Source: an uncultured Candidatus Rokubacteria bacterium | GTDB lineage: Bacteria > Methylomirabilota > Methylomirabilia > Rokubacteriales > DASRDR01 | NCBI GenBank assembly: GCA_963805625.1 | Contig: CAWDVE010000010.1 | Coordinates: forward strand, 1,184,001 to 1,248,000 | Reading direction: 5' to 3' | DNA: 64,000 nt | Shown here: positions 1 through 64,000 of the stretch, one piece after another | How the letters are laid out: each line of letters begins with the position of its first letter | How positions within the stretch are numbered: position 1 is the stretch's first letter | Notes under the pieces: model-generated | Told to the model about the DNA's origin: nothing | The model's database searches: none | What the model saw: the letters and a program-made list of their open reading frames with translations, nothing else | Translations under genes and position numbers: made by a program

Positions 1-502
1 GAGCGCGGCGCGCGCGGGGCTGGGCGTCCTCGGGTTCACTGCCGTGCCGCCCGAGGAGCTGGCGCCGGCGGTGTCGGCGTACCGCGCGGCCCAGGCGGCG
101 GCCGATCCGGCGGAGTTCTTCGGCGCCGCGCCCAACTTCCAGGTGGCCGCGTTTATGACGGCGCACTGCGACACGGACGACCGTCGCGGACGTGCCATGG
201 CCGGCGCGGCCGCGCGGTGGTATCTCGGGGACAACGAGGCGCCCTTGAACCGCGTGCGGTTCGGGCCCGACTTCGACCGCGCCCGCTTCGCCAAGTACAC
301 GGACGACGCGCTCGTTCGCGACCGCATGGTCGTCGGGGGCGATCCGGACACGTGCTCTCGCGTCATCGAGGGCTGGGCGAACGTCGGCGTCGATCAGCTC
401 ATCCTCATGGTGCAGGCCGGCGTGACGCCCCACGACGAGGTGATGCGCGCCATCGAGCTCCTCGGCACCAAGGTCCTCCCGCGCTTCCAGGACGCGCCCT
501 GA
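1..502 (+). CDS. LLM-class flavin-dependent oxidoreductase (luciferase-like), 5'-truncated by window edge
   Basis: Frame is open from base 2 (SAARAGLGVLGF). C-terminal motifs VVGGDPDTC, GVDQLIL and HDEVMRAIELLGTKVLPRF are typical of luciferase-like monooxygenases. Confidence 0.8.
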   Translation, partial: SAARAGLGVLGFTAVPPEELAPAVSAYRAAQAAADPAEFFGAAPNFQVAAFMTAHCDTDDRRGRAMAGAAARWYLGDNEAPLNRVRFGPDFDRARFAKYTDDALVRDRMVVGGDPDTCSRVIEGWANVGVDQLILMVQAGVTPHDEVMRAIELLGTKVLPRFQDAP

Positions 503-527
503 CGCCGCGGACGCCGGCCCGGGGAGC

Positions 528-1049
528 TCAGCGGTCGGCGCGGCCCCGGAATCGGAACAGGGCGACGAGCGTCCCCGCGTCGAGAATCTCCCCGGCGTCG
601 GCCATCCGGTAGGCCTCGGCGAGCGGCGCCGGCACGACCTCGATGTGCTCGTCGGGGTCGAGCCCGCGCACGGACGGCCGGAGCTCTCGCGCGACGAAGA
701 GGAAGATGCGCTCGTCGGTGAGCCCGGGATCGGCGAGCGCCTCCCCCAAGGGATCGAGGCGCCCGGCCTCGTAGCCCGCCTCCTCGACGAGCTCGCGGCG
801 GGCGCACGCCTCGGGCGACTCCCCTGCCTCGATCGTGCCGGCCGGCAGCTCCCAGATCTCGGCGCCGATGATCGGCCGGTACTGCCGGATCAGCACGAGT
901 CGGCCGTCGTCGAGGAGCGGCAGGATGTAGGCCACGGCGGGCACGCGCACCGCGTCGACCGAGACGCGGCGACCGTCGGGCAAGACGTGGCGCTCCCGCC
1001 GGACGCGAAGCCGCCGTCCCCGGTACTCCGGCGGGTCAGACCCGGACAC
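528..1049 (-). CDS. Nudix hydrolase (ADP-ribose pyrophosphatase-like)
   Basis: Nudix box GTIEAGESPEACARRELVEEAG preceded by LIRQYR..WELPAG. GTG start at 1049 overlaps the end of the upstream gene. Confidence 0.85.
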   Translation of the reverse strand: MSGSDPPEYRGRRLRVRRERHVLPDGRRVSVDAVRVPAVAYILPLLDDGRLVLIRQYRPIIGAEIWELPAGTIEAGESPEACARRELVEEAGYEAGRLDPLGEALADPGLTDERIFLFVARELRPSVRGLDPDEHIEVVPAPLAEAYRMADAGEILDAGTLVALFRFRGRADR

Positions 1050-3471
1050 GCTCGCCCCTGGGATCCCAGAGCGGGGCCTTCCGGACCTCCGCTGGCACAA
1101 GCCTCCCGAACGACTCCACCGCGACCGCGGTACCCGGCCGCGTCAGCCCCACCGGGAGGTACGCGAGCGCGACGTTGTGCCCGACCGTGTGGCCGTAACC
1201 ACCGCTCCGCACTCGCCCGACGACCTTCCCCGCCGAGACGACGGCCTCCCCGCCCCAGAGGACGCACGCCGGTCCGTCGAGGACGAGGGGCACCAGCTTT
1301 CGCTCGGGGCCCGCCGCCTGCTGGCGGAGCAGGGCATCGCGCCCGATGAAGTCGCCCTTGTCGAACCGCACGCAGAAGCCGAGGTTCGCCTCGAGCGGCG
1401 TGTCGCTCGGACAGACGTCGTCCCCCCAGTAGTAGAAGCACTTCTCGAGACGGAGCGTGTTGAGCGCGTAGTATCCGACGGGCTCGATCCCGAACTCCCG
1501 GCCGGCGGCCAGGACCGCGTCCCACACGCGCCCGGCGCCGTCCGGGGGCGTGACCAGCTCGTAGCCGAGCTCGCCCGCGAAGCTCACGCGATTGGCACGA
1601 ACCTCGACCCCTCGCACGTCGATGACCTGGGACGTGAGGTACGGAAACGCGGGGGTGGACAGGTCGCCCCGGCTCACCCTGGCAAGCGTACGGCGCGAGT
1701 CGGGACCCCACAGGCTGACCACGGCGTGGCGCTCGGTGACGTCGGCGAGCTCGACCGAGCCGTCGTCCGGCTGGTGAAGCCGGAGCCAGCCGAGGTCCCC
1801 GGCCGCCGAGGCGGTCCCCGTCGTCACCCGGAACGCGGACTCCCCGAGGCGCGTCACCGTCACGTCGCACTCGATGCCGCCCCGCAGGTTCAGGCACTGC
1901 GTGTAGACGAGGCTCCCGACCGGGCGGTCCACGTCGTTGCAGCAGAGCCGCTGGAGGAAGGCCAGAGACTCGGGACCGGTCACGTCGAGCTTGCCGAACG
2001 ACGTCATGTCGAGCACGCCCACGCGCTCGCGCACCGTGCGATGCTCGCGCGCCACGTGTTCCCAGTAGCTCGGGCGCTCCCAGGTCCGCTCGTCGGCGCC
2101 TTGCCGCCGGCCGGGCCGCCCGGGGACGAAGTAGTGGGCCCGCTCCCAGCCCCCGCGCTCTCCGAACACGGCACCCTGCGCGAGAAGCCGCTCGAGAAGC
2201 GGGCTCGTCCGTAGGGGCCGGCCCCACTCGTTCTCGTCGCACGGGAACTGGGGCGCGTAGTAATACCGGTACACCTCGCGCGCCTTCTCGGCGGCGTAGC
2301 GGCGGTCGCCGAGGTGAGCCCCGAAGCGGCGGACGTTCAGCTCCCACACGTCGATCGAGGGCTCACCCTCGAGAATCCATTCGGCCATCACGCGCCCCAC
2401 GCCGCCCGCGCCCGCGATCCCGTTGATCGACATCCCCGCCGCTACCCAGAGGCCGGGCCGCCCGGGGACCGGGCCGAGCGCGTAGTGGCCATCCGGTGTG
2501 AAGCCGTCGGGTCCGTTGACGAGCTGCAGGATCTCGGCCTTCTCGACGGCCGGGAAGCGCCGGATGGCCCCCGCCAGGAGCGGTTCGAACAGCTCCCATT
2601 CGGCGGGGAGCAGCTGCTGCGTGAACTCCCAGGGAACGCCGTCGAGACGCCACGCCTTCGGGTCCGGCTCGAACCCGCCGACCAGGTATCCGCCCACCTC
2701 CTCGCGCACGTACACGAGGTTCTCCGGATCGCGCACCACTGGCGTCTGGCGGGAAAGCTCCTGGCCCGGGACGGGCCGCGTGATCAGGTACTGGTGCATC
2801 AGGGGAATGATCGGCAGGTCGACGCCCGCCATCGCCGCCACGCGAGGCGCCCACTGCCCAGCCGCGTTGACCACGCACTCCGCGCGGATCGCGCCTGCGG
2901 TGGTCTCGACTCCCTGGATCCGGCCGCGCGGGTCGAGCCGGATGCCGGTGACCCGCGTCCCGGTGACCACCTCCGCCCCGAGGGCGCCGGCTCGGCGCGC
3001 CAGCTCACGCGTGATGCCGTTGGGCTCCAGGTACCCGTCGTCCGGGACGTAGACCGCGCCGTGAAGGCCCGCTCCGCTCATGAAGGGGCAGATCCGCAGC
3101 GCCTCGGCGGGCGCGATGATCCCGACGTCGAGACCGAGGGCTCGCGCCCGACTCACGTTACGCTGGAGGCCCTGCAGCATCGGAGCACTCGAGGCGAGCC
3201 GAAGGCTCCCGACGGGCCGCCAGCCGGCGGCCTCGCCGACCTCGGCCGCGAGCTCCCGGTAGAGCCGGATGCTGCGGTTCATGAGACGCATGTCGGCGGG
3301 CGACGTGCGGAACTGTGAGACGAGACCGACCGAGTGGAAGGTCGTGCCGCTCGTCAGCTCGCCCTTCTCGAGCAGGACCACGTCCCGGCAGCCGGCGGTC
3401 GCCAGGTGATACGCGACGCTGCAGCCGATGATGCCGCCGCCGACGACGACGACGGCCGCCTCGCTCCGCAT
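1036..3471 (-). CDS. GcvT-family FAD/folate-dependent oxidoreductase (dimethylglycine/sarcosine dehydrogenase-like)
   Basis: N-terminal VVVVGGGIIG FAD fold, LTSGTTFHSVG, NGPDGFTPDG. C-terminal GcvT domain: LDMTSFGK, GGIECDVTV, GELGYEL, LRLEK, PLWDP. ATG at 3471. Confidence 0.9.
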   Translation of the reverse strand: MRSEAAVVVVGGGIIGCSVAYHLATAGCRDVVLLEKGELTSGTTFHSVGLVSQFRTSPADMRLMNRSIRLYRELAAEVGEAAGWRPVGSLRLASSAPMLQGLQRNVSRARALGLDVGIIAPAEALRICPFMSGAGLHGAVYVPDDGYLEPNGITRELARRAGALGAEVVTGTRVTGIRLDPRGRIQGVETTAGAIRAECVVNAAGQWAPRVAAMAGVDLPIIPLMHQYLITRPVPGQELSRQTPVVRDPENLVYVREEVGGYLVGGFEPDPKAWRLDGVPWEFTQQLLPAEWELFEPLLAGAIRRFPAVEKAEILQLVNGPDGFTPDGHYALGPVPGRPGLWVAAGMSINGIAGAGGVGRVMAEWILEGEPSIDVWELNVRRFGAHLGDRRYAAEKAREVYRYYYAPQFPCDENEWGRPLRTSPLLERLLAQGAVFGERGGWERAHYFVPGRPGRRQGADERTWERPSYWEHVAREHRTVRERVGVLDMTSFGKLDVTGPESLAFLQRLCCNDVDRPVGSLVYTQCLNLRGGIECDVTVTRLGESAFRVTTGTASAAGDLGWLRLHQPDDGSVELADVTERHAVVSLWGPDSRRTLARVSRGDLSTPAFPYLTSQVIDVRGVEVRANRVSFAGELGYELVTPPDGAGRVWDAVLAAGREFGIEPVGYYALNTLRLEKCFYYWGDDVCPSDTPLEANLGFCVRFDKGDFIGRDALLRQQAAGPERKLVPLVLDGPACVLWGGEAVVSAGKVVGRVRSGGYGHTVGHNVALAYLPVGLTRPGTAVAVESFGRLVPAEVRKAPLWDPRGERVRV

Positions 3472-3558
3472 GATCGCCCCTTTGCCCGCTCGGGCCTGCG
3501 ACCCCGGGTCCCGTCGCCGCTCCTGCAGGCTAGCGCCTGGGTCGAGGCGCAACTGCTT

Positions 3559-4737
3559 CTAGGTCAGGACATCCTCGAGGACGCGGCCGTCGACGCCGGC
3601 CGCGTCGATCCCCGTCAGGCGGCAGAGCGTCGGCATGAGGTCGATGGTGCGCCCGGCCCGGATCTCGGCGCCGGCCCGCACACCCGGCCCCGTCACCAGC
3701 ATCGGGATTCGCTGCTCGTGCTTGGAGCCGTGCGAGCGCAGTCCCGTCTCGGGGCGGTGCGCGGGCTCGTCCTCCCAGACGCCGAGGGCGACGTCCCGGG
3801 CCGCCCAGCAGATCAGGTCGCCGACGCGCTCGGGTGGAAGGTGATCGCGCCGCGCCTCGGCGTTCGGGACCACCTCATCGATGCCGGCGGTCCGCTCCAG
3901 GATGGCGTGCGCCTCGCGCGCCTTGCCCGGGTCTTCGAAGTAGAGGTAGAGCGCCCCGCCGAGATCCCGGTGGTGTGCGTAGAGCCCATCCCGGATGAGA
4001 GGCACGCCGTGGGTCGTGATGCCGGCCTCCGCCAGCACCCGCACCGGCGAGACGGAACGGAGCTTGGCGTTCATTCCGTGATCCGCCGTGAGGACGACGA
4101 CCGTCTCGGCAGGGTCGTACACGTCGAGGAGCCGCCCGAGCGCCTCGTCGCTGGCCTCGAGGTAGCGCTGCATGGCGGGCTCATCGGGCGCCAGCATGTG
4201 CTGGGGGTAGTCCGTCGTGGCCACGTAGAGGAAGGCCGGGCGCTCCCGGAGCGCGACCTCGCGGGCCATCCGGAACACCCAGAGATTGATGTCGAGGGAG
4301 AAGATCTCGGGCGGGGGCCCGGCCACCGCTCGGTGGGTCTCCGGGTGCGTCTTCATATCGACGCAAACGTCCAGGCCCCGACGGAGGAGCTTCGTCAGCT
4401 TCTCCTTCGCCGTGACGAGCGCCGTGGACCAGCCGGCTGCCTTGAAGTGCTCGAACACGAGAGGCTCCTGCACAAACGAGACCTGCTCCATGAAGACGTC
4501 CATCCGCGTAGCGCGATCGTAGTAGAAGTTCGTCGACAGACCGTGGCGCGCCGGGTAGGTGCCCGTGAGCAGCGAGATGTGGTTCACGTTCGTGAGGCTG
4601 GGGAGCACCCCGCGACCGTCGAGGGTCGAGGCGCCGGCCTTCATGAGCCCGGCCAGTCGCGGCATCCGGGCCGGCTGGACGTAGCCCGGGTCGAATCCGT
4701 CGAGGAGGAACATGAGGACGTGCTTCGGTCGCGTCAT
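3559..4737 (-). CDS. phnA: Phosphonoacetate hydrolase (alkaline phosphatase superfamily)
   Basis: LDGFD, PSLTNVNHISLLTG (Thr nucleophile), ATTDYPQH, TADHGMNAK and LRSHG match PhnA motifs. Lies directly downstream of phnW. Confidence 0.8.
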   Translation of the reverse strand: MTRPKHVLMFLLDGFDPGYVQPARMPRLAGLMKAGASTLDGRGVLPSLTNVNHISLLTGTYPARHGLSTNFYYDRATRMDVFMEQVSFVQEPLVFEHFKAAGWSTALVTAKEKLTKLLRRGLDVCVDMKTHPETHRAVAGPPPEIFSLDINLWVFRMAREVALRERPAFLYVATTDYPQHMLAPDEPAMQRYLEASDEALGRLLDVYDPAETVVVLTADHGMNAKLRSVSPVRVLAEAGITTHGVPLIRDGLYAHHRDLGGALYLYFEDPGKAREAHAILERTAGIDEVVPNAEARRDHLPPERVGDLICWAARDVALGVWEDEPAHRPETGLRSHGSKHEQRIPMLVTGPGVRAGAEIRAGRTIDLMPTLCRLTGIDAAGVDGRVLEDVLT

Positions 4738-4753
4738 CAGTCAGCCTCCGGGG

Positions 4754-5863
4754 TCACCGTCCGACCCCCACCGCCAGCTCTGAAAGGCTGGCCCGGAACG
4801 CCTCGACCACCCCCTCCATGTCCCGGGGGGTGAGCGTCCCCATGTTGGACACGCGAAACGCGTACGTGCGGATGTCCCCCTGGCCGGCGTAGATGATGTA
4901 CCCACGCCGCTTCATCGCGTCGTGGAGCCGGTCGTAGGCCAGTCCTGGCAGGAGCCGGAACGTCGTGAGGATGCTGGACCGCGCCGCCTCGGGGACCAGG
5001 ATCTCGAAGCCAAGCGCCGCCATGCCGCGCCGCAGCACGCGGGCGTTCTCCGCGTACCGGGCGATGCGGCCGGCCACTCCCTCGGCGTCGAGCTCGACGA
5101 GGGCCTGCCGCATCGCGTGGAGGACCTGGACCGCAGGGGTGAAGGGCGTGTTGTCCCGTTCCTGGCTCGTGTAGTGGCCGTGGAGATCCAGATAGACGCC
5201 GCGCGGTGGCTGCCCGGCCAGCGCGTCCAGCGCCGTTCGGCGACCGAGGACGAAGGCGATTCCCGGAACCCCCTGCAGACACTTGTTGGCGCTGGCCATC
5301 ACGAAGTCGACGCCGTCGGCGTCAACGTCGAGCCGCTCGCCGAAGAGCGAGCTCATGGCGTCGATCAGGACCCGGCGCCCCGCCCGCGCGGCCACCCGCG
5401 CGACGTCCATCACCGGGTTCAGGAGGCCCGTCGTGGTCTCGTGGTGGACGACCGCCACGTGGCTCAGCTCGGGACGCGCCCGGAGCGCGGCCTCGACGTC
5501 GGCCGGGGGCACGGGGGTGGTGACGTCGTACGCGAGCACCTCGGCCGCGATCCCGTGGACCCGCGCGATCCGGGCCAGGCGGTCCCCGTAGACGCCATTG
5601 TTCACGATCAGGACCGCGCGGTCCCTCGGCACCACCGAGCTGACGGCCGCCTCCACGGCGGCGGTCCCCGACCCGCTGAACAGCACCGCGGCGAAGCGCT
5701 CGTCGCAACCGGCCAGCCGGACGAGCCGAGCCCGGCACTCCCGCATCATCTCGAAGAACTCCGGCTCTCGGTGGCAGAGGTCTGGCATCACCAGGGCCTC
5801 CCGCACCGATCGGCTGGTGTTGGCAGGGCCGGGGTTCAGCAGGATCCACTCGCGCTCGCGCAT
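4754..5863 (-). CDS. phnW: 2-aminoethylphosphonate--pyruvate transaminase (class V PLP)
   Basis: ILLNPGP, DLCHREPEF, GSGTAAVEA, NGVYGDR, HHETTTG, DAMSS, SANKCLQGVPG (PLP Lys), TPFTP, YIIYAGQG. Confidence 0.85.
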   Translation of the reverse strand: MREREWILLNPGPANTSRSVREALVMPDLCHREPEFFEMMRECRARLVRLAGCDERFAAVLFSGSGTAAVEAAVSSVVPRDRAVLIVNNGVYGDRLARIARVHGIAAEVLAYDVTTPVPPADVEAALRARPELSHVAVVHHETTTGLLNPVMDVARVAARAGRRVLIDAMSSLFGERLDVDADGVDFVMASANKCLQGVPGIAFVLGRRTALDALAGQPPRGVYLDLHGHYTSQERDNTPFTPAVQVLHAMRQALVELDAEGVAGRIARYAENARVLRRGMAALGFEILVPEAARSSILTTFRLLPGLAYDRLHDAMKRRGYIIYAGQGDIRTYAFRVSNMGTLTPRDMEGVVEAFRASLSELAVGVGR

Positions 5864-6094
5864 CTCCGATCCTCCCGGCCGTCAGGCTACCCTCGCCGCC
5901 GCCGCCCGTCCACTCTGTCATCGATCGCCCGACGGGAGCGATCCAGCGACCCGGTGGGACCTCGGGCTCTGCGGCAGCTCCGTCGCGGTCACCCGGCTGA
6001 TCCCGCCCGGCCCGACGAGCGGCCCCGTGGTTTCTTCCTTGCAGCGGAGAGAGTGACACGCTAGATTGCCGCTAGGAGGACGATACCCAAGGCT

Positions 6095-6292
6095 ATGGCG
6101 CAGCTTGCCTTCCTGATCTCGCTCGTGGCATTGGGAATTTCCATCCTCGCCTACCAGGAAGCCGGCGGCACGAAGGACCTCACGAAGAAGGTCGAGTCGC
6201 TCCGGGACGATCTCCGGCGCGAGACGGCGGACGGCCTCTCCAAGCTCGAAAAAGCCCTTCGCTCGGCCGAATCGGCGAAGCCGAAGCCGTGA
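6095..6292 (+). CDS. Small single-pass membrane/secreted protein with coiled-coil tail
   Basis: 65 aa with hydrophobic N-terminus and charged amphipathic tail. GC3-biased codons; AGGAGG upstream. Confidence 0.6.
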   Translation: MAQLAFLISLVALGISILAYQEAGGTKDLTKKVESLRDDLRRETADGLSKLEKALRSAESAKPKP

Positions 6293-6335
6293 TCCGAACC
6301 GAGCACACACCCGGGCGCCTCGAGCGCTAGAGGCG

Positions 6336-6983
6336 GTGGGCAGCGAACCCGACCCCCCTGAAGCCGACCCGCACATCGAGCCGCGCTCCGCCGAGAGCCG
6401 GGTCGTACTGCGACGGCACCGGCTATCCCACCTGCCCGGTCTCGAGGTGAACGGCAGCATCTTCGATACCCGATACGCCCCCGGATCCTCGCCGGGACAC
6501 TGCGACGGGATGTGCTGTTCGAGCGGCGTTAAGGTCGATGTCGCCCACCGCGATCAGATCCTCGCCCACGCCGATCTCATCCGGCGCGCGATGGACCCCG
6601 GCCAGGACCAGGATGTCGGCGGCTGGTTCGAGGAGACGGAGACCCCGGACTCTGACTTCCCGTCCGGCCGGTGCGTTGGTACGCAGGTGCGCGGGAACGG
6701 GTGCGTCTTTCTGAACGCGGCGCGGCGGTGCGTCCTCCAAGCGGTGACGATCGCCATCGCCCGGCCGGGCTTCGATCTCAAGCCATTCTTCTGCTCGGCC
6801 TTCCCCATCACGATCGCGGCCGGCGCCTTGTGGATCGACGAGATGTGTCTCGACGCGCCCGAGGGCTGCTGCCGGCCGACCCCCGGGGGCCCGCTGGGCG
6901 TTCTCGACGTCTGCGAGGCCGAGTTGCGCCACACGCTCGGGAACGAGGGGCTCGAGGAGCTCCGCCTGGCAGTCAAGGAGTAG
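6336..6983 (+). CDS. DUF3109-like Cys-rich (putative Fe-S/Zn-binding) protein
   Basis: CDGMCC..G, GCVFL, RCVL, LKPFFCSAFPI pattern. Start uncertain. Confidence 0.65.
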   Translation: MGSEPDPPEADPHIEPRSAESRVVLRRHRLSHLPGLEVNGSIFDTRYAPGSSPGHCDGMCCSSGVKVDVAHRDQILAHADLIRRAMDPGQDQDVGGWFEETETPDSDFPSGRCVGTQVRGNGCVFLNAARRCVLQAVTIAIARPGFDLKPFFCSAFPITIAAGALWIDEMCLDAPEGCCRPTPGGPLGVLDVCEAELRHTLGNEGLEELRLAVKE

Positions 6984-7054
6984 CCGCCATCCAACGCGCC
7001 AGCGCCCACGTCCCTGTCCTCGGCCGCGCGGTCCGCGCGACCGGCCAGGCGGTC

Positions 7055-8140
7055 GTGACGGGAGCGCCCGAACGCAACGGCAGGCCGCGGTCAGCGCCTC
7101 GGATCGGCTTCGCCTTCAACAAGAAACCGGACGACGGGGCCCCACCGGCCATCGCGCCCCCCAGGAACCGGAGTCTCGGGGACCCCGCGGATCTCTACGC
7201 CGAGTGGGACGACGAGGTCACGATCGCGGCAATCGAGGCGGCACTGGCGGAGACCGGCGAGGTCACGCGGCTGGAGGCCACGGAGGACTTCCCGCTCCGG
7301 CTTCGGGAGTCGAAGCCCGACATCATCTTCAATGTGGCGGAAGGGCTCTGGGGGCCGAACCGCGAGGCCCACGTGCCAGCCCTCTGCGAGTTCTGGGGCG
7401 TGCCCTACACGGGAAGCGATCCCCTCACCCTGGCGATCTGTCTGGACAAGGGCCGCGCCAAGGAGATCCTTGCTTACCACGGCATTCCGACCGCGGAGTT
7501 CACCGTCGCCCCCGGAAGGGCTCCGCTCGACGGGACCCCGCGGCTGCCCGTGGTCGTGAAACCGATCCACGAGGGCTCCAGCAAGGGGATCACCCAGGCG
7601 TCGCTCTGCCGGACTCGGGCCGAGGTGGGGCGCGCCGTCGGCCTGGTGTGGCGGCGTTACCGCCAGCCGGCGCTCGTCGAGCGGTGGCTGCCCGGCCGCG
7701 AGTTCACCTGCGCGATACTCGGGAACGGCCCGAGCGCCCGCGTCCTGCCGCTGGTCGAGGTCGATTTCGACGCGCTGCCTCGCGGGGCGGCGCGCCTCTA
7801 CTCGTACGAAGCCAAGTGGTTGTGGGACCGACCAGAGCGGCCGCTCGCCATCTTCCAGTGCCCCGCCTCGCTCCCGCGCGGGCTCGCGCGGCAGATTGAG
7901 CAGACGGTGCTGGCCGCCTATCGCGTCTTGCGCTGCCGGGACTGGGCCCGCATCGACGTTCGCTGCGACGCCCGAGGGGTGCCACACATCCTCGAGGTGA
8001 ACCCTCTCCCGGGGGTGCTTCCGGACCCGGCCATGAACTCCTGTTTCCCCAAGGCTGCGCGGGCTGCCGGCATGGACTACGGGTCCATGATCCGGGCCGT
8101 CCTGCGGGCCGGAGCCGTGCGCCATGGCATTGTCGTCTAG
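7055..8140 (+). CDS. D-Ala-D-Ala ligase-like ATP-grasp peptide ligase 1
   Basis: AEWDDEVTI, FNVAEG..GPNREA, PYTGSD, LDK, VVKPIHEGSSKGI, GREFT, ARIDVR, LEVNPLPG. Start refined to GTG 7055. Confidence 0.85.
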   Translation: MTGAPERNGRPRSAPRIGFAFNKKPDDGAPPAIAPPRNRSLGDPADLYAEWDDEVTIAAIEAALAETGEVTRLEATEDFPLRLRESKPDIIFNVAEGLWGPNREAHVPALCEFWGVPYTGSDPLTLAICLDKGRAKEILAYHGIPTAEFTVAPGRAPLDGTPRLPVVVKPIHEGSSKGITQASLCRTRAEVGRAVGLVWRRYRQPALVERWLPGREFTCAILGNGPSARVLPLVEVDFDALPRGAARLYSYEAKWLWDRPERPLAIFQCPASLPRGLARQIEQTVLAAYRVLRCRDWARIDVRCDARGVPHILEVNPLPGVLPDPAMNSCFPKAARAAGMDYGSMIRAVLRAGAVRHGIVV

Positions 8141-9272
8141 GCCTCGGCTGGGAGTGCGGGGGCGGCTCCGCGTGGCGGTCATCACCGATGCCCTGTCGGA
8201 GGCGACGGCCCAGGCCCTCGGCACGCCGTCGGCCCCCGGCAACCCCGGGCCGGTGCTGGCCGCGCTGCGGGCGCTCGGCTACGACCCGGTGCTGGTCGAG
8301 TTCAACGGCAACCCCTCGGAGTGGCTGGCTGAGCTGGCAACCGGGCGCTTCCAGCTGGTGTTCAACCTGTGCGAGGGCCTGAGCAACCAGGCGGCCGGCG
8401 AGCCCGTCGCCGCGGCTCTCGTCGAGCTCCTCGGGATTCCCCTGACCGGCGCCTCGTCCGACATGCTCGCGCTGTGTCTCCGGAAGGACCGGGCGAACGC
8501 CGTGCTCTGCGCCCACGGGGTCCCGGTGCCGGAGTGGATCCTGGTGCGGCCGGGCGTCGCCCGGGCACGGTGGCGCCGGTTCCCGGCCATCGTCAAGCCG
8601 GCCGGCGAGGACGGGTCGTTCGGGATCGGCGCCGACTGCATAGTAGGCGATCGGGCCGCGCTCGAGGCCGTCGTGGCGCGCGGATGCCAGCAGTGGGGCC
8701 GCATGCTCGTCCAGCGCTTCGTCGGAGGCCGGGAGTTCAACCTGGCGATCGTCGGTGGGCGGGTGCTTCCCCACGCCGAGATCGACTTCAGCCGCCTTGC
8801 TCCGGGACTGCCCGCGGTGGTGACGTACGCGGCGAAGTGGGAGCACGGCAGTCCGGCGGACCGGGGGACGGTGCCGAGGTGCCCCGCGCGCCTGCCGGCC
8901 CGACTCGCTGCCCGTCTGACCCAGCTCGCCGAGCGCGTCTGGGCCGCCGTGGACGGCACCGGATACGGCCGCATCGACGTCCGTGTCGACGGCCGGGGCA
9001 CGACGTTCGTCACGGACGTGAACCCGAATCCGGACCTCGGGGTCCGGGCGGGACTGGCGCGCCAGGCGGCCGCCGCGGGGTGGAGCTATCTCGACCTGAT
9101 CGCCCGGATCGTCGAGGACGCCCTCGCCCGTGCGCGCCGGGCAAGCGGACCCGGTCCGACTCCTCCAGCGGCGCTCGCAGACGCTCGACGCCTGATGGAG
9201 GGCATGCCCTACACCCAGCGCCTCGCGTCGGCCCTCGGCCGGCGTGAGCCAAGGGGGACGAGGCCGACGTGA
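8124..9272 (+). CDS. D-Ala-D-Ala ligase-like ATP-grasp peptide ligase 2
   Basis: VFNLCEG, PLTGAS, IVKPAGEDGSFGI, GGREFN, TYAAKW, GYGRIDVR, DVNPNPDL. Overlaps ligase 1. Confidence 0.85.
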   Translation: MALSSRPRLGVRGRLRVAVITDALSEATAQALGTPSAPGNPGPVLAALRALGYDPVLVEFNGNPSEWLAELATGRFQLVFNLCEGLSNQAAGEPVAAALVELLGIPLTGASSDMLALCLRKDRANAVLCAHGVPVPEWILVRPGVARARWRRFPAIVKPAGEDGSFGIGADCIVGDRAALEAVVARGCQQWGRMLVQRFVGGREFNLAIVGGRVLPHAEIDFSRLAPGLPAVVTYAAKWEHGSPADRGTVPRCPARLPARLAARLTQLAERVWAAVDGTGYGRIDVRVDGRGTTFVTDVNPNPDLGVRAGLARQAAAAGWSYLDLIARIVEDALARARRASGPGPTPPAALADARRLMEGMPYTQRLASALGRREPRGTRPT

Positions 9273-10468
9273 CCTATTGGCAAGAGAGTCTCCGCGAGTC
9301 GGTGACCACGGTCGACGAGCTCGTCAAGCGCTTCGGGGTCGACTACATCGACCAGGAAGCCGTGCAGCGAGCGATCGACGGGTTCAACCTCCGCATCACT
9401 CCCGAGATGCTCAATCTCGTGAAGGAGCCGGGAGACGCGATCTGGCGGCAGTACGTTCCCACGGCCCAGGAGAACGAGGTGGTGGACGGGATCGTCGACT
9501 CGCTCGGCGAGGATGCCGATTCGCCGGTCCCGAACATCACCCACCGCTACCCCGACCGTGTCCTCTTCCTCGTGAGCCCGGTCTGCGCCGCCTACTGCCG
9601 CTTCTGCACGCGGCGGCGCAAGGTGGGCGATCCCGAGAAGATCCCCCTCGGCCAGTTCGACGCAGCGTTCGACTACATCCGGCAGCACACCGAGGTCCGG
9701 GACGTCAGCCTGTCTGGGGGCGACCCCCTGATGCTCTCGGATCGGCGGGTCGAGTATTTCCTTGCGAAGCTCCGGGCGATCCCCCACGTCGAGATCGTGC
9801 GCATCCACACCCGGATCCCCTCTCAGCTGCCCGAGCGCATCACGCCGGAGCTCTGCGAGACGATCAAAAAGTTTCACCCCGTGTTCGTGAACGTGCATTT
9901 CAACCATCCGGACGAGCTGACGCCGGCAACCCGGACCGCGCTCGGGATGCTCGCCGACGCCGGCTGCCCCCTGGGCAGCCAGACCGTCCTCCTGAAAGGT
10001 GTAAACGACGATCCGGTCATCATGAAGCGGCTCATGCAGGAGCTTCTCAAGTGCCGGGTCCGACCCTACTACCTCTACCAGGCGGACCTCGTCGCGGGCG
10101 GGGAGCACTTCCGGACGTCCGTCGCCAAGGGAATCGAGATCATCGAGGCGCTTCGGGGATGGACCTCGGGGCTGGCCGTCCCGCACTTCGTCATCGACGC
10201 GCCCGGTGGCGGCGGGAAGATCCCGCTCTTGCCCGAGTACGTGCAGTCGGTCACCGATCGGGAGGTTGTGCTGCGGAATTACGCCGGCAAGACGTTCCAG
10301 TACATCCTACCGAAAGCGGACGACCCGCCCCCGCTGAGGCCAGCTGTCGCCCCGGCCCGCGGAAGCTCCGCGCCAAGGCCAGGAAAGCAGAAGGGGCGAG
10401 TCGCGAGTGCGGCTCACCCCTTCCCGTTGCCGTCCCTGAAGGCTCAGAGGAATCCGGCCGGGCGCTGA
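9269..10468 (+). CDS. kamA: KamA-family radical SAM aminomutase (lysine 2,3-aminomutase-like)
   Basis: THRYPDRVL, CAAYCRFC (CxxxCxxC), SGGDPL, HFNHP, QTVLLKGVND, PYYLYQAD, DAPGGGGKIP (PLP Lys). GTGA overlap with ligase 2. Confidence 0.9.
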   Translation: MTYWQESLRESVTTVDELVKRFGVDYIDQEAVQRAIDGFNLRITPEMLNLVKEPGDAIWRQYVPTAQENEVVDGIVDSLGEDADSPVPNITHRYPDRVLFLVSPVCAAYCRFCTRRRKVGDPEKIPLGQFDAAFDYIRQHTEVRDVSLSGGDPLMLSDRRVEYFLAKLRAIPHVEIVRIHTRIPSQLPERITPELCETIKKFHPVFVNVHFNHPDELTPATRTALGMLADAGCPLGSQTVLLKGVNDDPVIMKRLMQELLKCRVRPYYLYQADLVAGGEHFRTSVAKGIEIIEALRGWTSGLAVPHFVIDAPGGGGKIPLLPEYVQSVTDREVVLRNYAGKTFQYILPKADDPPPLRPAVAPARGSSAPRPGKQKGRVASAAHPFPLPSLKAQRNPAGR

Positions 10469-10659
10469 CGCTCCGGCAGGGCGACCCCGCTCCGCCGGAA
10501 CTCCGCGCGGAACGCCTCGGCGTCGGGTCCCTCGAACCCTGCCATCCCCTCGCGAAGCAGGGACGCGGCTGATGCGCATCGGCTCTTTCGCAGCGACGCA
10601 GCCTGCAGCACTCCCGCGATCGCGACCACGAACCCACCAGCCAGCACGAAGTCCAGCAT
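10444..10659 (-). CDS. Small hypothetical protein with N-terminal hydrophobic helix
   Basis: ATG at 10659 with GGGAGG RBS, 11 nt after the upstream stop. Sequence begins MLDFVLAGGFVVAIAGVL. Confidence 0.55.
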   Translation of the reverse strand: MLDFVLAGGFVVAIAGVLQAASLRKSRCASAASLLREGMAGFEGPDAEAFRAEFRRSGVALPERQRPAGFL

Positions 10660-10670
10660 GTCGACCTCCC

Positions 10671-11051
10671 TCACGCGGCCTGGAGCCGTCGAGCGTGGCG
10701 CGCCACGGTGCCGAGCGGACGAACGACGGCCGGTTCCGGGGTCAGAACCAGTTCGTACCGGCCCGCGCCCGCCCGCGTCAGGGTCTCGTGGGCGATGGCC
10801 ACGATGCGGCTCACCGTCGCCGGCCGGCCGACTGGGACCTGGATCTCGACGCGCCACGGGCCTCCCAGCGGCTTGGTGACCAGCGGGGCCACGATCGGTC
10901 CCAGCTCGTCCGCGATGGCGTCGGTCAACCGCACCTGCCGGGCGACCACGGCCTCCCGGCGGTGGTCGCGCCATGCGGCGAGCCCGAGCAGTCCCAAAAT
11001 CACAAGGATCGGCGAGGACATTGTCAGGGTCGCGATCGCTACCGTCATCAT
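10671..11051 (-). CDS. Hypothetical membrane-anchored protein
   Basis: Strong GGAGGAGG RBS before ATG ATG. TM segment PILVILGLLGLAAW followed by a small soluble domain. Confidence 0.65.
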   Translation of the reverse strand: MMTVAIATLTMSSPILVILGLLGLAAWRDHRREAVVARQVRLTDAIADELGPIVAPLVTKPLGGPWRVEIQVPVGRPATVSRIVAIAHETLTRAGAGRYELVLTPEPAVVRPLGTVARHARRLQAA

Positions 11052-11078
11052 GTGGGGCCTCCTCCCTCTTGCCTGTTG

Positions 11079-11105
11079 AGACACCGCTCGGACGGCGGCG
11101 TGAAA
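11079..11105 (-). promoter_or_regulatory. Putative ECF sigma promoter TTTCAC-N17-GTCT (copy 2)
   Basis: Minus strand TTTCAC gccgccgtccgagcggt GTCT. Same -35/-10 elements and spacing as the motif upstream of the ECF sigma gene. Confidence 0.65.
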
Positions 11106-11132
11106 CCACGGGAGGCGGCAGCGGGAGCGCTG

Positions 11133-11290
11133 CTACTGGGCGAGAAAGGGCTCGAGGGCGGCCAGGGTCTCGGCCGGAGCTTCCTCGGGCAGGAAGTGGC
11201 CAGAGGCCACCGGCTGACCCCGGACGTCGCGGGCCCAGTCACGCCAGATGGCGAAGTACCGGCGGCCCGTGGCCCCCGACGACGGTGTGG
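11133..11290 (-). pseudogene. C-terminal remnant of alpha/beta hydrolase (haloacetate dehalogenase-like)
   Basis: AIWRDWARDVRGQPVASGHFLPEEAPAETLAALEPFL is the conserved C-terminus with the catalytic His. No N-terminal part is present. Confidence 0.6.
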
Positions 11291-11375
11291 ATCTCGGCCT
11301 CGCGCGTCCGGAGCCGCTCACGGCGGAACCCCGAGAACAGCGCCTCGTCCGCCGGACCCGCGGGATCGGGCTCGC

Positions 11376-12350
11376 TCAATTGACCTCGTGGAGGGGGTGG
11401 AGGTCCGGGCGGCAGCTCGTGCAGGGGTGGAGCCCGACCGCCTCGGCTCGGCTCCGGGAGCCGAAGTAGGTCAGCAGCCCGGACCGGAGCGTCTCCATCG
11501 ACGGGCAGCTTGGGAGGCAGTACTCGCTGTCGCCGGGCGCGAGCAGGTACATTGCGCCCCGCGCCACTGCGAAGTCGTTGTGCGCCGGTACGAGGGGCAC
11601 GCCTTCGGTCGCGAGCAACTGCCGCTTCCGACCGGTCTCACCGCCCGCGTAGCCCGTCAAGAGACCCGACGCTCCCACCACCCGGTGGCACGGGATGGCG
11701 ATGGGGACCGGGTTCCACCGGAGCGCTTGCGCCACGGCCCGCACCGCCCGAGGCTGTCCCAGGTCGCTCGCCAGCCGCTTGTACGACACCACCGCGCCGT
11801 ACGGGATGCTGGCGGTGCGCTCGAGAACCTTCCGCTGGAACGGGCTCCTCGCCAGCCGGAGGTCGAGCGCCCACGGGAGCTGCTGCGCCCGCCCCTCGAT
11901 GTACGCTTGGAACTCCCGGTAGAGCTCCTCGGACTCGCCTCCGTCCTCGACCGCCTCGATCCCACGCATCCGCGCGAGACGCGAGGCCCCGAGATCGCGT
12001 CGGCCGTGGAGGTACTCCAGCAGGACGACTCCCTGCTCCGAGTGCGCCAGGAGGATCGGCCCCAGCGTCGAATCGAATACCCGGTAGGCGACGATGCGGC
12101 TCCGGAGGTCGTCGAGCCTCGCGTCGAGCCGCTCACGCGACTGCGCCACACCCTGGGCGTCCACGGCCGCCTCCCGGATCACCCCGAGCTCGCGATCGAT
12201 GGCCTGGTAGCCCGAGTGCTCGACCCGGCACGACTCGCACTTCGCGACGTGCGCGGCCACGCGGCCCTCGGTGCCGGCGTCCGCTTCGCCGATCGCCGCG
12301 GCCACGAGGTCCGCCTCGATCTCGGTGCAGCTCGCCCCCTTTCGCTTCAC
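11376..12350 (-). CDS. Fusion: zf-HC2 (ZAS) anti-sigma domain + methylated-DNA--protein-cysteine methyltransferase (Ogt) + C-terminal Ada-type Zn finger
   Basis: N-terminal HVAKCESC (HxxxCxxC). Central IPYGAVVSY, RAVAQAL..NPVPIAIPCHRVV, GYAGG. C-terminal YCLPSC-x27-CTSCRP. GTG start overlaps the sigma stop (GTGA). Confidence 0.85.
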   Translation of the reverse strand: MKRKGASCTEIEADLVAAAIGEADAGTEGRVAAHVAKCESCRVEHSGYQAIDRELGVIREAAVDAQGVAQSRERLDARLDDLRSRIVAYRVFDSTLGPILLAHSEQGVVLLEYLHGRRDLGASRLARMRGIEAVEDGGESEELYREFQAYIEGRAQQLPWALDLRLARSPFQRKVLERTASIPYGAVVSYKRLASDLGQPRAVRAVAQALRWNPVPIAIPCHRVVGASGLLTGYAGGETGRKRQLLATEGVPLVPAHNDFAVARGAMYLLAPGDSEYCLPSCPSMETLRSGLLTYFGSRSRAEAVGLHPCTSCRPDLHPLHEVN

Positions 12351-12874
12351 GACACGAGCTCCTTCCCGATCAGCTCGCGCCCCTCGAGGGCACGGCGAAC
12401 CTTCCGGAGAGCCTGAAATACGTGGGCCCGAGCGGTCTCGGCCGAGCACTCCAGGCTCCGGCCTATCGCTTCGTAGTCGAGCCCGTGGACCTTCCGCTGG
12501 AGGAAGGCCAGGCGCTGCTTGAGCGGGAGCCCGGAGACGACGTGCTCGACAGCCGCCCCGATCTCCTGCGACAGAGTGACGGTGTCCGGCCGCTCTTGGT
12601 CCGTCTCCCGCACCTCGGTCACCACCGCGGCATAGGCCAACCGGCGCCGCTTCTGCGACCGGAAGTGGTTCCGGGTGAGGTTCGTCGCGATCGCGAAGAG
12701 CCAGGCCCGGGAGTTGGCATCGGGCGGGAGCGTCCGGTGGGCGCGGAAGGCCCGCAGGAACGTCTCCTGCGCGAGGTCGTCGGCATCCTGCCGCCGCCCG
12801 GTCACCCGGAGCACATACCGGTAGATCTCTGCATGGTGGTCAGACATAAGCGCCTCGAACGTCCGATCGCCCAT
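12347..12874 (-). CDS. ECF (group 4) RNA polymerase sigma-70 factor
   Basis: Region 2: DADDLAQETFLRAF, RAWLFAIATN. Region 4: LPLKQRLAF..GLDYEAIG..TARAHVFQALRKVR. About 175 aa; start could be GTG 12877 or ATG 12874. Confidence 0.92.
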   Translation of the reverse strand: MGDRTFEALMSDHHAEIYRYVLRVTGRRQDADDLAQETFLRAFRAHRTLPPDANSRAWLFAIATNLTRNHFRSQKRRRLAYAAVVTEVRETDQERPDTVTLSQEIGAAVEHVVSGLPLKQRLAFLQRKVHGLDYEAIGRSLECSAETARAHVFQALRKVRRALEGRELIGKELVS

Positions 12875-12883
12875 CACTCCCAA

Positions 12884-12910
12884 AGACCCCGCAGCCGGGC
12901 CGCCGTGAAA
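12884..12910 (-). promoter_or_regulatory. Putative autoregulatory ECF promoter TTTCAC-N17-GTCT (copy 1)
   Basis: Minus strand TTTCAC ggcggcccggctgcggg GTCT. The -10 element ends 6-9 nt before the sigma start, implying a leaderless or near-leaderless mRNA. Confidence 0.65.
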
Positions 12911-13056
12911 GGGCGCCCAGTTCGGCCCTGGCGCGCCAGCGGATGAATCGTGATTATTGTCAACGTAATAAACATGTTATCTATCATCGTCTCGGAATCA
13001 GTCTGATCTAGAGCCAACACCAGTCGAGACCCGTCCTCAAACCTCGGCGAGCCTCG

Positions 13057-15168
13057 CTACCTCGCCGGCCGCGCCTCACGCTGGGCGTGGCCGGAGAAGG
13101 TCGCCTCCGACGGATCGGCCCGAGCCACGTCCACCATCGTCGAGTGGAACGCCGGCCCCCCGCCCATGTCGGCGAGACCATCCGAGGTGAGGACGTTGAC
13201 GCCGCGTCCCCCCGGCATGAACTTGTGCCACCAGATCCCCTCGATGACTACCTGGCCCTGCAGGGTGTCGTCGGACAGGACTGCGGTAAAGAGCGCCCGT
13301 CCTCGGTCGTTGAAGACCGCGACGAGGTCTCCCCCGGCGATCCCTCGGGTGACCGCGTCGTCCGGATGGACGAGCACCGTCGGCCCACCCTGCCGCGCCC
13401 GGAGCAGGGCCGACTGGCTGAACGACGAGTTGAGGAAGAAGCGATTCGGCGGGACGTGGCAGCGAAGGGGGTAGCGTGGCCCGACGGCCGGATTGTCCCA
13501 GCTCTCCCGGAGCGGGACGTACGTGGGCAGCGGCGGCAGCCCTTGCTTGGCGAGGGTCTCGGAGTAGAACTCCACGCGACCCGAAGGCGTTGGCGCCCCG
13601 TCCGCGAAGGGCCGGAAGGGCCGCGGCACGGCGATCCGCGCCGAGTGCTCGACGCGGAGGCGTTCGTGGGTGATCCCGTCGGCGACCGCACCCGCCGCCC
13701 GGAGATGAGCGTCGATGAGCCCCGGGAGCGGCGTCTCGTAGTGGCGGTCGGGCATCCCCATGGCACGGGCCAGCTGCCCGAAGACCTCCCAGTTCGTCCG
13801 GGCTTCCTCCCGGGGAGCGATCACCGGCTCGGCCAGCTGGAGGTAGAGGTGGCCGAACGACCGGTAGACGTCCTGGTGCTCCATGCTCGTGGTCGCCGGA
13901 AGAAGGAGGTCCGCGTAGTCTGCCGTGTCCGTCTGGACCTGCTCGTGCACGACGGTGAAGAGGTCCTCGCGAGCGAGCCCCTCCAGCACGAGGCTCGAGT
14001 TCGGACAGACCGCCGCCGGGTTCGAGTTGTACACGTAGAGCGCCATGACGGGCGGGCGGAGATCCGCGTCCGTCAGGGCGCGCCCGAGCTGGACCATGTT
14101 GATCGTGCGCGGCGCGGGCGAGGGCAGGAGGTCCCGCCGCTCGAGGACCGTATCGCCGGGGCCGAATGTGCCGGAGCTCCCGAGGAGCGCCCCGCCGTGC
14201 GGGTGCGCGTAGGCGCCCGTGAGGGCGGGCAGGCACGCGATGGTCCGGCACGTCATGCCGCCGTTCTCGTGCCGCGACAGCCCGATGCCCACGCGGAGGT
14301 AGCTGGCCCGCGTCCCGCCGTATCGCCGCGCGAGGTCGACGATCGCGTCCGCGGGGAGCCCGGTGATCGCGGACACGCGCTCGGGCGGATAGGCGCGGAC
14401 ATGCTCGCGGAGCGCCTCGAAGCCGAGCGTCGCGCGCGCGATGTAGCCGTGATCGAGGAGGTCCTCCCGGATCAGGACGTGAATCAGACCGAGTGCCAGC
14501 GCCCCGTCCGTCCCCGAGCGGATCATGAGGTGCTCGTCCGCCTGTCGGGCTGTCCGGGTCCGGTAGGGATCGATGCAGACGATGTGCGCGCCGCGCACCC
14601 GCGCCTCCTTGACCAGGGTCATCAGGTTGATGTGAGTGTAGGCGGCGTTGATTCCCCAGAGGACGACCAGCTCGGCGCCCACCATCTGCTCCGAGTCGTT
14701 CCCGGCGACGACGCCGAGCGTGGCCCGCCATCCCGCATAGGCGGTCGACACGCAGATCGTCCGGTCGAGCTGACTCGCGCCGAGGGCGTGGAAGAACGGG
14801 TGACCCGCGTAGTACTGGATGCGGCCCAGTGTCCCCGCGTACGAGAACGGCAGGATTGCTTCGGGGCCCCACTGGGCGATGATCCGCGTGAACCGGTGGG
14901 CGATCTCCTCGATGGCGTCGTCCCAGGAGATGGGCTCGAACTCGGCGGTCCCCTTCGGCCCCGCGCGCCGCATCGGGCGGAGCACGCGCAGCGGGGAGTA
15001 CACGCGCTCCGCGTAGTCGTGCACCTTGCCGCAGATCACGCCCCGGGTGAACGGATGCGCCCGGTCCCCGGCGACGTCGACGATCCGGCCGGCCTCGGTC
15101 GTGACCTCGAGCGCGCAGGCGGACGGGCAGTCGTGGGGGCAGACGGAGGCGTGCGTGTGGCGCGTCAT
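13057..15168 (-). CDS. Molybdopterin (bis-MGD) oxidoreductase, DMSO reductase family, cytoplasmic
   Basis: CPHDCPSAC..HPFTRGVICGK Fe-S motif, ISWDDA, LDRTIC, NSNP, TDTADYADLLLPA, C-terminal MGD domain with FLNSSF. GAGGAGGAG RBS; no Tat signal. Confidence 0.9.
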   Translation of the reverse strand: MTRHTHASVCPHDCPSACALEVTTEAGRIVDVAGDRAHPFTRGVICGKVHDYAERVYSPLRVLRPMRRAGPKGTAEFEPISWDDAIEEIAHRFTRIIAQWGPEAILPFSYAGTLGRIQYYAGHPFFHALGASQLDRTICVSTAYAGWRATLGVVAGNDSEQMVGAELVVLWGINAAYTHINLMTLVKEARVRGAHIVCIDPYRTRTARQADEHLMIRSGTDGALALGLIHVLIREDLLDHGYIARATLGFEALREHVRAYPPERVSAITGLPADAIVDLARRYGGTRASYLRVGIGLSRHENGGMTCRTIACLPALTGAYAHPHGGALLGSSGTFGPGDTVLERRDLLPSPAPRTINMVQLGRALTDADLRPPVMALYVYNSNPAAVCPNSSLVLEGLAREDLFTVVHEQVQTDTADYADLLLPATTSMEHQDVYRSFGHLYLQLAEPVIAPREEARTNWEVFGQLARAMGMPDRHYETPLPGLIDAHLRAAGAVADGITHERLRVEHSARIAVPRPFRPFADGAPTPSGRVEFYSETLAKQGLPPLPTYVPLRESWDNPAVGPRYPLRCHVPPNRFFLNSSFSQSALLRARQGGPTVLVHPDDAVTRGIAGGDLVAVFNDRGRALFTAVLSDDTLQGQVVIEGIWWHKFMPGGRGVNVLTSDGLADMGGGPAFHSTMVDVARADPSEATFSGHAQREARPAR

Positions 15169-15212
15169 CACTCCTCCTCGGGTCCGCACTGTGTGCGCAT
15201 ACTATACGGGCG

Positions 15213-16125
15213 TCAGTATCGTCGCGAAGATCTTGGCCGGCCCTTGCCCGTGACCCGCGAGCCCAGGGTGGCGCGGAATCGAGACGGCGGCTTGCCCCAC
15301 TCCTGGCGGAACGCGATGGTGAAGTGGCTGTGATCCGCATATCCGAGGTCGAGCGCGAGCGCGGTCAGGTCCCGGGCCCCTTGCGCCAGGCGCTCGGCGG
15401 CCACGCGCGCGGGGATTCGGGTCACGTACCGGCGAATCGGCACGCCCACCACCCGGTGGAACGTCCGCGACAGGTGGAAGGGCGAGCGTCCGAGGGCACG
15501 CGACAGGACCTCGAGGGGCGGCGGCCCGCTGATGCTCGCCTGAAGGTGCGTCCGCGCCGTCTCGGCGAGCTCGCGGGCTCGCCGGGCTTCTCCCGGCCTC
15601 GGCGGAGAGGCCCTCCCGGCAGCCGCCGTAGGCCTCCCGCACGACCTCGTCCGCCAGTGGCCGACCAGGTCTCAACCGCCAGGGCGGGCGCGCGGCCGGT
15701 GCGGAGCGCGGCGAGGAGGTCGTACTGAGGGCGCAGCGCCCGGGCAGTGCAGAAGGTGCGGCTCGAGGGGAACGCGGCCTCCGCCCGGTCGGTGGCGCTC
15801 GGCGCATGCGCCGCCACGACGTCTCGCAGCAGCCGGGGTGAGAGCGACACCGTGGTGCAGTCGTCGCCCCCCGCAACCGGGTGGGCGACCCGATAGGGAC
15901 GGCCAGGGGCGACGAACAGCACGTAGCTCGGGTCAGGGGCGATCGCCTCGCCGTCGATGACACACCGGAATGCGTCGAACCGCACGAACACGATGCCGTG
16001 GGCGTCGAACTGCTCTCCCGGCCCGACGGGATGGCACCGACGCGGCACCGGTAGTCCGTGACGGAGATCTCCGGCGAGCTGAACAGCCGGTGCTCTTGCT
16101 GCTGGAGCTCGAGCTGGCGGCTCAC
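15213..16125 (-). pseudogene. AraC-family transcriptional regulator, multiply frameshifted
   Basis: N-terminal cupin-like pieces and C-terminal HTH (SPFHLSRTF, LTALALDLGYADHSHFTIAFRQEWGKPPS) are spread over several frames. Confidence 0.75.
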
Positions 16126-16469
16126 GGCGCCTCGTCCGGCGCCGAGCGCGTCGCATACTCGTACCCCCGCCGGAGCCAGCGGAACGCGCGCGAGAGGACC
16201 TCCGGGTCCTCGACGTCACACTCGATCCAGCCGCGGCCCGCGAACCGACGGTGCGGCCGCACCCCGGGCGTCGCCAGCGCGCGGGTCTGATCCGAGCGCG
16301 ACAGCCGCACCCAGAGGTCGTTGTCACGCGGCCGGATGGGATAGCAGGCGAACAGCTGCTCGCCGACGAAGTAGCCGAACCGCCCGAACATCGGTGTGAT
16401 CCGGACGCCGAACCAGCCGCTCAGGACCCGGTTCAGCTCCGCCGACACTCCCTCTCCTCCCTGGCGCAT
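16122..16469 (-). CDS. TfoX-N/MmcQ-like small protein
   Basis: PMFGRFGYFVGEQLFA and RGWIE..W pattern. Start is 16469 or GTG 16448 (purine-rich RBS). Confidence 0.6.
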   Translation of the reverse strand: MRQGGEGVSAELNRVLSGWFGVRITPMFGRFGYFVGEQLFACYPIRPRDNDLWVRLSRSDQTRALATPGVRPHRRFAGRGWIECDVEDPEVLSRAFRWLRRGYEYATRSAPDEAP

Positions 16470-16543
16470 CACCCGCCGATCCCGGCGCGCGCGGCCTGTC
16501 CCGCGCGGACCAGGCGGGGGGCCGGCCCGTCGCTTGTGCATCG

Positions 16544-16984
16544 TCAGATCCGTCGCGGCGGGACACGCCGGTAGAAGAGCAGCTCGCGCGTCCCTTGCGG
16601 CAGGTTGTCGATGTAACCGCTCGGCGCGAAGCCGAGAGCGCCGTGGAGGCGGATCGCGGGACCGTTCGTCTCGTCGACGGACGAGAAGACGCGGGGGGTC
16701 GGGGAAACCGCGTCGACCGATCGCATCAGCTCGCACGCGATGCCCCGCCGCCGGAACTTCTCCTGCACGACCACCAGCGAGACGAACGTGCACTGGAACC
16801 AGTCCGTCCGGTAGGCGCAGAGCCCGACGACCTCGCCGTCCGCCTCCGCGACGATGAGGTGGTGCTGTTCCAGGTGCGCCTTGACGAGCGGCCCGGCGCG
16901 GTCGGGGCCGACGACGAGCGCCGCCAGCTCGGCGCACGGTCGTGCGTCACCCTGGCGCGGCGGGCGGATCTCGATCAGCGCCAT
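16544..16984 (-). CDS. GNAT family N-acetyltransferase
   Basis: VVVQEKFRRRGIACELM (motif A), NGPAIRLHGALGF. Confidence 0.85.
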   Translation of the reverse strand: MALIEIRPPRQGDARPCAELAALVVGPDRAGPLVKAHLEQHHLIVAEADGEVVGLCAYRTDWFQCTFVSLVVVQEKFRRRGIACELMRSVDAVSPTPRVFSSVDETNGPAIRLHGALGFAPSGYIDNLPQGTRELLFYRRVPPRRI

Positions 16985-17973
16985 TCTTCCCTCACACTTG
17001 CCCCCGCACCGCCGCGCACGGGTTCAGCCGGCGCGTCCACGCCAGGCGCCGCCAGGAGAGCCCGGAGCGCCGCCACCACGCGATCGACGTCCGCCCAGGG
17101 AGCACCGCCGGGAGAACCGGCGATCGCCCGTACATTGGCACCGAGTGGCGCCCACACCGCCGGATCGGTCGGCCCGAAGAGCGCCACGGTCGGGCAGCCC
17201 ACGACCGCCGCGAGGTGGGTCGGGCCCGAATCGTTGCCCACGACAGCGCGCGCGAGCGAGAGGAGCGCCGCGACCTCCGGAAGCGGCCAGTCCCGGACCA
17301 AGCGGTCCTCTTCCAGCGCCCCGGCCTCGAGGAGCGCCTGCACGACCGGTCCGTCGGCCGGCCCGGCCAGGGCGACCAGCGGAAGGTCGGCGGCGCGGAG
17401 CCGGCCCGCCAGGACCGCGAAGCCCGGCCACACCTTGGCGGTGCTCCCGGCGCCAGGCTGGAGGACCACAGCCTCCGCGGATCCGATTCCCCGGACAGCG
17501 AGCCACGCCCCGGCCACGGCCCGGCCGGCCTCCGTCACGCGAAGGCGCACGGACGGAAGGCCGGCCGGAAGAGGCCCCAGCGGAGCCAGGGTCTCGAGGA
17601 GATAGCGGCTCACGTGACGGCCGGTCCCCGGCGGCGGGACGGCTCGCGCGACCACCGTCGGACGGCCGAGCCGGGCGAGGTTCGCTCGAAAGGCCGAGTC
17701 CCCTGCCCCGAGCCAGCACGCGAGGGCGTCGAAGCTCGCGATGCCGTCGTGCGCCGCCGCACCGGGCGGCTCGACGAAGAGCCGATGAAGGGCCAGGGCC
17801 TCGAGGTCGCACGCGTCGTCGACCAGGCCCAAGCCCCTGAAGAGAGGCACGAGCCGGGAGGTGACGGCCAGGGTCGTACGGAAGCCGAGCGCGCGCAGAT
17901 GACCGAGCGCGGGCCCGGCCAGGAGCACGTCACCCAGCGCGCCTGGATGGACGACCAGGCAGCGCGGGATCAC
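16975..17973 (-). CDS. Glycosyltransferase family 9 (ADP-heptose:LPS heptosyltransferase-like)
   Basis: GALGDVLL, QPGAGSTAKVW, VGNDSGPTHLAA, PTVALFGPTDP..WAP. Confidence 0.85.
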   Translation of the reverse strand: MIPRCLVVHPGALGDVLLAGPALGHLRALGFRTTLAVTSRLVPLFRGLGLVDDACDLEALALHRLFVEPPGAAAHDGIASFDALACWLGAGDSAFRANLARLGRPTVVARAVPPPGTGRHVSRYLLETLAPLGPLPAGLPSVRLRVTEAGRAVAGAWLAVRGIGSAEAVVLQPGAGSTAKVWPGFAVLAGRLRAADLPLVALAGPADGPVVQALLEAGALEEDRLVRDWPLPEVAALLSLARAVVGNDSGPTHLAAVVGCPTVALFGPTDPAVWAPLGANVRAIAGSPGGAPWADVDRVVAALRALLAAPGVDAPAEPVRGGAGASVREEWR

Positions 17974-18677
17974 GCCGCCGCTCGGCCCCGCGGGACAGGC
18001 CCCGGCGTACGCGCGCGCCAGCGAGGAGCGACGTGGCGGGCCACTAGGCGGACGCCCACCTCACCGGCCCACCAGCCGAAGAGCGCGCCGCCGAGCACGT
18101 CCGAGAGGAAGTGGGCGTTCAGCACGACGCGCGAGGCGCCCACGCCGGAGGCCGCCGCGAGGATCCACCCGCGGCGCCGGCCCGGCGCCCATCCCACGAG
18201 GGCGGCGGCCGCCGCGAAGGCGGTCCCGGCATGACCCGACGGGAACCCGTGGTAGTCACGCTCTCCGAAGCACGGCCAGTGAAAGAACCCGCGGCGCGCC
18301 GGCGCGTCTGGCGGCGTCGCCGCCCCGACGCCCCAGCCGTCCACGAGCCGAGGCCGCGCGCGACAGGCGACGTGCTTGACCACCTGCGTCGCGAGTCCCG
18401 CGAGGAGGACGCCTGCCACGCCGCCCACCGCCGCCTGCCACATCTGGGCGTCAGCCGTCCGGTGAGCCAGGACCGCCAGGCCAAGGAGGCCGACGGTCGC
18501 GACCTCCGTCGTGCCCAGGAGCGTGAAGCCGTTCGCGAGGAGGCGCACCTCGTGCGAGACGAAGTGGCGGAACACGAAGTCGTGGAGCATCTCGTCGGCC
18601 GGGGTCGCGGCCGCCAGGACGGCGAGCGCGAGCACGGCCGCCTGGACCATGCGGGCCCGGTGAAGCCTCTCGATCAC
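17970..18677 (-). CDS. PAP2-family membrane phosphatase (lipid A/undecaprenyl-PP phosphatase-like)
   Basis: KHVACRARP, FPSGHA and SRVVLNAHFLSDV motifs. Start refined to GTG 18677. Confidence 0.8.
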   Translation of the reverse strand: MIERLHRARMVQAAVLALAVLAAATPADEMLHDFVFRHFVSHEVRLLANGFTLLGTTEVATVGLLGLAVLAHRTADAQMWQAAVGGVAGVLLAGLATQVVKHVACRARPRLVDGWGVGAATPPDAPARRGFFHWPCFGERDYHGFPSGHAGTAFAAAAALVGWAPGRRRGWILAAASGVGASRVVLNAHFLSDVLGGALFGWWAGEVGVRLVARHVAPRWRARTPGPVPRGRAAA

Positions 18678-18738
18678 GGGCGCTAGTATCCGCCCCGCCA
18701 GCGGCGCGGCGCAACCTGCGCGGGGCCCGTCGGAGAGC

Positions 18739-20595
18739 TCAGGGGGCCGGGGAACGGCGGCCGAGGATCTCGGCGAAGGCCCGGGGCCGCGGGTCGGCCT
18801 CGATCTCCTCGAGCGTCTGGGGCAGCGCCAGCGACCAGTTCGCGCGGCGGTCGCCCGTCGTCCCCGGGAGATTCGGCCGCTCGGCGGCGCCGAGGACGTC
18901 CTCCAGCGTCGCCGCGGCCAGGACCGAGGGCGCCTCGGCGAGGCGCTGGTGGATCGAGAGCGCCACGGCATCGGACGGTGCGTCGTCCGGCAGCCGGGTC
19001 AGCTCGCGAAGGCGCGCCCGGAGTGCCTCCGTTCCCGCCACGTTCGGCGGGATCCCGACGGCCTCCTGCTCCCGGAGGTCGCTGCCGGTCCAGAGGCCCC
19101 GCACCGTCGGGAGGTCGTGCGTGGTGACTGCCGCGAGCGACAGCCCGGGGTAGCCGGCGGGCGGGCCGGGCTCGAACCAGAGCACGCGGGTCGAGAGGAT
19201 CCGCTCGGCGGAGAGACGCTCGCGTACGCCGGGCGCCACGGTTCCAAGGTCCTCGCCGATGACAAGGGCGCCCGCCCGCTCGCTCTCGAGCGCGAGGATG
19301 GCCAGAAGGTCGTCGGTGGGGTAACGGACGTACGCCCCGCTTCGAGCCGTTGCACCCCCGGGAACCCAGAACAGCCGGAAGAGTCCCATGACGTGGTCGA
19401 CGCGCATCCCACCGGCGTGACGGAGCCCGGCCCGCACGGTCTCGACAAACGGCCCGTACCCCACGGCGCGAAGCCGGTGCGGCACGAACGGCGGCAGTCC
19501 CCAGTCCTGCCCCTCGAGCGCGAAGTCGTCAGGCGGCGCCCCCACCGTGACGTCCTGGGCCAGCACGTCCTGCCACGCCCAGGCGTCGGCGCCCTCGCCA
19601 TCGAAGCCGATGGCCAGGTCGGTCACCAGGCGAAGCGCCCGCCCGGCGCGAGCCAGTTGCTCGTCGAGCAGCCACTGGAGCCAGGCGTGAAATCCGACCC
19701 GCTCCCGCTGCGCGGCGGCGAAGTGCTCGACCGCGGGGGACGCGGGATGCCGGTGCTCGGCCGGCCAGCGCCGCCACCCCGATCCGTGACGCTCGGCGAG
19801 CGCGCAGAAGACCGCGAACCCCTCGAGGCCTCGACCCTCGCGAGCGCGATAGCGAGCGAGCCCATCCGCGCCGACGGCACCGCGCGCCCACAGGCTGCCG
19901 AGGGCCGCCATCTTGAGCCGGAACACGGCGTCGCGATCGATCCGGCGCTCGGCGTTGAGAGCACGCCCCTGGACTGCCAGCCGCTCTACGTCGATTCCGG
20001 CCTCCGCCGCACCGGGCACCTCCTCGACCCGGAGGTAGAGCGGATTCCGGTAGCGGCGGCTCGACGGAAAGTACGGGCTCGGCTCCTGCGGCACGAGCGG
20101 GAGCGCCGCGTGGAGCGGGTTCAGAACGACCGCGCCCGCCCCGAGTGCCCTCGCTGACCAGTCGGCGAGCTCCCGGAGGTCGGCGAGATCGCCGATCCCC
20201 CAGCTCTTCCGTGACCGGAGCGCGTAGAGCTGGATCGCCCACCCCCAGCTCCGGAGTCCTTCGGGGAGGTGGCAGCGCGGGGGCGCCACGATGAGGCGCA
20301 CGGCCGGCCGGCCGTCGAGCGGCCGGAGCTCGTGGTAGCCAAGGGGCAGATCCGGCGGGAGTCCCCGATCTACCCGGAGGAGCGTCCCGCCCTCGAGGGC
20401 GAGCTCGACGGCCCCCTCGACGGCCGGCAGCGGCTGGCCGTGGCGGTGGACGAGCGGACCGGCATCCGGTGGAGGCGTCTGGCCGGTCGCGCCCATCGCC
20501 ACGCGGATCCGGGCCCGCGCCTCGGTCCCCGTCCGGCGCCAGGCCCCGCCGGTGTCAATGTAGCCATCCTCGATGCCCCAGGCGTCGGCGCTCAG
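18739..20595 (-). CDS. malQ: 4-alpha-glucanotransferase (amylomaltase, GH77)
   Basis: WGWAIQLYALRS, GIGDL, NPLHA, SPYFPSSR, DLAIG, GAPPD, RVDHVMGLFRL, GEDLG, TTHDLPT, PNLPGT. Homology-like sequence (AWGIEDGYID) extends upstream of the track start 20502 to a CTG at 20595. Confidence 0.9.
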   Translation of the reverse strand: MSADAWGIEDGYIDTGGAWRRTGTEARARIRVAMGATGQTPPPDAGPLVHRHGQPLPAVEGAVELALEGGTLLRVDRGLPPDLPLGYHELRPLDGRPAVRLIVAPPRCHLPEGLRSWGWAIQLYALRSRKSWGIGDLADLRELADWSARALGAGAVVLNPLHAALPLVPQEPSPYFPSSRRYRNPLYLRVEEVPGAAEAGIDVERLAVQGRALNAERRIDRDAVFRLKMAALGSLWARGAVGADGLARYRAREGRGLEGFAVFCALAERHGSGWRRWPAEHRHPASPAVEHFAAAQRERVGFHAWLQWLLDEQLARAGRALRLVTDLAIGFDGEGADAWAWQDVLAQDVTVGAPPDDFALEGQDWGLPPFVPHRLRAVGYGPFVETVRAGLRHAGGMRVDHVMGLFRLFWVPGGATARSGAYVRYPTDDLLAILALESERAGALVIGEDLGTVAPGVRERLSAERILSTRVLWFEPGPPAGYPGLSLAAVTTHDLPTVRGLWTGSDLREQEAVGIPPNVAGTEALRARLRELTRLPDDAPSDAVALSIHQRLAEAPSVLAAATLEDVLGAAERPNLPGTTGDRRANWSLALPQTLEEIEADPRPRAFAEILGRRSPAP

Positions 20596-22403
20596 GGCGA
20601 GGCGGCTCCGTCGCCCGCGGGCAGCGTGAAGGTCATCGTCGTGCCGTGGCCGAGCACGCTCTCCACGTGAAGCTCACCCCCATGAGCCTGGACCAGATGC
20701 TTCACGATCGCGAGCCCCAGCCCCGTCCCGCCGACCTCCCGCGACCGGATCTTGTCCACGCGGTAGAAGCGCTCCGTGATCCTCGGCAGCTCGGTCGAGG
20801 GGATCCCGATGCCCGTGTCGCGGACCCGGACCGCGACGCGCCCCTCGGGCCCCGCCCCGGCCTCGATGCGGACCTGGCCGCCCTCGGGTGTGAACTTGAC
20901 CGCGTTGTCCACGAGGTTCACCAGGATCTGGACGAGACGGTCCCGGTCCGCGCGGACCGTCAAGCCAGGCGGCACGGCGCCTTCCAGCGTCTGGTGGTTC
21001 TGGGCGGTCTGGCGCTCGAACATCGCCACGACCCCGGCGACGACGTCGCCCAGATCGAGCCGCATCGGCACCAGCGTGACGCGGCCGCTCTCGATGTTGG
21101 ACAGCTCGAGCAGGTCGTCGATGAGGCGGTCGAGCCGCTCAGCATGCGTCCCGGCGATTTCGAGGAAGCGCCGCGCGTGAGCCCGGTCGTCGAGCGCGCC
21201 GTCGAGGAGCGTCTCGAGGTAGCCCTTGATGCATGTGAGCGGCGTCCTGAGCTCGTGGGAGACGTTGGCCACGAACTCGCTCCGGACCCGCTCGAGCCGG
21301 CGGAGCTCGGTCACGTCGTGAAGGACGAGGAGCACGCCCGCCGACTCCGGCCCGAGGCCGAGAGGCGCGCCCCGCGCCGCGACCACGCGATTGACGGGCG
21401 GGCCCAGCTCGAGCTCGTGCCGCGCCGGCGACGCCGAGGCCCGCACCTCCTCCACCAGATCGAGGAGCCCCTTCTGCCGGATGACCTCGACGAAGGATCG
21501 CCCCTCGGCGGCCCCGCTCTCGACCCCGAACATCGCCCGCGCCGCGGGATTGAGGAGGAGGACCCGGCCCCGGTCGTCCAGCGCCACGACCCCCTCGGTC
21601 ATCCCGTCGAGGATCGTGCGGACCTTGGCCTGCTCGTCGCCGAGACGCTCGATCTTCTCGCGAAGCGCGAGGGCGGTCCGGTTGAGAGCGACCCCGAGCG
21701 CGGCGATCTCATCCGTTCCCGCGACGGGCACCGCCTGCGCGAGGTCGCCCTCGGCCATCCGACGGGCGGCACTCTCCATCCCCCGGAGGGGCCGCGTCAC
21801 CCGCCGGCTCACGAAGAGCCCGATGACCACGGCCACGCAGACGGCGAGGATGGCGCCGCCGACGACGGTGCGGCGGACGAGCGTCCGGGCCTCGTCGACG
21901 TCGTGCGTCGGAAGCGCGAGCCGGAGAACGGCGCGCCGCCTGCCCTCGCGCTCGATCGGCACCGCGACGTACAGGAGGTCCCGCCCGAGGGTCGCGCTCC
22001 GGCGGACGTCGCTGCCGACCTCGCCCGCCAGCGCCCGGCGCACCTCCGGTCGGCTGGCATGGTTCTCCATCTCGCGAACGGACTCGCGGTCGGATTCGGC
22101 CAGGACGGTGCCGTCGGCGCCGATGACGGTCACCCGGGCCCCGACGACCCTCGCATAGCGCTGGGCACGTCCCTGCAGGTCGGACCCTCCTGGCGGGCCG
22201 TCGAGCAGGGGCGCGAATGCGTCGTGGAGGAGCCCCGCTTGGGTGACGAGCGTCCCCTGGAGCCGCGCGACGGCTTGCGCCTCGAGAGTGCGGCTCACGT
22301 AGATCCCCATCACGAGGACGCCCAGGCCGGCGACGACTCCGAGGAGGATGGTGAGTCGCGCGGCGAGACCAAAGCGGCGCCGGGCCGCCCCGTGCGGCGT
22401 CAC
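20592..22403 (-). CDS. phoR: PhoR-like sensor histidine kinase (TM-sensor-TM-HAMP-PAS-HisKA-HATPase)
   Basis: MENHASRPEV sensor motif, FVANVSHELRTPLT, NLVDNAVKF, DTGIGIP, ERFYRVDK.RSR..GGTGLGLAIVKH. Confidence 0.8.
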   Translation of the reverse strand: MTPHGAARRRFGLAARLTILLGVVAGLGVLVMGIYVSRTLEAQAVARLQGTLVTQAGLLHDAFAPLLDGPPGGSDLQGRAQRYARVVGARVTVIGADGTVLAESDRESVREMENHASRPEVRRALAGEVGSDVRRSATLGRDLLYVAVPIEREGRRRAVLRLALPTHDVDEARTLVRRTVVGGAILAVCVAVVIGLFVSRRVTRPLRGMESAARRMAEGDLAQAVPVAGTDEIAALGVALNRTALALREKIERLGDEQAKVRTILDGMTEGVVALDDRGRVLLLNPAARAMFGVESGAAEGRSFVEVIRQKGLLDLVEEVRASASPARHELELGPPVNRVVAARGAPLGLGPESAGVLLVLHDVTELRRLERVRSEFVANVSHELRTPLTCIKGYLETLLDGALDDRAHARRFLEIAGTHAERLDRLIDDLLELSNIESGRVTLVPMRLDLGDVVAGVVAMFERQTAQNHQTLEGAVPPGLTVRADRDRLVQILVNLVDNAVKFTPEGGQVRIEAGAGPEGRVAVRVRDTGIGIPSTELPRITERFYRVDKIRSREVGGTGLGLAIVKHLVQAHGGELHVESVLGHGTTMTFTLPAGDGAASP

Positions 22404-23092
22404 GGTCCGCCGTCGAACCGGTAGCCGACGGCCTTGACCGTCACGATGCGGCGCGCCTCGGCTCCGAGCTTCGCGCGGAGACGTCGGACGTGGACGTCCA
22501 CGGTCCGCGACTCGATCTCCGCGGCGTTCACGTAGCCCCACACCGATTCCAGGAGCTGCTCGCGGCTGAGCACGCGGCCGTCCGCCCGCATCAGCGCCGC
22601 GAGAAGACCGAATTCCTTGGCGGTCAGCTCCACGGGGTGGCCGCCGACCGTCACGGCGTGCCGCGCCTCGTCGACGTGGAGATCGCCCGTCGTGCGCCCC
22701 GCCGCGGGCGGCTCCGGCCCCTCGACGCGCCGGAGCACCGCGCGGATCCGGGCAAGGAGCTCCCGGGGGCTGAACGGCTTCACGACGTAGTCGTCCGCGC
22801 CGAGCTCGAGGCCCACGACCCGGTCCACCTCCTCGCCGCGGGCGGTGAGCATGATGATGGGGAGGCGCCGGGTGGCGGCGTCTCCGCGAAGCTGACGGCA
22901 GACCTCCAGACCGTCGAGCCCGGGCAGCATGAGGTCGAGGAGGGCCACGTCGGGACGCTCCGCGCGCGCGAGCCGGAGGGCGGCTCCACCGTGGGCCGCG
23001 TGGACGAGCCGCATGCCCGCCTTCTCGACGTGGTAGCGGACGAGGTCGGCGATGTCTCGTTCGTCCTCCACCAGTAGCACCGTCACCGGCAC
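22400..23092 (-). CDS. PhoB/PhoP-like OmpR-family response regulator
   Basis: LLVEDE, LDLMLPGLDG, PIIMLTA, GADDYVVKPFS, RTVDVHVRRLRAKL. GAGGAGG RBS; overlaps the kinase start. Confidence 0.9.
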   Translation of the reverse strand: MPVTVLLVEDERDIADLVRYHVEKAGMRLVHAAHGGAALRLARAERPDVALLDLMLPGLDGLEVCRQLRGDAATRRLPIIMLTARGEEVDRVVGLELGADDYVVKPFSPRELLARIRAVLRRVEGPEPPAAGRTTGDLHVDEARHAVTVGGHPVELTAKEFGLLAALMRADGRVLSREQLLESVWGYVNAAEIESRTVDVHVRRLRAKLGAEARRIVTVKAVGYRFDGGP

Positions 23093-23176
23093 GCTTACCC
23101 TCCTCGCGGCTGAATTGTAGCCCGGGAGGGCCAGACGCAACCGGGCGATCGACGGAACCGGGGGAACGCCCGGGGA

Positions 23177-23764
23177 TCAGACGACCGCCGCTCGCGCCTC
23201 CGTCATCTGGCAGAAGTAGCGGTGGACGGTCAGGTCCTCCGTGAGCTCGGGGTGGAAGGTCGCGACCAGGACCGTGCCCTCGCGCGCGAGGACGGGGTCG
23301 CCCCCGTAGCGGGCCAGCACCTCGACGCCGGGGCCGACACGGCGGATGCGTGGCGCTCGGATGAAGACCATGCGGAGCGGATCACGGCTCTCACCGAGCG
23401 CCGCCGGCGTCTCCGCCTCGAAGGACTCTCGCTGCCGGCCGTAGCTGTTGCGCTCCACGGTCACGTCGATCAACCCGAGAGAGGGCTGATTTGGCCGCTC
23501 GACCTCCCGGGCGAGGACGATCAGACCGGCGCAGGTGCCGAAGAGCGGACGGCCGCTCGCGTGAAATGCCCGGAGGGCGGCCCCGAAGTCCCAGACGTTC
23601 ATGAGGTGCAGGAGTGTGGTGCTCTCACCGCCCGGAAGGACCAGGCCCTCCACGTCGTCCAGCGCCTCGGGCTTTCGTACCTCCACCGGCTCCACGCCGG
23701 CACGGCGAAGGGCTGCCGAATGAAGCGCGAAGTCCCCCTGGAGCGCGAGGACGCCGATCCGCAC
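23177..23764 (-). CDS. pdxT: PLP synthase glutaminase subunit
   Basis: GVLALQGDF, PGGESTT, FGTCAGLI, RNSYGRQRESFE, FIRAP, TFHPEL. Confidence 0.95.
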   Translation of the reverse strand: MRIGVLALQGDFALHSAALRRAGVEPVEVRKPEALDDVEGLVLPGGESTTLLHLMNVWDFGAALRAFHASGRPLFGTCAGLIVLAREVERPNQPSLGLIDVTVERNSYGRQRESFEAETPAALGESRDPLRMVFIRAPRIRRVGPGVEVLARYGGDPVLAREGTVLVATFHPELTEDLTVHRYFCQMTEARAAVV

Positions 23765-23768
23765 GTCC

Positions 23769-24665
23769 TCACCAGCCTCGGGTCTGGAGGAGGTCCCCGG
23801 CGGCGAGCTTGGAGGTCTCGAGGCCCACCATCGCGTCGCCCAGCTCCTCGCTCACCTTCGCGAGCACGTCGGGATCTCGGTAGTGGGTCGTCGCCTGCAC
23901 GATGGCGCGCGCCCGGCGCTCCGGGTCGCTCGACTTGAAGACGCCCGAGCCCACGAAGACCGCCTCGGCTCCGAGCTGCATCATGAGGGCCGCGTCGGCC
24001 GGAGTGGCGATGCCGCCCGCGGAGAAGTTCGGCACCGGCAGGCGCCGGTTCGCCGCGACCCACCGCACGAGGTCGTAGGGCGCGCCGAGGTTCTTCGCCT
24101 CGGCCATGAGCTCCTCGGCGCCGAGCGAGGCCAGGCGCCGGACGCCCGTGGTGAGCGCGCGCATGTGCCGGACGGCCTCGACGATGTTGCCCGAGCCGGC
24201 CTCCCCCTTCGTCCGGATCATCGCGGCGCCTTCGCCGATCCGACGGAGCGCCTCGCCGAGGTCCCGGGCGCCGCAGACGAAGGGCACCCGGAAGGCGAGC
24301 TTGTCGATGTGGAAGTGCTCGTCCGCCGGGGTGAGGACCTCCGACTCGTCGATGAAGTCGACGGCAAGGGCTTCCAGGATCTGCGCCTCGACGAAGTGCC
24401 CGATCCGGGCCTTGGCCATCACCGGGATGCTGACGGTCTGCTGGATCTCCCGGATCTTGCTGACGGCCGCCATGCGCGCGACGCCGCCGTCGCGCCGGAT
24501 GTCCGAGGGGACGCGCTCCAGCGCCATGACCGACGCCGCGCCGGCCTGCTCGGCGATCCGCGCCTGCTCGGCGTTGGTCACGTCCATGATCACCCCGCCC
24601 TTGAGCATCTCCGCAAGGCCGATGTGCTTGGGATCTGCGATCCTGAGACCGTTCACGTCGCTCAT
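23769..24665 (-). CDS. pdxS: PLP synthase lyase subunit
   Basis: [58 protein letters not shown]. Confidence 0.97.
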
Positions 24666-24723
24666 CGTGTGCCGCTCCTTTCATTCGTCAGGGCCGAAGC
24701 CCTCCGAAGCCCCAAGTCCGAGA

Positions 24724-26253
24724 TCAGACCACCAGCGCCTCGAGCCGGTCGGGGACCGGCCGGGGGCTGCCGCTCCGCCGCCAGTCCGCGATCGCCTCGG
24801 CAAGCCGCCGGACGCCGTCGTCGATCCGCCGCACGGGCACCGAGGAGAACGACAGGCGCGCCGTGCCCTCGCCGCCCCCGTCCACGAAAAACCGCGCCCC
24901 GGGCGTGAAGCCCACCCCGCGGCGGAGAGCCCCCGGGAGGAGCCCTGTCGCATCGCAACCCGCCGGCAGCGTGAGGAGGAGCGAGAAGCCGCCACGGGGC
25001 TCCGTCCAGCTCATCCCCTCCGGCATGTGGCGGCCGAGCGCCTCGAGCAGGGCCGTCCGGCGGCGGTCGTACTCCCGCGCGATCCGGGCGATGTGCCGGT
25101 CCAGCAGGCGTCGCTCGCAGAATCGGTGGACGGCGGCCTGGATGAGCGGGCTCGTCCCCAGGTCGGCGAGCTGCTTCGCCGCCCGCAGCCGCTCGACGAC
25201 CGGCGGCGGCGCCACGAGCCATCCGAGCCGGAGGCCCGGGAACAGCACCTTCGAGAAGGTGCCGATGTAGAGGACGAGGCCGTTCCGGTCGAGCGCCCGG
25301 AGCGGGAGCGGCCGCCGGTCGCCGTAGTAGAGGCTGCCGTCGAAGCCGTCCTCGACGACCGGCACGTGATGGCGCGCCGCCGCATCGAGCACGCGCCGCG
25401 CCGCTTCGGGCGACATCGTCACCCCCGTCGGGTTGTGCGCGGTCGGCTGGCAGTAGAAGAGCTTCGGCCGGTGGCGCGCCAACACCTGCTCGAGCGCTTC
25501 GGCCGACGGCCCCTCACGGTCCCAGGGCACGGGCACGAGCTGGGCTCCCGCGGCCCGGAACACCGAGATCGCGCGGGGGTAGGTCGGCTGCTCCATCGCC
25601 ACGACGTCACCCGGATCGACGAACGTGCGCGCGATCAGATCGAAGCCTTGCTGGGAGCCGTTCACGACGAGGATGTCATCGGCGCGCGCCTCGACGCCGA
25701 ACCGCAGGAGGTAGGTGGCGAGGTACGCTCGGAGCGGCAGATAGCCGTCACCGCCCGGCGGGTACTGGAGGAGCGCCGCGCCCTCCGTCCGGACCACCTG
25801 GTTCAGCACCCGCCGGAACGCGTCGGTCGGGAAGAGCCCGCTGTCCGGCGTGCCCTCGGCGAACGAGATCACGGGTCGCCCCCCCGCGGGAGGGACGGCC
25901 CGTCGCTCCGCGCCCGAGCTGGCGATGTGGGCGCTCCGCGAGAACAGGCGCGACCAGTCGAGGGGGACGCGCGCGGACGAGAGCGGCGCGGGGCTCGCGA
26001 CACCCGCCGGCGCCGCCGCCACGAACGTCCCCTGCCCCACGTGCGCCCGCACCCGCCCCGCCGCCACCAGCTCCTCGTAGGCGAGCGCGACGGTCGTCCG
26101 GTTCACGCCGAGAGCCTGCGCCAGCTCGCGCGTCGCCGGCAGCTTCACCCCCGGGGCCAGCCACCCCTCGCGGATCAGCCGCTCGATCTGCTCCTGGATC
26201 TGCCGGGCCAGCGGCACCGCACTCCCGCGGTCGAGCTGAAGGCTGAGCGCCAT
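24724..26253 (-). CDS. pdxR: MocR/GabR-family PLP-dependent regulator (PdxR-like)
   Basis: GntR wHTH (LPATRELAQALGVNRTTVALAYEEL) plus aminotransferase domain (NGSQQG, HNPTG, GTFSKVLFPGLRLGW). Directly upstream of pdxST. Confidence 0.8.
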   Translation of the reverse strand: MALSLQLDRGSAVPLARQIQEQIERLIREGWLAPGVKLPATRELAQALGVNRTTVALAYEELVAAGRVRAHVGQGTFVAAAPAGVASPAPLSSARVPLDWSRLFSRSAHIASSGAERRAVPPAGGRPVISFAEGTPDSGLFPTDAFRRVLNQVVRTEGAALLQYPPGGDGYLPLRAYLATYLLRFGVEARADDILVVNGSQQGFDLIARTFVDPGDVVAMEQPTYPRAISVFRAAGAQLVPVPWDREGPSAEALEQVLARHRPKLFYCQPTAHNPTGVTMSPEAARRVLDAAARHHVPVVEDGFDGSLYYGDRRPLPLRALDRNGLVLYIGTFSKVLFPGLRLGWLVAPPPVVERLRAAKQLADLGTSPLIQAAVHRFCERRLLDRHIARIAREYDRRRTALLEALGRHMPEGMSWTEPRGGFSLLLTLPAGCDATGLLPGALRRGVGFTPGARFFVDGGGEGTARLSFSSVPVRRIDDGVRRLAEAIADWRRSGSPRPVPDRLEALVV

Positions 26254-26260
26254 ACCAGCC

Positions 26261-26300
26261 ATTTTCGTGATATTCGTGACACGGTCAACAGCCAATTGGC
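26261..26300 (-). promoter_or_regulatory. Putative sigma70 promoter of pdxR with repeats
   Basis: Minus strand TTGACC-N16-GAAAAT, 7 nt before ATG 26253. TTCGTGA direct repeat across the spacer and -10; GCCAATTGGC palindrome at 26291-26300. Confidence 0.45.
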
Positions 26301-26374
26301 GACGTCTCCCCCCCGCCAAGCTGAGCGGCGGTGGAGTCGCCCTCACACCGGACCGGCTGAGACCGTGGGACTCC

Positions 26375-26756
26375 CCAGGGTTCATCCGGTCGCGCACCTC
26401 GGACATGAATCTGGTCAGGGTCCGGTAGTTCTCGTCGGCGAAGCTCATCTCCAAGAGGTCGCGTGGGTGGAACCAACGGAATGGCGGGTCGAACACGCTC
26501 ACGTCAAAGGTACCGTCGATTCGCTCGAAGACGTCGCTCTCGAAGAACGGCTGGCGGCGAGTATGGCGTTGACCCCGCTGCCGGTCCCCATGTCGAGCAC
26601 CCGGTCGTCGTCGCGGACTTCACCGAGCACGGCCCGGCCGAGGAGGTCCGACATGGCTGTCAGCGGGAAAACCTGCTCGGGAATCACCAGCGTGAGTCCG
26701 AGGTAGCTGACTTCGCGGGTGTCGTGGCTGTGGAGCTCGACCGACGCGGCCTCCAT
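26375..26756 (-). pseudogene. HemK/PrmC-like SAM methyltransferase remnant with internal deletion
   Basis: Motif I VLDMGTGSGVNAI jumps out of frame straight to ESDVF..FDPPFRW (motif IV). The intervening segment and the C-terminus are missing. Confidence 0.65.
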
Positions 26757-26980
26757 CCCGCCGCCGACACGATGAGACTACTGCCGGCCGTCACAACGGC
26801 AAGGTGTGTTCCCGCCTCCCGTCCTCCCGGCCCTTCGCCGGCTGGTCCCCCGGGCACACCTCGACGGGCAACCCCAACCGCCGCCAATCTAGCCGGAATT
26901 GCAGCATGGGTCACGCGGCCACGTATTGGGCCGATCTGCGGATCGAGGACGGACGCTCGTCGGAGGGCCACATACCCTGA

Positions 26981-27805
26981 CTAGCCCTTGAGCCCGCTCA
27001 TGACGACCCCCTGGACCACCCAGCGCTGGCAGACGACGAAGATCGCCAGGATCGGCAGGATGCTCAGGACGGCGGCCGCGGTGACGAGGTTGTACTCGAT
27101 GAAGTAGATGTTCGTGAAGCTGACCAGCCCCATGGTCACGACCTTCATGGTCGGGGAGTTGATCACCACCAGCGGCCAGAACAGCTCGTTCCAGGTCCAC
27201 ATGAACTTGATGATCAGGAGCGTCGCCAGGGCCGGCCGGACGGCCGGGAGGATCACCCGCCAGAAGATCCCGAGCTCGCTCGAGCCGTCGATCCGGGCGG
27301 CGTCGATGTAGTCGCTCGGCACCACCTCGATCGACTGTCGCATGAGGAAGACGCCGAAGACGCTCACGAGGTCGGGCGCGAGGATGCCGAGGTAGGTGTC
27401 GAGGAGCCCCAGGCGGCTCACCCACAGGTACAGCGGGACGACGACCGACTGGAACGGGACCATCAGGATGCCGATGATCGCGAAGAAGAGCAGGTTGCGG
27501 CCCGGGAATCGGAACTTGGCGAAGCCGTAGCCGGCGAGCGACGAGACGATCAGGCTCGACACGGCCGAGACCGAGGCGATGAGGGCGCTGTTCAGCAGGA
27601 AGCGCCCGAAGGGCTGGCGGGCGAAGACCTCCCGGTAGTTGTCCAGGTTGCCCCAGCGATCGGGCAGGACCTGGAGCGGAACCCGCTGGATCTCGGGCAC
27701 CGTCTTGAGCGACGTCACCGCCATCCAGAAGAACGGAAAGAACACGGTGATGGCGCCGGCGGCGATGAGTGCTGCCGTCAGCCAGCGCCAGCGACCGAGG
27801 CTCAC
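26981..27805 (-). CDS. Carbohydrate ABC transporter permease (MalG-like)
   Basis: NSALIA, AGYGFAK, EAA loop DYIDAARIDG, WNELFWPL, QGVVMSGLKG. Confidence 0.9.
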   Translation of the reverse strand: MSLGRWRWLTAALIAAGAITVFFPFFWMAVTSLKTVPEIQRVPLQVLPDRWGNLDNYREVFARQPFGRFLLNSALIASVSAVSSLIVSSLAGYGFAKFRFPGRNLLFFAIIGILMVPFQSVVVPLYLWVSRLGLLDTYLGILAPDLVSVFGVFLMRQSIEVVPSDYIDAARIDGSSELGIFWRVILPAVRPALATLLIIKFMWTWNELFWPLVVINSPTMKVVTMGLVSFTNIYFIEYNLVTAAAVLSILPILAIFVVCQRWVVQGVVMSGLKG

Positions 27806-27811
27806 TGCGGC

Positions 27812-27881
27812 ACCGTCGCTCCGCGGGAGTTGATCGGACGGCCTCGATCGGACGGCCTTCGGCCTGTGGCGGCCTGTGGCC
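27812..27881. repeat. Intergenic repeat element, copy A (with internal duplications)
   Basis: accgtcgctccgc-gggagttgatcggacggcct(cgatcggacggcct)tcggcctgtggc(ggcctgtggc). Near-identical to 46555-46600. Confidence 0.75.
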
Positions 27882-28790
27882 TCAATGCTCGACCTCGCGC
27901 CGGAAGAGCCGCCACTGGACGAGCGTGACCAGAAGGAGGCACGCGAAGACGAAGACGGCCATGACCGAGGCATCCCCGAGGCGGAAATACTTGAAGGCGG
28001 TGTCGTAGAGCAGCATGATCACGGTCTGGCTCGCGCTCGCCGGCCCGCCCTGGGTGGTCGCGTACACCTGGTCGAAGATCTTGAAGTTGAAGATCAGCTC
28101 CAGGATCGAAACCATGACGAGCTGGGGGTTGAGCAGCGGGAGCGTCACGGACCTGAAGCTCCGCCAGGCCCCGGCGCCGTCGATGGCGGCCGCCTCGTAG
28201 TACTCCCCGGGAATGGCCTGCAGCGCGGCCAGGAAGATCATCGTGTCGAACCCGAGGCGGACCCAGACGTTGATGAGCGCCAGGGACGGCAGCACCTGCT
28301 CCAGGCTCGACAGCCACTTCTGTGGACCGATCCCCACCCGGCCGAGGAGGTGATTGATGAAGCCGTACACCGGCTCGTAGAGCCACTGCCAGACCAGGGC
28401 CGCCGCGACCAGCGAGACGGCGAACGGCAGGAAGTACAGGACGGCCCACAGGCTGCGCCAGCGAACCCTCGCAAAGCGATTGAGGCCCAGCGCCACGACG
28501 AGCGCCAGCACCACCGTGGCCGGGGCCGACAGGAGAAGCAGCTTCACCGTGTTGCGGACGGCCTGCCAGAAAGTGGGATCGGTCAGCACCCGCTCGTAGA
28601 GCCGGAGGCCGACGAACTGGCTCGCCCCACCCGGACGCGTCCGGTAGAAGGAGCCGAGGACCGATTCCGCCAGGGGGACGAGGAAGACCGCGGTGAAATA
28701 CACCAGGGCGGGCAGGACGAAGAGGAATCCTGCCCGCCGCTGGCGGTCCGTGTAGGTCCGGGGAAAGGCGAGCCGGATGACGCGGCCCAC
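27882..28790 (-). CDS. Carbohydrate ABC transporter permease (MalF-like)
   Basis: FVLPAL, FVGL, YYEAAAIDGA, TLPLL, TQGGP. Confidence 0.9.
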   Translation of the reverse strand: MGRVIRLAFPRTYTDRQRRAGFLFVLPALVYFTAVFLVPLAESVLGSFYRTRPGGASQFVGLRLYERVLTDPTFWQAVRNTVKLLLLSAPATVVLALVVALGLNRFARVRWRSLWAVLYFLPFAVSLVAAALVWQWLYEPVYGFINHLLGRVGIGPQKWLSSLEQVLPSLALINVWVRLGFDTMIFLAALQAIPGEYYEAAAIDGAGAWRSFRSVTLPLLNPQLVMVSILELIFNFKIFDQVYATTQGGPASASQTVIMLLYDTAFKYFRLGDASVMAVFVFACLLLVTLVQWRLFRREVEH

Positions 28791-28822
28791 GATCCGGCTC
28801 GCTCTCCCGGACTCAGTCCGAC

Positions 28823-30079
28823 CTAGTCTTGAAGGATCCGGTCCATCTTCGCCGCGGCCTCGTCGAGGAGCGGCTTCGGCTGCCCCTTCCCGTAGAGGAC
28901 GCCGACGACCGCTTCGCCGAACGCGGTGGCCAACTCGTTCGACTTCGGGTGGAAGTACGTCGGCGGCACCGGCTGGGCCAGCATGTCCTTGGTCGACTGG
29001 TAGTCGGGCCGGCCTTTCGCGTATGCCGAGTCGAGGTTCGCGTTGAACACCGGCATGAAGCCGCCGAACTGATGCTGGTCGAGATCATCCTTGGCGTTCG
29101 AGATGAAGCGGATGAACTCCCAGGCCACTTGCTTGTTCGGGCTGTTCTTGTAGACCAGATTCGTCCACGGGAAGAGCGCCCCGGCGCCCGGGCACGTCTT
29201 CCCGCACGGGAGCGCGGCGACCTTGAACTTCACCTCGGGCGCGTTCTTGTGAACCCACCCGAAGAACCAGGACTCGCGGAAGATCACCGCCGCCCGCTTC
29301 TGGCCAAAGGCGTCCTCGGGGTTCCCCAGCGCGAGACTCGCCACCTTGTCCTTCAGCACCAGATCGCCGAAGAACTGGAGGGCGGCCACCATCTCCGCGC
29401 TGTTGGCGAAGCCCGTCGCCTTCTCGAGATCGGGCGAGAGCATGCGAGCGCCGTACGCGTGAGCGAACGGCAGGAACTTGTCGGTGATGCCGACCGGGTG
29501 GCCCTTGTGCCGGATGGCGAATCCAACCTGCGTGTCCCCGGAGGTCAGCTTCTTCATGGCGGCCAGCCACTCGTCGAGGGTCTTCGGTGGCTTGTCGGCA
29601 TCGAGACCGGCCTTCTTGAAGAGGTCGACGTTCATGTACATCTGCTGGAAGTTGCCGTGCTCGAGCGGCGTGCCGTAGCGGACGTTCTTCCACTTCCCGA
29701 TCGGCACCATGTACTTGGGGATCGATTCGTCCCAGATCTTCACCAGATCCTGGGGCATCGGATCACAGAAGTCGTACTGGCCGCACCACTGGTGCGTCAT
29801 CCCATTGAAGAAGTCGGGCGCCCCGCTCTTGCCCATCAGGGCGGCGAGATACTTGGCCTCGTAGCCCTGATAGGGAACCGTCACCACCTCGATCTCGTAG
29901 CCCGTCTTCTTCGCGAACTCCTTGCCCTTCTCCGCATACCACTTGTTGAAGTCGGGCTGCTGGTCCCAGTGGGTCCAGTAGACCAGCTTCTTCGTCTGGG
30001 CGGGGGCGGGCGGGATCGCCACGGTCACGGCGCCGACCGCGGCGGCCAAGGCCAGGCTGAGCCACATGCCGCGTCGCAT
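28823..30079 (-). CDS. ABC transporter extracellular solute-binding protein (SBP_bac_1/8)
   Basis: Signal peptide MRRGMWLSLALAAAV.., YMNVDLFKKAGLD..PPKTLDE, AWEFIRF. AAGGAG RBS. Confidence 0.88.
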   Translation of the reverse strand: MRRGMWLSLALAAAVGAVTVAIPPAPAQTKKLVYWTHWDQQPDFNKWYAEKGKEFAKKTGYEIEVVTVPYQGYEAKYLAALMGKSGAPDFFNGMTHQWCGQYDFCDPMPQDLVKIWDESIPKYMVPIGKWKNVRYGTPLEHGNFQQMYMNVDLFKKAGLDADKPPKTLDEWLAAMKKLTSGDTQVGFAIRHKGHPVGITDKFLPFAHAYGARMLSPDLEKATGFANSAEMVAALQFFGDLVLKDKVASLALGNPEDAFGQKRAAVIFRESWFFGWVHKNAPEVKFKVAALPCGKTCPGAGALFPWTNLVYKNSPNKQVAWEFIRFISNAKDDLDQHQFGGFMPVFNANLDSAYAKGRPDYQSTKDMLAQPVPPTYFHPKSNELATAFGEAVVGVLYGKGQPKPLLDEAAAKMDRILQD

Positions 30080-30203
30080 GCTGCGCTCCTTTCGAGTCAG
30101 AGGGTTCGTCAGGCTGGGAAGGGACCGGATCTCCAGCATCGTACACAGTCCACCACCACGGGCCCGCCGTCAATCGGGCCTGGGAAAGCTCGGTGATCGG
30201 AGG

Positions 30204-31532
30204 TCAGCGCCGTGGCTCGGTCTTTGCCCGCGACACGGCGAGATAGACGCCCGCCGCGAGCCCGAGGCTCGGCAGGGTCGCGCCGAGCGCCGGGAGCCCG
30301 CCCATGCCGAGCGGCTCGAGCCGCCCCGCGATCCACAGGTAGGTGCCGAACCCGAGCGCCCAGGCGAGCGCCCCCTGCCAGCGTACGCCGGGAGCAACCC
30401 CGCCCTTCCCGGTGGACCCGAGGAGCGTGGCGGGCGTGTAGTGGCCTCGCCGAACCACGAAGTAGTCGGCCGCCAGCACCCCGAAGAGCGGCACGAAGAC
30501 GGCGCCGATCAGGAGGAGGAAGTCCTCGTAGCGGGTCACGTCGAAGACGAGCGCCAGGGCGATCGCCGCGCCCCCGAGCGCCCCCACCAGCGGCCGGACC
30601 GAGACGCGGGGGAAGACGTTCTGGATCGAGACCGCGCACGAGTAGAGGTCGGCCCACGCCTCGTCGGTCTCGTCGGCGAGCAGCACGAGCAGGATGAGCG
30701 GCCCGGCCAGGAGCGCGATCGCCTCGACGAACGCCTTCGGCTCCGGACTCGTCCCGATGCCGAGAAGGATCAGCGCCCCGAGCGCGTAGAACCAGACGTT
30801 GGCGACCAGATACCCGAGCGTGGTCCCCCAGAAGGCCGGGGCCGGCCGGCGGGCGAATCGGCTGTAGTCGGACACCAGCGGCAGCCACGAGATCGGCATG
30901 GCGATCACGATGTCCACCGCCGCCCAGAACGAGAGTCCCCCGGCTGCCGGAGCGGCCCAGAGCGCCCCGACGTCCACGCGGCCGAAGAGGCGCCAGGTCA
31001 GCCAGGCCGTCGTCAGGATCACGGCCCCGAGGGCGAACTTCGTGAGCCATTCCCGTACCACCGCGACCGGCCCCCAGAGGCCAAGCGCGATCACGGCGCC
31101 CCCGAACCCGGCGATCCAGAGCCACGTGGCGTCGAAGCCGGTCAGGCCCCGGACCACCGCGTTGGCCGCGTGGCCCATGATCACGAGCTCGAACACGGTC
31201 CAGCCGAGAAGCTGCGCCACGTTGAACCCGGTCGCGACGTACGAGCCGCCGCGCCCGAGCGCCGGCCGGAGGCACACCATCGTGGGAAGCCCGGTCTGAC
31301 TGCCGACGATCCCGGTCAGCCCCAGCAGTGTCACGCCGATGACGCTCCCCACCGCGATGGCGCCGAGCGCCTGCGGGAGGGAGAGGGCGGGAACCAGGAA
31401 GCTCCCGGCCAGGAGGACCAGGAGCCCGATCCCCAGGTCGCCCCACAGCACGGCGAATCCCCAGGCCCCGAGCTGTCGCCCCTCGGGCGTGACGGGCTCG
31501 AGCCCTTGCGAGGTCACCACCTCGGTGGCCAT
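30204..31532 (-). CDS. cytX: NCS1/cytosine permease-family transporter, putative hydroxymethylpyrimidine transporter
   Basis: About 12 TM segments, QLLGWTVFEL, AMPISWLPLVSDYSRF. Preceded by a TPP riboswitch. Confidence 0.8.
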   Translation of the reverse strand: MATEVVTSQGLEPVTPEGRQLGAWGFAVLWGDLGIGLLVLLAGSFLVPALSLPQALGAIAVGSVIGVTLLGLTGIVGSQTGLPTMVCLRPALGRGGSYVATGFNVAQLLGWTVFELVIMGHAANAVVRGLTGFDATWLWIAGFGGAVIALGLWGPVAVVREWLTKFALGAVILTTAWLTWRLFGRVDVGALWAAPAAGGLSFWAAVDIVIAMPISWLPLVSDYSRFARRPAPAFWGTTLGYLVANVWFYALGALILLGIGTSPEPKAFVEAIALLAGPLILLVLLADETDEAWADLYSCAVSIQNVFPRVSVRPLVGALGGAAIALALVFDVTRYEDFLLLIGAVFVPLFGVLAADYFVVRRGHYTPATLLGSTGKGGVAPGVRWQGALAWALGFGTYLWIAGRLEPLGMGGLPALGATLPSLGLAAGVYLAVSRAKTEPRR

Positions 31533-31560
31533 GGCGCATTCTCCTCGGCGACGAGACCTG

Positions 31561-31596
31561 AAACAACGAAGGGCGCCGGGAATCCCCAGCGCCCTC
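31561..31596 (-). terminator. Terminator-like hairpin in the riboswitch expression platform
   Basis: Minus strand AGGGCGCTGGG-gatt-CCCGGCGCCCT stem followed by TCGTTGTTT. Confidence 0.5.
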
Positions 31597-31620
31597 GGTG
31601 TGGGCTCGTCGTACGTTGGC

Positions 31621-31712
31621 GTCCCTACGCTGGCATTACCCAGATCAGGTTCCGGCGGTCGGCGGCGTTCCGGCCGCCCTCTCAGCTCGGCGCTCTCCGA
31701 GCTCCCGCGCTC
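31621..31712 (-). ncRNA. TPP riboswitch (THI box)
   Basis: Minus strand GGGAGC...CTGAGA...GACC...GAACCTGATCTGGGTAATGCCAGCGTAGGGA. Confidence 0.93.
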
Positions 31713-31769
31713 GTGTCCTCCGCTGGCTATGCCGTCACGATCCCCTCCTCGGGTACATTCCAACCTACT

Positions 31770-32486
31770 CTACGCTGAAGGGGGCGCCGGTGTCTGCCCC
31801 ACGGGGACCCGAAGACCCTTCCTGAGCTCCTTGTCGCCGCGCTCCCGTACGTCCTCGCCCCGCACGATGTAGATCACGTCCTCGGCGATGTTGGTCGCGT
31901 GATCCGCGATCCGCTCGAGGTTGCGGGAGATCAGGATCAGCGCCAGGGCGCGCGGAATCGTCGACGTGTCCGCCATCATGTAGACGAGCAGCTCGCGGAA
32001 CACCTGGTCGCGCAAGCTGTCGACGGCGTCGTCACCTTCGATCACCGCGCGGGCCAGCTCCGGATCCCGGCGCACGAAGGCGTCCAGGCTCTTCCGCACC
32101 ATCTCCTGGGCCAGCGCGGCCATCCGCGGGATGTCGATGAGCGGCTTGACCTGAGGCTCGTGGATCAGCGCCCGCGCCCGGAGCGCGATGCTCACGGCCT
32201 GGTCGGCCATGCGCTCGAGATCGCTGTTGATCTTGATGGCGGCCACCAGGAAGCGGAGATCCGAGGCCATCGGCTGCTGGAGCGCGAGGCGGGTGAAGCA
32301 GCGGTCGTCGACCTCGATGCAGAGGAGGTCCATCTCCTCCTCGTGGGCCAGGACCGCCTGCACCAGCGCCTCGTCCCGGTCCACGAGCGCCCGCACGCTC
32401 TTGTGGATCATGGTCTCGGCCAGGCTCCCCATCGCGAGGAGCTTCTCCCGGATCGCCTGAAGCTCGACCTCGAAGTGTCGCTCCAT
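31770..32486 (-). CDS. phoU: Phosphate signalling complex protein PhoU
   Basis: ALQQPMASDLR, DLERMADQA, RNLERIADHATNIAEDVIY. Confidence 0.95.
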   Translation of the reverse strand: MERHFEVELQAIREKLLAMGSLAETMIHKSVRALVDRDEALVQAVLAHEEEMDLLCIEVDDRCFTRLALQQPMASDLRFLVAAIKINSDLERMADQAVSIALRARALIHEPQVKPLIDIPRMAALAQEMVRKSLDAFVRRDPELARAVIEGDDAVDSLRDQVFRELLVYMMADTSTIPRALALILISRNLERIADHATNIAEDVIYIVRGEDVRERGDKELRKGLRVPVGQTPAPPSA

Positions 32487-32502
32487 GGCCGTCCTCCGCG
32501 AC

Positions 32503-33321
32503 CTAGCCAAACCGGCCGGTGATGTAGGCCTCGGTCTTCGGGTCCTTCGGCATGGTGAACAGCTCCTTGGTCACCCCGAACTCGACCAGCTCGCCCAGGA
32601 GCATGAAGCCCGTATAGTCCGACACCCGGGCGGCCTGCTGCATGTTGTGGGTGACGATCACGATGGTGTAGCTCGACTTCAGCTCCCGCATCAGCTCCTC
32701 GATCTTCGCCGTGGCGATGGGATCGAGCGCGGAGCACGGCTCGTCCATGAGGAGGACGTCGGGCTCGACGGCGATCGCGCGGGCGATGCACAGCCGCTGC
32801 TGCTGCCCTCCCGAGAGGCTGAGTGCGCTCTCGTGCAGCCGATCCGACACTTCGTCCCACAGGGCCGCCGCACGGAGGCTTCGTTCGACGATGGCCTCCA
32901 GCTCGCCGCGACTTCCGACGCCAAGAATGCGCGGACCGTACGCGACGTTCTCGAAGATGGACTTGGGGAACGGGTTTGACTTCTGGAACACCATGCCCAC
33001 GCGCTTGCGGAGCTCCGTCACGTCGAGCTTGGGATCGTTGATATCCATGCCGCCGATCCGGATCTGGCCGGTGACGCGAACGCCATCGACTAGATCGTTC
33101 ATCCGGTTCAGGCAGCGGAGAAGAGTGCTCTTCCCGCAGCCCGATGGTCCGATGTACGCCGTCACCCGCTGTTTGGGAATGGACATGCTGATGTCCTTGA
33201 GCGCCTGCTTCAGCCCGTACCACAGATTGACGTGCTCGATCTCGACCATGGGCATCTCCATGACCGATGGCACGGATGCTTGCGGGTTCAGGCCCACAGC
33301 GATCTGGACGTTCCCGGTCAT
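32503..33321 (-). CDS. pstB: Phosphate ABC transporter ATPase
   Basis: [50 protein letters not shown]. Confidence 0.97.
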
Positions 33322-33330
33322 GATTATCTC

Positions 33331-34932
33331 CTAGACGGCGGCCGTCGCATACTTCCGGCGGAGTCGGTTGCGCATGCTAATGGCGAAGAGGTTCAAGAGC
33401 ACGACGATCCCGAGCAGGAGCAGGGTCGTGGCGAAGACCATTGGACGCGCCGCGTCAACGTTGGGCGACTGAAATCCCACGTCATAGATGTGGAACCCCA
33501 GGTGCATGAACTTGCGGTCGAGGTGGACGAACGGCCAGAAGCCATCCACCGGCAAGGCGGGCGCCAGCTTGACGACGCCCGTGATCATCAGCGGCGCCAC
33601 CTCGCCGGCAGCGCGAGCCATGGCCAGGATGAGACCGGTCAGGATCGACGGCATGACGGCCGGCAGCACCACTCGCAGCGTCGTCTCGAGCTTCGTGGCG
33701 CTCAGCGCCAGCGAGGCCTCGCGTATGCCGCCCGGAATTGCCGCCAGCCCCTCCTCGGTGGCGACGATGACGACCGGCACGGTCAGGAGTGCCAGCGTCA
33801 GGGACGCCCAGAGGATGCCACCGGTCCCAAAGGTCGGCGTGGGGAGCGCCTCCGGAAAGAACAGGTGGTCGATGGAGCCCCCGACGACGTAGATGAAGAA
33901 GCCGACCCCGAACACACCGAAGACGATCGACGGCACCCCGGCCAGGTTGTTCACGGCGATGCGCACCGCGCTCACGAACGTACCCTGCTTCGCGTACTCC
34001 CGGAGGTAGAAGGCCGCGAGCACTCCCAGCGGCGTCACGAGCACACTCATGATCATGACCATCATGACGGTACCGAAGATCGCCGGGAACACGCCGCCCT
34101 CGGTGTTCGCCTCGCGAGGGTCGTCGGCGACGAACTGCCAGGCCTTCGCCGCGTAGTGAGCCACCTTGGCGCCGGTCCCCATGGCGTTCGGGAAGTAGAC
34201 GTCGACGACCTGCGCCAGAGGAAGCGCCTTCTCCTTCCCGTCGTCGGCCGTGACGACCACCATGTCGGTCTGCTTCGTCCGCAGCTCAGCCAGGCGCGCT
34301 TCCTGAACTCGGTAGCGCTCCTGCTGCGTGGCGAGCTCCTGCTGGAGCGCCGTGACCTCCGGCCCCGACGTGACCCCTCGAAGCTCCAGGCCTCGGAGCT
34401 TCAGCCGAATCTGCTCCTGGGCATAGTTGATCCGCCCGATGTCACCCTTCTCGATGCGCCTGATCTCCGTCCGGACCCCGCTCGCCCCCGGAAGCCGCTT
34501 CTCCACTTCCGGCCAGCTCGCCTGGGGTCCGGAGGCCACGATCTGGTCGCCGCGCCGGACTTCCTTGATCGTTCCGATCAGCGCGCCCCACTCGGTCCGT
34601 TCGATCACCACCGCTTCAGTGGGGTAGTCACGCGTGACGATCTGGCTCTCGTCGACCCACTGGAAGTCGGCGCCGTAGAGGTCGCGGTTGGCCACCTTGA
34701 GCTTGATCCGGTACTGGCCCAGCTTGCCTGGGATGGGCTCGCGGTCGGCCAACTGCCCGGTCACGATCTTGCCGTCGCGGAGAGTGGCGCGCAGCACGTT
34801 CTTGGGCCAGAAAAACCCGAGCCCGTTATGGAGGATGAGCCCGATGAGCCCGGCCACCAAAAGGAGCGAGAGCGCCAACGCTCCGCCCGTCAGCCAGATG
34901 AACGGCTCCCCGCTTCGCCACAGCTTCCTCAT
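33331..34932 (-). CDS. pstA: Phosphate ABC transporter permease PstA (long form)
   Basis: PREANTEGGVFPAIFGT, NLAGVPSIVFG, ARAAGEVAPL. True ATG at 34932 (ATGA overlap with pstC). Confidence 0.92.
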   Translation of the reverse strand: MRKLWRSGEPFIWLTGGALALSLLLVAGLIGLILHNGLGFFWPKNVLRATLRDGKIVTGQLADREPIPGKLGQYRIKLKVANRDLYGADFQWVDESQIVTRDYPTEAVVIERTEWGALIGTIKEVRRGDQIVASGPQASWPEVEKRLPGASGVRTEIRRIEKGDIGRINYAQEQIRLKLRGLELRGVTSGPEVTALQQELATQQERYRVQEARLAELRTKQTDMVVVTADDGKEKALPLAQVVDVYFPNAMGTGAKVAHYAAKAWQFVADDPREANTEGGVFPAIFGTVMMVMIMSVLVTPLGVLAAFYLREYAKQGTFVSAVRIAVNNLAGVPSIVFGVFGVGFFIYVVGGSIDHLFFPEALPTPTFGTGGILWASLTLALLTVPVVIVATEEGLAAIPGGIREASLALSATKLETTLRVVLPAVMPSILTGLILAMARAAGEVAPLMITGVVKLAPALPVDGFWPFVHLDRKFMHLGFHIYDVGFQSPNVDAARPMVFATTLLLLGIVVLLNLFAISMRNRLRRKYATAAV

Positions 34933-37226
34933 AGGTACCGGAATTTCCTTCTGAGCTTCAGGCGCACCAGCTCGGCTACCGTGTTGAGCGCGAAGGTCAA
35001 GCAGAACAGCAGGAGCGCAGCAAGAAAGAGCACACGGTAGAGCGTGCCTTGCTCCGGAGCCTCGGGCAGCTCCACGGCGATGTTGGCGGACAGGGCGCGG
35101 AAGCCGTTGAAGATGCTCCAGTCCATGACCGGCGTGTTGCCGGTCGCCATCAGGACGATCATGGTCTCGCCCACTGCGCGCCCGAAGCCGATCATGATCG
35201 CCGAGAAGATGCCGGGGCTCGCGGTCGGCAGGACGATCCGGAGCGCGGTCTGCCACCGGTTGGCTCCCAGCGCCAGCGATCCCGCGCGGAGGTGGCCCGG
35301 AACGTTGGCGAGCGAGTCCTCCGCGATCGTGAAGATGATCGGAATGACGGCAAAGCCCATGGCGATGCCCACCACCAGGGAGTTTCGCTGATCGTAGGTC
35401 AGGCCGAGGGCCGAGAGCAGCCAGCCGCGGTAGTTGCCCCCGAGCAGGAGGACATCGATCAGGTTCCCCAGGACGAGCGCGAGCCACATCCCGGCCACGA
35501 CCACGGGAATCAGCAGGAACACCTCGCTTCCAGCCTTGACCCGTCCGCGGATCCGGATCGGCACCGCCTGCCACGCGAGCAGGCCCAGGACGATCACGAT
35601 CGGGAGCACGAGGGGGACGAGGAACAGTCCGGGCACGATCCGCTCGACCATCGGGGCGAGCCAGAGACCAGCCAGGAAACCGAGGACGACGCTGGGCAGC
35701 GCCGCCATGATCTCGACGACCGGCTTGACGTAGGCCTTGAGGTTCGGGTGCATGAACTCGCTGACGTACACCGCGGCCAGGAGCGCCAGCGGCACGGCGA
35801 TGAGGAGGGCGTAGAACGTCCCCTTGAGCGTCCCGTAGATCAAGGGCGTCAGGCTGAACTTGGCCTCGAAGTCGTCGGTCCCGCCAGTGGACTGCCATAC
35901 GTAGTCGGGCTGGGAGTACCCCTCGTACCACACCTTGCCGAAGAGGGTCCGCCAGGTGATCTCCGGGTGAGGGTTGTCCAGCTGCCACTGCGACACCGTC
36001 CCGCTGTCGTCGAGCGTCACGATTCCGTCTGCCTTCGGCGTGATCGCCACGCTGCGCAGCGTCGCCCCCACCGCCTTCAGCGACAGCAAGGTCTGGCCCG
36101 AGGTGCCGTAGTTGAGGTGCACCTGGCCGGTCGCGTCGGCGGTCGCGAAGCCCTTCTCGCGCTTCGACGCACTGATGTCGATGACGGCCCCCTTCTGCCG
36201 CTCGAACTGGTAGACCCGTGTCAGACGCCGCTCGCCGCCTCCCGGCGGCGGAACGATCTGCCAGGTCGAGACCCCGCCGGATGCGTCGCCGACAACCAGC
36301 GTCCGGTCGCCGATGAGGAGGCCGAGCGCCGTCACCGCAACACCGGGGCGAGTGGTCACGTCCGTCACCTCGACCCTGGCGGGGCTGGCCGGGTCCCGGA
36401 GGTCATAGCGAACCACCTGACCCTGGGAGGTCCCGATGAACAGATCCTCGGCGCGTCCGTCCAGCGCGAGCTTCGTGACCCCTCCGTCGATCTCCAGGTT
36501 GAGCGTCTGCCGCGACTCCTCACGGGTGCTGGGGCCGATCAGGGCCTTCTTCTCGACCGTCGCGTGGACCACCAGCTCCGCGGGACCGACCTGCGCGATC
36601 GAGATGGGCCCGGAACCGGGAACCGCGGAGGTCAGTGTCCGGATCGGCCGTTTCCGCTCCGGGTCGAGGGCGGATGGCTCACCGAAGACCGGCCGTGGCG
36701 TCACGGTGCGCTCCCCACCAAGGAACGCGGCCTCGAAGTTCATCTCGAGGGGAATCACGCGCCCATCCGACGTACCGATGGCGTAGCGCGAGTGCCCTCC
36801 ATATCCGATGGCCGAGACTTGAGCACCATCTAGACCAACGATGGGAACCGGCGGCAAGGCGCGACCGTCCTTCAAGCTCAGGAGCTGAAGCAGGCCACGC
36901 CGGTCGATCCCGTACGCGATCGCGCGATACTCGTCGACCCCGAGGCCCTCGCTGCCGGCCAGCCGCCACGCCGCTGCCGGATCGGTGGCGGGGTAGGACC
37001 GGACCAGCGTTGCCGTCGGCACCTTGAACAAGGGGTAGACCTCGGCGACGATGACGAAAAGGATGGCGAGGATGGCGGCGATGATGACGAGGCCACCCAC
37101 GACGACCAGGCGCGACGCCCACTGATCAAGACGGATACGGCGACTGGTTCGGGCCGCAGAGACGACCAGCGGGCGGGCCGGTGCTGCCGGCCCGCCCGCC
37201 CCGAGGGTCTCGAGATTGACGGCCAT
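34929..37226 (-). CDS. pstC: Phosphate ABC transporter permease PstC with large periplasmic beta-propeller-like domain
   Basis: VWYEGY..PDYVWQS, PLIYGTLK, ALPSVVLG, GRAVGETMIVLM. Confidence 0.9.
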   Translation of the reverse strand: MAVNLETLGAGGPAAPARPLVVSAARTSRRIRLDQWASRLVVVGGLVIIAAILAILFVIVAEVYPLFKVPTATLVRSYPATDPAAAWRLAGSEGLGVDEYRAIAYGIDRRGLLQLLSLKDGRALPPVPIVGLDGAQVSAIGYGGHSRYAIGTSDGRVIPLEMNFEAAFLGGERTVTPRPVFGEPSALDPERKRPIRTLTSAVPGSGPISIAQVGPAELVVHATVEKKALIGPSTREESRQTLNLEIDGGVTKLALDGRAEDLFIGTSQGQVVRYDLRDPASPARVEVTDVTTRPGVAVTALGLLIGDRTLVVGDASGGVSTWQIVPPPGGGERRLTRVYQFERQKGAVIDISASKREKGFATADATGQVHLNYGTSGQTLLSLKAVGATLRSVAITPKADGIVTLDDSGTVSQWQLDNPHPEITWRTLFGKVWYEGYSQPDYVWQSTGGTDDFEAKFSLTPLIYGTLKGTFYALLIAVPLALLAAVYVSEFMHPNLKAYVKPVVEIMAALPSVVLGFLAGLWLAPMVERIVPGLFLVPLVLPIVIVLGLLAWQAVPIRIRGRVKAGSEVFLLIPVVVAGMWLALVLGNLIDVLLLGGNYRGWLLSALGLTYDQRNSLVVGIAMGFAVIPIIFTIAEDSLANVPGHLRAGSLALGANRWQTALRIVLPTASPGIFSAIMIGFGRAVGETMIVLMATGNTPVMDWSIFNGFRALSANIAVELPEAPEQGTLYRVLFLAALLLFCLTFALNTVAELVRLKLRRKFRYL

Positions 37227-38198
37227 CTACTGGATCTTGCCCAGCTCTTCCTTGGCAATCTGGGCCGGGATCGGGAAGTAGCCGTCCTTGACGACGACCT
37301 CCTGGCCTTCCTTGGAGAGGATCAGCTTGGCGAATTCGCGAGTGAGGGGATCCAAGGTCTTCCCGGGCGCCTTGTTCACGTAGACGAAGAGGAATCGGGC
37401 CAGCGGGTAGGAGCCGGCGTAGGCGTTGTCCGCGGTGGCTTCCTCGCACTTGCCGCCGGCCTTGTCCGCGAGCGGCACCGGGCGGACGCCGGCCGTCGCG
37501 TAGCCGATGCCACTGTACCCCACAGCATAGCGGTCCACGGTCACGCCCTGGACAACCGCCGCCGACCCAGGCTGCTCCTTGACCTCGTCTTTGTAGTCGC
37601 CGTTCTTGAGGACGTGCTCCTTGAAGAACCCGTAGGTTCCGGAGGCCGAGTTACGCCCGTAGAGACTGATGGGCCTGCTGGCCCATTCGCCGGTCAACCC
37701 AAGCTGGCCCCAGGTCTTGACATCCTCCTTGTAGCCGGCACGGCGCGATTTCGAGAACACCGAATCGACTTGGGCCATCGTCAGGCACTTGATCGGATTG
37801 TCCTTGTTGACGAAGACCGCCAACGCGTCAACCGAGGTACGGATCGGTGTCGGCTTGTAGCCGTACTTCTTCTCGAACTGGTCGACCTCGGTGCCCTTCA
37901 TCTCGCGAGACATGGGACCGAGCTGCGCCGTGCCGGAGATGAGCGCCGGCGGCGCCGTCGACGAGCCCTTGCCTTCGATCTGGATCTTGGCATTCGGGTA
38001 GAACTTGTTGAATTGCTCGGCCCAGAGCGTCATCAGGTTATTCAGCGTGTCGGAGCCGATGCTCGACACGTTGCCGCTGACACCGCTCGTCGCCTTGTAC
38101 GAGACGAGGGCTGGGTCCACCTGGACCTGGGCCGCGGCGGGCCCCGCACCTAGGATGGCCACCACGGCGACGGCCGCGACGATCGCTCGGGTCTTCAT
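37227..38198 (-). CDS. pstS: Phosphate-binding protein PstS
   Basis: Signal peptide, GSDTL, GKGSSTAP, GRNSASGTY, YPLARFL. GAGGAGGAG RBS. Confidence 0.95.
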   Translation of the reverse strand: MKTRAIVAAVAVVAILGAGPAAAQVQVDPALVSYKATSGVSGNVSSIGSDTLNNLMTLWAEQFNKFYPNAKIQIEGKGSSTAPPALISGTAQLGPMSREMKGTEVDQFEKKYGYKPTPIRTSVDALAVFVNKDNPIKCLTMAQVDSVFSKSRRAGYKEDVKTWGQLGLTGEWASRPISLYGRNSASGTYGFFKEHVLKNGDYKDEVKEQPGSAAVVQGVTVDRYAVGYSGIGYATAGVRPVPLADKAGGKCEEATADNAYAGSYPLARFLFVYVNKAPGKTLDPLTREFAKLILSKEGQEVVVKDGYFPIPAQIAKEELGKIQ

Positions 38199-38230
38199 GC
38201 GCTCCTCCTCATCTAATGTTGATGCTGGGC

Positions 38231-38277
38231 GTGTCGGTCGCGTTACCTTTGCGTAACATCGGTGTTACGGGGGTTAC
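38231..38277 (-). promoter_or_regulatory. Pho-box-like 11-bp periodic repeats upstream of pstS
   Basis: Minus strand GTAAC-N6-GTTAC-N6-GTAAC-N6-GACAC, plus an extra GTAAC 9 bp further upstream. Confidence 0.7.
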
Positions 38278-39017
38278 CGGCCGGACTCCCGGTAGCGGTA
38301 TCCCACGCCCCGGACGGTCTCGATGGCAGGCTCCGGAAGACGAGCCGCCACGAACTTCGCGCGGAGGCGCGCGAGGTGCACGTCGACCGTCCGGGGCTCG
38401 ACGAAGCCGTCCCGACCCCACACGAGGTCCAGGAGCTCGTCCCGCCCGTAGACCCGGCCCGGTTCGGCGGCCAGCGTCGCGAGCAGCTCGAACTCCTTCG
38501 GGGTGAGCCCCACCGGGCGTCCGCCCACCGTGACCTCGAACCGCTGCCGGTCCACCACGAGGTCGCCGACCTTGATGCGGTGGCGGCGCTCCTCGATCTC
38601 CGGCGGCCGGGTCCTCCGGACGACGGCGCGCACGCGGGCGACCAGCTCGCGGGTCGAGAAGGGCTTCGTCACGTAGTCGTCGGCCCCCAGCTCGAAGCCG
38701 AGCACCTTGTCGCCTTCCTCGGATCGGGCGGTGAGCATGATGACGGGCACGGCGCGCGTGGCGGGGTCCTGCTTGAGCCTCCGGCATAGCTCCCACCCGT
38801 TCACCTGGGGGAGCATGAGGTCGAGCAGCACCAGGTCGGGCCGGCCCTCCTGCGCCTGACGGAGCGCATCGGCGCCGTTCGCCGCGACGACGACCTCGAA
38901 CCCTTCTCGGGCCAGTGTGTACCGGATCAGCTCGGCGACATCCCGCTCGTCCTCGGCCACCAGCACGCGGGCTGCAGGACGGCGGCTCGGTCCGTCAGCC
39001 GGCCGTCGCGCGGTCAT
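38274..39017 (-). CDS. phoB: PhoB-like response regulator (no adjacent kinase, upstream of pstS)
   Basis: VLVAEDE, LDLMLP, PVIMLTARSEE, GADDYVTKPFS, RTVDVHLARLRAK, TVRGVGY. Confidence 0.75.
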   Translation of the reverse strand: MTARRPADGPSRRPAARVLVAEDERDVAELIRYTLAREGFEVVVAANGADALRQAQEGRPDLVLLDLMLPQVNGWELCRRLKQDPATRAVPVIMLTARSEEGDKVLGFELGADDYVTKPFSTRELVARVRAVVRRTRPPEIEERRHRIKVGDLVVDRQRFEVTVGGRPVGLTPKEFELLATLAAEPGRVYGRDELLDLVWGRDGFVEPRTVDVHLARLRAKFVAARLPEPAIETVRGVGYRYRESGR

Positions 39018-39027
39018 CTCGCTCGTA

Positions 39028-39399
39028 TCACCCGTGATCCGCATCCGTGAGCGAGTCTCGCGTCTCGGCGTTGCGCCCGAATGACGGCAAGGTAAATTCT
39101 GGGTGACCTCCTGCCCGCGACCGCCCGGGAATGTCCCGCGGTCGCTGCCGACCGACGGTCGCCCCATCCGGGCCGAGGCGGCGGGGCCATCTAACGCGCA
39201 CGGAGACGTGATTGACCCGGACCTTCTGGGTGAACGTGATCTCGATCACCAGGAAATCGGTGGGGTGCACCGTGACGGTCTCGTGCCCCGTCAGGACGCC
39301 GAGCTCGCCCATCAGGAGGCCCTGAGCGAGCTGCGCAAGATAGAAGGCCGCGGCGTCGCGACGGGCTCGGCCCCGGAACTGGGACGGGATGGATACCAC
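39028..39399 (-). CDS. Amphi-Trp domain-containing protein
   Basis: AAFYLAQLAQGLLMGEL..VHP..VIEI..VSVRVRW pattern (amphipathic helix followed by conserved Trp). Confidence 0.6.
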   Translation of the reverse strand: MVSIPSQFRGRARRDAAAFYLAQLAQGLLMGELGVLTGHETVTVHPTDFLVIEITFTQKVRVNHVSVRVRWPRRLGPDGATVGRQRPRDIPGRSRAGGHPEFTLPSFGRNAETRDSLTDADHG

Positions 39400-39422
39400 C
39401 GGTCCACCTTGGTTCCGGATGT

Positions 39423-39501
39423 ATTACCCACCCATTACGCGATCCCCAAGTTTCCGCGACGGTGGACAACATGGTGGATATCGGCGTCACGAAAACGTAA
39501 T
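39423..39501. promoter_or_regulatory. Two Pho-box-like pairs in the divergent amphi-Trp/phoB versus ppx spacer
   Basis: Minus strand GTAAT-N6-GTAAT (39423-39438). Plus strand GTCAC-N6-GTAAT (39486-39501). Confidence 0.5.
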
Positions 39502-39593
39502 GGAAACGGCCTCCTGGGCCGCCGTACCCTCGGGCGGTGCCCCCGCCGGGCGGGAGTTGTCGCGGCGACGCCGGCCGGGTAGCATCGAGGTCC

Positions 39594-40514
39594 GTGGCTG
39601 GCGATCTGGTCGCCCTCGTAGAGCTGGGCTCAAACGCGGTTCGCCTGTTGGTGGCGCGACTGGGACCCGGCGTGGGGTTCGAGGTGCTCGAGGAAAAGCG
39701 GGTTCAGACGCGGCTCGGAAGCGGCCGCCCTGGCGTGCTCCAGGCCGATTCGATCGCGCGGACCGTCGCCGCGGTGCACCAGTTCCTCGCCCGGGCCCGC
39801 CGCGACCGGGATCCGCGGGTCATCGCCGTCGCGACGGCCGCCGTGCGGGACGCCTCGAACCGCGAGCGTCTCCTAGGCCCGCTCCGGCGAAGGGACGGCG
39901 TCGAGGTCCGGATCCTCAGCGGGCGCGAGGAGGCGCTACTCGGCGCCCTCGCCGTGCAGTCGAGCCTCCATCTAGAGGACGGGCTGGTCGCCGACCTCGG
40001 CGGCGGCAGTCTCCAGCTGACGCGCCTTCGCAAGGGACACGTGGCCTCGACCTCCGCGGTGCCGATCGGCGCGGTGCGGATGACCCAGCGGTACCTGCGG
40101 GGCGACCCGCCCGTCCCTCGCGAGCTCCGAGATCTCCGGACCGAGGTGCGCACCCGCCTCGCCAAGGCCCTCCCGCCGGCGGAGCGGGGCGAGGAGATCG
40201 TCGCGCTCGGGGGCACCGTGCGGACGCTGGGGCGCATCCACCTCGCCGCCCGGGGAGAGGAGCACCGGTCGCGTCACGGCCTCCGGCTCCAACAGCCGGA
40301 CATCGCGCGAATCCGTGTCCGGCTCGAGTCCTTGCCGCTCCGGAAGCGGCGTCAGGTGCCGGGGCTCCGGGCGGAGCGGGCGGACATCATCGTGGCCGGC
40401 GCGATCGTGATCGAGGAGCTCATGACGTTCGGCGGCTACTACGGCTTGACCATCTGCAAGCAGGGCGTGCGCGACGCCCTGCTGCTTCGCGAGACATTCG
40501 CCGAAGAGGGTTGA
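39594..40514 (+). CDS. ppx: Exopolyphosphatase Ppx/GppA (short form, no HD domain)
   Basis: ELGSNAVRL, ATAAVRDASN, ILSGREEA, DLGGGSLQL, GGTVR, RADIIVAG. Confidence 0.9.
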   Translation: MAGDLVALVELGSNAVRLLVARLGPGVGFEVLEEKRVQTRLGSGRPGVLQADSIARTVAAVHQFLARARRDRDPRVIAVATAAVRDASNRERLLGPLRRRDGVEVRILSGREEALLGALAVQSSLHLEDGLVADLGGGSLQLTRLRKGHVASTSAVPIGAVRMTQRYLRGDPPVPRELRDLRTEVRTRLAKALPPAERGEEIVALGGTVRTLGRIHLAARGEEHRSRHGLRLQQPDIARIRVRLESLPLRKRRQVPGLRAERADIIVAGAIVIEELMTFGGYYGLTICKQGVRDALLLRETFAEEG

Positions 40515-40519
40515 GGGAC

Positions 40520-42574
<2,055 letters not shown>

Positions 42575-42654
42575 ACGCAGTGCCGGGTAACCTCGCCGCC
42601 GAACAGGCGGCCGAGCGTCATCGACTTGTAACACTCAGGGACTAGGCTGCTCGT

Positions 42655-42873
42655 GTGGACGCGCTCCCCGGGATGCTGCGCGAGCTGGCCCTCTACGGTC
42701 TCGTGGTCCTGGCCTTCCTCGGGCCGATCGAGGCGTTCCTGCGCTTCCGTCTCCGGCAAGCGACACACCGAGGTGACCCGCGCGGCTATCTGGCCGTGGC
42801 CGATCCCTGGGTGACCGTGGTCATTGCGCTCGCCGGAGCCGGCGCCATGATCCTGGTCAGCGCCCTGTCCTGA
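42655..42873 (+). CDS. Small two-TM hypothetical protein
   Basis: Two hydrophobic helices. Preceded by GTCAT-N6-GTAAC at 42617-42632. Confidence 0.5.
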   Translation: MDALPGMLRELALYGLVVLAFLGPIEAFLRFRLRQATHRGDPRGYLAVADPWVTVVIALAGAGAMILVSALS

Positions 42874-43047
42874 TCGCCCGTCGTTCTCGTCGTCGCGCCG
42901 CCCGGATCCGGTAGCCGAGATGTGACCTTCCCGTCATCCTGCCTCAACGCGCCGTCGGTACGGTTCGGTGCGGACACGGCCCGTCGAGCGAACGGCCCGG
43001 CGACGCGGAAACCGGCACGAGCGCCCGAACGAGGGCAGGAGGACGGC

Positions 43048-43662
43048 GTGAGCGAGACGAACATCGTGACCGAATTCCGCTGGATCGAGGCGGGAGCGGG
43101 CATTCCGGTGCTGTGCCTACACGGCCTGTTCGGCGCGAGCGAGCACTGGGAGACGACCGTGGAGACCTTGGCGCCCCGCTGCCGGGCGATGGCGCTGACC
43201 TTGCCCATCTTCGAGACACCCTCGGATGACCTCTCGGTGATGGGTCTCCGAGCCTACGTCGAAGCGTTCATGGATGCCGAGCGTGTGCCCCCCGCCGTCG
43301 TCGTCGGCAGTTCGCTGGCCGGCCACGTCGCGCTCGACCTCGCCCTTCACGCGCCCGAGCGCGTCCGGGGACTCGTGCTCTCGTGGTCGTCGGGTCTGTT
43401 CGAACATGGCTTCGGCCGGATGGAGACCTTCGAGGAGCGGCTCAACGAGATCCACTGCCCGACCCTGCTCGTATGGAGGACCGATGACCGAACAACACCC
43501 CGCAACATCACCATCCGAATGCTCGAGCGTATCCGGTCAGTCACGCTCCGGCTCGTGCCCGAATGTGGTCGCGCACCGACCCTCGAGCGGCCGGACGCGC
43601 TCGCTCGTGCTCTGGATGAGTTCCTTGACTCGCTCGTCCCCGAGGCCGCCGGCGTGTCCTGA
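43048..43662 (+). CDS. Alpha/beta hydrolase, shortened and probably catalytically degenerate
   Basis: LHGLFG and GSSLAGH elbow present, cap domain missing, CGRAP where the catalytic CGHAP is expected. AGGAGG RBS. Confidence 0.6.
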   Translation: MSETNIVTEFRWIEAGAGIPVLCLHGLFGASEHWETTVETLAPRCRAMALTLPIFETPSDDLSVMGLRAYVEAFMDAERVPPAVVVGSSLAGHVALDLALHAPERVRGLVLSWSSGLFEHGFGRMETFEERLNEIHCPTLLVWRTDDRTTPRNITIRMLERIRSVTLRLVPECGRAPTLERPDALARALDEFLDSLVPEAAGVS

Positions 43663-43718
43663 GTGTCGTCGACCGGAAACAGCCATGATCTCGACTCGCC
43701 AGACCAGAGCGCAGGTGG

Positions 43719-45385
<1,667 letters not shown>

Positions 45386-45389
<4 letters not shown>

Positions 45390-46549
45390 GCGCGGGGCGC
45401 CTCCGCCCCGGCGGCGGCCGCCGCTTCCAGGCGCTCGAGGCTGAACGGGGCGAGCGCCGCCGGGGCCGCGCCGCTCACGATCCACTCCGCCAGGTGGTGC
45501 GCGGTGGCAGGGGCGAGGAGGACGCCGTTGCGGAAGTGCCCGGTGGCGACGTAGAGCCCCCGCGTGGCGGTCCGGCCGATCACGGGCAGGTGGTCGCGCA
45601 CCGCGGGCCGGAAGCCCACCGACAGCTCGGTCACGGCGAGATCGTAGACACCCGGGACGAGCCGCCACGCCTCCCGCAGAAGGTCGAGAACAGCCCCGGC
45701 TGTCGGGAGCGCGTCGAGCCCTTGCTCCTCCATCGTCGCCCCGACGAGCATCTCCCCTCCCCGCCGCGGAACCAGGTACACGTCGGGCGAGCGAACGACG
45801 TGGCGGACCAGCTCCGGCCCGGCGAGGCGCACGATCTGGCCCTTGACCGGCCGCAGCCCGAGCTCGGGCACCGGCCCGAGGACGTCCTCGCTCCAGACCC
45901 CGCCGGCCAGGACGACGGCCTCGGCCCGCACGCGGAAGGCGATCTCCCCGGCCACCCCGGAGACGGCCTCGACCTGCCCCGCGGCGTGCTCGATCCGGGT
46001 CGCCCGGCAGCCGACAGCTACCCGACCCCCGAGTGCCGTGAGCGCCGCTCCGAGGGCCCGCACGAGGGCGCGCGGATCGACCTGGTGGTCCCCCTCGGCG
46101 AGGAGTGCCGCGACGATCCGGCCGGACAGATGCGGCTCCCTCGCCTGCGCCTCCTCCACCGTCAGCCGTCGCGCCGCAAGCCCCTTGGCGCGCTGCATGG
46201 AGAACAGCCGCTCGAGGTCGGCGGCCTGGTCTCGATTGAGCGCGACCCACAGCGTCCCCTCGGTCCGGTAGCCGCACGACTGGCCGGTCAGGCCCTCGAT
46301 CCCGGCAACGAATCCGGGATAGCGCCCGAGGCTGTCGAGCTCGAGCGCGACGAGGGCCCGGTCCGTGAGGTCGGCCTCGGAGGTCGGCGCGAGCATGCCT
46401 GCCGCCGCACGCGTCGCGACGCCCGGGGCGTCGTCCCGATCCAGGACGAGCACCTCGCGGCCACGCCGCGCCAGCTCGTACGCCACCGAGAGGCCGACGA
46501 CGCCTCCGCCGATGACGACCGCCTCGCTCCGAGAGGGCAGCTCGCTCAC
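45386..46549 (-). CDS. thiO: Glycine oxidase ThiO
   Basis: IGGGVVG, AAAGMLAP, PVKGQ, YLVPR, GATMEE, GFRP, ATGHFRNGVLLAP. Confidence 0.93.
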
Positions 46550-46554
46550 TGGCG

Positions 46555-46600
46555 ACCGTGGCTCCGCCGGAGTTGATCGGACGGCCTTCGGCCTGTGGCC
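46555..46600. repeat. Intergenic repeat element, copy B
   Basis: accgtggctccgccggagttgatcggacggccttcggcctgtggcc between thiE and thiO. Matches 27812-27881. Confidence 0.75.
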
Positions 46601-46602
46601 GC

Positions 46603-47253
46603 TCACGCCGCCCGCGTCCCCAGCCACGCGTCGATCGCCTCGCGGAACTCGCGCGCCGCCGCCGCCGGGTCGGCCTGGCACACGACGGCCGAGATCACCG
46701 CCACGCCGTGTGCCCCGGCCTCGAGCAGGGCGCGCACGCGATCTGCCGTGACGCTGCCGATCGCGATCACGGGCTTCTCCACCGCCCGGACGATGGCCCG
46801 GAAGCCGTCGAGCCCGAGGGGCGGCGCGGGGTTCGCCTTGGACCGGGTCCCGAAGACCGGGCCGACGCCAAGGTAGTCGACGTCGGTGGCCGCGACCCGC
46901 AGCGCCTCCTCGAGGCTGTTCGCCGTGCCGCCGATCAGGGTGTGCGGCCCCAGGACGCGACGGGCCGTCCCCACGTCCAGGTCGTCCCGGCCGAGGTGAA
47001 CCGCACGGACGCCGGCCGCCATCGCCACGTCGACGCGATCGTCCACGACCAGGCAGACGCCGGCCCCGTCGAGAGCGCGCCGCATGGCGCCGGCGATCTC
47101 GATCAGCGCCCGGGTCGTCGACGGCCGCTTCTCGCGGAACTGGACCGCGTCCGCCCCGCCGGCGGCCGCAAGGCGAGCCAGCTCGATGTGGGAGAAGCGG
47201 TCCTGAAGGGCCGTGTCGGTGATGACGTGAAAACGGCCGACCGGCGCCTTCAC
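46603..47253 (-). CDS. thiE: Thiamine-phosphate synthase
   Basis: VQFREK, VDDRVD, VHLGRDD, DYLGVGPVFGTRSK, VIAIG, GVAVISA. Confidence 0.9.
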   Translation of the reverse strand: MKAPVGRFHVITDTALQDRFSHIELARLAAAGGADAVQFREKRPSTTRALIEIAGAMRRALDGAGVCLVVDDRVDVAMAAGVRAVHLGRDDLDVGTARRVLGPHTLIGGTANSLEEALRVAATDVDYLGVGPVFGTRSKANPAPPLGLDGFRAIVRAVEKPVIAIGSVTADRVRALLEAGAHGVAVISAVVCQADPAAAAREFREAIDAWLGTRAA

Positions 47254-48095
47254 CGGGGACCCCCGGGACCCGCCAGCCGCGCAACCCAGGGCTCGCACTC
47301 GCCCGGGCACCGCAGGTAGAAGAAGTGGTCGGTCGGGCCGATCCCCTGCCCGATCGGCAGTCCCGCACGGATCGCCTCGGTGACGTACGCCTTCGCCCGG
47401 CCGATCGCGTCCTCGAGGGCGCGTCCGTGGGCGAGCTGGGTCGCGATCGCCGCCGAGTAGGTGCAGCCGGTGCCGTGGGTGTGGCGCGCCTCGACGCGCT
47501 CGCCCGGGAAGACCCGCACGCCCTCGCGCGTGACGAGGACGTCCGTCGCCGGTCGTTCCTCGAGATGTCCGCCCTTGACGAGCACCGCCCGGGCGCCCGC
47601 CTCGACCAGCAGGCGCCCCGCGGCCTCCGCCTGGGCCAGCGTGCGTACCTCTCGCCCCGTGAGCGCCTGCGCCTCGTGCACGTTCGGCGTGACGAGCGTC
47701 GCCAGCGGGAGGAGCAGCTCGCCGAGCGCCGAGACCGCGTCGGAATGGAGAAGGGGGAAACCCGTCTTCGAGATCATCACCGGATCGAGGACGTAGTGCG
47801 GCGGCCGATGATCTCGCAGCGCCTTGGCGACCGTCTGGATCACCCGGGCGGAGGCCAGCATGCCCGTCTTGACCGCGCCGACCTGGAGGTCGCCGAAGAC
47901 CGCGTCCACCTGGGCCCGGATCAGGTCGAGGTCGACCTCGGCCGCGGCGGTCACACCCCGGGTGTTCTGGGCGGTGATCGCGGTGATCGCGGACGCGCCG
48001 TAGCCGCCGTTCGCGGAGATGGCCTTCAGGTCGGCCTGGATGCCCGCGCCCGCCGAGGAGTCAGAGCCCGCAATGGTCAGGACAACCGGGATCAT
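47250..48095 (-). CDS. thiD: HMP/HMP-P kinase
   Basis: LTIAGSDSSAGAGIQADLK, TAQNT, KTGML, DPVM, TPN..EA, KGGH, THGTGCT. Confidence 0.96.
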   Translation of the reverse strand: MIPVVLTIAGSDSSAGAGIQADLKAISANGGYGASAITAITAQNTRGVTAAAEVDLDLIRAQVDAVFGDLQVGAVKTGMLASARVIQTVAKALRDHRPPHYVLDPVMISKTGFPLLHSDAVSALGELLLPLATLVTPNVHEAQALTGREVRTLAQAEAAGRLLVEAGARAVLVKGGHLEERPATDVLVTREGVRVFPGERVEARHTHGTGCTYSAAIATQLAHGRALEDAIGRAKAYVTEAIRAGLPIGQGIGPTDHFFYLRCPGECEPWVARLAGPGGPR

Positions 48096-48100
48096 GTGCG

Positions 48101-48182
48101 CTCCCTACGCCGGCATTACCCGGGTCAGGTTCAACGGGTATGTTCTCAGGCTCGGCCGCACGGACCGAACCACCCCGGTGAG
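48101..48182 (-). ncRNA. TPP riboswitch (THI box)
   Basis: Minus strand GGGGTG...CTGAGA.CATACCC.TTGAACCTGACCCGGGTAATGCCGGCGTAGGGAG. The terminal GGGAG doubles as the thiD RBS. Confidence 0.93.
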
Positions 48183-48333
48183 ACAATTCGATGATAGCGC
48201 AGGATCGGGTGTTTGCAAGGATGCGGCCGAGGAAGCTCCCGCCTGTCGCCGAAGTGTGACGGCCGGGTCATTTCCCCGCAACACCCGAGCCGTAGCCTCC
48301 AGGCCGATCGAATACATTCGACAGGAGGCAGGC

Positions 48334-49343
48334 ATGAGTCAACCGGACGACACCTTCTCGAACCCCACGTCGGGCCCCTCGCTGGAGGACGTTCTCGCGA
48401 TCCGCTACTCGCGTCGCCAGGTGCTGACGGGTGGCCTCGTGGCGGCGGGAGCGGTGCTCCTGGGCGGAGGGGGCGGCCCCCGGACGGCCCGGGCGGCGAG
48501 TGACCTCCTCGGCTTCCGGGGACGACCACGAGGTGACGAACAACTGGTTCCACGAGCGCGTGCTCGAGGACGACCGCTACACGGTGAAGAGCGCGGGGCT
48601 CCTCTCAGCCAGGGCGAAACGAGCCATGTTCGACTTCACGCCGCTCGTGGGCAGCAGGGCCGAGAGCGACCGCGTGTATCGGCGGATCCGGCGCGGGCCG
48701 AACCTCGACCTCTTCATGCTCGACATGCGGAGCTACCGCGGCCCGAACACCGAGAATCGGGAAACCGTGCTGACCGACGGCGCGCGCATCCTCGGGCGGG
48801 AGCAGGCCGTCTGGCTCAAGCGCGAGCTCCTCGCCTCCCGGGCGACGTGGAAGGTGATCGCCGCCGACATGCCGCTCGGTCTGGTCGTCTACCACGACGC
48901 GGGCAAGAAGTGGGGATCGGAGGCCGTCGCCCAGGGCGAACGGCCCGGCGCTCGGCCGGGAGCTCGAGATCGCCGATCTGCTCCGCTTCGTCAAGCACAA
49001 TGAGATCCGTAACGTCGTGTGGATCACTGCCGACGTCCACTACTGCGCCACGCACCTCTACGAGCCCGGCCGCGCGCAGTTCACGGACTTCGAGCCGTTC
49101 TACGAGTTCGTCTCGGGCCCGCTCCACGCCGGCGGCTTCGGCCCGAACGAGCTCGACGACACCTTCGGTCCCCGCGTGGTCTTCACGAAGAACCCCGCGG
49201 GCCTCGTCAATGCCGCTCCGACCGAAGGGGGGCTCTACTTCGGTCATGTCCGGATCGACGGCAAGAGCGGGGTCATGACGGTCAGCCACCGGGATCTGGC
49301 GGGCACGGTCCTCCACTCGATCGACCTGTCTCCCATAGGCTAG
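48334..49343 (+). pseudogene. phoD: PhoX-like N-terminus fused out of frame to the C-terminal half of a PhoD alkaline phosphatase
   Basis: Tat leader (NPT..LEDVL..SRRQVL..LLGF), then DDHEVTNNW, LDMRSYR, WKVIAAD, WITADVHY, EFVSGPLHAG. Frameshifts near 48520 and 48940. Confidence 0.75.
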
Positions 49344-49415
49344 CGCCCCGCCCGTGAAGGCCAGGCTCCCACGCGCTCGAGGCCGGGGCGCGTGGGGGCA
49401 TCCCGCTCCGGACGT

Positions 49416-49865
49416 CTAGCCCCGAATCGAGAGCGCTCCTTCGCGGCTGGCGGGGCTGAGCGCCCGCACGAGGCACTCGGCACCCGCCAGGTTCGTCGCG
49501 AGCGCCACGTTGTGCACGTCCGCAACGCGCAGGAGCGCCGCGATGTCGGGTTCGTGTGGGTGCGCCGTCAGAGGATCGCGGAGGAAGATCAGGGCGTCGA
49601 TCTCTCCGGCCGCCATCTCGGCGCCGATCTGGACGTCACCTCCGCGGGGACCTGCAAGCACCGTCCGCACACGTAGGCCGGTCGCGTCGCGGATCGCCTC
49701 ACCGGTCGAGGCCGTGGCCAAGAGCTCCCAGTCCTTGAAGTGGGCTCGGTGCCGCTGGACGAAGGCGACCAGCGCGGTCTTCTTGGCGTCGTGGGCCACC
49801 AGAGCAACCCGCCATCGGCGCGGGCTCCAGTCATCGCTCAGCATCGTTCTCGTCTCCTCTTGCAT
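49416..49865 (-). CDS. mgsA: Methylglyoxal synthase
   Basis: ALVAHDAKK, ATASTG, GPRGGDVQIG, DPLTAHPHEPDI.ALLR, ATN. Confidence 0.93.
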   Translation of the reverse strand: MQEETRTMLSDDWSPRRWRVALVAHDAKKTALVAFVQRHRAHFKDWELLATASTGEAIRDATGLRVRTVLAGPRGGDVQIGAEMAAGEIDALIFLRDPLTAHPHEPDIAALLRVADVHNVALATNLAGAECLVRALSPASREGALSIRG

Positions 49866-49992
49866 GGGTTCTCTCGCTCTCATTCGTGGAGGAGTCTAGG
49901 ACCGGGCCGTGACGCCGGCATTACGCCCGGGTGAACTCCGGGAGACGGTCGGGGAGCCTCGGTCCGTGGTAGGGTCTCGCGGGGACGGCGCG

Positions 49993-50997
49993 ATGAACAC
50001 GGGAACCAGCCCCTCGATCAGCGTGGTCATGCCCGTGCACAACGGGGGCGCCCACCTCGACGCGGCCATCGGCAGCGTCGTCGGCCAGACGTGGCGAGAC
50101 TTCGAGTTCGTCATTCTCGACGACGCCTCGACCGACGACACCCCGGCCATCCTCGAACGCTGGGTGGCACGAGATCCGCGCATCCGCCTCGCGCGGAGCC
50201 CAGCCCGGGAGGGATGGGGCGGAAGCTCGGACCGGGTTGCGCGGCTGGCGACCGCCCCCGTGTGCGCGCGGATGGACGCGGACGATGTGGCGCACCCGGA
50301 GCGGCTGGCCCGCGAGTGGGCGGTCCTGCGTGATCACCCCGACGTCGTCCTGGTGGGAACGCTCTCGGAAGGCATCGATCGGGAGGGTCGCCGGGTTCGC
50401 CCCCGCGACCGGTGGGTGCTGCTGCGGCGTACCAGCCTTCCGCCCTTTCCCCACGGCACGATCATGTTCCGGCGCGCCGCGTTCCTGGAGATCGGAGGAT
50501 ATCGTCGGGACATCGAGGTCGGCGAGGACCTGGATCTCTGCCAGCGGATGTCACACCGAGGCCGGGTGGTCGTCCTCGTGGACGCGCTCTACCAGTACCG
50601 CTTCCACGCCGGATCCGCGACGCGTGAGTTCGTGGAGAACGGGACTGGACGCGTTCTCGACCAGATCGCCACTGCCCTGGACCGGTCACGAGGGGCGCCC
50701 GAAGGTCGCCCCGGTCACCCGGCCGGGCGCTCCGGCCGGGCGCGCGCGCGGGCCCTGTACTACGCCACCGCGTGCACCGTCTGGGCCGGCGACAGCCCCG
50801 GCGTGGCGCCGCTCCGCTCGCTCGCCCGGACGGGCTTCCTCACGCCCGGTGCGCTCAAGATCGGCCTCTTGGCCGGCAGCGCGCTCGGGAGCCCGGCCGC
50901 CGTCCGCGCGGCGATGGGATTCACCATCCGGGTGCGCGACCACCTCGCCGGCTGGCTGCTCGGGCCGCGTGCGATGGTCGACTGGCGGCCGCGATGA
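49993..50997 (+). CDS. Glycosyltransferase family 2
   Basis: SVVMPVHNG, ILDDASTD, ARMDADD, GGYR..EDLDL. Confidence 0.88.
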   Translation: MNTGTSPSISVVMPVHNGGAHLDAAIGSVVGQTWRDFEFVILDDASTDDTPAILERWVARDPRIRLARSPAREGWGGSSDRVARLATAPVCARMDADDVAHPERLAREWAVLRDHPDVVLVGTLSEGIDREGRRVRPRDRWVLLRRTSLPPFPHGTIMFRRAAFLEIGGYRRDIEVGEDLDLCQRMSHRGRVVVLVDALYQYRFHAGSATREFVENGTGRVLDQIATALDRSRGAPEGRPGHPAGRSGRARARALYYATACTVWAGDSPGVAPLRSLARTGFLTPGALKIGLLAGSALGSPAAVRAAMGFTIRVRDHLAGWLLGPRAMVDWRPR

Positions 50998-51024
50998 GGC
51001 TCGGGCGCGCCGAGCCTGCGCCAC

Positions 51025-51588
51025 TCAGCCCGAGGCGGCCCGACGGAAGCGGAACGCGTTCTCCAGCAGCGCTAGGTCCATGTGGAACCGGTCGGGACCG
51101 ACCGCCTCGACCTTTGCCACGATCGTCGTCATCTCGCCGGCGGCGAAGGCCTCGGCCACCCCCTCCATGAACTGGAAGAGCGTGTGGGCCTCCAGTACGC
51201 GCGGGCAGCCGGCGGCGCGCGCGACGGCGGCGAGGTCGGTCCGCCCCGACGCCGTGTGGGACACAAACCCCCCCGTGGAGAGCAGGCTCTCGTTGTCGAA
51301 GACGATGTGCGTCAGGTTCGCCGGCCGGTAACGGCCCAAGGTGGCCAGCCCGCCGAGGTTCATCAGCACCGAGCCGTCGCCGTCGAGGACGACCACGCCC
51401 GCCTCCGGCCGGTTCAGGGCCAGCCCGAGCCCGATGGAGGACGCGAGCCCCATCGCGTGCTGGAGATAGAAGAACGTCTCGCGATGCCCGAGGTCGTAGA
51501 GCTCCTGGGCCGTCGACCCCATGATCGTCACCACGAGCCGGTCGCCAAGCTCGGGATAGAGGGCGCCGAGACAGTCGGCCCGCTTCAT
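51025..51588 (-). CDS. TPP-dependent decarboxylase beta subunit (sulfopyruvate decarboxylase ComE/phosphonopyruvate decarboxylase-like)
   Basis: AMGLASSIGLG, LDGDGSVLMN, FDNE..STGG (TPP-binding motif). Confidence 0.8.
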   Translation of the reverse strand: MKRADCLGALYPELGDRLVVTIMGSTAQELYDLGHRETFFYLQHAMGLASSIGLGLALNRPEAGVVVLDGDGSVLMNLGGLATLGRYRPANLTHIVFDNESLLSTGGFVSHTASGRTDLAAVARAAGCPRVLEAHTLFQFMEGVAEAFAAGEMTTIVAKVEAVGPDRFHMDLALLENAFRFRRAASG

Positions 51589-51625
51589 CCGGGCGCCCGC
51601 CACCGAGGAGGCACGCGCACCGCTG

Positions 51626-52135
51626 TCAGTCCTCCATGAGCTCGCGCGACAGGAGCAGGGCGACCGGCCCGAGCGATGACCAGGCGAGCGCCTGGGCGTC
51701 GTGGATCTGCTGGCCGACGCGCCCGGGCTCGCGCGCGTGCTCGAACGGCAGCCCGAGCGCCCGCAGGACGGGCTCGGTCACGATGCCGCCCTGCGTGTGC
51801 CACGGGTACGGCTCGCCGAAGTGCCCGCGGTGCGCGATCAGCATGACGAGCGGGATATGGTAGAGCATCGCCAGCGACACGATCCCGTTGATGCTGGCGA
51901 GGAAGCCGTGGTTCTGCATGAGGAGCGCGTTCCTGGCGCCGGCGAAGTAGGCGCCGGCGGCGATACCGATCGCCTCTTCCTCCTTGGCGACCTCGACCAG
52001 CGTCATCTCCGGATCGTCCTCGGTCAGCTGGAGGAGGTAGACCAGCCAGGTCTCGGGGAGCGCCGTGAGAAAGCGGATGCCGGCGGACTGGATCCCCCGG
52101 TAGATCGCCTTCGAGTTGTCCCGGGAGACCGTCAT
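51626..52135 (-). CDS. TPP-dependent decarboxylase alpha subunit (ComD-like)
   Basis: ALPETWL, KEEEAIGIAAGA, LMQNHG, IPLVMLIAHRG..GE. ATGA overlap with the upstream oxidase. Confidence 0.8.
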   Translation of the reverse strand: MTVSRDNSKAIYRGIQSAGIRFLTALPETWLVYLLQLTEDDPEMTLVEVAKEEEAIGIAAGAYFAGARNALLMQNHGFLASINGIVSLAMLYHIPLVMLIAHRGHFGEPYPWHTQGGIVTEPVLRALGLPFEHAREPGRVGQQIHDAQALAWSSLGPVALLLSRELMED

Positions 52136-53340
52136 GAGGTCGTGGTCGCCGCGCGGAGCTTCGGGTGCGGCGGGTCGGTCGCCGACGCCGACGGCAGGAG
52201 ATCCCCATCCCGGAACCGCGACCACCGGAAGGGCGCGAGATCCCACCCGGCGGCGTGGCCCTCCACGACCGACTCGGCCATGATGGCCCCGATGGCCGGC
52301 GAGTGCTTGAAGCCGTGGCCGCTCCATCCGAAGTCGGCGTGGAGGCCCTGGTACTCCGGGATCGGACCGAGCACGGGCTCGTGATCCGGCGTGACGTCGT
52401 AGACTCCCGAGTACCCGCCCATCGACAGCCCGTGCTCCATGATGGGAAAGCGATGGGCGATCAGCTCGGCATTCCGAATGACTTCCTGAGGGTCGGCGCC
52501 CTCGTTGTACTGGTCGGGATCGACCACCTCCTGGTAGGTGGAGAGGCCGACGATCGTCAGGTTCCCGGTCTCGGGCCGCATGTACGTGCCACTCGGCCGG
52601 TCGATCATGCCGGGGTGCCCGTCGAAGCCGGGCGGACGCCGGAAGAAGCACATCTGGTGGCGCTTCGGAGCGACCGGCACCGTGATCCCGAGCGGCGCGA
52701 GAAGCGCTGGCGCCCAGAGTCCCGCGCAGACGACCACGGCCGGCGCGTGGATCTCGCCCGCCGCCGTGCGAACGCCGGCCACGCGGCCGCCCGCCACGAG
52801 GATGGCCTCGACGGGCACGTGCTGGACGATGGTGGCCCCGAGCTCGCGGGCACTCGCGGCGAGCGCGTTGGTCGTCGCGGCAGCGTCGGCGTACCCGGAT
52901 TCCGGCTCATGGGCGGCCACCGCCAGGTCGTCCACGGTCATCGCGGGCACCAGCGCTTTCACCTCGCCAGGGGTCAGCAGGTCGACCCGCACGCCGAGAG
53001 CGCGCGCCCGCCGGACGTTCTCGCTGAGGTTGGCCGCCCGGTCGGCCCCGGCGAGCCAGAGAATACCAACCTGACGGAAGCCCGGGTCTCCGCCGCCAAT
53101 CTCATCCGACCACCGCTGGAAGCGGTGCGCCGAGGCGTTGCCGGTGCGTGTGAGGAAATCCATGGCGTAGAAGCGGCGGACCAGCGCCGAGGACCGGCCC
53201 GTGGGGCCGGACGCGAGGAACTTGCGCTCCACGAGCACCACCCGCCCGGCTCGCCGGTGGGCGAGATGGTAGGCGACGCTGGCTCCATGGACTCCGCCTC
53301 CGACGACGACGATATCGGCCGTGCGCGGCACGTCTGCCAT
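52132..53340 (-). CDS. FAD-dependent oxidoreductase (DAO/sarcosine oxidase beta-like)
   Basis: VVVGGGVHG, GPTGRSS, GVYDVTPDHEPVLG, GWSGHGFK. Confidence 0.88.
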   Translation of the reverse strand: MADVPRTADIVVVGGGVHGASVAYHLAHRRAGRVVLVERKFLASGPTGRSSALVRRFYAMDFLTRTGNASAHRFQRWSDEIGGGDPGFRQVGILWLAGADRAANLSENVRRARALGVRVDLLTPGEVKALVPAMTVDDLAVAAHEPESGYADAAATTNALAASARELGATIVQHVPVEAILVAGGRVAGVRTAAGEIHAPAVVVCAGLWAPALLAPLGITVPVAPKRHQMCFFRRPPGFDGHPGMIDRPSGTYMRPETGNLTIVGLSTYQEVVDPDQYNEGADPQEVIRNAELIAHRFPIMEHGLSMGGYSGVYDVTPDHEPVLGPIPEYQGLHADFGWSGHGFKHSPAIGAIMAESVVEGHAAGWDLAPFRWSRFRDGDLLPSASATDPPHPKLRAATTTS

Positions 53341-53518
53341 GCGGATCTGGCTCCTTTCGGTAGTGGCTCAGGATCGATCGCTCCCGGAATCCGCGAGCCA
53401 GTAGGATAGCAGACGATCTTGGGTGGGAGCCGGTCGACCGGACACGTGCCCGCCGTCGGGATCTCGGCCCGGGAAACGGGAGCCGGGACGCTGCCCGGCT
53501 CCGAGAGGAGACTCGTGC

Positions 53519-54895
53519 ATGGGTCGTCTTCGTGCCGGCGTCTGCCGCGTGGACATCACGCCTCCCCTCGGCGTCGAACCCGGCGCCTGGCGGCTCCGGA
53601 CCGGCCGCGCCGACGGGGTTGATGAGCCGCTCGTCGCGCAGGCGCTCGTGCTCGATGACGGCAGCCGTCGAGTGGCGCTCGTCGCCACCGATCTTCTGTG
53701 GATGCCGCGGCACGTTGCCCAGGCCGCGCGGCGCCGGATCGCAGAGCTGACCGGGATCCCCGCCGAGGCCGTGCTTCTGAACGCCTCCCACAACCACAGC
53801 GCGCCGGTGCTGCTCGAGCCGGACAGCGTGCGAGCAGCCGTGCGCACCGAGGGTCTCGACGGATACGCGGCCGCACTGCCGGACCGGCTGGCCGGGGCCG
53901 TCTACGGGGCCAACGTCCACCGGCAGCCGGCGGCGATTGGCGCGGGAGTCGGGCGGGCCCCGGGAGTCTCCGTCAACCGCGTCGACCCGCGTCGGTCGGT
54001 CGACGACACCGTAACCGTGCTCCGCGTGGACGGCGAGGGCGGCATGATGGCGATCGTCGTGGGATTCGCGTGCCACGGCACCTGCGTCGGGGGCCAGACT
54101 CTCCGGTGGAACGCCGACTTCCCTCATGCCCTCCGGGTGGCCGTCGAGCGGGCCCATCCGGGAACCGAGTGCCTGTTCTTCCAGGCGTGCGCTGGAGACC
54201 TGGCGCCGCTCGACTACTGGTTCGGGAACGAGGCCGCGGTCCGGCACGGCTATCCGGCCCGCGACCGGGTCGGCGGGGCGCTCGCGGCAGAGGTGCGCCG
54301 GGTCGTGCCGACGATCTGGACGGCGGGCGAGCCCGAGCTCACGGTCGAGAGCCGCCTGGTCCCGCTCCGCCGGCGACGCCTCCCGTGGTCCGACGCCGAC
54401 CTGGATCGCGTGGAGCGGCGACTCGCCGCTGAGTCCGAGCCGGCGTTCCCGGAGGTCTGGGCCGACGAGGTCCACACCGCGACGTCCGCCCAGCGCTTCC
54501 CGCTTCACTACCAGCGAGGCGCCCTCGCCATGTACCGTGACATGCGGCGGCGCCAGGACGCGCCGGTCCAGGCCGAGGTCCAGGCGCTGGCCATAGGCGA
54601 CATCGCGATCGTCGGCACCGGGTTCGAGCTCTTCAGCGGCCCTGGCCGCGCCGTTCGCGAGCGGAGCCCGTTCAGGACCACGCTCGTCCTCGGCTACTCG
54701 AACGACTACCTGGGCTATCTCCCGCCGACGGAGGACTTCGACCGGATCGCCGACGTTCCGCTGGACGCGGTGCTGGACCAGGACCGGTACCGCTGGGCGT
54801 ACGGCATCACGAACACACACCTCGACCGGGGCGAGATCGATCGCCTCCTGGCCTCGGCCGACGACGCCCTTCGGGCGATCCACCGGGGGCGTTGA
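53519..54895 (+). CDS. Neutral/alkaline ceramidase-like amidohydrolase
   Basis: AG..RVDITPP, QALVL, ASHNHSAP, NR, FACHGT, ADFP, QACAGD, GYSNDYLGYLP. AGGAG RBS. Confidence 0.75.
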   Translation: MGRLRAGVCRVDITPPLGVEPGAWRLRTGRADGVDEPLVAQALVLDDGSRRVALVATDLLWMPRHVAQAARRRIAELTGIPAEAVLLNASHNHSAPVLLEPDSVRAAVRTEGLDGYAAALPDRLAGAVYGANVHRQPAAIGAGVGRAPGVSVNRVDPRRSVDDTVTVLRVDGEGGMMAIVVGFACHGTCVGGQTLRWNADFPHALRVAVERAHPGTECLFFQACAGDLAPLDYWFGNEAAVRHGYPARDRVGGALAAEVRRVVPTIWTAGEPELTVESRLVPLRRRRLPWSDADLDRVERRLAAESEPAFPEVWADEVHTATSAQRFPLHYQRGALAMYRDMRRRQDAPVQAEVQALAIGDIAIVGTGFELFSGPGRAVRERSPFRTTLVLGYSNDYLGYLPPTEDFDRIADVPLDAVLDQDRYRWAYGITNTHLDRGEIDRLLASADDALRAIHRGR

Positions 54896-55160
54896 CGTGA
54901 GGGAAATCTGCTGGTCGCCGTCGGGGCGGCGGCGGGCGATGGCCAGGTCCGGGATCTCTACGCCGGCTGTTGGTTCGGCAGCCTCTCGATGCGAAGCTTC
55001 ACGCTGTCGGCCTGATCAGCCTAGGCCCTATTCCGGAATCAGCTCAGCTCACTTACCACAATGTTCCAATCACTTACACTAACTCACAGCAGATCTGGCT
55101 TCAATGCCAGATGGCAGGCATGAGCCACCCGCGCCACCGAGCTCCGGGAGCCGGAGGCCC

Positions 55161-55718
55161 CTAGCGCATCCGGGGGGCGAGCCGGTCCTTCAGACCCTTC
55201 AGGCGAAAGCCCAGCATGATCGTCAGCACGCCGAAGACGATCGCGAATCCGCCGATCCACCACAGCACGGCCAGCGCGCCGGCGCCGGGGGCCACGACCA
55301 GGACCACACCGAGGGCGAGGGACAGGAGGCCGCTCAAGGCGAGCAGCCACTCGTTCTCGATCTCCTTCCGGAGGTGGAAGGCGGCGATGATCTCGAAGAT
55401 CCCGCGGATGATCGCCCACGCCGCGATCAGGTAGAGGAGCGCCAGCCCCGTGAGCCCGGGGTAGAGGAAGGTCACAACCCCGACGGCCACGCCCGCCAGG
55501 CCGGCCAGCAGCACGCCCCAGGGGAAAGGCCCCGCCTGGCGTCCGACCAGGGCCCACGCGACTGCCAGCACTCCCTCGACCAGCGCATAGGCGCCGTAGA
55601 GCAGGACCAGCACGGCCAGCGTGATGCCCGGCCAGGCGAAGGCCCCGACGCCGAAGAGCACGGCGCACACGCCACGCAGCACGATCGCCCACCAGTTCTG
55701 TGCCAGCGTCCTCAGCAT
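55161..55718 (-). CDS. HdeD/DUF308 family membrane protein
   Basis: NWWAIVLRG..LFG..WPG.T, repeated TM hairpins, LRKEIENEW. Confidence 0.85.
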   Translation of the reverse strand: MLRTLAQNWWAIVLRGVCAVLFGVGAFAWPGITLAVLVLLYGAYALVEGVLAVAWALVGRQAGPFPWGVLLAGLAGVAVGVVTFLYPGLTGLALLYLIAAWAIIRGIFEIIAAFHLRKEIENEWLLALSGLLSLALGVVLVVAPGAGALAVLWWIGGFAIVFGVLTIMLGFRLKGLKDRLAPRMR

Positions 55719-55818
55719 CGGACCCTCCTCCCGTTCTGAGCGATTGACGGCCATCGGCTCGAGATGACGACCACCCGAGCCCGTCTAGCGCGAGAGCAGA
55801 GGCGAAAGGGCCTCTGGA

Positions 55819-57258
55819 TCACCGCCACGTCTTGCGTCCCCGTCTCTGGACCTCTCGCCAGCAATCCTCGAAGGCCGCCCGCGCGGCCTGCCGGCGCGCG
55901 TGCTGGCGCTCGACGAGGAGGCCGGCGACGAAGCCGGCACCCGGGCCCGGAGCTTCCCTGGCCAGCTCGCGCAGGCGCGCCTCGGCCACGGCCGCGTCCT
56001 GGTGCTCCCCGAGAATGTCCTGGAGCATCTTCACCCGGTCGACGAAGCGCTCGGCGGCCTGACCCACGGCCGGGGCAGCCAGCTCTGCGGCATAGCGAGC
56101 GCGCTTGGCCTTGATCCGGACCATGTGGAGGTCCGCGTCGCCCGGCGTCTCCGGGAGCGACTTGACGGTCCTTCGTAGCTTCGTCCACGCACGAGTGGCC
56201 ACGTCGGCCAGTGACACGTCCGCGTCCACCACCGGTGGATGCGAGATCGTCTCCTCGATGCGGTCGAGGAGGGTGAGGTAGCGGGGGCTATCGAGGGCCG
56301 CCAGAAGCTCCTCGCGGGAGCGCGCGCCAGCCTTCTCGAGCCGCCTGAGGAGCGCCCGGCCGGCGCTACGGTCCTGACGCTCGAGCCTGCCGAGCTCCTC
56401 GCGGAGATGCTCCCGCATCACGTCGAGGTCACGCCGGCCACCGAGTGTCGCTCCGAGCCAGGTCAATTCTTCCCGAAGCGCCTTGATGGGCCTCGGCGCG
56501 AACATCGGCCGGGCCGCCCGCATGACTGCGCGGAGACGCCGCACGGCCACTCGCATCTGGTGGAGCTCTTCCGGATCCTCGCCGAGCCGGGTGCCCGGAT
56601 CGTGCGCGCGAATGGCCTCGAGCTGGATGCGCATCGCGGCCAGCACCCGGTCGAGCGGCGTGGCGGACGGGCCTGGAGGCTTGACCTCGAGGGAGAAGTC
56701 GAGCCCCAGCGCTCGGAAGACCTTCGGCGCCCCCTGGCTCTCCGTGGCGCCGCCCGCCCGCAACAGGGCGCCGAGGCGCTCGAGGACCGCGTCGTCACCA
56801 GTCCCGACCAGCTCGATCTCGACCTCGCGAAAGCGCCGCTTGACCTTCCGCCCGTCGAGCACCGCCACCGAGTCCAGCACCACCTCGGCGACCGGCCGCC
56901 TCCGCTCACGTACGAGAACCCCCGTGCGCCGGGTGCGGAGCGTGGCGATGGGTCCGAGGTGAGCTTCGCGCGTGTAGACGCGGAGGAGACGTCCGAGCTC
57001 GTCCGGGAGCCGGAACGACGAGCCCGGCAGCTCCAGCTCCAGGCGCCCCACCTGGCGCGGCAGCTTGACCTGCCAGAGCGGCCGTTGCTTCTCGATGCGG
57101 CAGCGAAGCGTGACGCCGGAACGGGCGAGGCGATGGTCGGGCGTGTCGTAGTATCGGGAGACGAACACCCGCGGAACCAGGGGCCGACCGGGAAGCCTGG
57201 GCAAGCGGAAGCCCGGCTCGACTTCGAGCTTCAGCTCACGCTCGAGGATCTGTTTCAC
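55819..57258 (-). CDS. CYTH + CHAD domain protein (polyphosphate-binding/triphosphatase-like)
   Basis: ERELKL, YYDTPD.RL, FREVEIEL (CYTH). LHQMRVAVRRLR, RDLDV, LHMVRIKAKRARY, QDILGEHQD (CHAD). Confidence 0.88.
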   Translation of the reverse strand: MKQILERELKLEVEPGFRLPRLPGRPLVPRVFVSRYYDTPDHRLARSGVTLRCRIEKQRPLWQVKLPRQVGRLELELPGSSFRLPDELGRLLRVYTREAHLGPIATLRTRRTGVLVRERRRPVAEVVLDSVAVLDGRKVKRRFREVEIELVGTGDDAVLERLGALLRAGGATESQGAPKVFRALGLDFSLEVKPPGPSATPLDRVLAAMRIQLEAIRAHDPGTRLGEDPEELHQMRVAVRRLRAVMRAARPMFAPRPIKALREELTWLGATLGGRRDLDVMREHLREELGRLERQDRSAGRALLRRLEKAGARSREELLAALDSPRYLTLLDRIEETISHPPVVDADVSLADVATRAWTKLRRTVKSLPETPGDADLHMVRIKAKRARYAAELAAPAVGQAAERFVDRVKMLQDILGEHQDAAVAEARLRELAREAPGPGAGFVAGLLVERQHARRQAARAAFEDCWREVQRRGRKTWR

Positions 57259-57493
57259 GCCACTCGACCCAACCGGAGGCCGGGCTTCGCCGGCTCCCGC
57301 ATCCAGAATAGCCCACGCCGGCCTCAGGCCGCCACCGCCGGTCCGGCCGCGTACCGGCGCCCTCCCGGCCAGCGCGATCGCCGTCCGGACACCGCCTGGT
57401 TCGAGCGCATCGACACGACCTGGCCGGCGTACAATCCCGCCTGATGATGACGCCGACGGGCGCGCTCGCTGACGCACCGCCGAGGCGCGGCCG

Positions 57494-57973
57494 GTGAGGC
57501 GGCGACTCGACCTCCGGGGGCTCGGGCGCGGGCTCCTCGGGTTCTGGGCCCTCTACTTCGCCATCGTCGCGCTCTCGAACCTGACGGACCTTGGCCAGAG
57601 CCTCCACCTCCTGCCGGCGGACTGGCGCTGGGTCTCGGGCAACCTGGCATTCATCAGGGCCAGCACGGAAAGGCTCCCGGCCTGGACGAGCCAGCTTCTG
57701 CTCGCGGGCGTCATCGCCTGGCAGGCGCTCGCTGGCGTGCTGTTCTGGCGGGCGGCCCGGGATCCGGCCGGACGATGGCTGGGTCCGGCCTTCGTGGTGA
57801 GTCTCTCGCTGTGGGCGACGTTCATCCTGCTCGACGAGCTACTCCTGATCTTCGAGACCGGCGCGGAGGCTACCCACTTCCGGCTCATGATCGCCGAGCT
57901 GCTGACCCTCGTCCTGCTAAGGCCCGGCGGACTCCTGGGAGCGACGGAGGGTTCCTCCCCACCGCCGGACTAG
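57494..57973 (+). CDS. Hypothetical multi-pass membrane protein
   Basis: Four hydrophobic segments with GC3-biased codons. Confidence 0.6.
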   Translation: MRRRLDLRGLGRGLLGFWALYFAIVALSNLTDLGQSLHLLPADWRWVSGNLAFIRASTERLPAWTSQLLLAGVIAWQALAGVLFWRAARDPAGRWLGPAFVVSLSLWATFILLDELLLIFETGAEATHFRLMIAELLTLVLLRPGGLLGATEGSSPPPD

Positions 57974-59026
57974 GCAAGATGGCGGTCCGCCCGGTAGTGC
58001 ACCCCGAGCAGATCGGCCCCGAAGTTGCTCCGGGGGTCGTGCCAGACCGAGTGGATGTGGTTGGCGTTGTTCTGCGTGTTGTCGTACTCGATCAGCACCG
58101 TCGGTCCGTGGAGTCGGTAGTAGTGGGGTCGTTTGGCGTCGATGGGACCGGCCCAGGCGAAGTGGATCCGCTCGATTCCGGCCGCGTTGAGCTTCCAGAG
58201 CTCGCTCTCCGCAAGGTCGCCGCGCATGTTCCGCGCGTAGGTCTCGAGAAGCCGCAGGGCCAGCGCACGCGACTCCCCGCCGAGATTCCCGACCGGTGCC
58301 CCCACGGGTGCCCGGAGGCTCTGGTCCCGGCCCGGGCCGCTCACGATGTCACCGAGCGACTCGGCCGCGATCGTCGCGCGCGCGCGCGGCCGGATCGAGG
58401 CTCCCGGCAAGGGCCAGGCCGAGATCCTGCTCGGCCTGGAGGGCGCGCAGTCCCTTCAGGGGACCCGACGGCACCTCCGCCGGGTTCGCGCCGAGGAACG
58501 CGGGGGTGACCGCGATGGCCCCGCCGGGGACGACCGTGAAGTTGAGCGAGAGATGGTGGCCCTCGAACCGCCACCCCCAGGGCGCGCCCTGATCGGGCGT
58601 CCCGAAGATCGTGACCGCGTAGTTGTCGGGGTCTCGCGTGAAACCGCCGAAGGTCTCGAGCTGGCGGAGAACGCCCTCGAGCCGCATGACGTCATGCGCC
58701 TTGGCATAGCCGGCCGCCGAGAGTCCAGCCTGCAGCAAGGCGTGGGTGGCGGCACGGGCATCGGCCGTCATGTCCTTGAGCGGCAGCCCCTCCCGCCGGC
58801 GCGGCACGTAGTGCCAGTTCAGACGCTCGGCCTGCGTGAAGGGGAAGGTCGCTTGCCGAGCCCGTCGCGGGTCGAGCGTCCCCAGGAACGCGAGCGCGGC
58901 CCGGGCCATGGCCTCGTGCCCGCTCTCCTCGGCCCAGAGCCACGTGGGCCGCCCGGCGGTCCCCAGCGCAGCCGCGGCCGCAAGGCCGTGGAGAAGCCCC
59001 CGTCGCCCGAGCCGTCGGGCTCCCAC
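57970..59026 (-). pseudogene. DUF3500 family Tat-exported protein, frameshifted at a (CG)7 tract
   Basis: RRGLL Tat leader, WHYVP..R.GL, IFGTP..WGWRFEGHHLSLN, then in a second frame FAWAG..HYYR..GP..LIEYDNTQ..ANHIHSVW.D..FG. Confidence 0.8.
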
Positions 59027-59028
59027 GG

Positions 59029-59592
59029 TTACCGGAGCGCAGTCGGGGCCAGGCGGCCCACGACGCGAAACCGTCCGCCCGTCTCAGGGACCAGCGTGAC
59101 GAACTCGCCGGGCACCGGATTGACGCCGGTCAAAGCCAGGATGTTCGCGCCGTGGGTGACCAGCACGAGGTTGCCCGTGGCGGGGCGCTCACCGGCCAGC
59201 CCCCGAACGGCGCGCGTGCGCTCCGGCTCGCGGGCTCGCTCCTCGAAAACCGAGTCGAGCGGCTCCCACGGCTCCACGCGTCCGAACGCCAGGCGCGCGG
59301 TCTCGAGGCACCGGCACCAGTGGCTCGACAGCACGCGCCCGACCGGGATACCTCGGGACCGAAAGGCCGCGCCCACCCGCCGCGCCTCATCCCGACCGGC
59401 TTCAGTCAGGTTACGCTGGGTGGAACAGTCCGCCAGTTTGAAGACGGGCGGGTCGCCGACCCCAGGCGTGGTCGTGGCGTGCCGCATCAGAACGACCTGA
59501 CCGCCTCCGCGCAAGAGGGTCCACAGCGCCTCGTCGGCGGCGACCCCCGTCGGCGCCAGGAGGAACAGGGCGAGCACGCTGACGAGCCGCAT
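59029..59592 (-). CDS. Secreted histidine phosphatase-family protein
   Basis: Signal peptide, LMRHA, CSTQRNL, SSHWCRCLETA, LVTHG. Confidence 0.8.
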   Translation of the reverse strand: MRLVSVLALFLLAPTGVAADEALWTLLRGGGQVVLMRHATTTPGVGDPPVFKLADCSTQRNLTEAGRDEARRVGAAFRSRGIPVGRVLSSHWCRCLETARLAFGRVEPWEPLDSVFEERAREPERTRAVRGLAGERPATGNLVLVTHGANILALTGVNPVPGEFVTLVPETGGRFRVVGRLAPTALR

Positions 59593-59715
59593 CGCGAAGG
59601 GACTCCCCTCAGGGCCGCCTCGAGCCCGACTTCATCCTATACGGAGCTTGACCGATCCGTTACCGTGTCCCTAGGGACGCGCGCAGACGCTGCGGACCGG
59701 GACGGAGGCAGCTTG

Positions 59716-60345
59716 ATGACACGGGACCGGGGCTGGTGGCCACCACGCCGAGAATTCCTGGGAGCGGCCCTCGCGCTCCCCTCCGCCGTCGTCCTGGCCG
59801 CGAGCCAGGCACTTGCCCAGCCGCGGACGCTCGCCGCGACACCGAGCTGCGTCGACAAGGGCGCGCCCACGCCGCCCCAGACGGCGGGTCCGTTCTACAA
59901 GCCCCGCTCGCCGCGCCGGACCTCCCTCCTCGAGCCGGGCATGGGCGGGACGCGAATTGTCCTCACGGGATCGGTCCTCACAACCGACTGCCGGCCGATC
60001 GCAGGCGCGCTCCTCGACTTCTGGCAGGCCGACGACCGGGGCGCGTACGACAACGCCGGCTTCCGCCTCCGAGGCCACCAGTTCGCGGACGAGCACGGCC
60101 GCTACCGGCTCGAGACCGTCATCCCCGGGCTCTACTCAGGGCGGACGCGCCACCTCCACGTCCGGGTGCAGGCGCCGAACCAGCCGGCCCTCACCACCCA
60201 GCTCTACTTCCCGGGCGAGCCCGGCAACCAGGGCGACTTCATCTTCCGGCCGGAGCTCGTCATCGCCGTGCGGGACGAGGCGGGTGCCAAGGCCGGCGCC
60301 TTCGACTTCGTGCTGGCAGTCCCCGCTCCGAAGCCGGCCGGCTGA
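59716..60345 (+). CDS. Tat-exported intradiol ring-cleavage dioxygenase-like protein
   Basis: RREFL leader, GPFY, WQAD..G.YD, LRG, PGLYSGRTRHLHV (Tyr/Tyr/His/His Fe ligands), TTQLYF. Confidence 0.82.
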   Translation: MTRDRGWWPPRREFLGAALALPSAVVLAASQALAQPRTLAATPSCVDKGAPTPPQTAGPFYKPRSPRRTSLLEPGMGGTRIVLTGSVLTTDCRPIAGALLDFWQADDRGAYDNAGFRLRGHQFADEHGRYRLETVIPGLYSGRTRHLHVRVQAPNQPALTTQLYFPGEPGNQGDFIFRPELVIAVRDEAGAKAGAFDFVLAVPAPKPAG

Positions 60346-60363
60346 GCTGGAGGAAGCGTCCCG

Positions 60364-60669
60364 ATGGGACACGTCGAGAAGGTCGATCGCACGCTCCCGC
60401 TGAACCAGATGATCTTCTACGTCCGCCGCGACGCGGAGCTCCGGCGCCGCTGGCGCGAGGACTTCGACGCCCTCGCCCGCGAGTTCGGCCTTTCGGCGGA
60501 GGAGATCGCAGCGGTCAAGGCTGCCGACGTCCGCCGGCTCAACGAGATGGGCGTGCACCAATACTACGTCTCCCAGATCCTCCGGCTCTCGTTCGGCGCG
60601 GCGGGCGCCTCGAACACGCATCCGGCCCTCGAGGCCTTCCGGCGCGCGTACCCCGAGCAGGTGCAGTAG
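60364..60669 (+). CDS. LigA-like small subunit of extradiol dioxygenase
   Basis: LNQM..R.RW..D..A...FGLS.EE..AV...D...L...GVH.Y pattern, directly upstream of a LigB-like gene. Confidence 0.7.
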   Translation: MGHVEKVDRTLPLNQMIFYVRRDAELRRRWREDFDALAREFGLSAEEIAAVKAADVRRLNEMGVHQYYVSQILRLSFGAAGASNTHPALEAFRRAYPEQVQ

Positions 60670-60677
60670 CGCACACG

Positions 60678-61520
60678 ATGGCCACCGTCGTCGCCGCGAT
60701 GGCCGCGACCCACGCCCCGGGGCTCACCGGGTGGTTCGACCGGGCACCCGAGACGGATCAGAAGGTCGTCCTCGACGGCTACGGCGAGCTGCGTCGCCGG
60801 CTCGAGGCGGCTCGGCCCGACGTCCTGCTCATGCTGGCGAACGACCATCTCCTGAACTGGCCGATCAACAACATTCCGGACTACACGGTCGGGATCGGGG
60901 AGGAGCACGTCGGCCCCGCCGACTGGTTCGACGAATGGCTCGCGCTCCCCAAGTACCGGGTCCAGGGCCGCCCCGATCTCGCGCGCGCGATCGTCCGGGA
61001 AGGCGCGCGGCTCGGCGTCATGTTCGCGTACCTGAATCGCCTCGAGCTCGACGACGGCATCTCGGTGCCGCTCCACTACCTGACGCCCGGCATGCAGATC
61101 CCGCTCGTGCCGATCACGCTCAACTGCACGGTGCCGCCCATCCCGTCATCCGAGCGAGCCTACCGCCTGGGGGAGGTGCTCCGCGAGATCGTGACGACGC
61201 GCTGGCCGGCGGGGATCCGCGTCGCGGTGATCGCGACCGGCGGGCTCTCCCACGAGCCCGGCGGACCGCGCTACCTCCAGGTCGACGAGGCCTTCGACCG
61301 CTGGTTCCTCGAGCGCCTCGCGGAGGGCGACCACCGCCGCATCGTAGGCGAGTGCACGGTCGAGCGGATGGAGACCGCGGGCTCGGGGGGCACCGCGGAA
61401 CTCCTCGCTTGGATCGCGGCGCTCCCTTTCACCGCCGGCCCGGCCGAGGTGCTCGGCTACGCGCCGACGCTGGCCTGGCGCACGGGAACCGGCATGGTCG
61501 CCTGGCCCTGCATGGCCTGA
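60678..61520 (+). CDS. LigB-family (class III) extradiol dioxygenase catalytic subunit
   Basis: ATHAP, NDH, ATGGLSH, FDRWFL, GGTAELLAW. Confidence 0.82.
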   Translation: MATVVAAMAATHAPGLTGWFDRAPETDQKVVLDGYGELRRRLEAARPDVLLMLANDHLLNWPINNIPDYTVGIGEEHVGPADWFDEWLALPKYRVQGRPDLARAIVREGARLGVMFAYLNRLELDDGISVPLHYLTPGMQIPLVPITLNCTVPPIPSSERAYRLGEVLREIVTTRWPAGIRVAVIATGGLSHEPGGPRYLQVDEAFDRWFLERLAEGDHRRIVGECTVERMETAGSGGTAELLAWIAALPFTAGPAEVLGYAPTLAWRTGTGMVAWPCMA

Positions 61521-61589
61521 TACTCTCTCCGCAGCTCTCGAGGCACGCATGGCACACGCACAGGACAGAGCGCCCGAGGAGGGGGCACG

Positions 61590-62029
61590 ATGACCAGGGT
61601 GGCTTGGGTCCTCGTGGCCGGAGTGCTGGCATCCTGGTGACAAGCGGAGCGCCGCCGAAGGACGCCAGACTCGACACACCGGAGGACTTGGTCGCGTTTG
61701 CGCAACGCATGATGCTGGGCGACTCTCGACGATTCCGGATAGTAGAGTCTATGGCCGTTCGGGACTCCTCTCTGGGAGCGGACTGCGTCCGCTTCGACTC
61801 GACTCTCGAGGAACGCGACAACCCGAGAGCGCCGGGAGCCGTACTCGTCGTCGTCAACCGCGAGAACCATCTGTGCCGCCATCCGCACGCACGCTCGCCG
61901 ATGCTCGTTCTGTTTGGCGCCAGCGAACGGTATGTCCAGGGGGCCGTCAGTTCACCGCTCCTCTCGGACACCCTCAAGACACAGTGGGAACCGTCAGTGC
62001 GAAGCGTCCAGTTCCTGCGTCCGCGCTAG
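61590..62029 (+). pseudogene. Possible exported/lipoprotein gene, disrupted
   Basis: GAGGAGG-ATG signal peptide MTRVAWVLVAGVLASW ends in a stop. A coding-like frame continues out of frame to 62029; lower GC. Confidence 0.35.
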
Positions 62030-62175
62030 AGAGCCTAAACCACGCACGATCGTCAGCAGGCTGTCTCAGGCCTCATCGCCTTCGGCCCGGCTCTTCGGCC
62101 TGCCTGTCCCACGGGCCCGGGCTTGCGCCGCGCGGACGATCACCGGTCGAAGGGAGGAGCAGCCTGAAGGCGCCC

Positions 62176-62445
62176 TCAGACGGCGGCCGCGCCCGCCAGC
62201 GCGCACTGATGGTCCTGCTCCCCGGTGCCGCCTCCACAGCCGATCGCCCCGATGAAACGGTCCCCGACGACGATCGGGGCGCCGCCCGTGCTGGGCAGGA
62301 TCTCGCCCGGGACGAGGCCGGACAGGGAGTTCCAGAACAGCGAATGCTCCCGCGCCGCCGCGTCCTCGGGCCGGATCGGGCGTAGCCGCACCGCCGGGCC
62401 GTCGCGCAGGAGGACGGTCCGCCCGGGTTCCAGCGGGAGCCCTTC
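62176..62445 (-). pseudogene. Chimeric remnant: GNAT N-terminus joined to GlcG/HbpS heme-binding C-terminus
   Basis: LRDGPAVRLRPIRPED is followed directly by GGAPIVV...IGAIGCGGGTGEQDHQCALAG. Confidence 0.55.
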
Positions 62446-62462
62446 TCTGCCGGAAGCCGGTG

Positions 62463-63788
62463 CTACGCTCCCGGATATTCCTCGAACGAGCCGAACCGTC
62501 GGACGAGGGCGAGGTACTCCTCCCGCGAGAGCTTCGGCCCCGCCTCCGCCTTGACCCGGCGAGCCTCGCGGGCCCCGTCGAGGAGCAGATCGACGACGGT
62601 CATCGCCATCGCCTTGGCGGGATTGACTGCCGCCAGCACGTGGTCGACGACCACGTAGTCCGCGCCGTGGATCACGCCCTGCACGCCGCCCGCGCGCGGA
62701 TGCGCCTCGGGCATGATGAATCCCAGGTCGCCAACGTCTGTGGATCCGGTGGAGTGACGCGGCCGCCCCATGTTGGCCTCCCCGACGACGGCAGCGCAGT
62801 TGGCGCGCGTCAGGGCGACCAGGTTGGGATCCATCTGCTGGGGCAGGTAGCCCGGGATCGTCGTGATCTGGACCCGCGCCCCCATGGCCTGAGCCCCCGC
62901 GCGCAGGCTCCGGTCCACTTTCCGCGCCGCGTCGGCGATCGCTTCCACGGTCTTGCCGCGAACGAAGGTCTCGAGCCGCACGTCGGCCGGCACGGCGCTC
63001 ACCGCCTCGCCGCCCCGGGTCACGATCGGGTGGACGCGGATCGTGTCGTCGTCGCGGAACGTCTCGCGGTTGGCGTCGATGGCGTGGAGCGCGATCTGGG
63101 CGGCCTTGAGCGCGTTGATTCCGAGGTGCGGCGCGCTCCCGGCGTGGGCGCCCCGGCCCAGGAAGCGCATGAACTTCACGACGCAGCCGTTGTGCGTGTC
63201 TCCGACGCTCGCCAGGCCGTCCTCCGGGCGGGCGTTCGTATGGGTGATGATCGCCATGTCCACGTCGTCGAACTCTCCGAGCCGGATCAGCTCCGCCTTG
63301 CCCACGAGGAACTCGATCTGGCCCCGCTCCCGGAGGCCGAGGCGCCACTCCACCTCGATGTACTCCTCGGCGGGCACGGCGAAGAGCACCACGTCGCCAT
63401 CGAGCTCGTCCATGACGGCCTGGAGACCCATGCCGGCGCCGATCATCGACGCCACCTGGGCGTTGTGGCCGCACGCGTGGGCCGCACGTGTGTTCGGGTC
63501 CGCGAAGGGGTGCTCCCCGACGATCAGGGAGTCGAGCTCGCCGAGGACCGCGACGGTCGGGCCGCGCGAGCGGCCGCGGAGCCGGGTCTTCACCCCGGTG
63601 AGGGCCAGCCCTTCCCGGCACTCGAGCCCCATCCGGCGGAACCACCCCGCGACGAACTCGGCGGTGCGCACCTCGCGGTAGCCCGACTCGGGATGTTTCA
63701 TGATGTGCTCGCTGATCGCGACGATCTCGCCCTTCCTGCGGTCGATCGCGGCGCAAAGGCGCGCCTTCAGCTCCTCGGCAGTCGCCAT
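62463..63788 (-). CDS. M20 family amidohydrolase (AbgB/PM20D2-like)
   Basis: HPESGYRE, GELDSL, HACGHN, PAEE, AHAG..P..GINAL, GSTDVGD, IHG. Confidence 0.88.
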   Translation of the reverse strand: MATAEELKARLCAAIDRRKGEIVAISEHIMKHPESGYREVRTAEFVAGWFRRMGLECREGLALTGVKTRLRGRSRGPTVAVLGELDSLIVGEHPFADPNTRAAHACGHNAQVASMIGAGMGLQAVMDELDGDVVLFAVPAEEYIEVEWRLGLRERGQIEFLVGKAELIRLGEFDDVDMAIITHTNARPEDGLASVGDTHNGCVVKFMRFLGRGAHAGSAPHLGINALKAAQIALHAIDANRETFRDDDTIRVHPIVTRGGEAVSAVPADVRLETFVRGKTVEAIADAARKVDRSLRAGAQAMGARVQITTIPGYLPQQMDPNLVALTRANCAAVVGEANMGRPRHSTGSTDVGDLGFIMPEAHPRAGGVQGVIHGADYVVVDHVLAAVNPAKAMAMTVVDLLLDGAREARRVKAEAGPKLSREEYLALVRRFGSFEEYPGA

Positions 63789-63960
63789 CCGGCCTCCTCT
63801 GCCCGACGGGTTCGCCCGTCTGGACGCGAAGCGACGGTACACCACGGCCGTCGGGGGGAACAAGCGGCCGGACGAACGTGAACCGCCGAGGACCTCCGCC
63901 GCGGCCGTCTAGTCGGGTACACTCGGGCATGCGGTGACACGCCCGCGCGCGAGGAGACGC

Positions 63961-64000
63961 ATGGCACAGCGAAGGTTCCCGGTGCTCGTGGCAACCGACG
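63961..64000 (+). CDS. Start of probable universal stress protein (3'-truncated by window edge)
   Basis: GAGGAG RBS followed by MAQRRFPVLVATD (USP N-terminal strand motif). Confidence 0.5.
   Translation, partial: MAQRRFPVLVATD

Follow-up and report, generated by a model that had tools for sequence, protein, structure and literature searches.

An ECF sigma factor paired with a predicted anti-sigma/O6-alkylguanine-DNA alkyltransferase fusion in Rokubacteria: a candidate switch for sensing DNA alkylation

Within the 64,000-nucleotide stretch of DNA that we analyzed (the window), we found a gene for an ECF sigma factor whose stop overlaps, by the 4 nt GTGA at 12347-12350, the GTG start of a gene for a fusion protein in which a predicted ZAS anti-sigma domain is joined to an O6-alkylguanine-DNA alkyltransferase (MGMT) and an Ada-type zinc finger (Table 1). 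We propose, with somewhat better than even confidence, that the fusion acts as an anti-sigma factor and senses DNA alkylation by its own repair reaction, such that methylation of C221 frees the sigma factor. The first step of this scheme can be read at the locus itself, where the genes lie in this order with a 4-nt overlap, the MGMT residues are intact and the promoter motif is conserved. The fusion would then hold the sigma factor inactive, with the anti-sigma helices 3 and 4 and the MGMT domain predicted to touch it, until alkylation of C221 destabilized the fusion and led to its unfolding or degradation, as known alkyltransferase behavior suggests. The freed sigma factor would transcribe from TTTCAC-N13-CGG[G/T]GTCT promoters, with targets that would include its own operon (new MGMT/anti-sigma, serving both repair and reset), a plain Ogt within the genus, DinB/STL proteins, DUF2652 proteins and small membrane proteins. 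If this is true, the used-up enzyme frees the sigma factor, and more repair and detoxification genes are turned on.

Table 1. Features of the sigma-fusion locus, in positions of the window
Feature	Positions	Strand	Details
ECF (group 4) sigma-70 gene	12347..12874	(-)	175 aa, sigma2 + sigma4 only
Fusion gene: ZAS anti-sigma + O6-alkylguanine-DNA alkyltransferase (MGMT) + Ada-type zinc finger	11376..12350	(-)	324 aa
Predicted ECF promoter of operon	12884..12910	(-)	-35 TTTCAC 12905-12910, 13-nt spacer, -10 CGGGGTCT 12884-12891
Predicted four-helix anti-sigma domain, aa 1-85	12096..12350	(-)	ZAS ligands C8/H34/C38/C41 at 12228-12329
Fourth helix of anti-sigma domain, aa 65-85	12096-12158	(-)	Predicted packing on sigma2
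MGMT/Ogt domain, aa 86-251	11598..12095	(-)	Y190, R204, N213, C221, Y234, K242, E249
PCHR acceptor motif (C221) of MGMT domain	11682-11693	(-)	
Ada-type zinc finger, aa 265-316	11403..11558	(-)	C278, C282, C310, C313; acidic
Third operon gene remnant, fluoroacetate-dehalogenase-like alpha/beta hydrolase	11133..11379	(-)	668-nt internal deletion compared with the intact copy in L001
Second predicted promoter copy, TTTCAC-N13-CGGTGTCT	11079..11105	(-)	Motif match
126-aa protein, hydrophobic N-terminus	10671..11051	(-)	Predicted regulon member, conserved; usually just downstream of operon

The first-pass annotation had described an ECF sigma gene overlapping a 324-aa protein with HxxxCxxC, PCHR and Cx3C-x27-Cx2C motifs, and the ORF coordinates and the eight cysteines that we located (C8/C38/C41, C221 in PCHR, and C278/C282/C310/C313) bear this out. 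The N-terminal motif reads C8-x25-H34xxxC38xxC41, the C-terminal one has the spacing given, and the protein ends 11 aa past its last cysteine. By its profile matches, the upstream product is an ECF (group 4) sigma-70 factor (Sigma70_r2, E = 8.7e-17; Sigma70_r4_2, E = 8.7e-10; TIGR02937, 83.6 bits against a cut-off of 42.9). An HMM scan of the fusion, which the annotation had suggested, placed DNA_binding_1 (E = 5.5e-30) and Ada_Zn_binding (26.2 bits, cut-off 23) above their cut-offs and zf-HC2 below its own in this copy (17.9 bits on the full fusion and 20.9 bits on the N-terminus alone, cut-off 22.2); Methyltransf_1N was also below its cut-off (17.1 bits against 21). The Pfam scan gave no AraC/HTH match anywhere in the fusion, in keeping with the absence of an AraC HTH claimed earlier. 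A conserved pairing had likewise been anticipated, and in the neighborhood search 87 of 106 genomes of the order (Rokubacteriales, judging by relatives' titles) carried the fusion in full or nearly so. Of 40 loci, five of which repeat each other, 39 have a sigma gene directly upstream (the sole miss lies at a contig end), and 37 of those 39 show the 4-nt overlap. Since all three motifs occur together in 113 of 121 proteins (the query and its best 120 homologues), the architecture is not due to chance, and alignment A2 shows no change in any of the eight cysteines, in H34 or in the catalytic residues of MGMT across its 31 close-family rows. The closest titled relatives (80-95% identity) are Rokubacteria/Methylomirabilota MAGs; the host lineage consists of soil bacteria. 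The flanking genes that were scanned encode a molybdopterin oxidoreductase, a small membrane protein and a radical-SAM aminomutase. The 126-aa protein is without a Pfam family, and its Atlas matches are unnamed clusters whose commonest taxon is Methylomirabilota.

The N-terminus of the fusion is predicted to be an anti-sigma domain that binds the neighboring sigma factor, and here motif and complex model, and more weakly the predicted fold, agree with the first reading of the sequence. It carries the HX3CX2C motif with an upstream Cys ligand by which ZAS domains are recognized, C8, H34, C38 and C41 are unchanged in all 31 close-family rows, and zf-HC2 matches 37 of 39 homologous N-termini at E<=0.05. 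The predicted structure has four helices; the top Foldseek rows are ChrR, RsiW, RslA and MucA, all weak (E>1), a VIA fold comparison (Z 6.4, rmsd 4.7, 62 aligned) is tied with unrelated helical rows, and a PDB search with the N-terminal profile returned only rows at E>=0.095, which include DdvA and RsiW along with unrelated zinc fingers. When the sigma factor and the fusion were modeled as a complex, the score was 0.78 compared to 0.00 for the best of three controls. Of 157 solved complexes, 116 attain the mark set for this score, as do 2 of 215 mismatched pairs; these figures apply only roughly here, the alignments for the query having been made separately. Contact agreement between the runs was at least 92% and partner pLDDT at least 84. 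The model sets helix 3 on sigma4 and helix 4 on sigma2, and since MGMT residues 86, 88, 132 and 134-139 also contact the sigma factor in it, the grip on sigma would be tied to the MGMT fold. It is possible that the model scored well through its likeness to sigma/ZAS complexes that are already solved. The sigma-bound MGMT must still access DNA, a point that lies outside the scope of the model.

Of 42 regions upstream of a sigma gene, 40 contain the promoter consensus, as do 56 of the 61 genomes examined from the order (0 for a reversed-pattern control). It is present in 50 of 51 fusion-bearing genomes compared to two of six without a fusion match (one with the sigma gene at a contig end). In the query genome, the strict pattern is enriched (7 matches vs 0-2), and with a loose pattern the 13-nt spacer is not (13 vs 4-26 at other spacers). 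Since the -10 element ends 9 nt upstream of the sigma ATG, the operon transcript, whose start is predicted at 12874 or immediately before it, is likely leaderless or near-leaderless and the loop likely autoregulatory. A sigma-70 scan gave one weak -35/-10 site at 12953-12980(-), and the promoter/terminator scan found no terminator at the locus. Among 164 ORFs downstream of the motif, 40 are DinB-like, 36 are small membrane proteins (the 126-aa cluster) and 22 are DUF2652 proteins, so that non-repair genes dominate the predicted regulon; dehalogenase-like hydrolases belong to it as well. The sigma-based alkylation response suggested at first pass is supported insofar as the motif precedes a second, plain ogt in eight of nine genomes of the same genus, but the regulon is mostly of the detoxification type, unlike the E. 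coli ada/alkA/alkB set. We rejected alkA as a member, the motif reaching at least 16 bits in 1 of 28 scored alkA-family loci (31 matches were listed, 30 as loci; one unpublished and one too short were excluded), and the motif is not upstream of the alkA-like gene of the query genome. Four Acidobacteriota genomes gave 16 matches compared to 13 in the control, and therefore no regulon is inferred there.

The same regulon bears on a different explanation, namely a general electrophile/thiol switch in which the zinc thiolates of the ZAS domain or of the acidic finger are alkylated or oxidized directly and the MGMT is a fused effector. DinB/STL proteins are thiol transferases (PMC5815605), and the richness of the regulon in them, with the three-histidine site kept in 32 of 32 aligned, and in dehalogenase-like hydrolases would fit such a switch, as would the four cysteines that the finger retains despite the loss of its basic charge and the thiol sensing of RsrA-type ZAS proteins (PMC3177212). 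On the other hand, the RsrA redox determinants E39/E40/L45/E46 are replaced by A36/K37/R42/V43 in the fusion and are unconserved in 31 homologues (R42 in 26/31), and by this alignment its ZAS domain lacks the residues that mark the redox-sensitive, RsrA type. Moreover, across the several lineages of sigma-linked partners the MGMT and an N-terminal extension are constant, with ZAS and finger each often missing, and many partners lack both yet always have the MGMT. We consider the thiol switch unlikely.

Alignment with solved Ogt/Ada-C shows that the active site of the MGMT domain is intact, as had been claimed from PCHR; Y190, R204, N213, C221, H222, R223, Y234, K242 and E249 are the same in 31 of 31 rows of alignment A2, and alkylation destabilizes alkyltransferases (PMC5751216; PMC10779285). 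Alternatively, MGMT docking on damaged DNA could displace the sigma factor or reversibly open the fold, with methyl transfer unneeded. This would accord with the modeled contacts between the MGMT domain and sigma and with the Sulfolobus enzyme, in which opening starts at lesion recognition and precedes transfer (PMC5751216). However, every one of 31 close homologues keeps the catalytic Cys, unlike alkyltransferase-like proteins, and the contacts in the model sit on the MGMT N-terminal subdomain, away from the DNA-binding helix-turn-helix, which makes displacement by docking a poor prospect.

The first-pass annotation had assigned methylphosphotriester sensing to the C-terminal finger, and a related route to release would have C278 accept the phosphotriester methyl. 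The four finger cysteines do align to N-Ada C38/C42/C69/C72 (E 6e-05 to 1ADN) and are invariant in 31 of 31 close rows of alignment A2, but R43/R45/R67/R71 of E. coli Ada become P/M/H/S, and the motifs CLPSC and PCTSC replace CRPSC and PCKRC of N-Ada with its DNA-reading R45/R71 (PMC10779285; PMC4437013). Arg is not among the commonest residues at positions R39, R43, R45 and R71 in 32 close homologues, whose fingers have a median net charge of -1; for 18 other sigma-linked fusions the figure is about +6. That assignment is not supported, and we rate release through C278 as slightly poorer again. The finger likely has a structural role or that of an accessory thiolate sensor, and a DNA-backbone sensor is unlikely. 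Because it is without the basic residues and absent from many sigma-linked relatives, the MGMT is the likelier sensor.

The relatives also place the pair in a wider setting. Among longer proteins, the best 120 of 330 matches to the N-terminal profile are either fusions with MGMT or truncated pieces close to that length. In a quick tree with eight outgroup sigmas and an unsure root, which cannot settle the monophyly of MGMT-linked sigmas, sigma-MGMT coupling recurs across several sigma clades and the query falls in a clade separate from the ECF122-like Rhodococcus sigma (40% identity, over an alignment of only 77 aa); identity to the ECF203-like Streptomyces sigmas of L185/L269 is 33-35%. The latter two loci encode a second MGMT besides a helix-MGMT-Ada protein that lacks ZAS, and Rhodococcus L266 has the exact ECF122 promoter pattern. 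Some relatives also carry classic Ada (L272, L287) or AdaA-AlkA; the query genome gave no Ada-AraC match, a point in favor of the proposed switch. Mere co-expression, with an ordinary anti-sigma factor answering an unrelated signal or no inhibition at all and the repair domains as passengers, is the least probable explanation, for although L250 has a ZAS-MGMT with no sigma found within 2 kb upstream, L222 has an extended MGMT without sigma, and ECF122/ECF203 are catalogued without an anti-sigma, both the profile matches and the recurrent coupling argue against it.

We more tentatively suggest, at somewhat less than even confidence, that C221-based release represents a widespread, Ada-independent adaptive response in which the anti-sigma factor is titrated per O6-alkylguanine lesion and the N-terminal helix of ECF122/ECF203 partners is a minimal anti-sigma; if the latter is true, the MGMT N-terminal helix explains these "orphan" groups. 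Homology of the ECF122-type extension to helix 4 was not borne out: the full-length profile alignment begins at residue 87; the N-termini alone align to helix 3 and not to helix 4 (probability 1.2%, beating 60 of 60 column shuffles), and the likeness to helix 4 stays a positional analogy. E. coli-type Ada is possibly conserved in only ~17% of sequenced bacterial genomes, and how the remaining bacteria mount an adaptive response has been asked (PMC7617703). The locus offers a testable answer to this question and to that of the ECF122 mechanism, with C221, C278, the ZAS ligands, L75/L79 of helix 4 and the promoter sequence (for a reporter) as handles. If true, the switch would be a new ECF signaling input, in which an enzyme reads DNA damage by inactivating itself, and it might serve as a genetically encoded biosensor for alkylation.

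The pairing of a sigma factor with an MGMT is already catalogued as ECF122 and ECF203 (Casas-Pastor et al. 2021; PMC7826278). ECF122 is described there as 100% Actinobacterial, with an O6-methylguanine methyltransferase at +1, no putative anti-sigma, an unknown mechanism, a predicted promoter CTCAC / CGTCTAC and a proposed role in DNA damage repair; a 2022 review keeps it under unknown mechanism, with the methyltransferase possibly regulatory (PMC8999054). The query sigma also has an MGMT at +1. Its promoter consensus, TTTCAC-N13-CGG[G/T]GTCT, has TCAC and GTCT in common with that of ECF122 but otherwise departs from it. Unlike in ECF122, the protein at +1 includes a full ZAS domain as well as an Ada-type finger, and relatives of the host are titled Rokubacteria/Methylomirabilota. 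ECF203, in the same catalogue, is Actinobacterial, with an MGMT at +1, Ada_Zn_binding in its context and TetR regulation proposed, and neither an anti-sigma nor a conserved promoter reported (PMC7826278). The query locus likewise combines a +1 MGMT with Ada_Zn_binding, but it has a ZAS domain and a conserved promoter and no TetR repressor among the flanking genes scanned (more distant neighbors in part). The first-pass view that the switch is uncharacterized thus holds for the anti-sigma/alkyltransferase switch, of which we found no description in titles and abstract openings of mainly non-subscription literature, and not for the pair itself. With RsrA-SigR, ChrR-SigE, RsiW-SigW and RslA-SigL, the fusion shares HX3CX2C, four predicted helices, a gene right after that of the sigma factor and, in the model, contacts on sigma2 and sigma4, but its fused sensing module is a DNA alkyltransferase and the RsrA redox determinants are absent. 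The sensing module is a cupin in ChrR and a membrane domain in RsiW. As in E. coli Ada and AdaA, a suicide methyl acceptor would sense damage under autoregulation, and both Ada domain types are present. E. coli Ada, however, is an HTH-using activator that is switched on when C38 in its N-terminal part is methylated (PMC4437013), whereas the fusion is without an HTH, has the reverse domain order and a finger without DNA-reading arginines, and would work by loss of an inhibitor instead of activation.

We find that the ECF sigma gene and the fusion gene, whose product joins a predicted ZAS anti-sigma domain, an alkyltransferase (MGMT) domain, and an Ada-type zinc finger, constitute a real, strongly conserved module, and we show the anatomy, conservation, and promoter motif of their operon. 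The three motifs named for the fusion in the first-pass annotation were confirmed as stated and co-occur in 113 of 121 proteins (the query and its top 120 homologues). The proposed HMM scan upheld DNA_binding_1 (E 5.5e-30) and Ada_Zn_binding (26.2 bits, cut-off 23), but zf-HC2 at residues 8-42 remained below threshold (17.9 bits, cut-off 22.2), as did Methyltransf_1N (17.1 bits, cut-off of 21); Pfam found no HTH in the 324 residues. In the AlphaFold2 model (pLDDT 93, pTM 0.78), four helices (6-19, 25-37, 39-60, and 65-85) lead into the alkyltransferase.

Features of the sigma-fusion locus, in window coordinates
Feature	Position	Strand	Remark
ECF sigma, 175 aa	12347-12874	-	stop overlaps GTG start of fusion
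Fusion, 324 aa, GTG start	11376-12350	-	ORF and Pfam
126-aa protein, hydrophobic N-terminus, no Pfam family	10671-11051	-	own promoter copy
Fluoroacetate-dehalogenase-like hydrolase pseudogene remnant	11133-11379	-	668-nt frameshifting deletion relative to locus L001
Predicted promoter copy 1	12884-12910	-	motif match
Predicted promoter copy 2	11079-11105	-	motif match

The closest titled relatives are Rokubacteria/Methylomirabilota MAGs (80-95% identity), and 112 of 151 genomes of the phylum show a match at E<=1e-20. By hand reading of the match table, 87 of the order's 106 genomes contain a full or near-full fusion; in the rest of the class, with matches at the MGMT level, 1 of 45 genomes does. 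These tallies take in three genomes flagged unpublished (G029, G058, and G101). A neighborhood search, also suggested at first pass, found the pairing conserved, with the sigma gene immediately before the fusion in 39 of 40 loci (among which five repeat others and one is from the window's genome; the exception lies at a contig end) and a 4-nt overlap in 37/39. In one MAG, a frameshift splits the sigma gene into two HSPs (L002:3476-4004), which is either an assembly error or inactivation. Among the loci scanned, 17 MGMTs carry the ZAS motif: 13 with an upstream sigma, 3 with too little flank, and 1, a ZAS-MGMT fusion (L250:1904-2741), with no sigma within 2 kb upstream. Sigma-linked partners there (ZAS-MGMT-Ada, ZAS-MGMT, short extension-MGMT-Ada, and short extension-MGMT) always have MGMT and some N-terminal extension, the ZAS and finger each being optional, and MGMTs without a sigma mostly have no extension (exceptions L222, L250, and L268).

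Of 42 sigma genes, 40 are preceded by the motif TTTCAC-N13-CGG[G/T]GTCT, mostly 9 nt ahead of the start codon; 34 of the sites are distinct, and one of these comes from unpublished G029. Across 61 genomes, the exact motif matched 152 times in 56 (reversed control 0) and a variant ending in GTC[A/C/G] 64 times in 41 (control 0). Both the fusion survey and the exact-motif survey covered 57 genomes, which as kin are not independent; the motif is found in 50 of the 51 that have the fusion versus 2 of the 6 that lack it. The window's 7.3-Mb genome holds only 25 sites of at least 16 bits. The stretch at 12900-13050, upstream of the sigma promoter, is A+T-rich and contains a single weak site of the sigma-70 type. 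At L275-L278, L281-L286, L288, and L302, relatives have sigma-MGMT pairs of two other types, one with an ECF122-like, short-helix MGMT and the other with an MGMT-Ada fusion that has a short extension and whose finger is basic and Ada-like; the TTTCAC-N13 motif is absent from both types at these loci.

To define a predicted regulon, 110 stretches were fetched for the exact motif, after setting aside most of the sites taken for the promoter of the sigma itself, and 58 for the variant, two of which were dropped as unpublished. Downstream ORFs, chosen by a heuristic, numbered 164 (163 distinct; three sites yielded none) and clustered into DinB-like proteins (40), small membrane proteins (36), DUF2652 (22), ECF sigmas (14), 60-80-aa peptides (9), Usp (5), arginase-like (4), SRPBCC (3), plain Ogt (3), EamA (2), alpha/beta hydrolases (2), and AdaA-AlkA (1), the remainder being small unnamed groups or singletons. 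The peptide family has no Pfam match and follows the promoter at L101, L106, L145, L326, L327, L330, L351, L355, and L358. In the window's genome, a DUF2652-like gene (leaderless), a DinB-like gene, and small hydrophobic ORFs lie behind further promoter sites at C14:98568 (+), C17:932049 (-), and C13:74070 (-). Three histidines, described in part of PMC5815605 as a feature of metal-dependent thiol transferases, are kept in all 32 aligned of the 40 DinB-like proteins, which by sequence may be such enzymes. The motif also precedes plain ogt, a second, unfused alkyltransferase gene, in 8 of 9 own-genus genomes (16.2 bits in the window's genome, 16.3-25.8 in four, the exact pattern in three, and 8.0 in one); in the window's genome this genus-conserved gene (C10:1382310-1382927, +; L174) starts 84 nt after the promoter-like site. 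On the other hand, the motif precedes only 1 of 28 alkA-family genes, which counts against a classic adaptive response. That sole case is an AdaA-AlkA fusion gene directly behind a strong promoter copy (25.8 bits; L309/L384, G064:C114).

Residues C8, H34, C38, and C41 are invariant across the 31 close-family rows of the homologue alignment, and zf-HC2 matches 37 of 39 homologous N-termini at E<=0.05. Folded alone, the N-terminal domain gave ChrR, RsiW, RslA, and MucA as best Foldseek rows (all E>1), and VIA-align placed RslA first (Z 6.4, rmsd 4.7, 62 aligned), level with unrelated helical proteins. The N-terminal helices are predicted to bind sigma, with added contacts from MGMT: sigma 1-168 modelled in complex with fusion 4-255 gave a score of 0.78, versus 0.00 for the best of three controls, with at least 92% contact agreement between runs and partner pLDDT of at least 84. 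Among solved complexes, 116 of 157 reached the mark for this score, as did 2 of 215 mismatched pairs; with our own alignments these counts are only rough. This complex prediction, called for at first pass, falls short of showing binding: structures of similar sigma/ZAS complexes are solved, and the score may reflect likeness to them. In the model, residues 67-83 pack on sigma2 and 43-59 on sigma4, while MGMT residues 86, 88, 132, and 134-139 also touch sigma; E132, E135, D136, and E139 are each conserved in 25-29 of the 31 homologues.

We lean modestly towards a switch, in outline that of the first-pass annotation, in which alkylation of C221, the PCHR methyl acceptor, would destabilize the fusion, as part of PMC5751216 and PMC10779285 describes for other alkyltransferases. 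Freed sigma would then drive transcription of the operon that encodes it, of the second ogt, and of detoxification genes, and newly made fusion would reset the switch. Direct thiol or electrophile attack on the zinc sites is an unlikely trigger; the RsrA redox determinants, as defined in part of PMC3177212, were absent from the fusion's ZAS by alignment. Reversible lesion binding as the trigger is improbable; the MGMT catalytic residues do not vary in any of the 31 close homologues and can be aligned with those of solved Ogt and Ada-C. A trigger through the Ada-finger branch is very improbable. The finger retains four Cys, but the earlier phosphotriester-sensor reading is disfavored for this family because E. 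coli Ada R43/R45/R67/R71 align with P/M/H/S (R45 and R71 read DNA, according to part of PMC4437013) and its net charge is low (-3 to +1, median -1, across the 32 close homologues of 33 in which the pattern could be located, versus +1 to +9 among non-ZAS sigma-linked partners, 18 of 33 of which possess a finger). That the fused domains are mere passengers is highly improbable. The proposed switch lends itself to direct testing through the fused anti-sigma domain, the promoter, and the predicted regulon.

Throughout the order, the gene for the 126-aa protein is found in linkage with the operon, and its Atlas matches are unnamed clusters. The hydrolase gene overlaps the fusion stop in several own-genus loci and is intact in L001 (304 aa). 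At 3559-5863 (-) lies what we take, by translation, to be a phosphonoacetate-hydrolase-like and aminoethylphosphonate-transaminase-like pair, and at 6980-10468 (+) presumably two ATP-grasp-like ORFs followed by a lysine-2,3-aminomutase-like radical SAM gene, the last confirmed by Pfam. Contig C10 looks A+T-rich in part at ~15000-137000, where an alkA-like gene is unlike the rest, and the assembly is listed with 6.26% contamination. No Ada-AraC protein was found in this genome, since its two Ada_Zn matches are the fusion and an open frame of 62 aa. According to part of PMC7617703, as few as ~17% of genomes may conserve an Ada of the E. coli type.

Literature listings of incomplete coverage, searched for this switch or its parts, gave no description of an anti-sigma/alkyltransferase switch. 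The sigma-MGMT pairing is already catalogued. In the excerpted text of Casas-Pastor et al. 2021 (PMC7826278), ECF122 of Actinobacteria has MGMT at +1, no putative anti-sigma, and promoter CTCAC/CGTCTAC, and ECF203 has MGMT at +1, Ada_Zn_binding, and a TetR proposed as regulator; an excerpt of PMC8999054 considers the ECF122 methyltransferase possibly regulatory and classes the mechanism as unknown. Rhodococcus antarcticus (L266) has the ECF122 gene arrangement under the exact ECF122 promoter, and behind it lie an oxygenase family gene annotated for DNA repair and a gene with an Ada finger; Streptomyces loci L185/L269 resemble ECF203. The window sigma is 33-35% identical to the Streptomyces sigmas and stands apart from these and the L266 sigma in a quick, weakly rooted tree. 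That the self-consuming anti-sigma mechanism is true and extends to ECF122/ECF203 falls a little short of an even chance. The window pair would work like these groups, but it lies outside them in its host range and in having a predicted anti-sigma domain.
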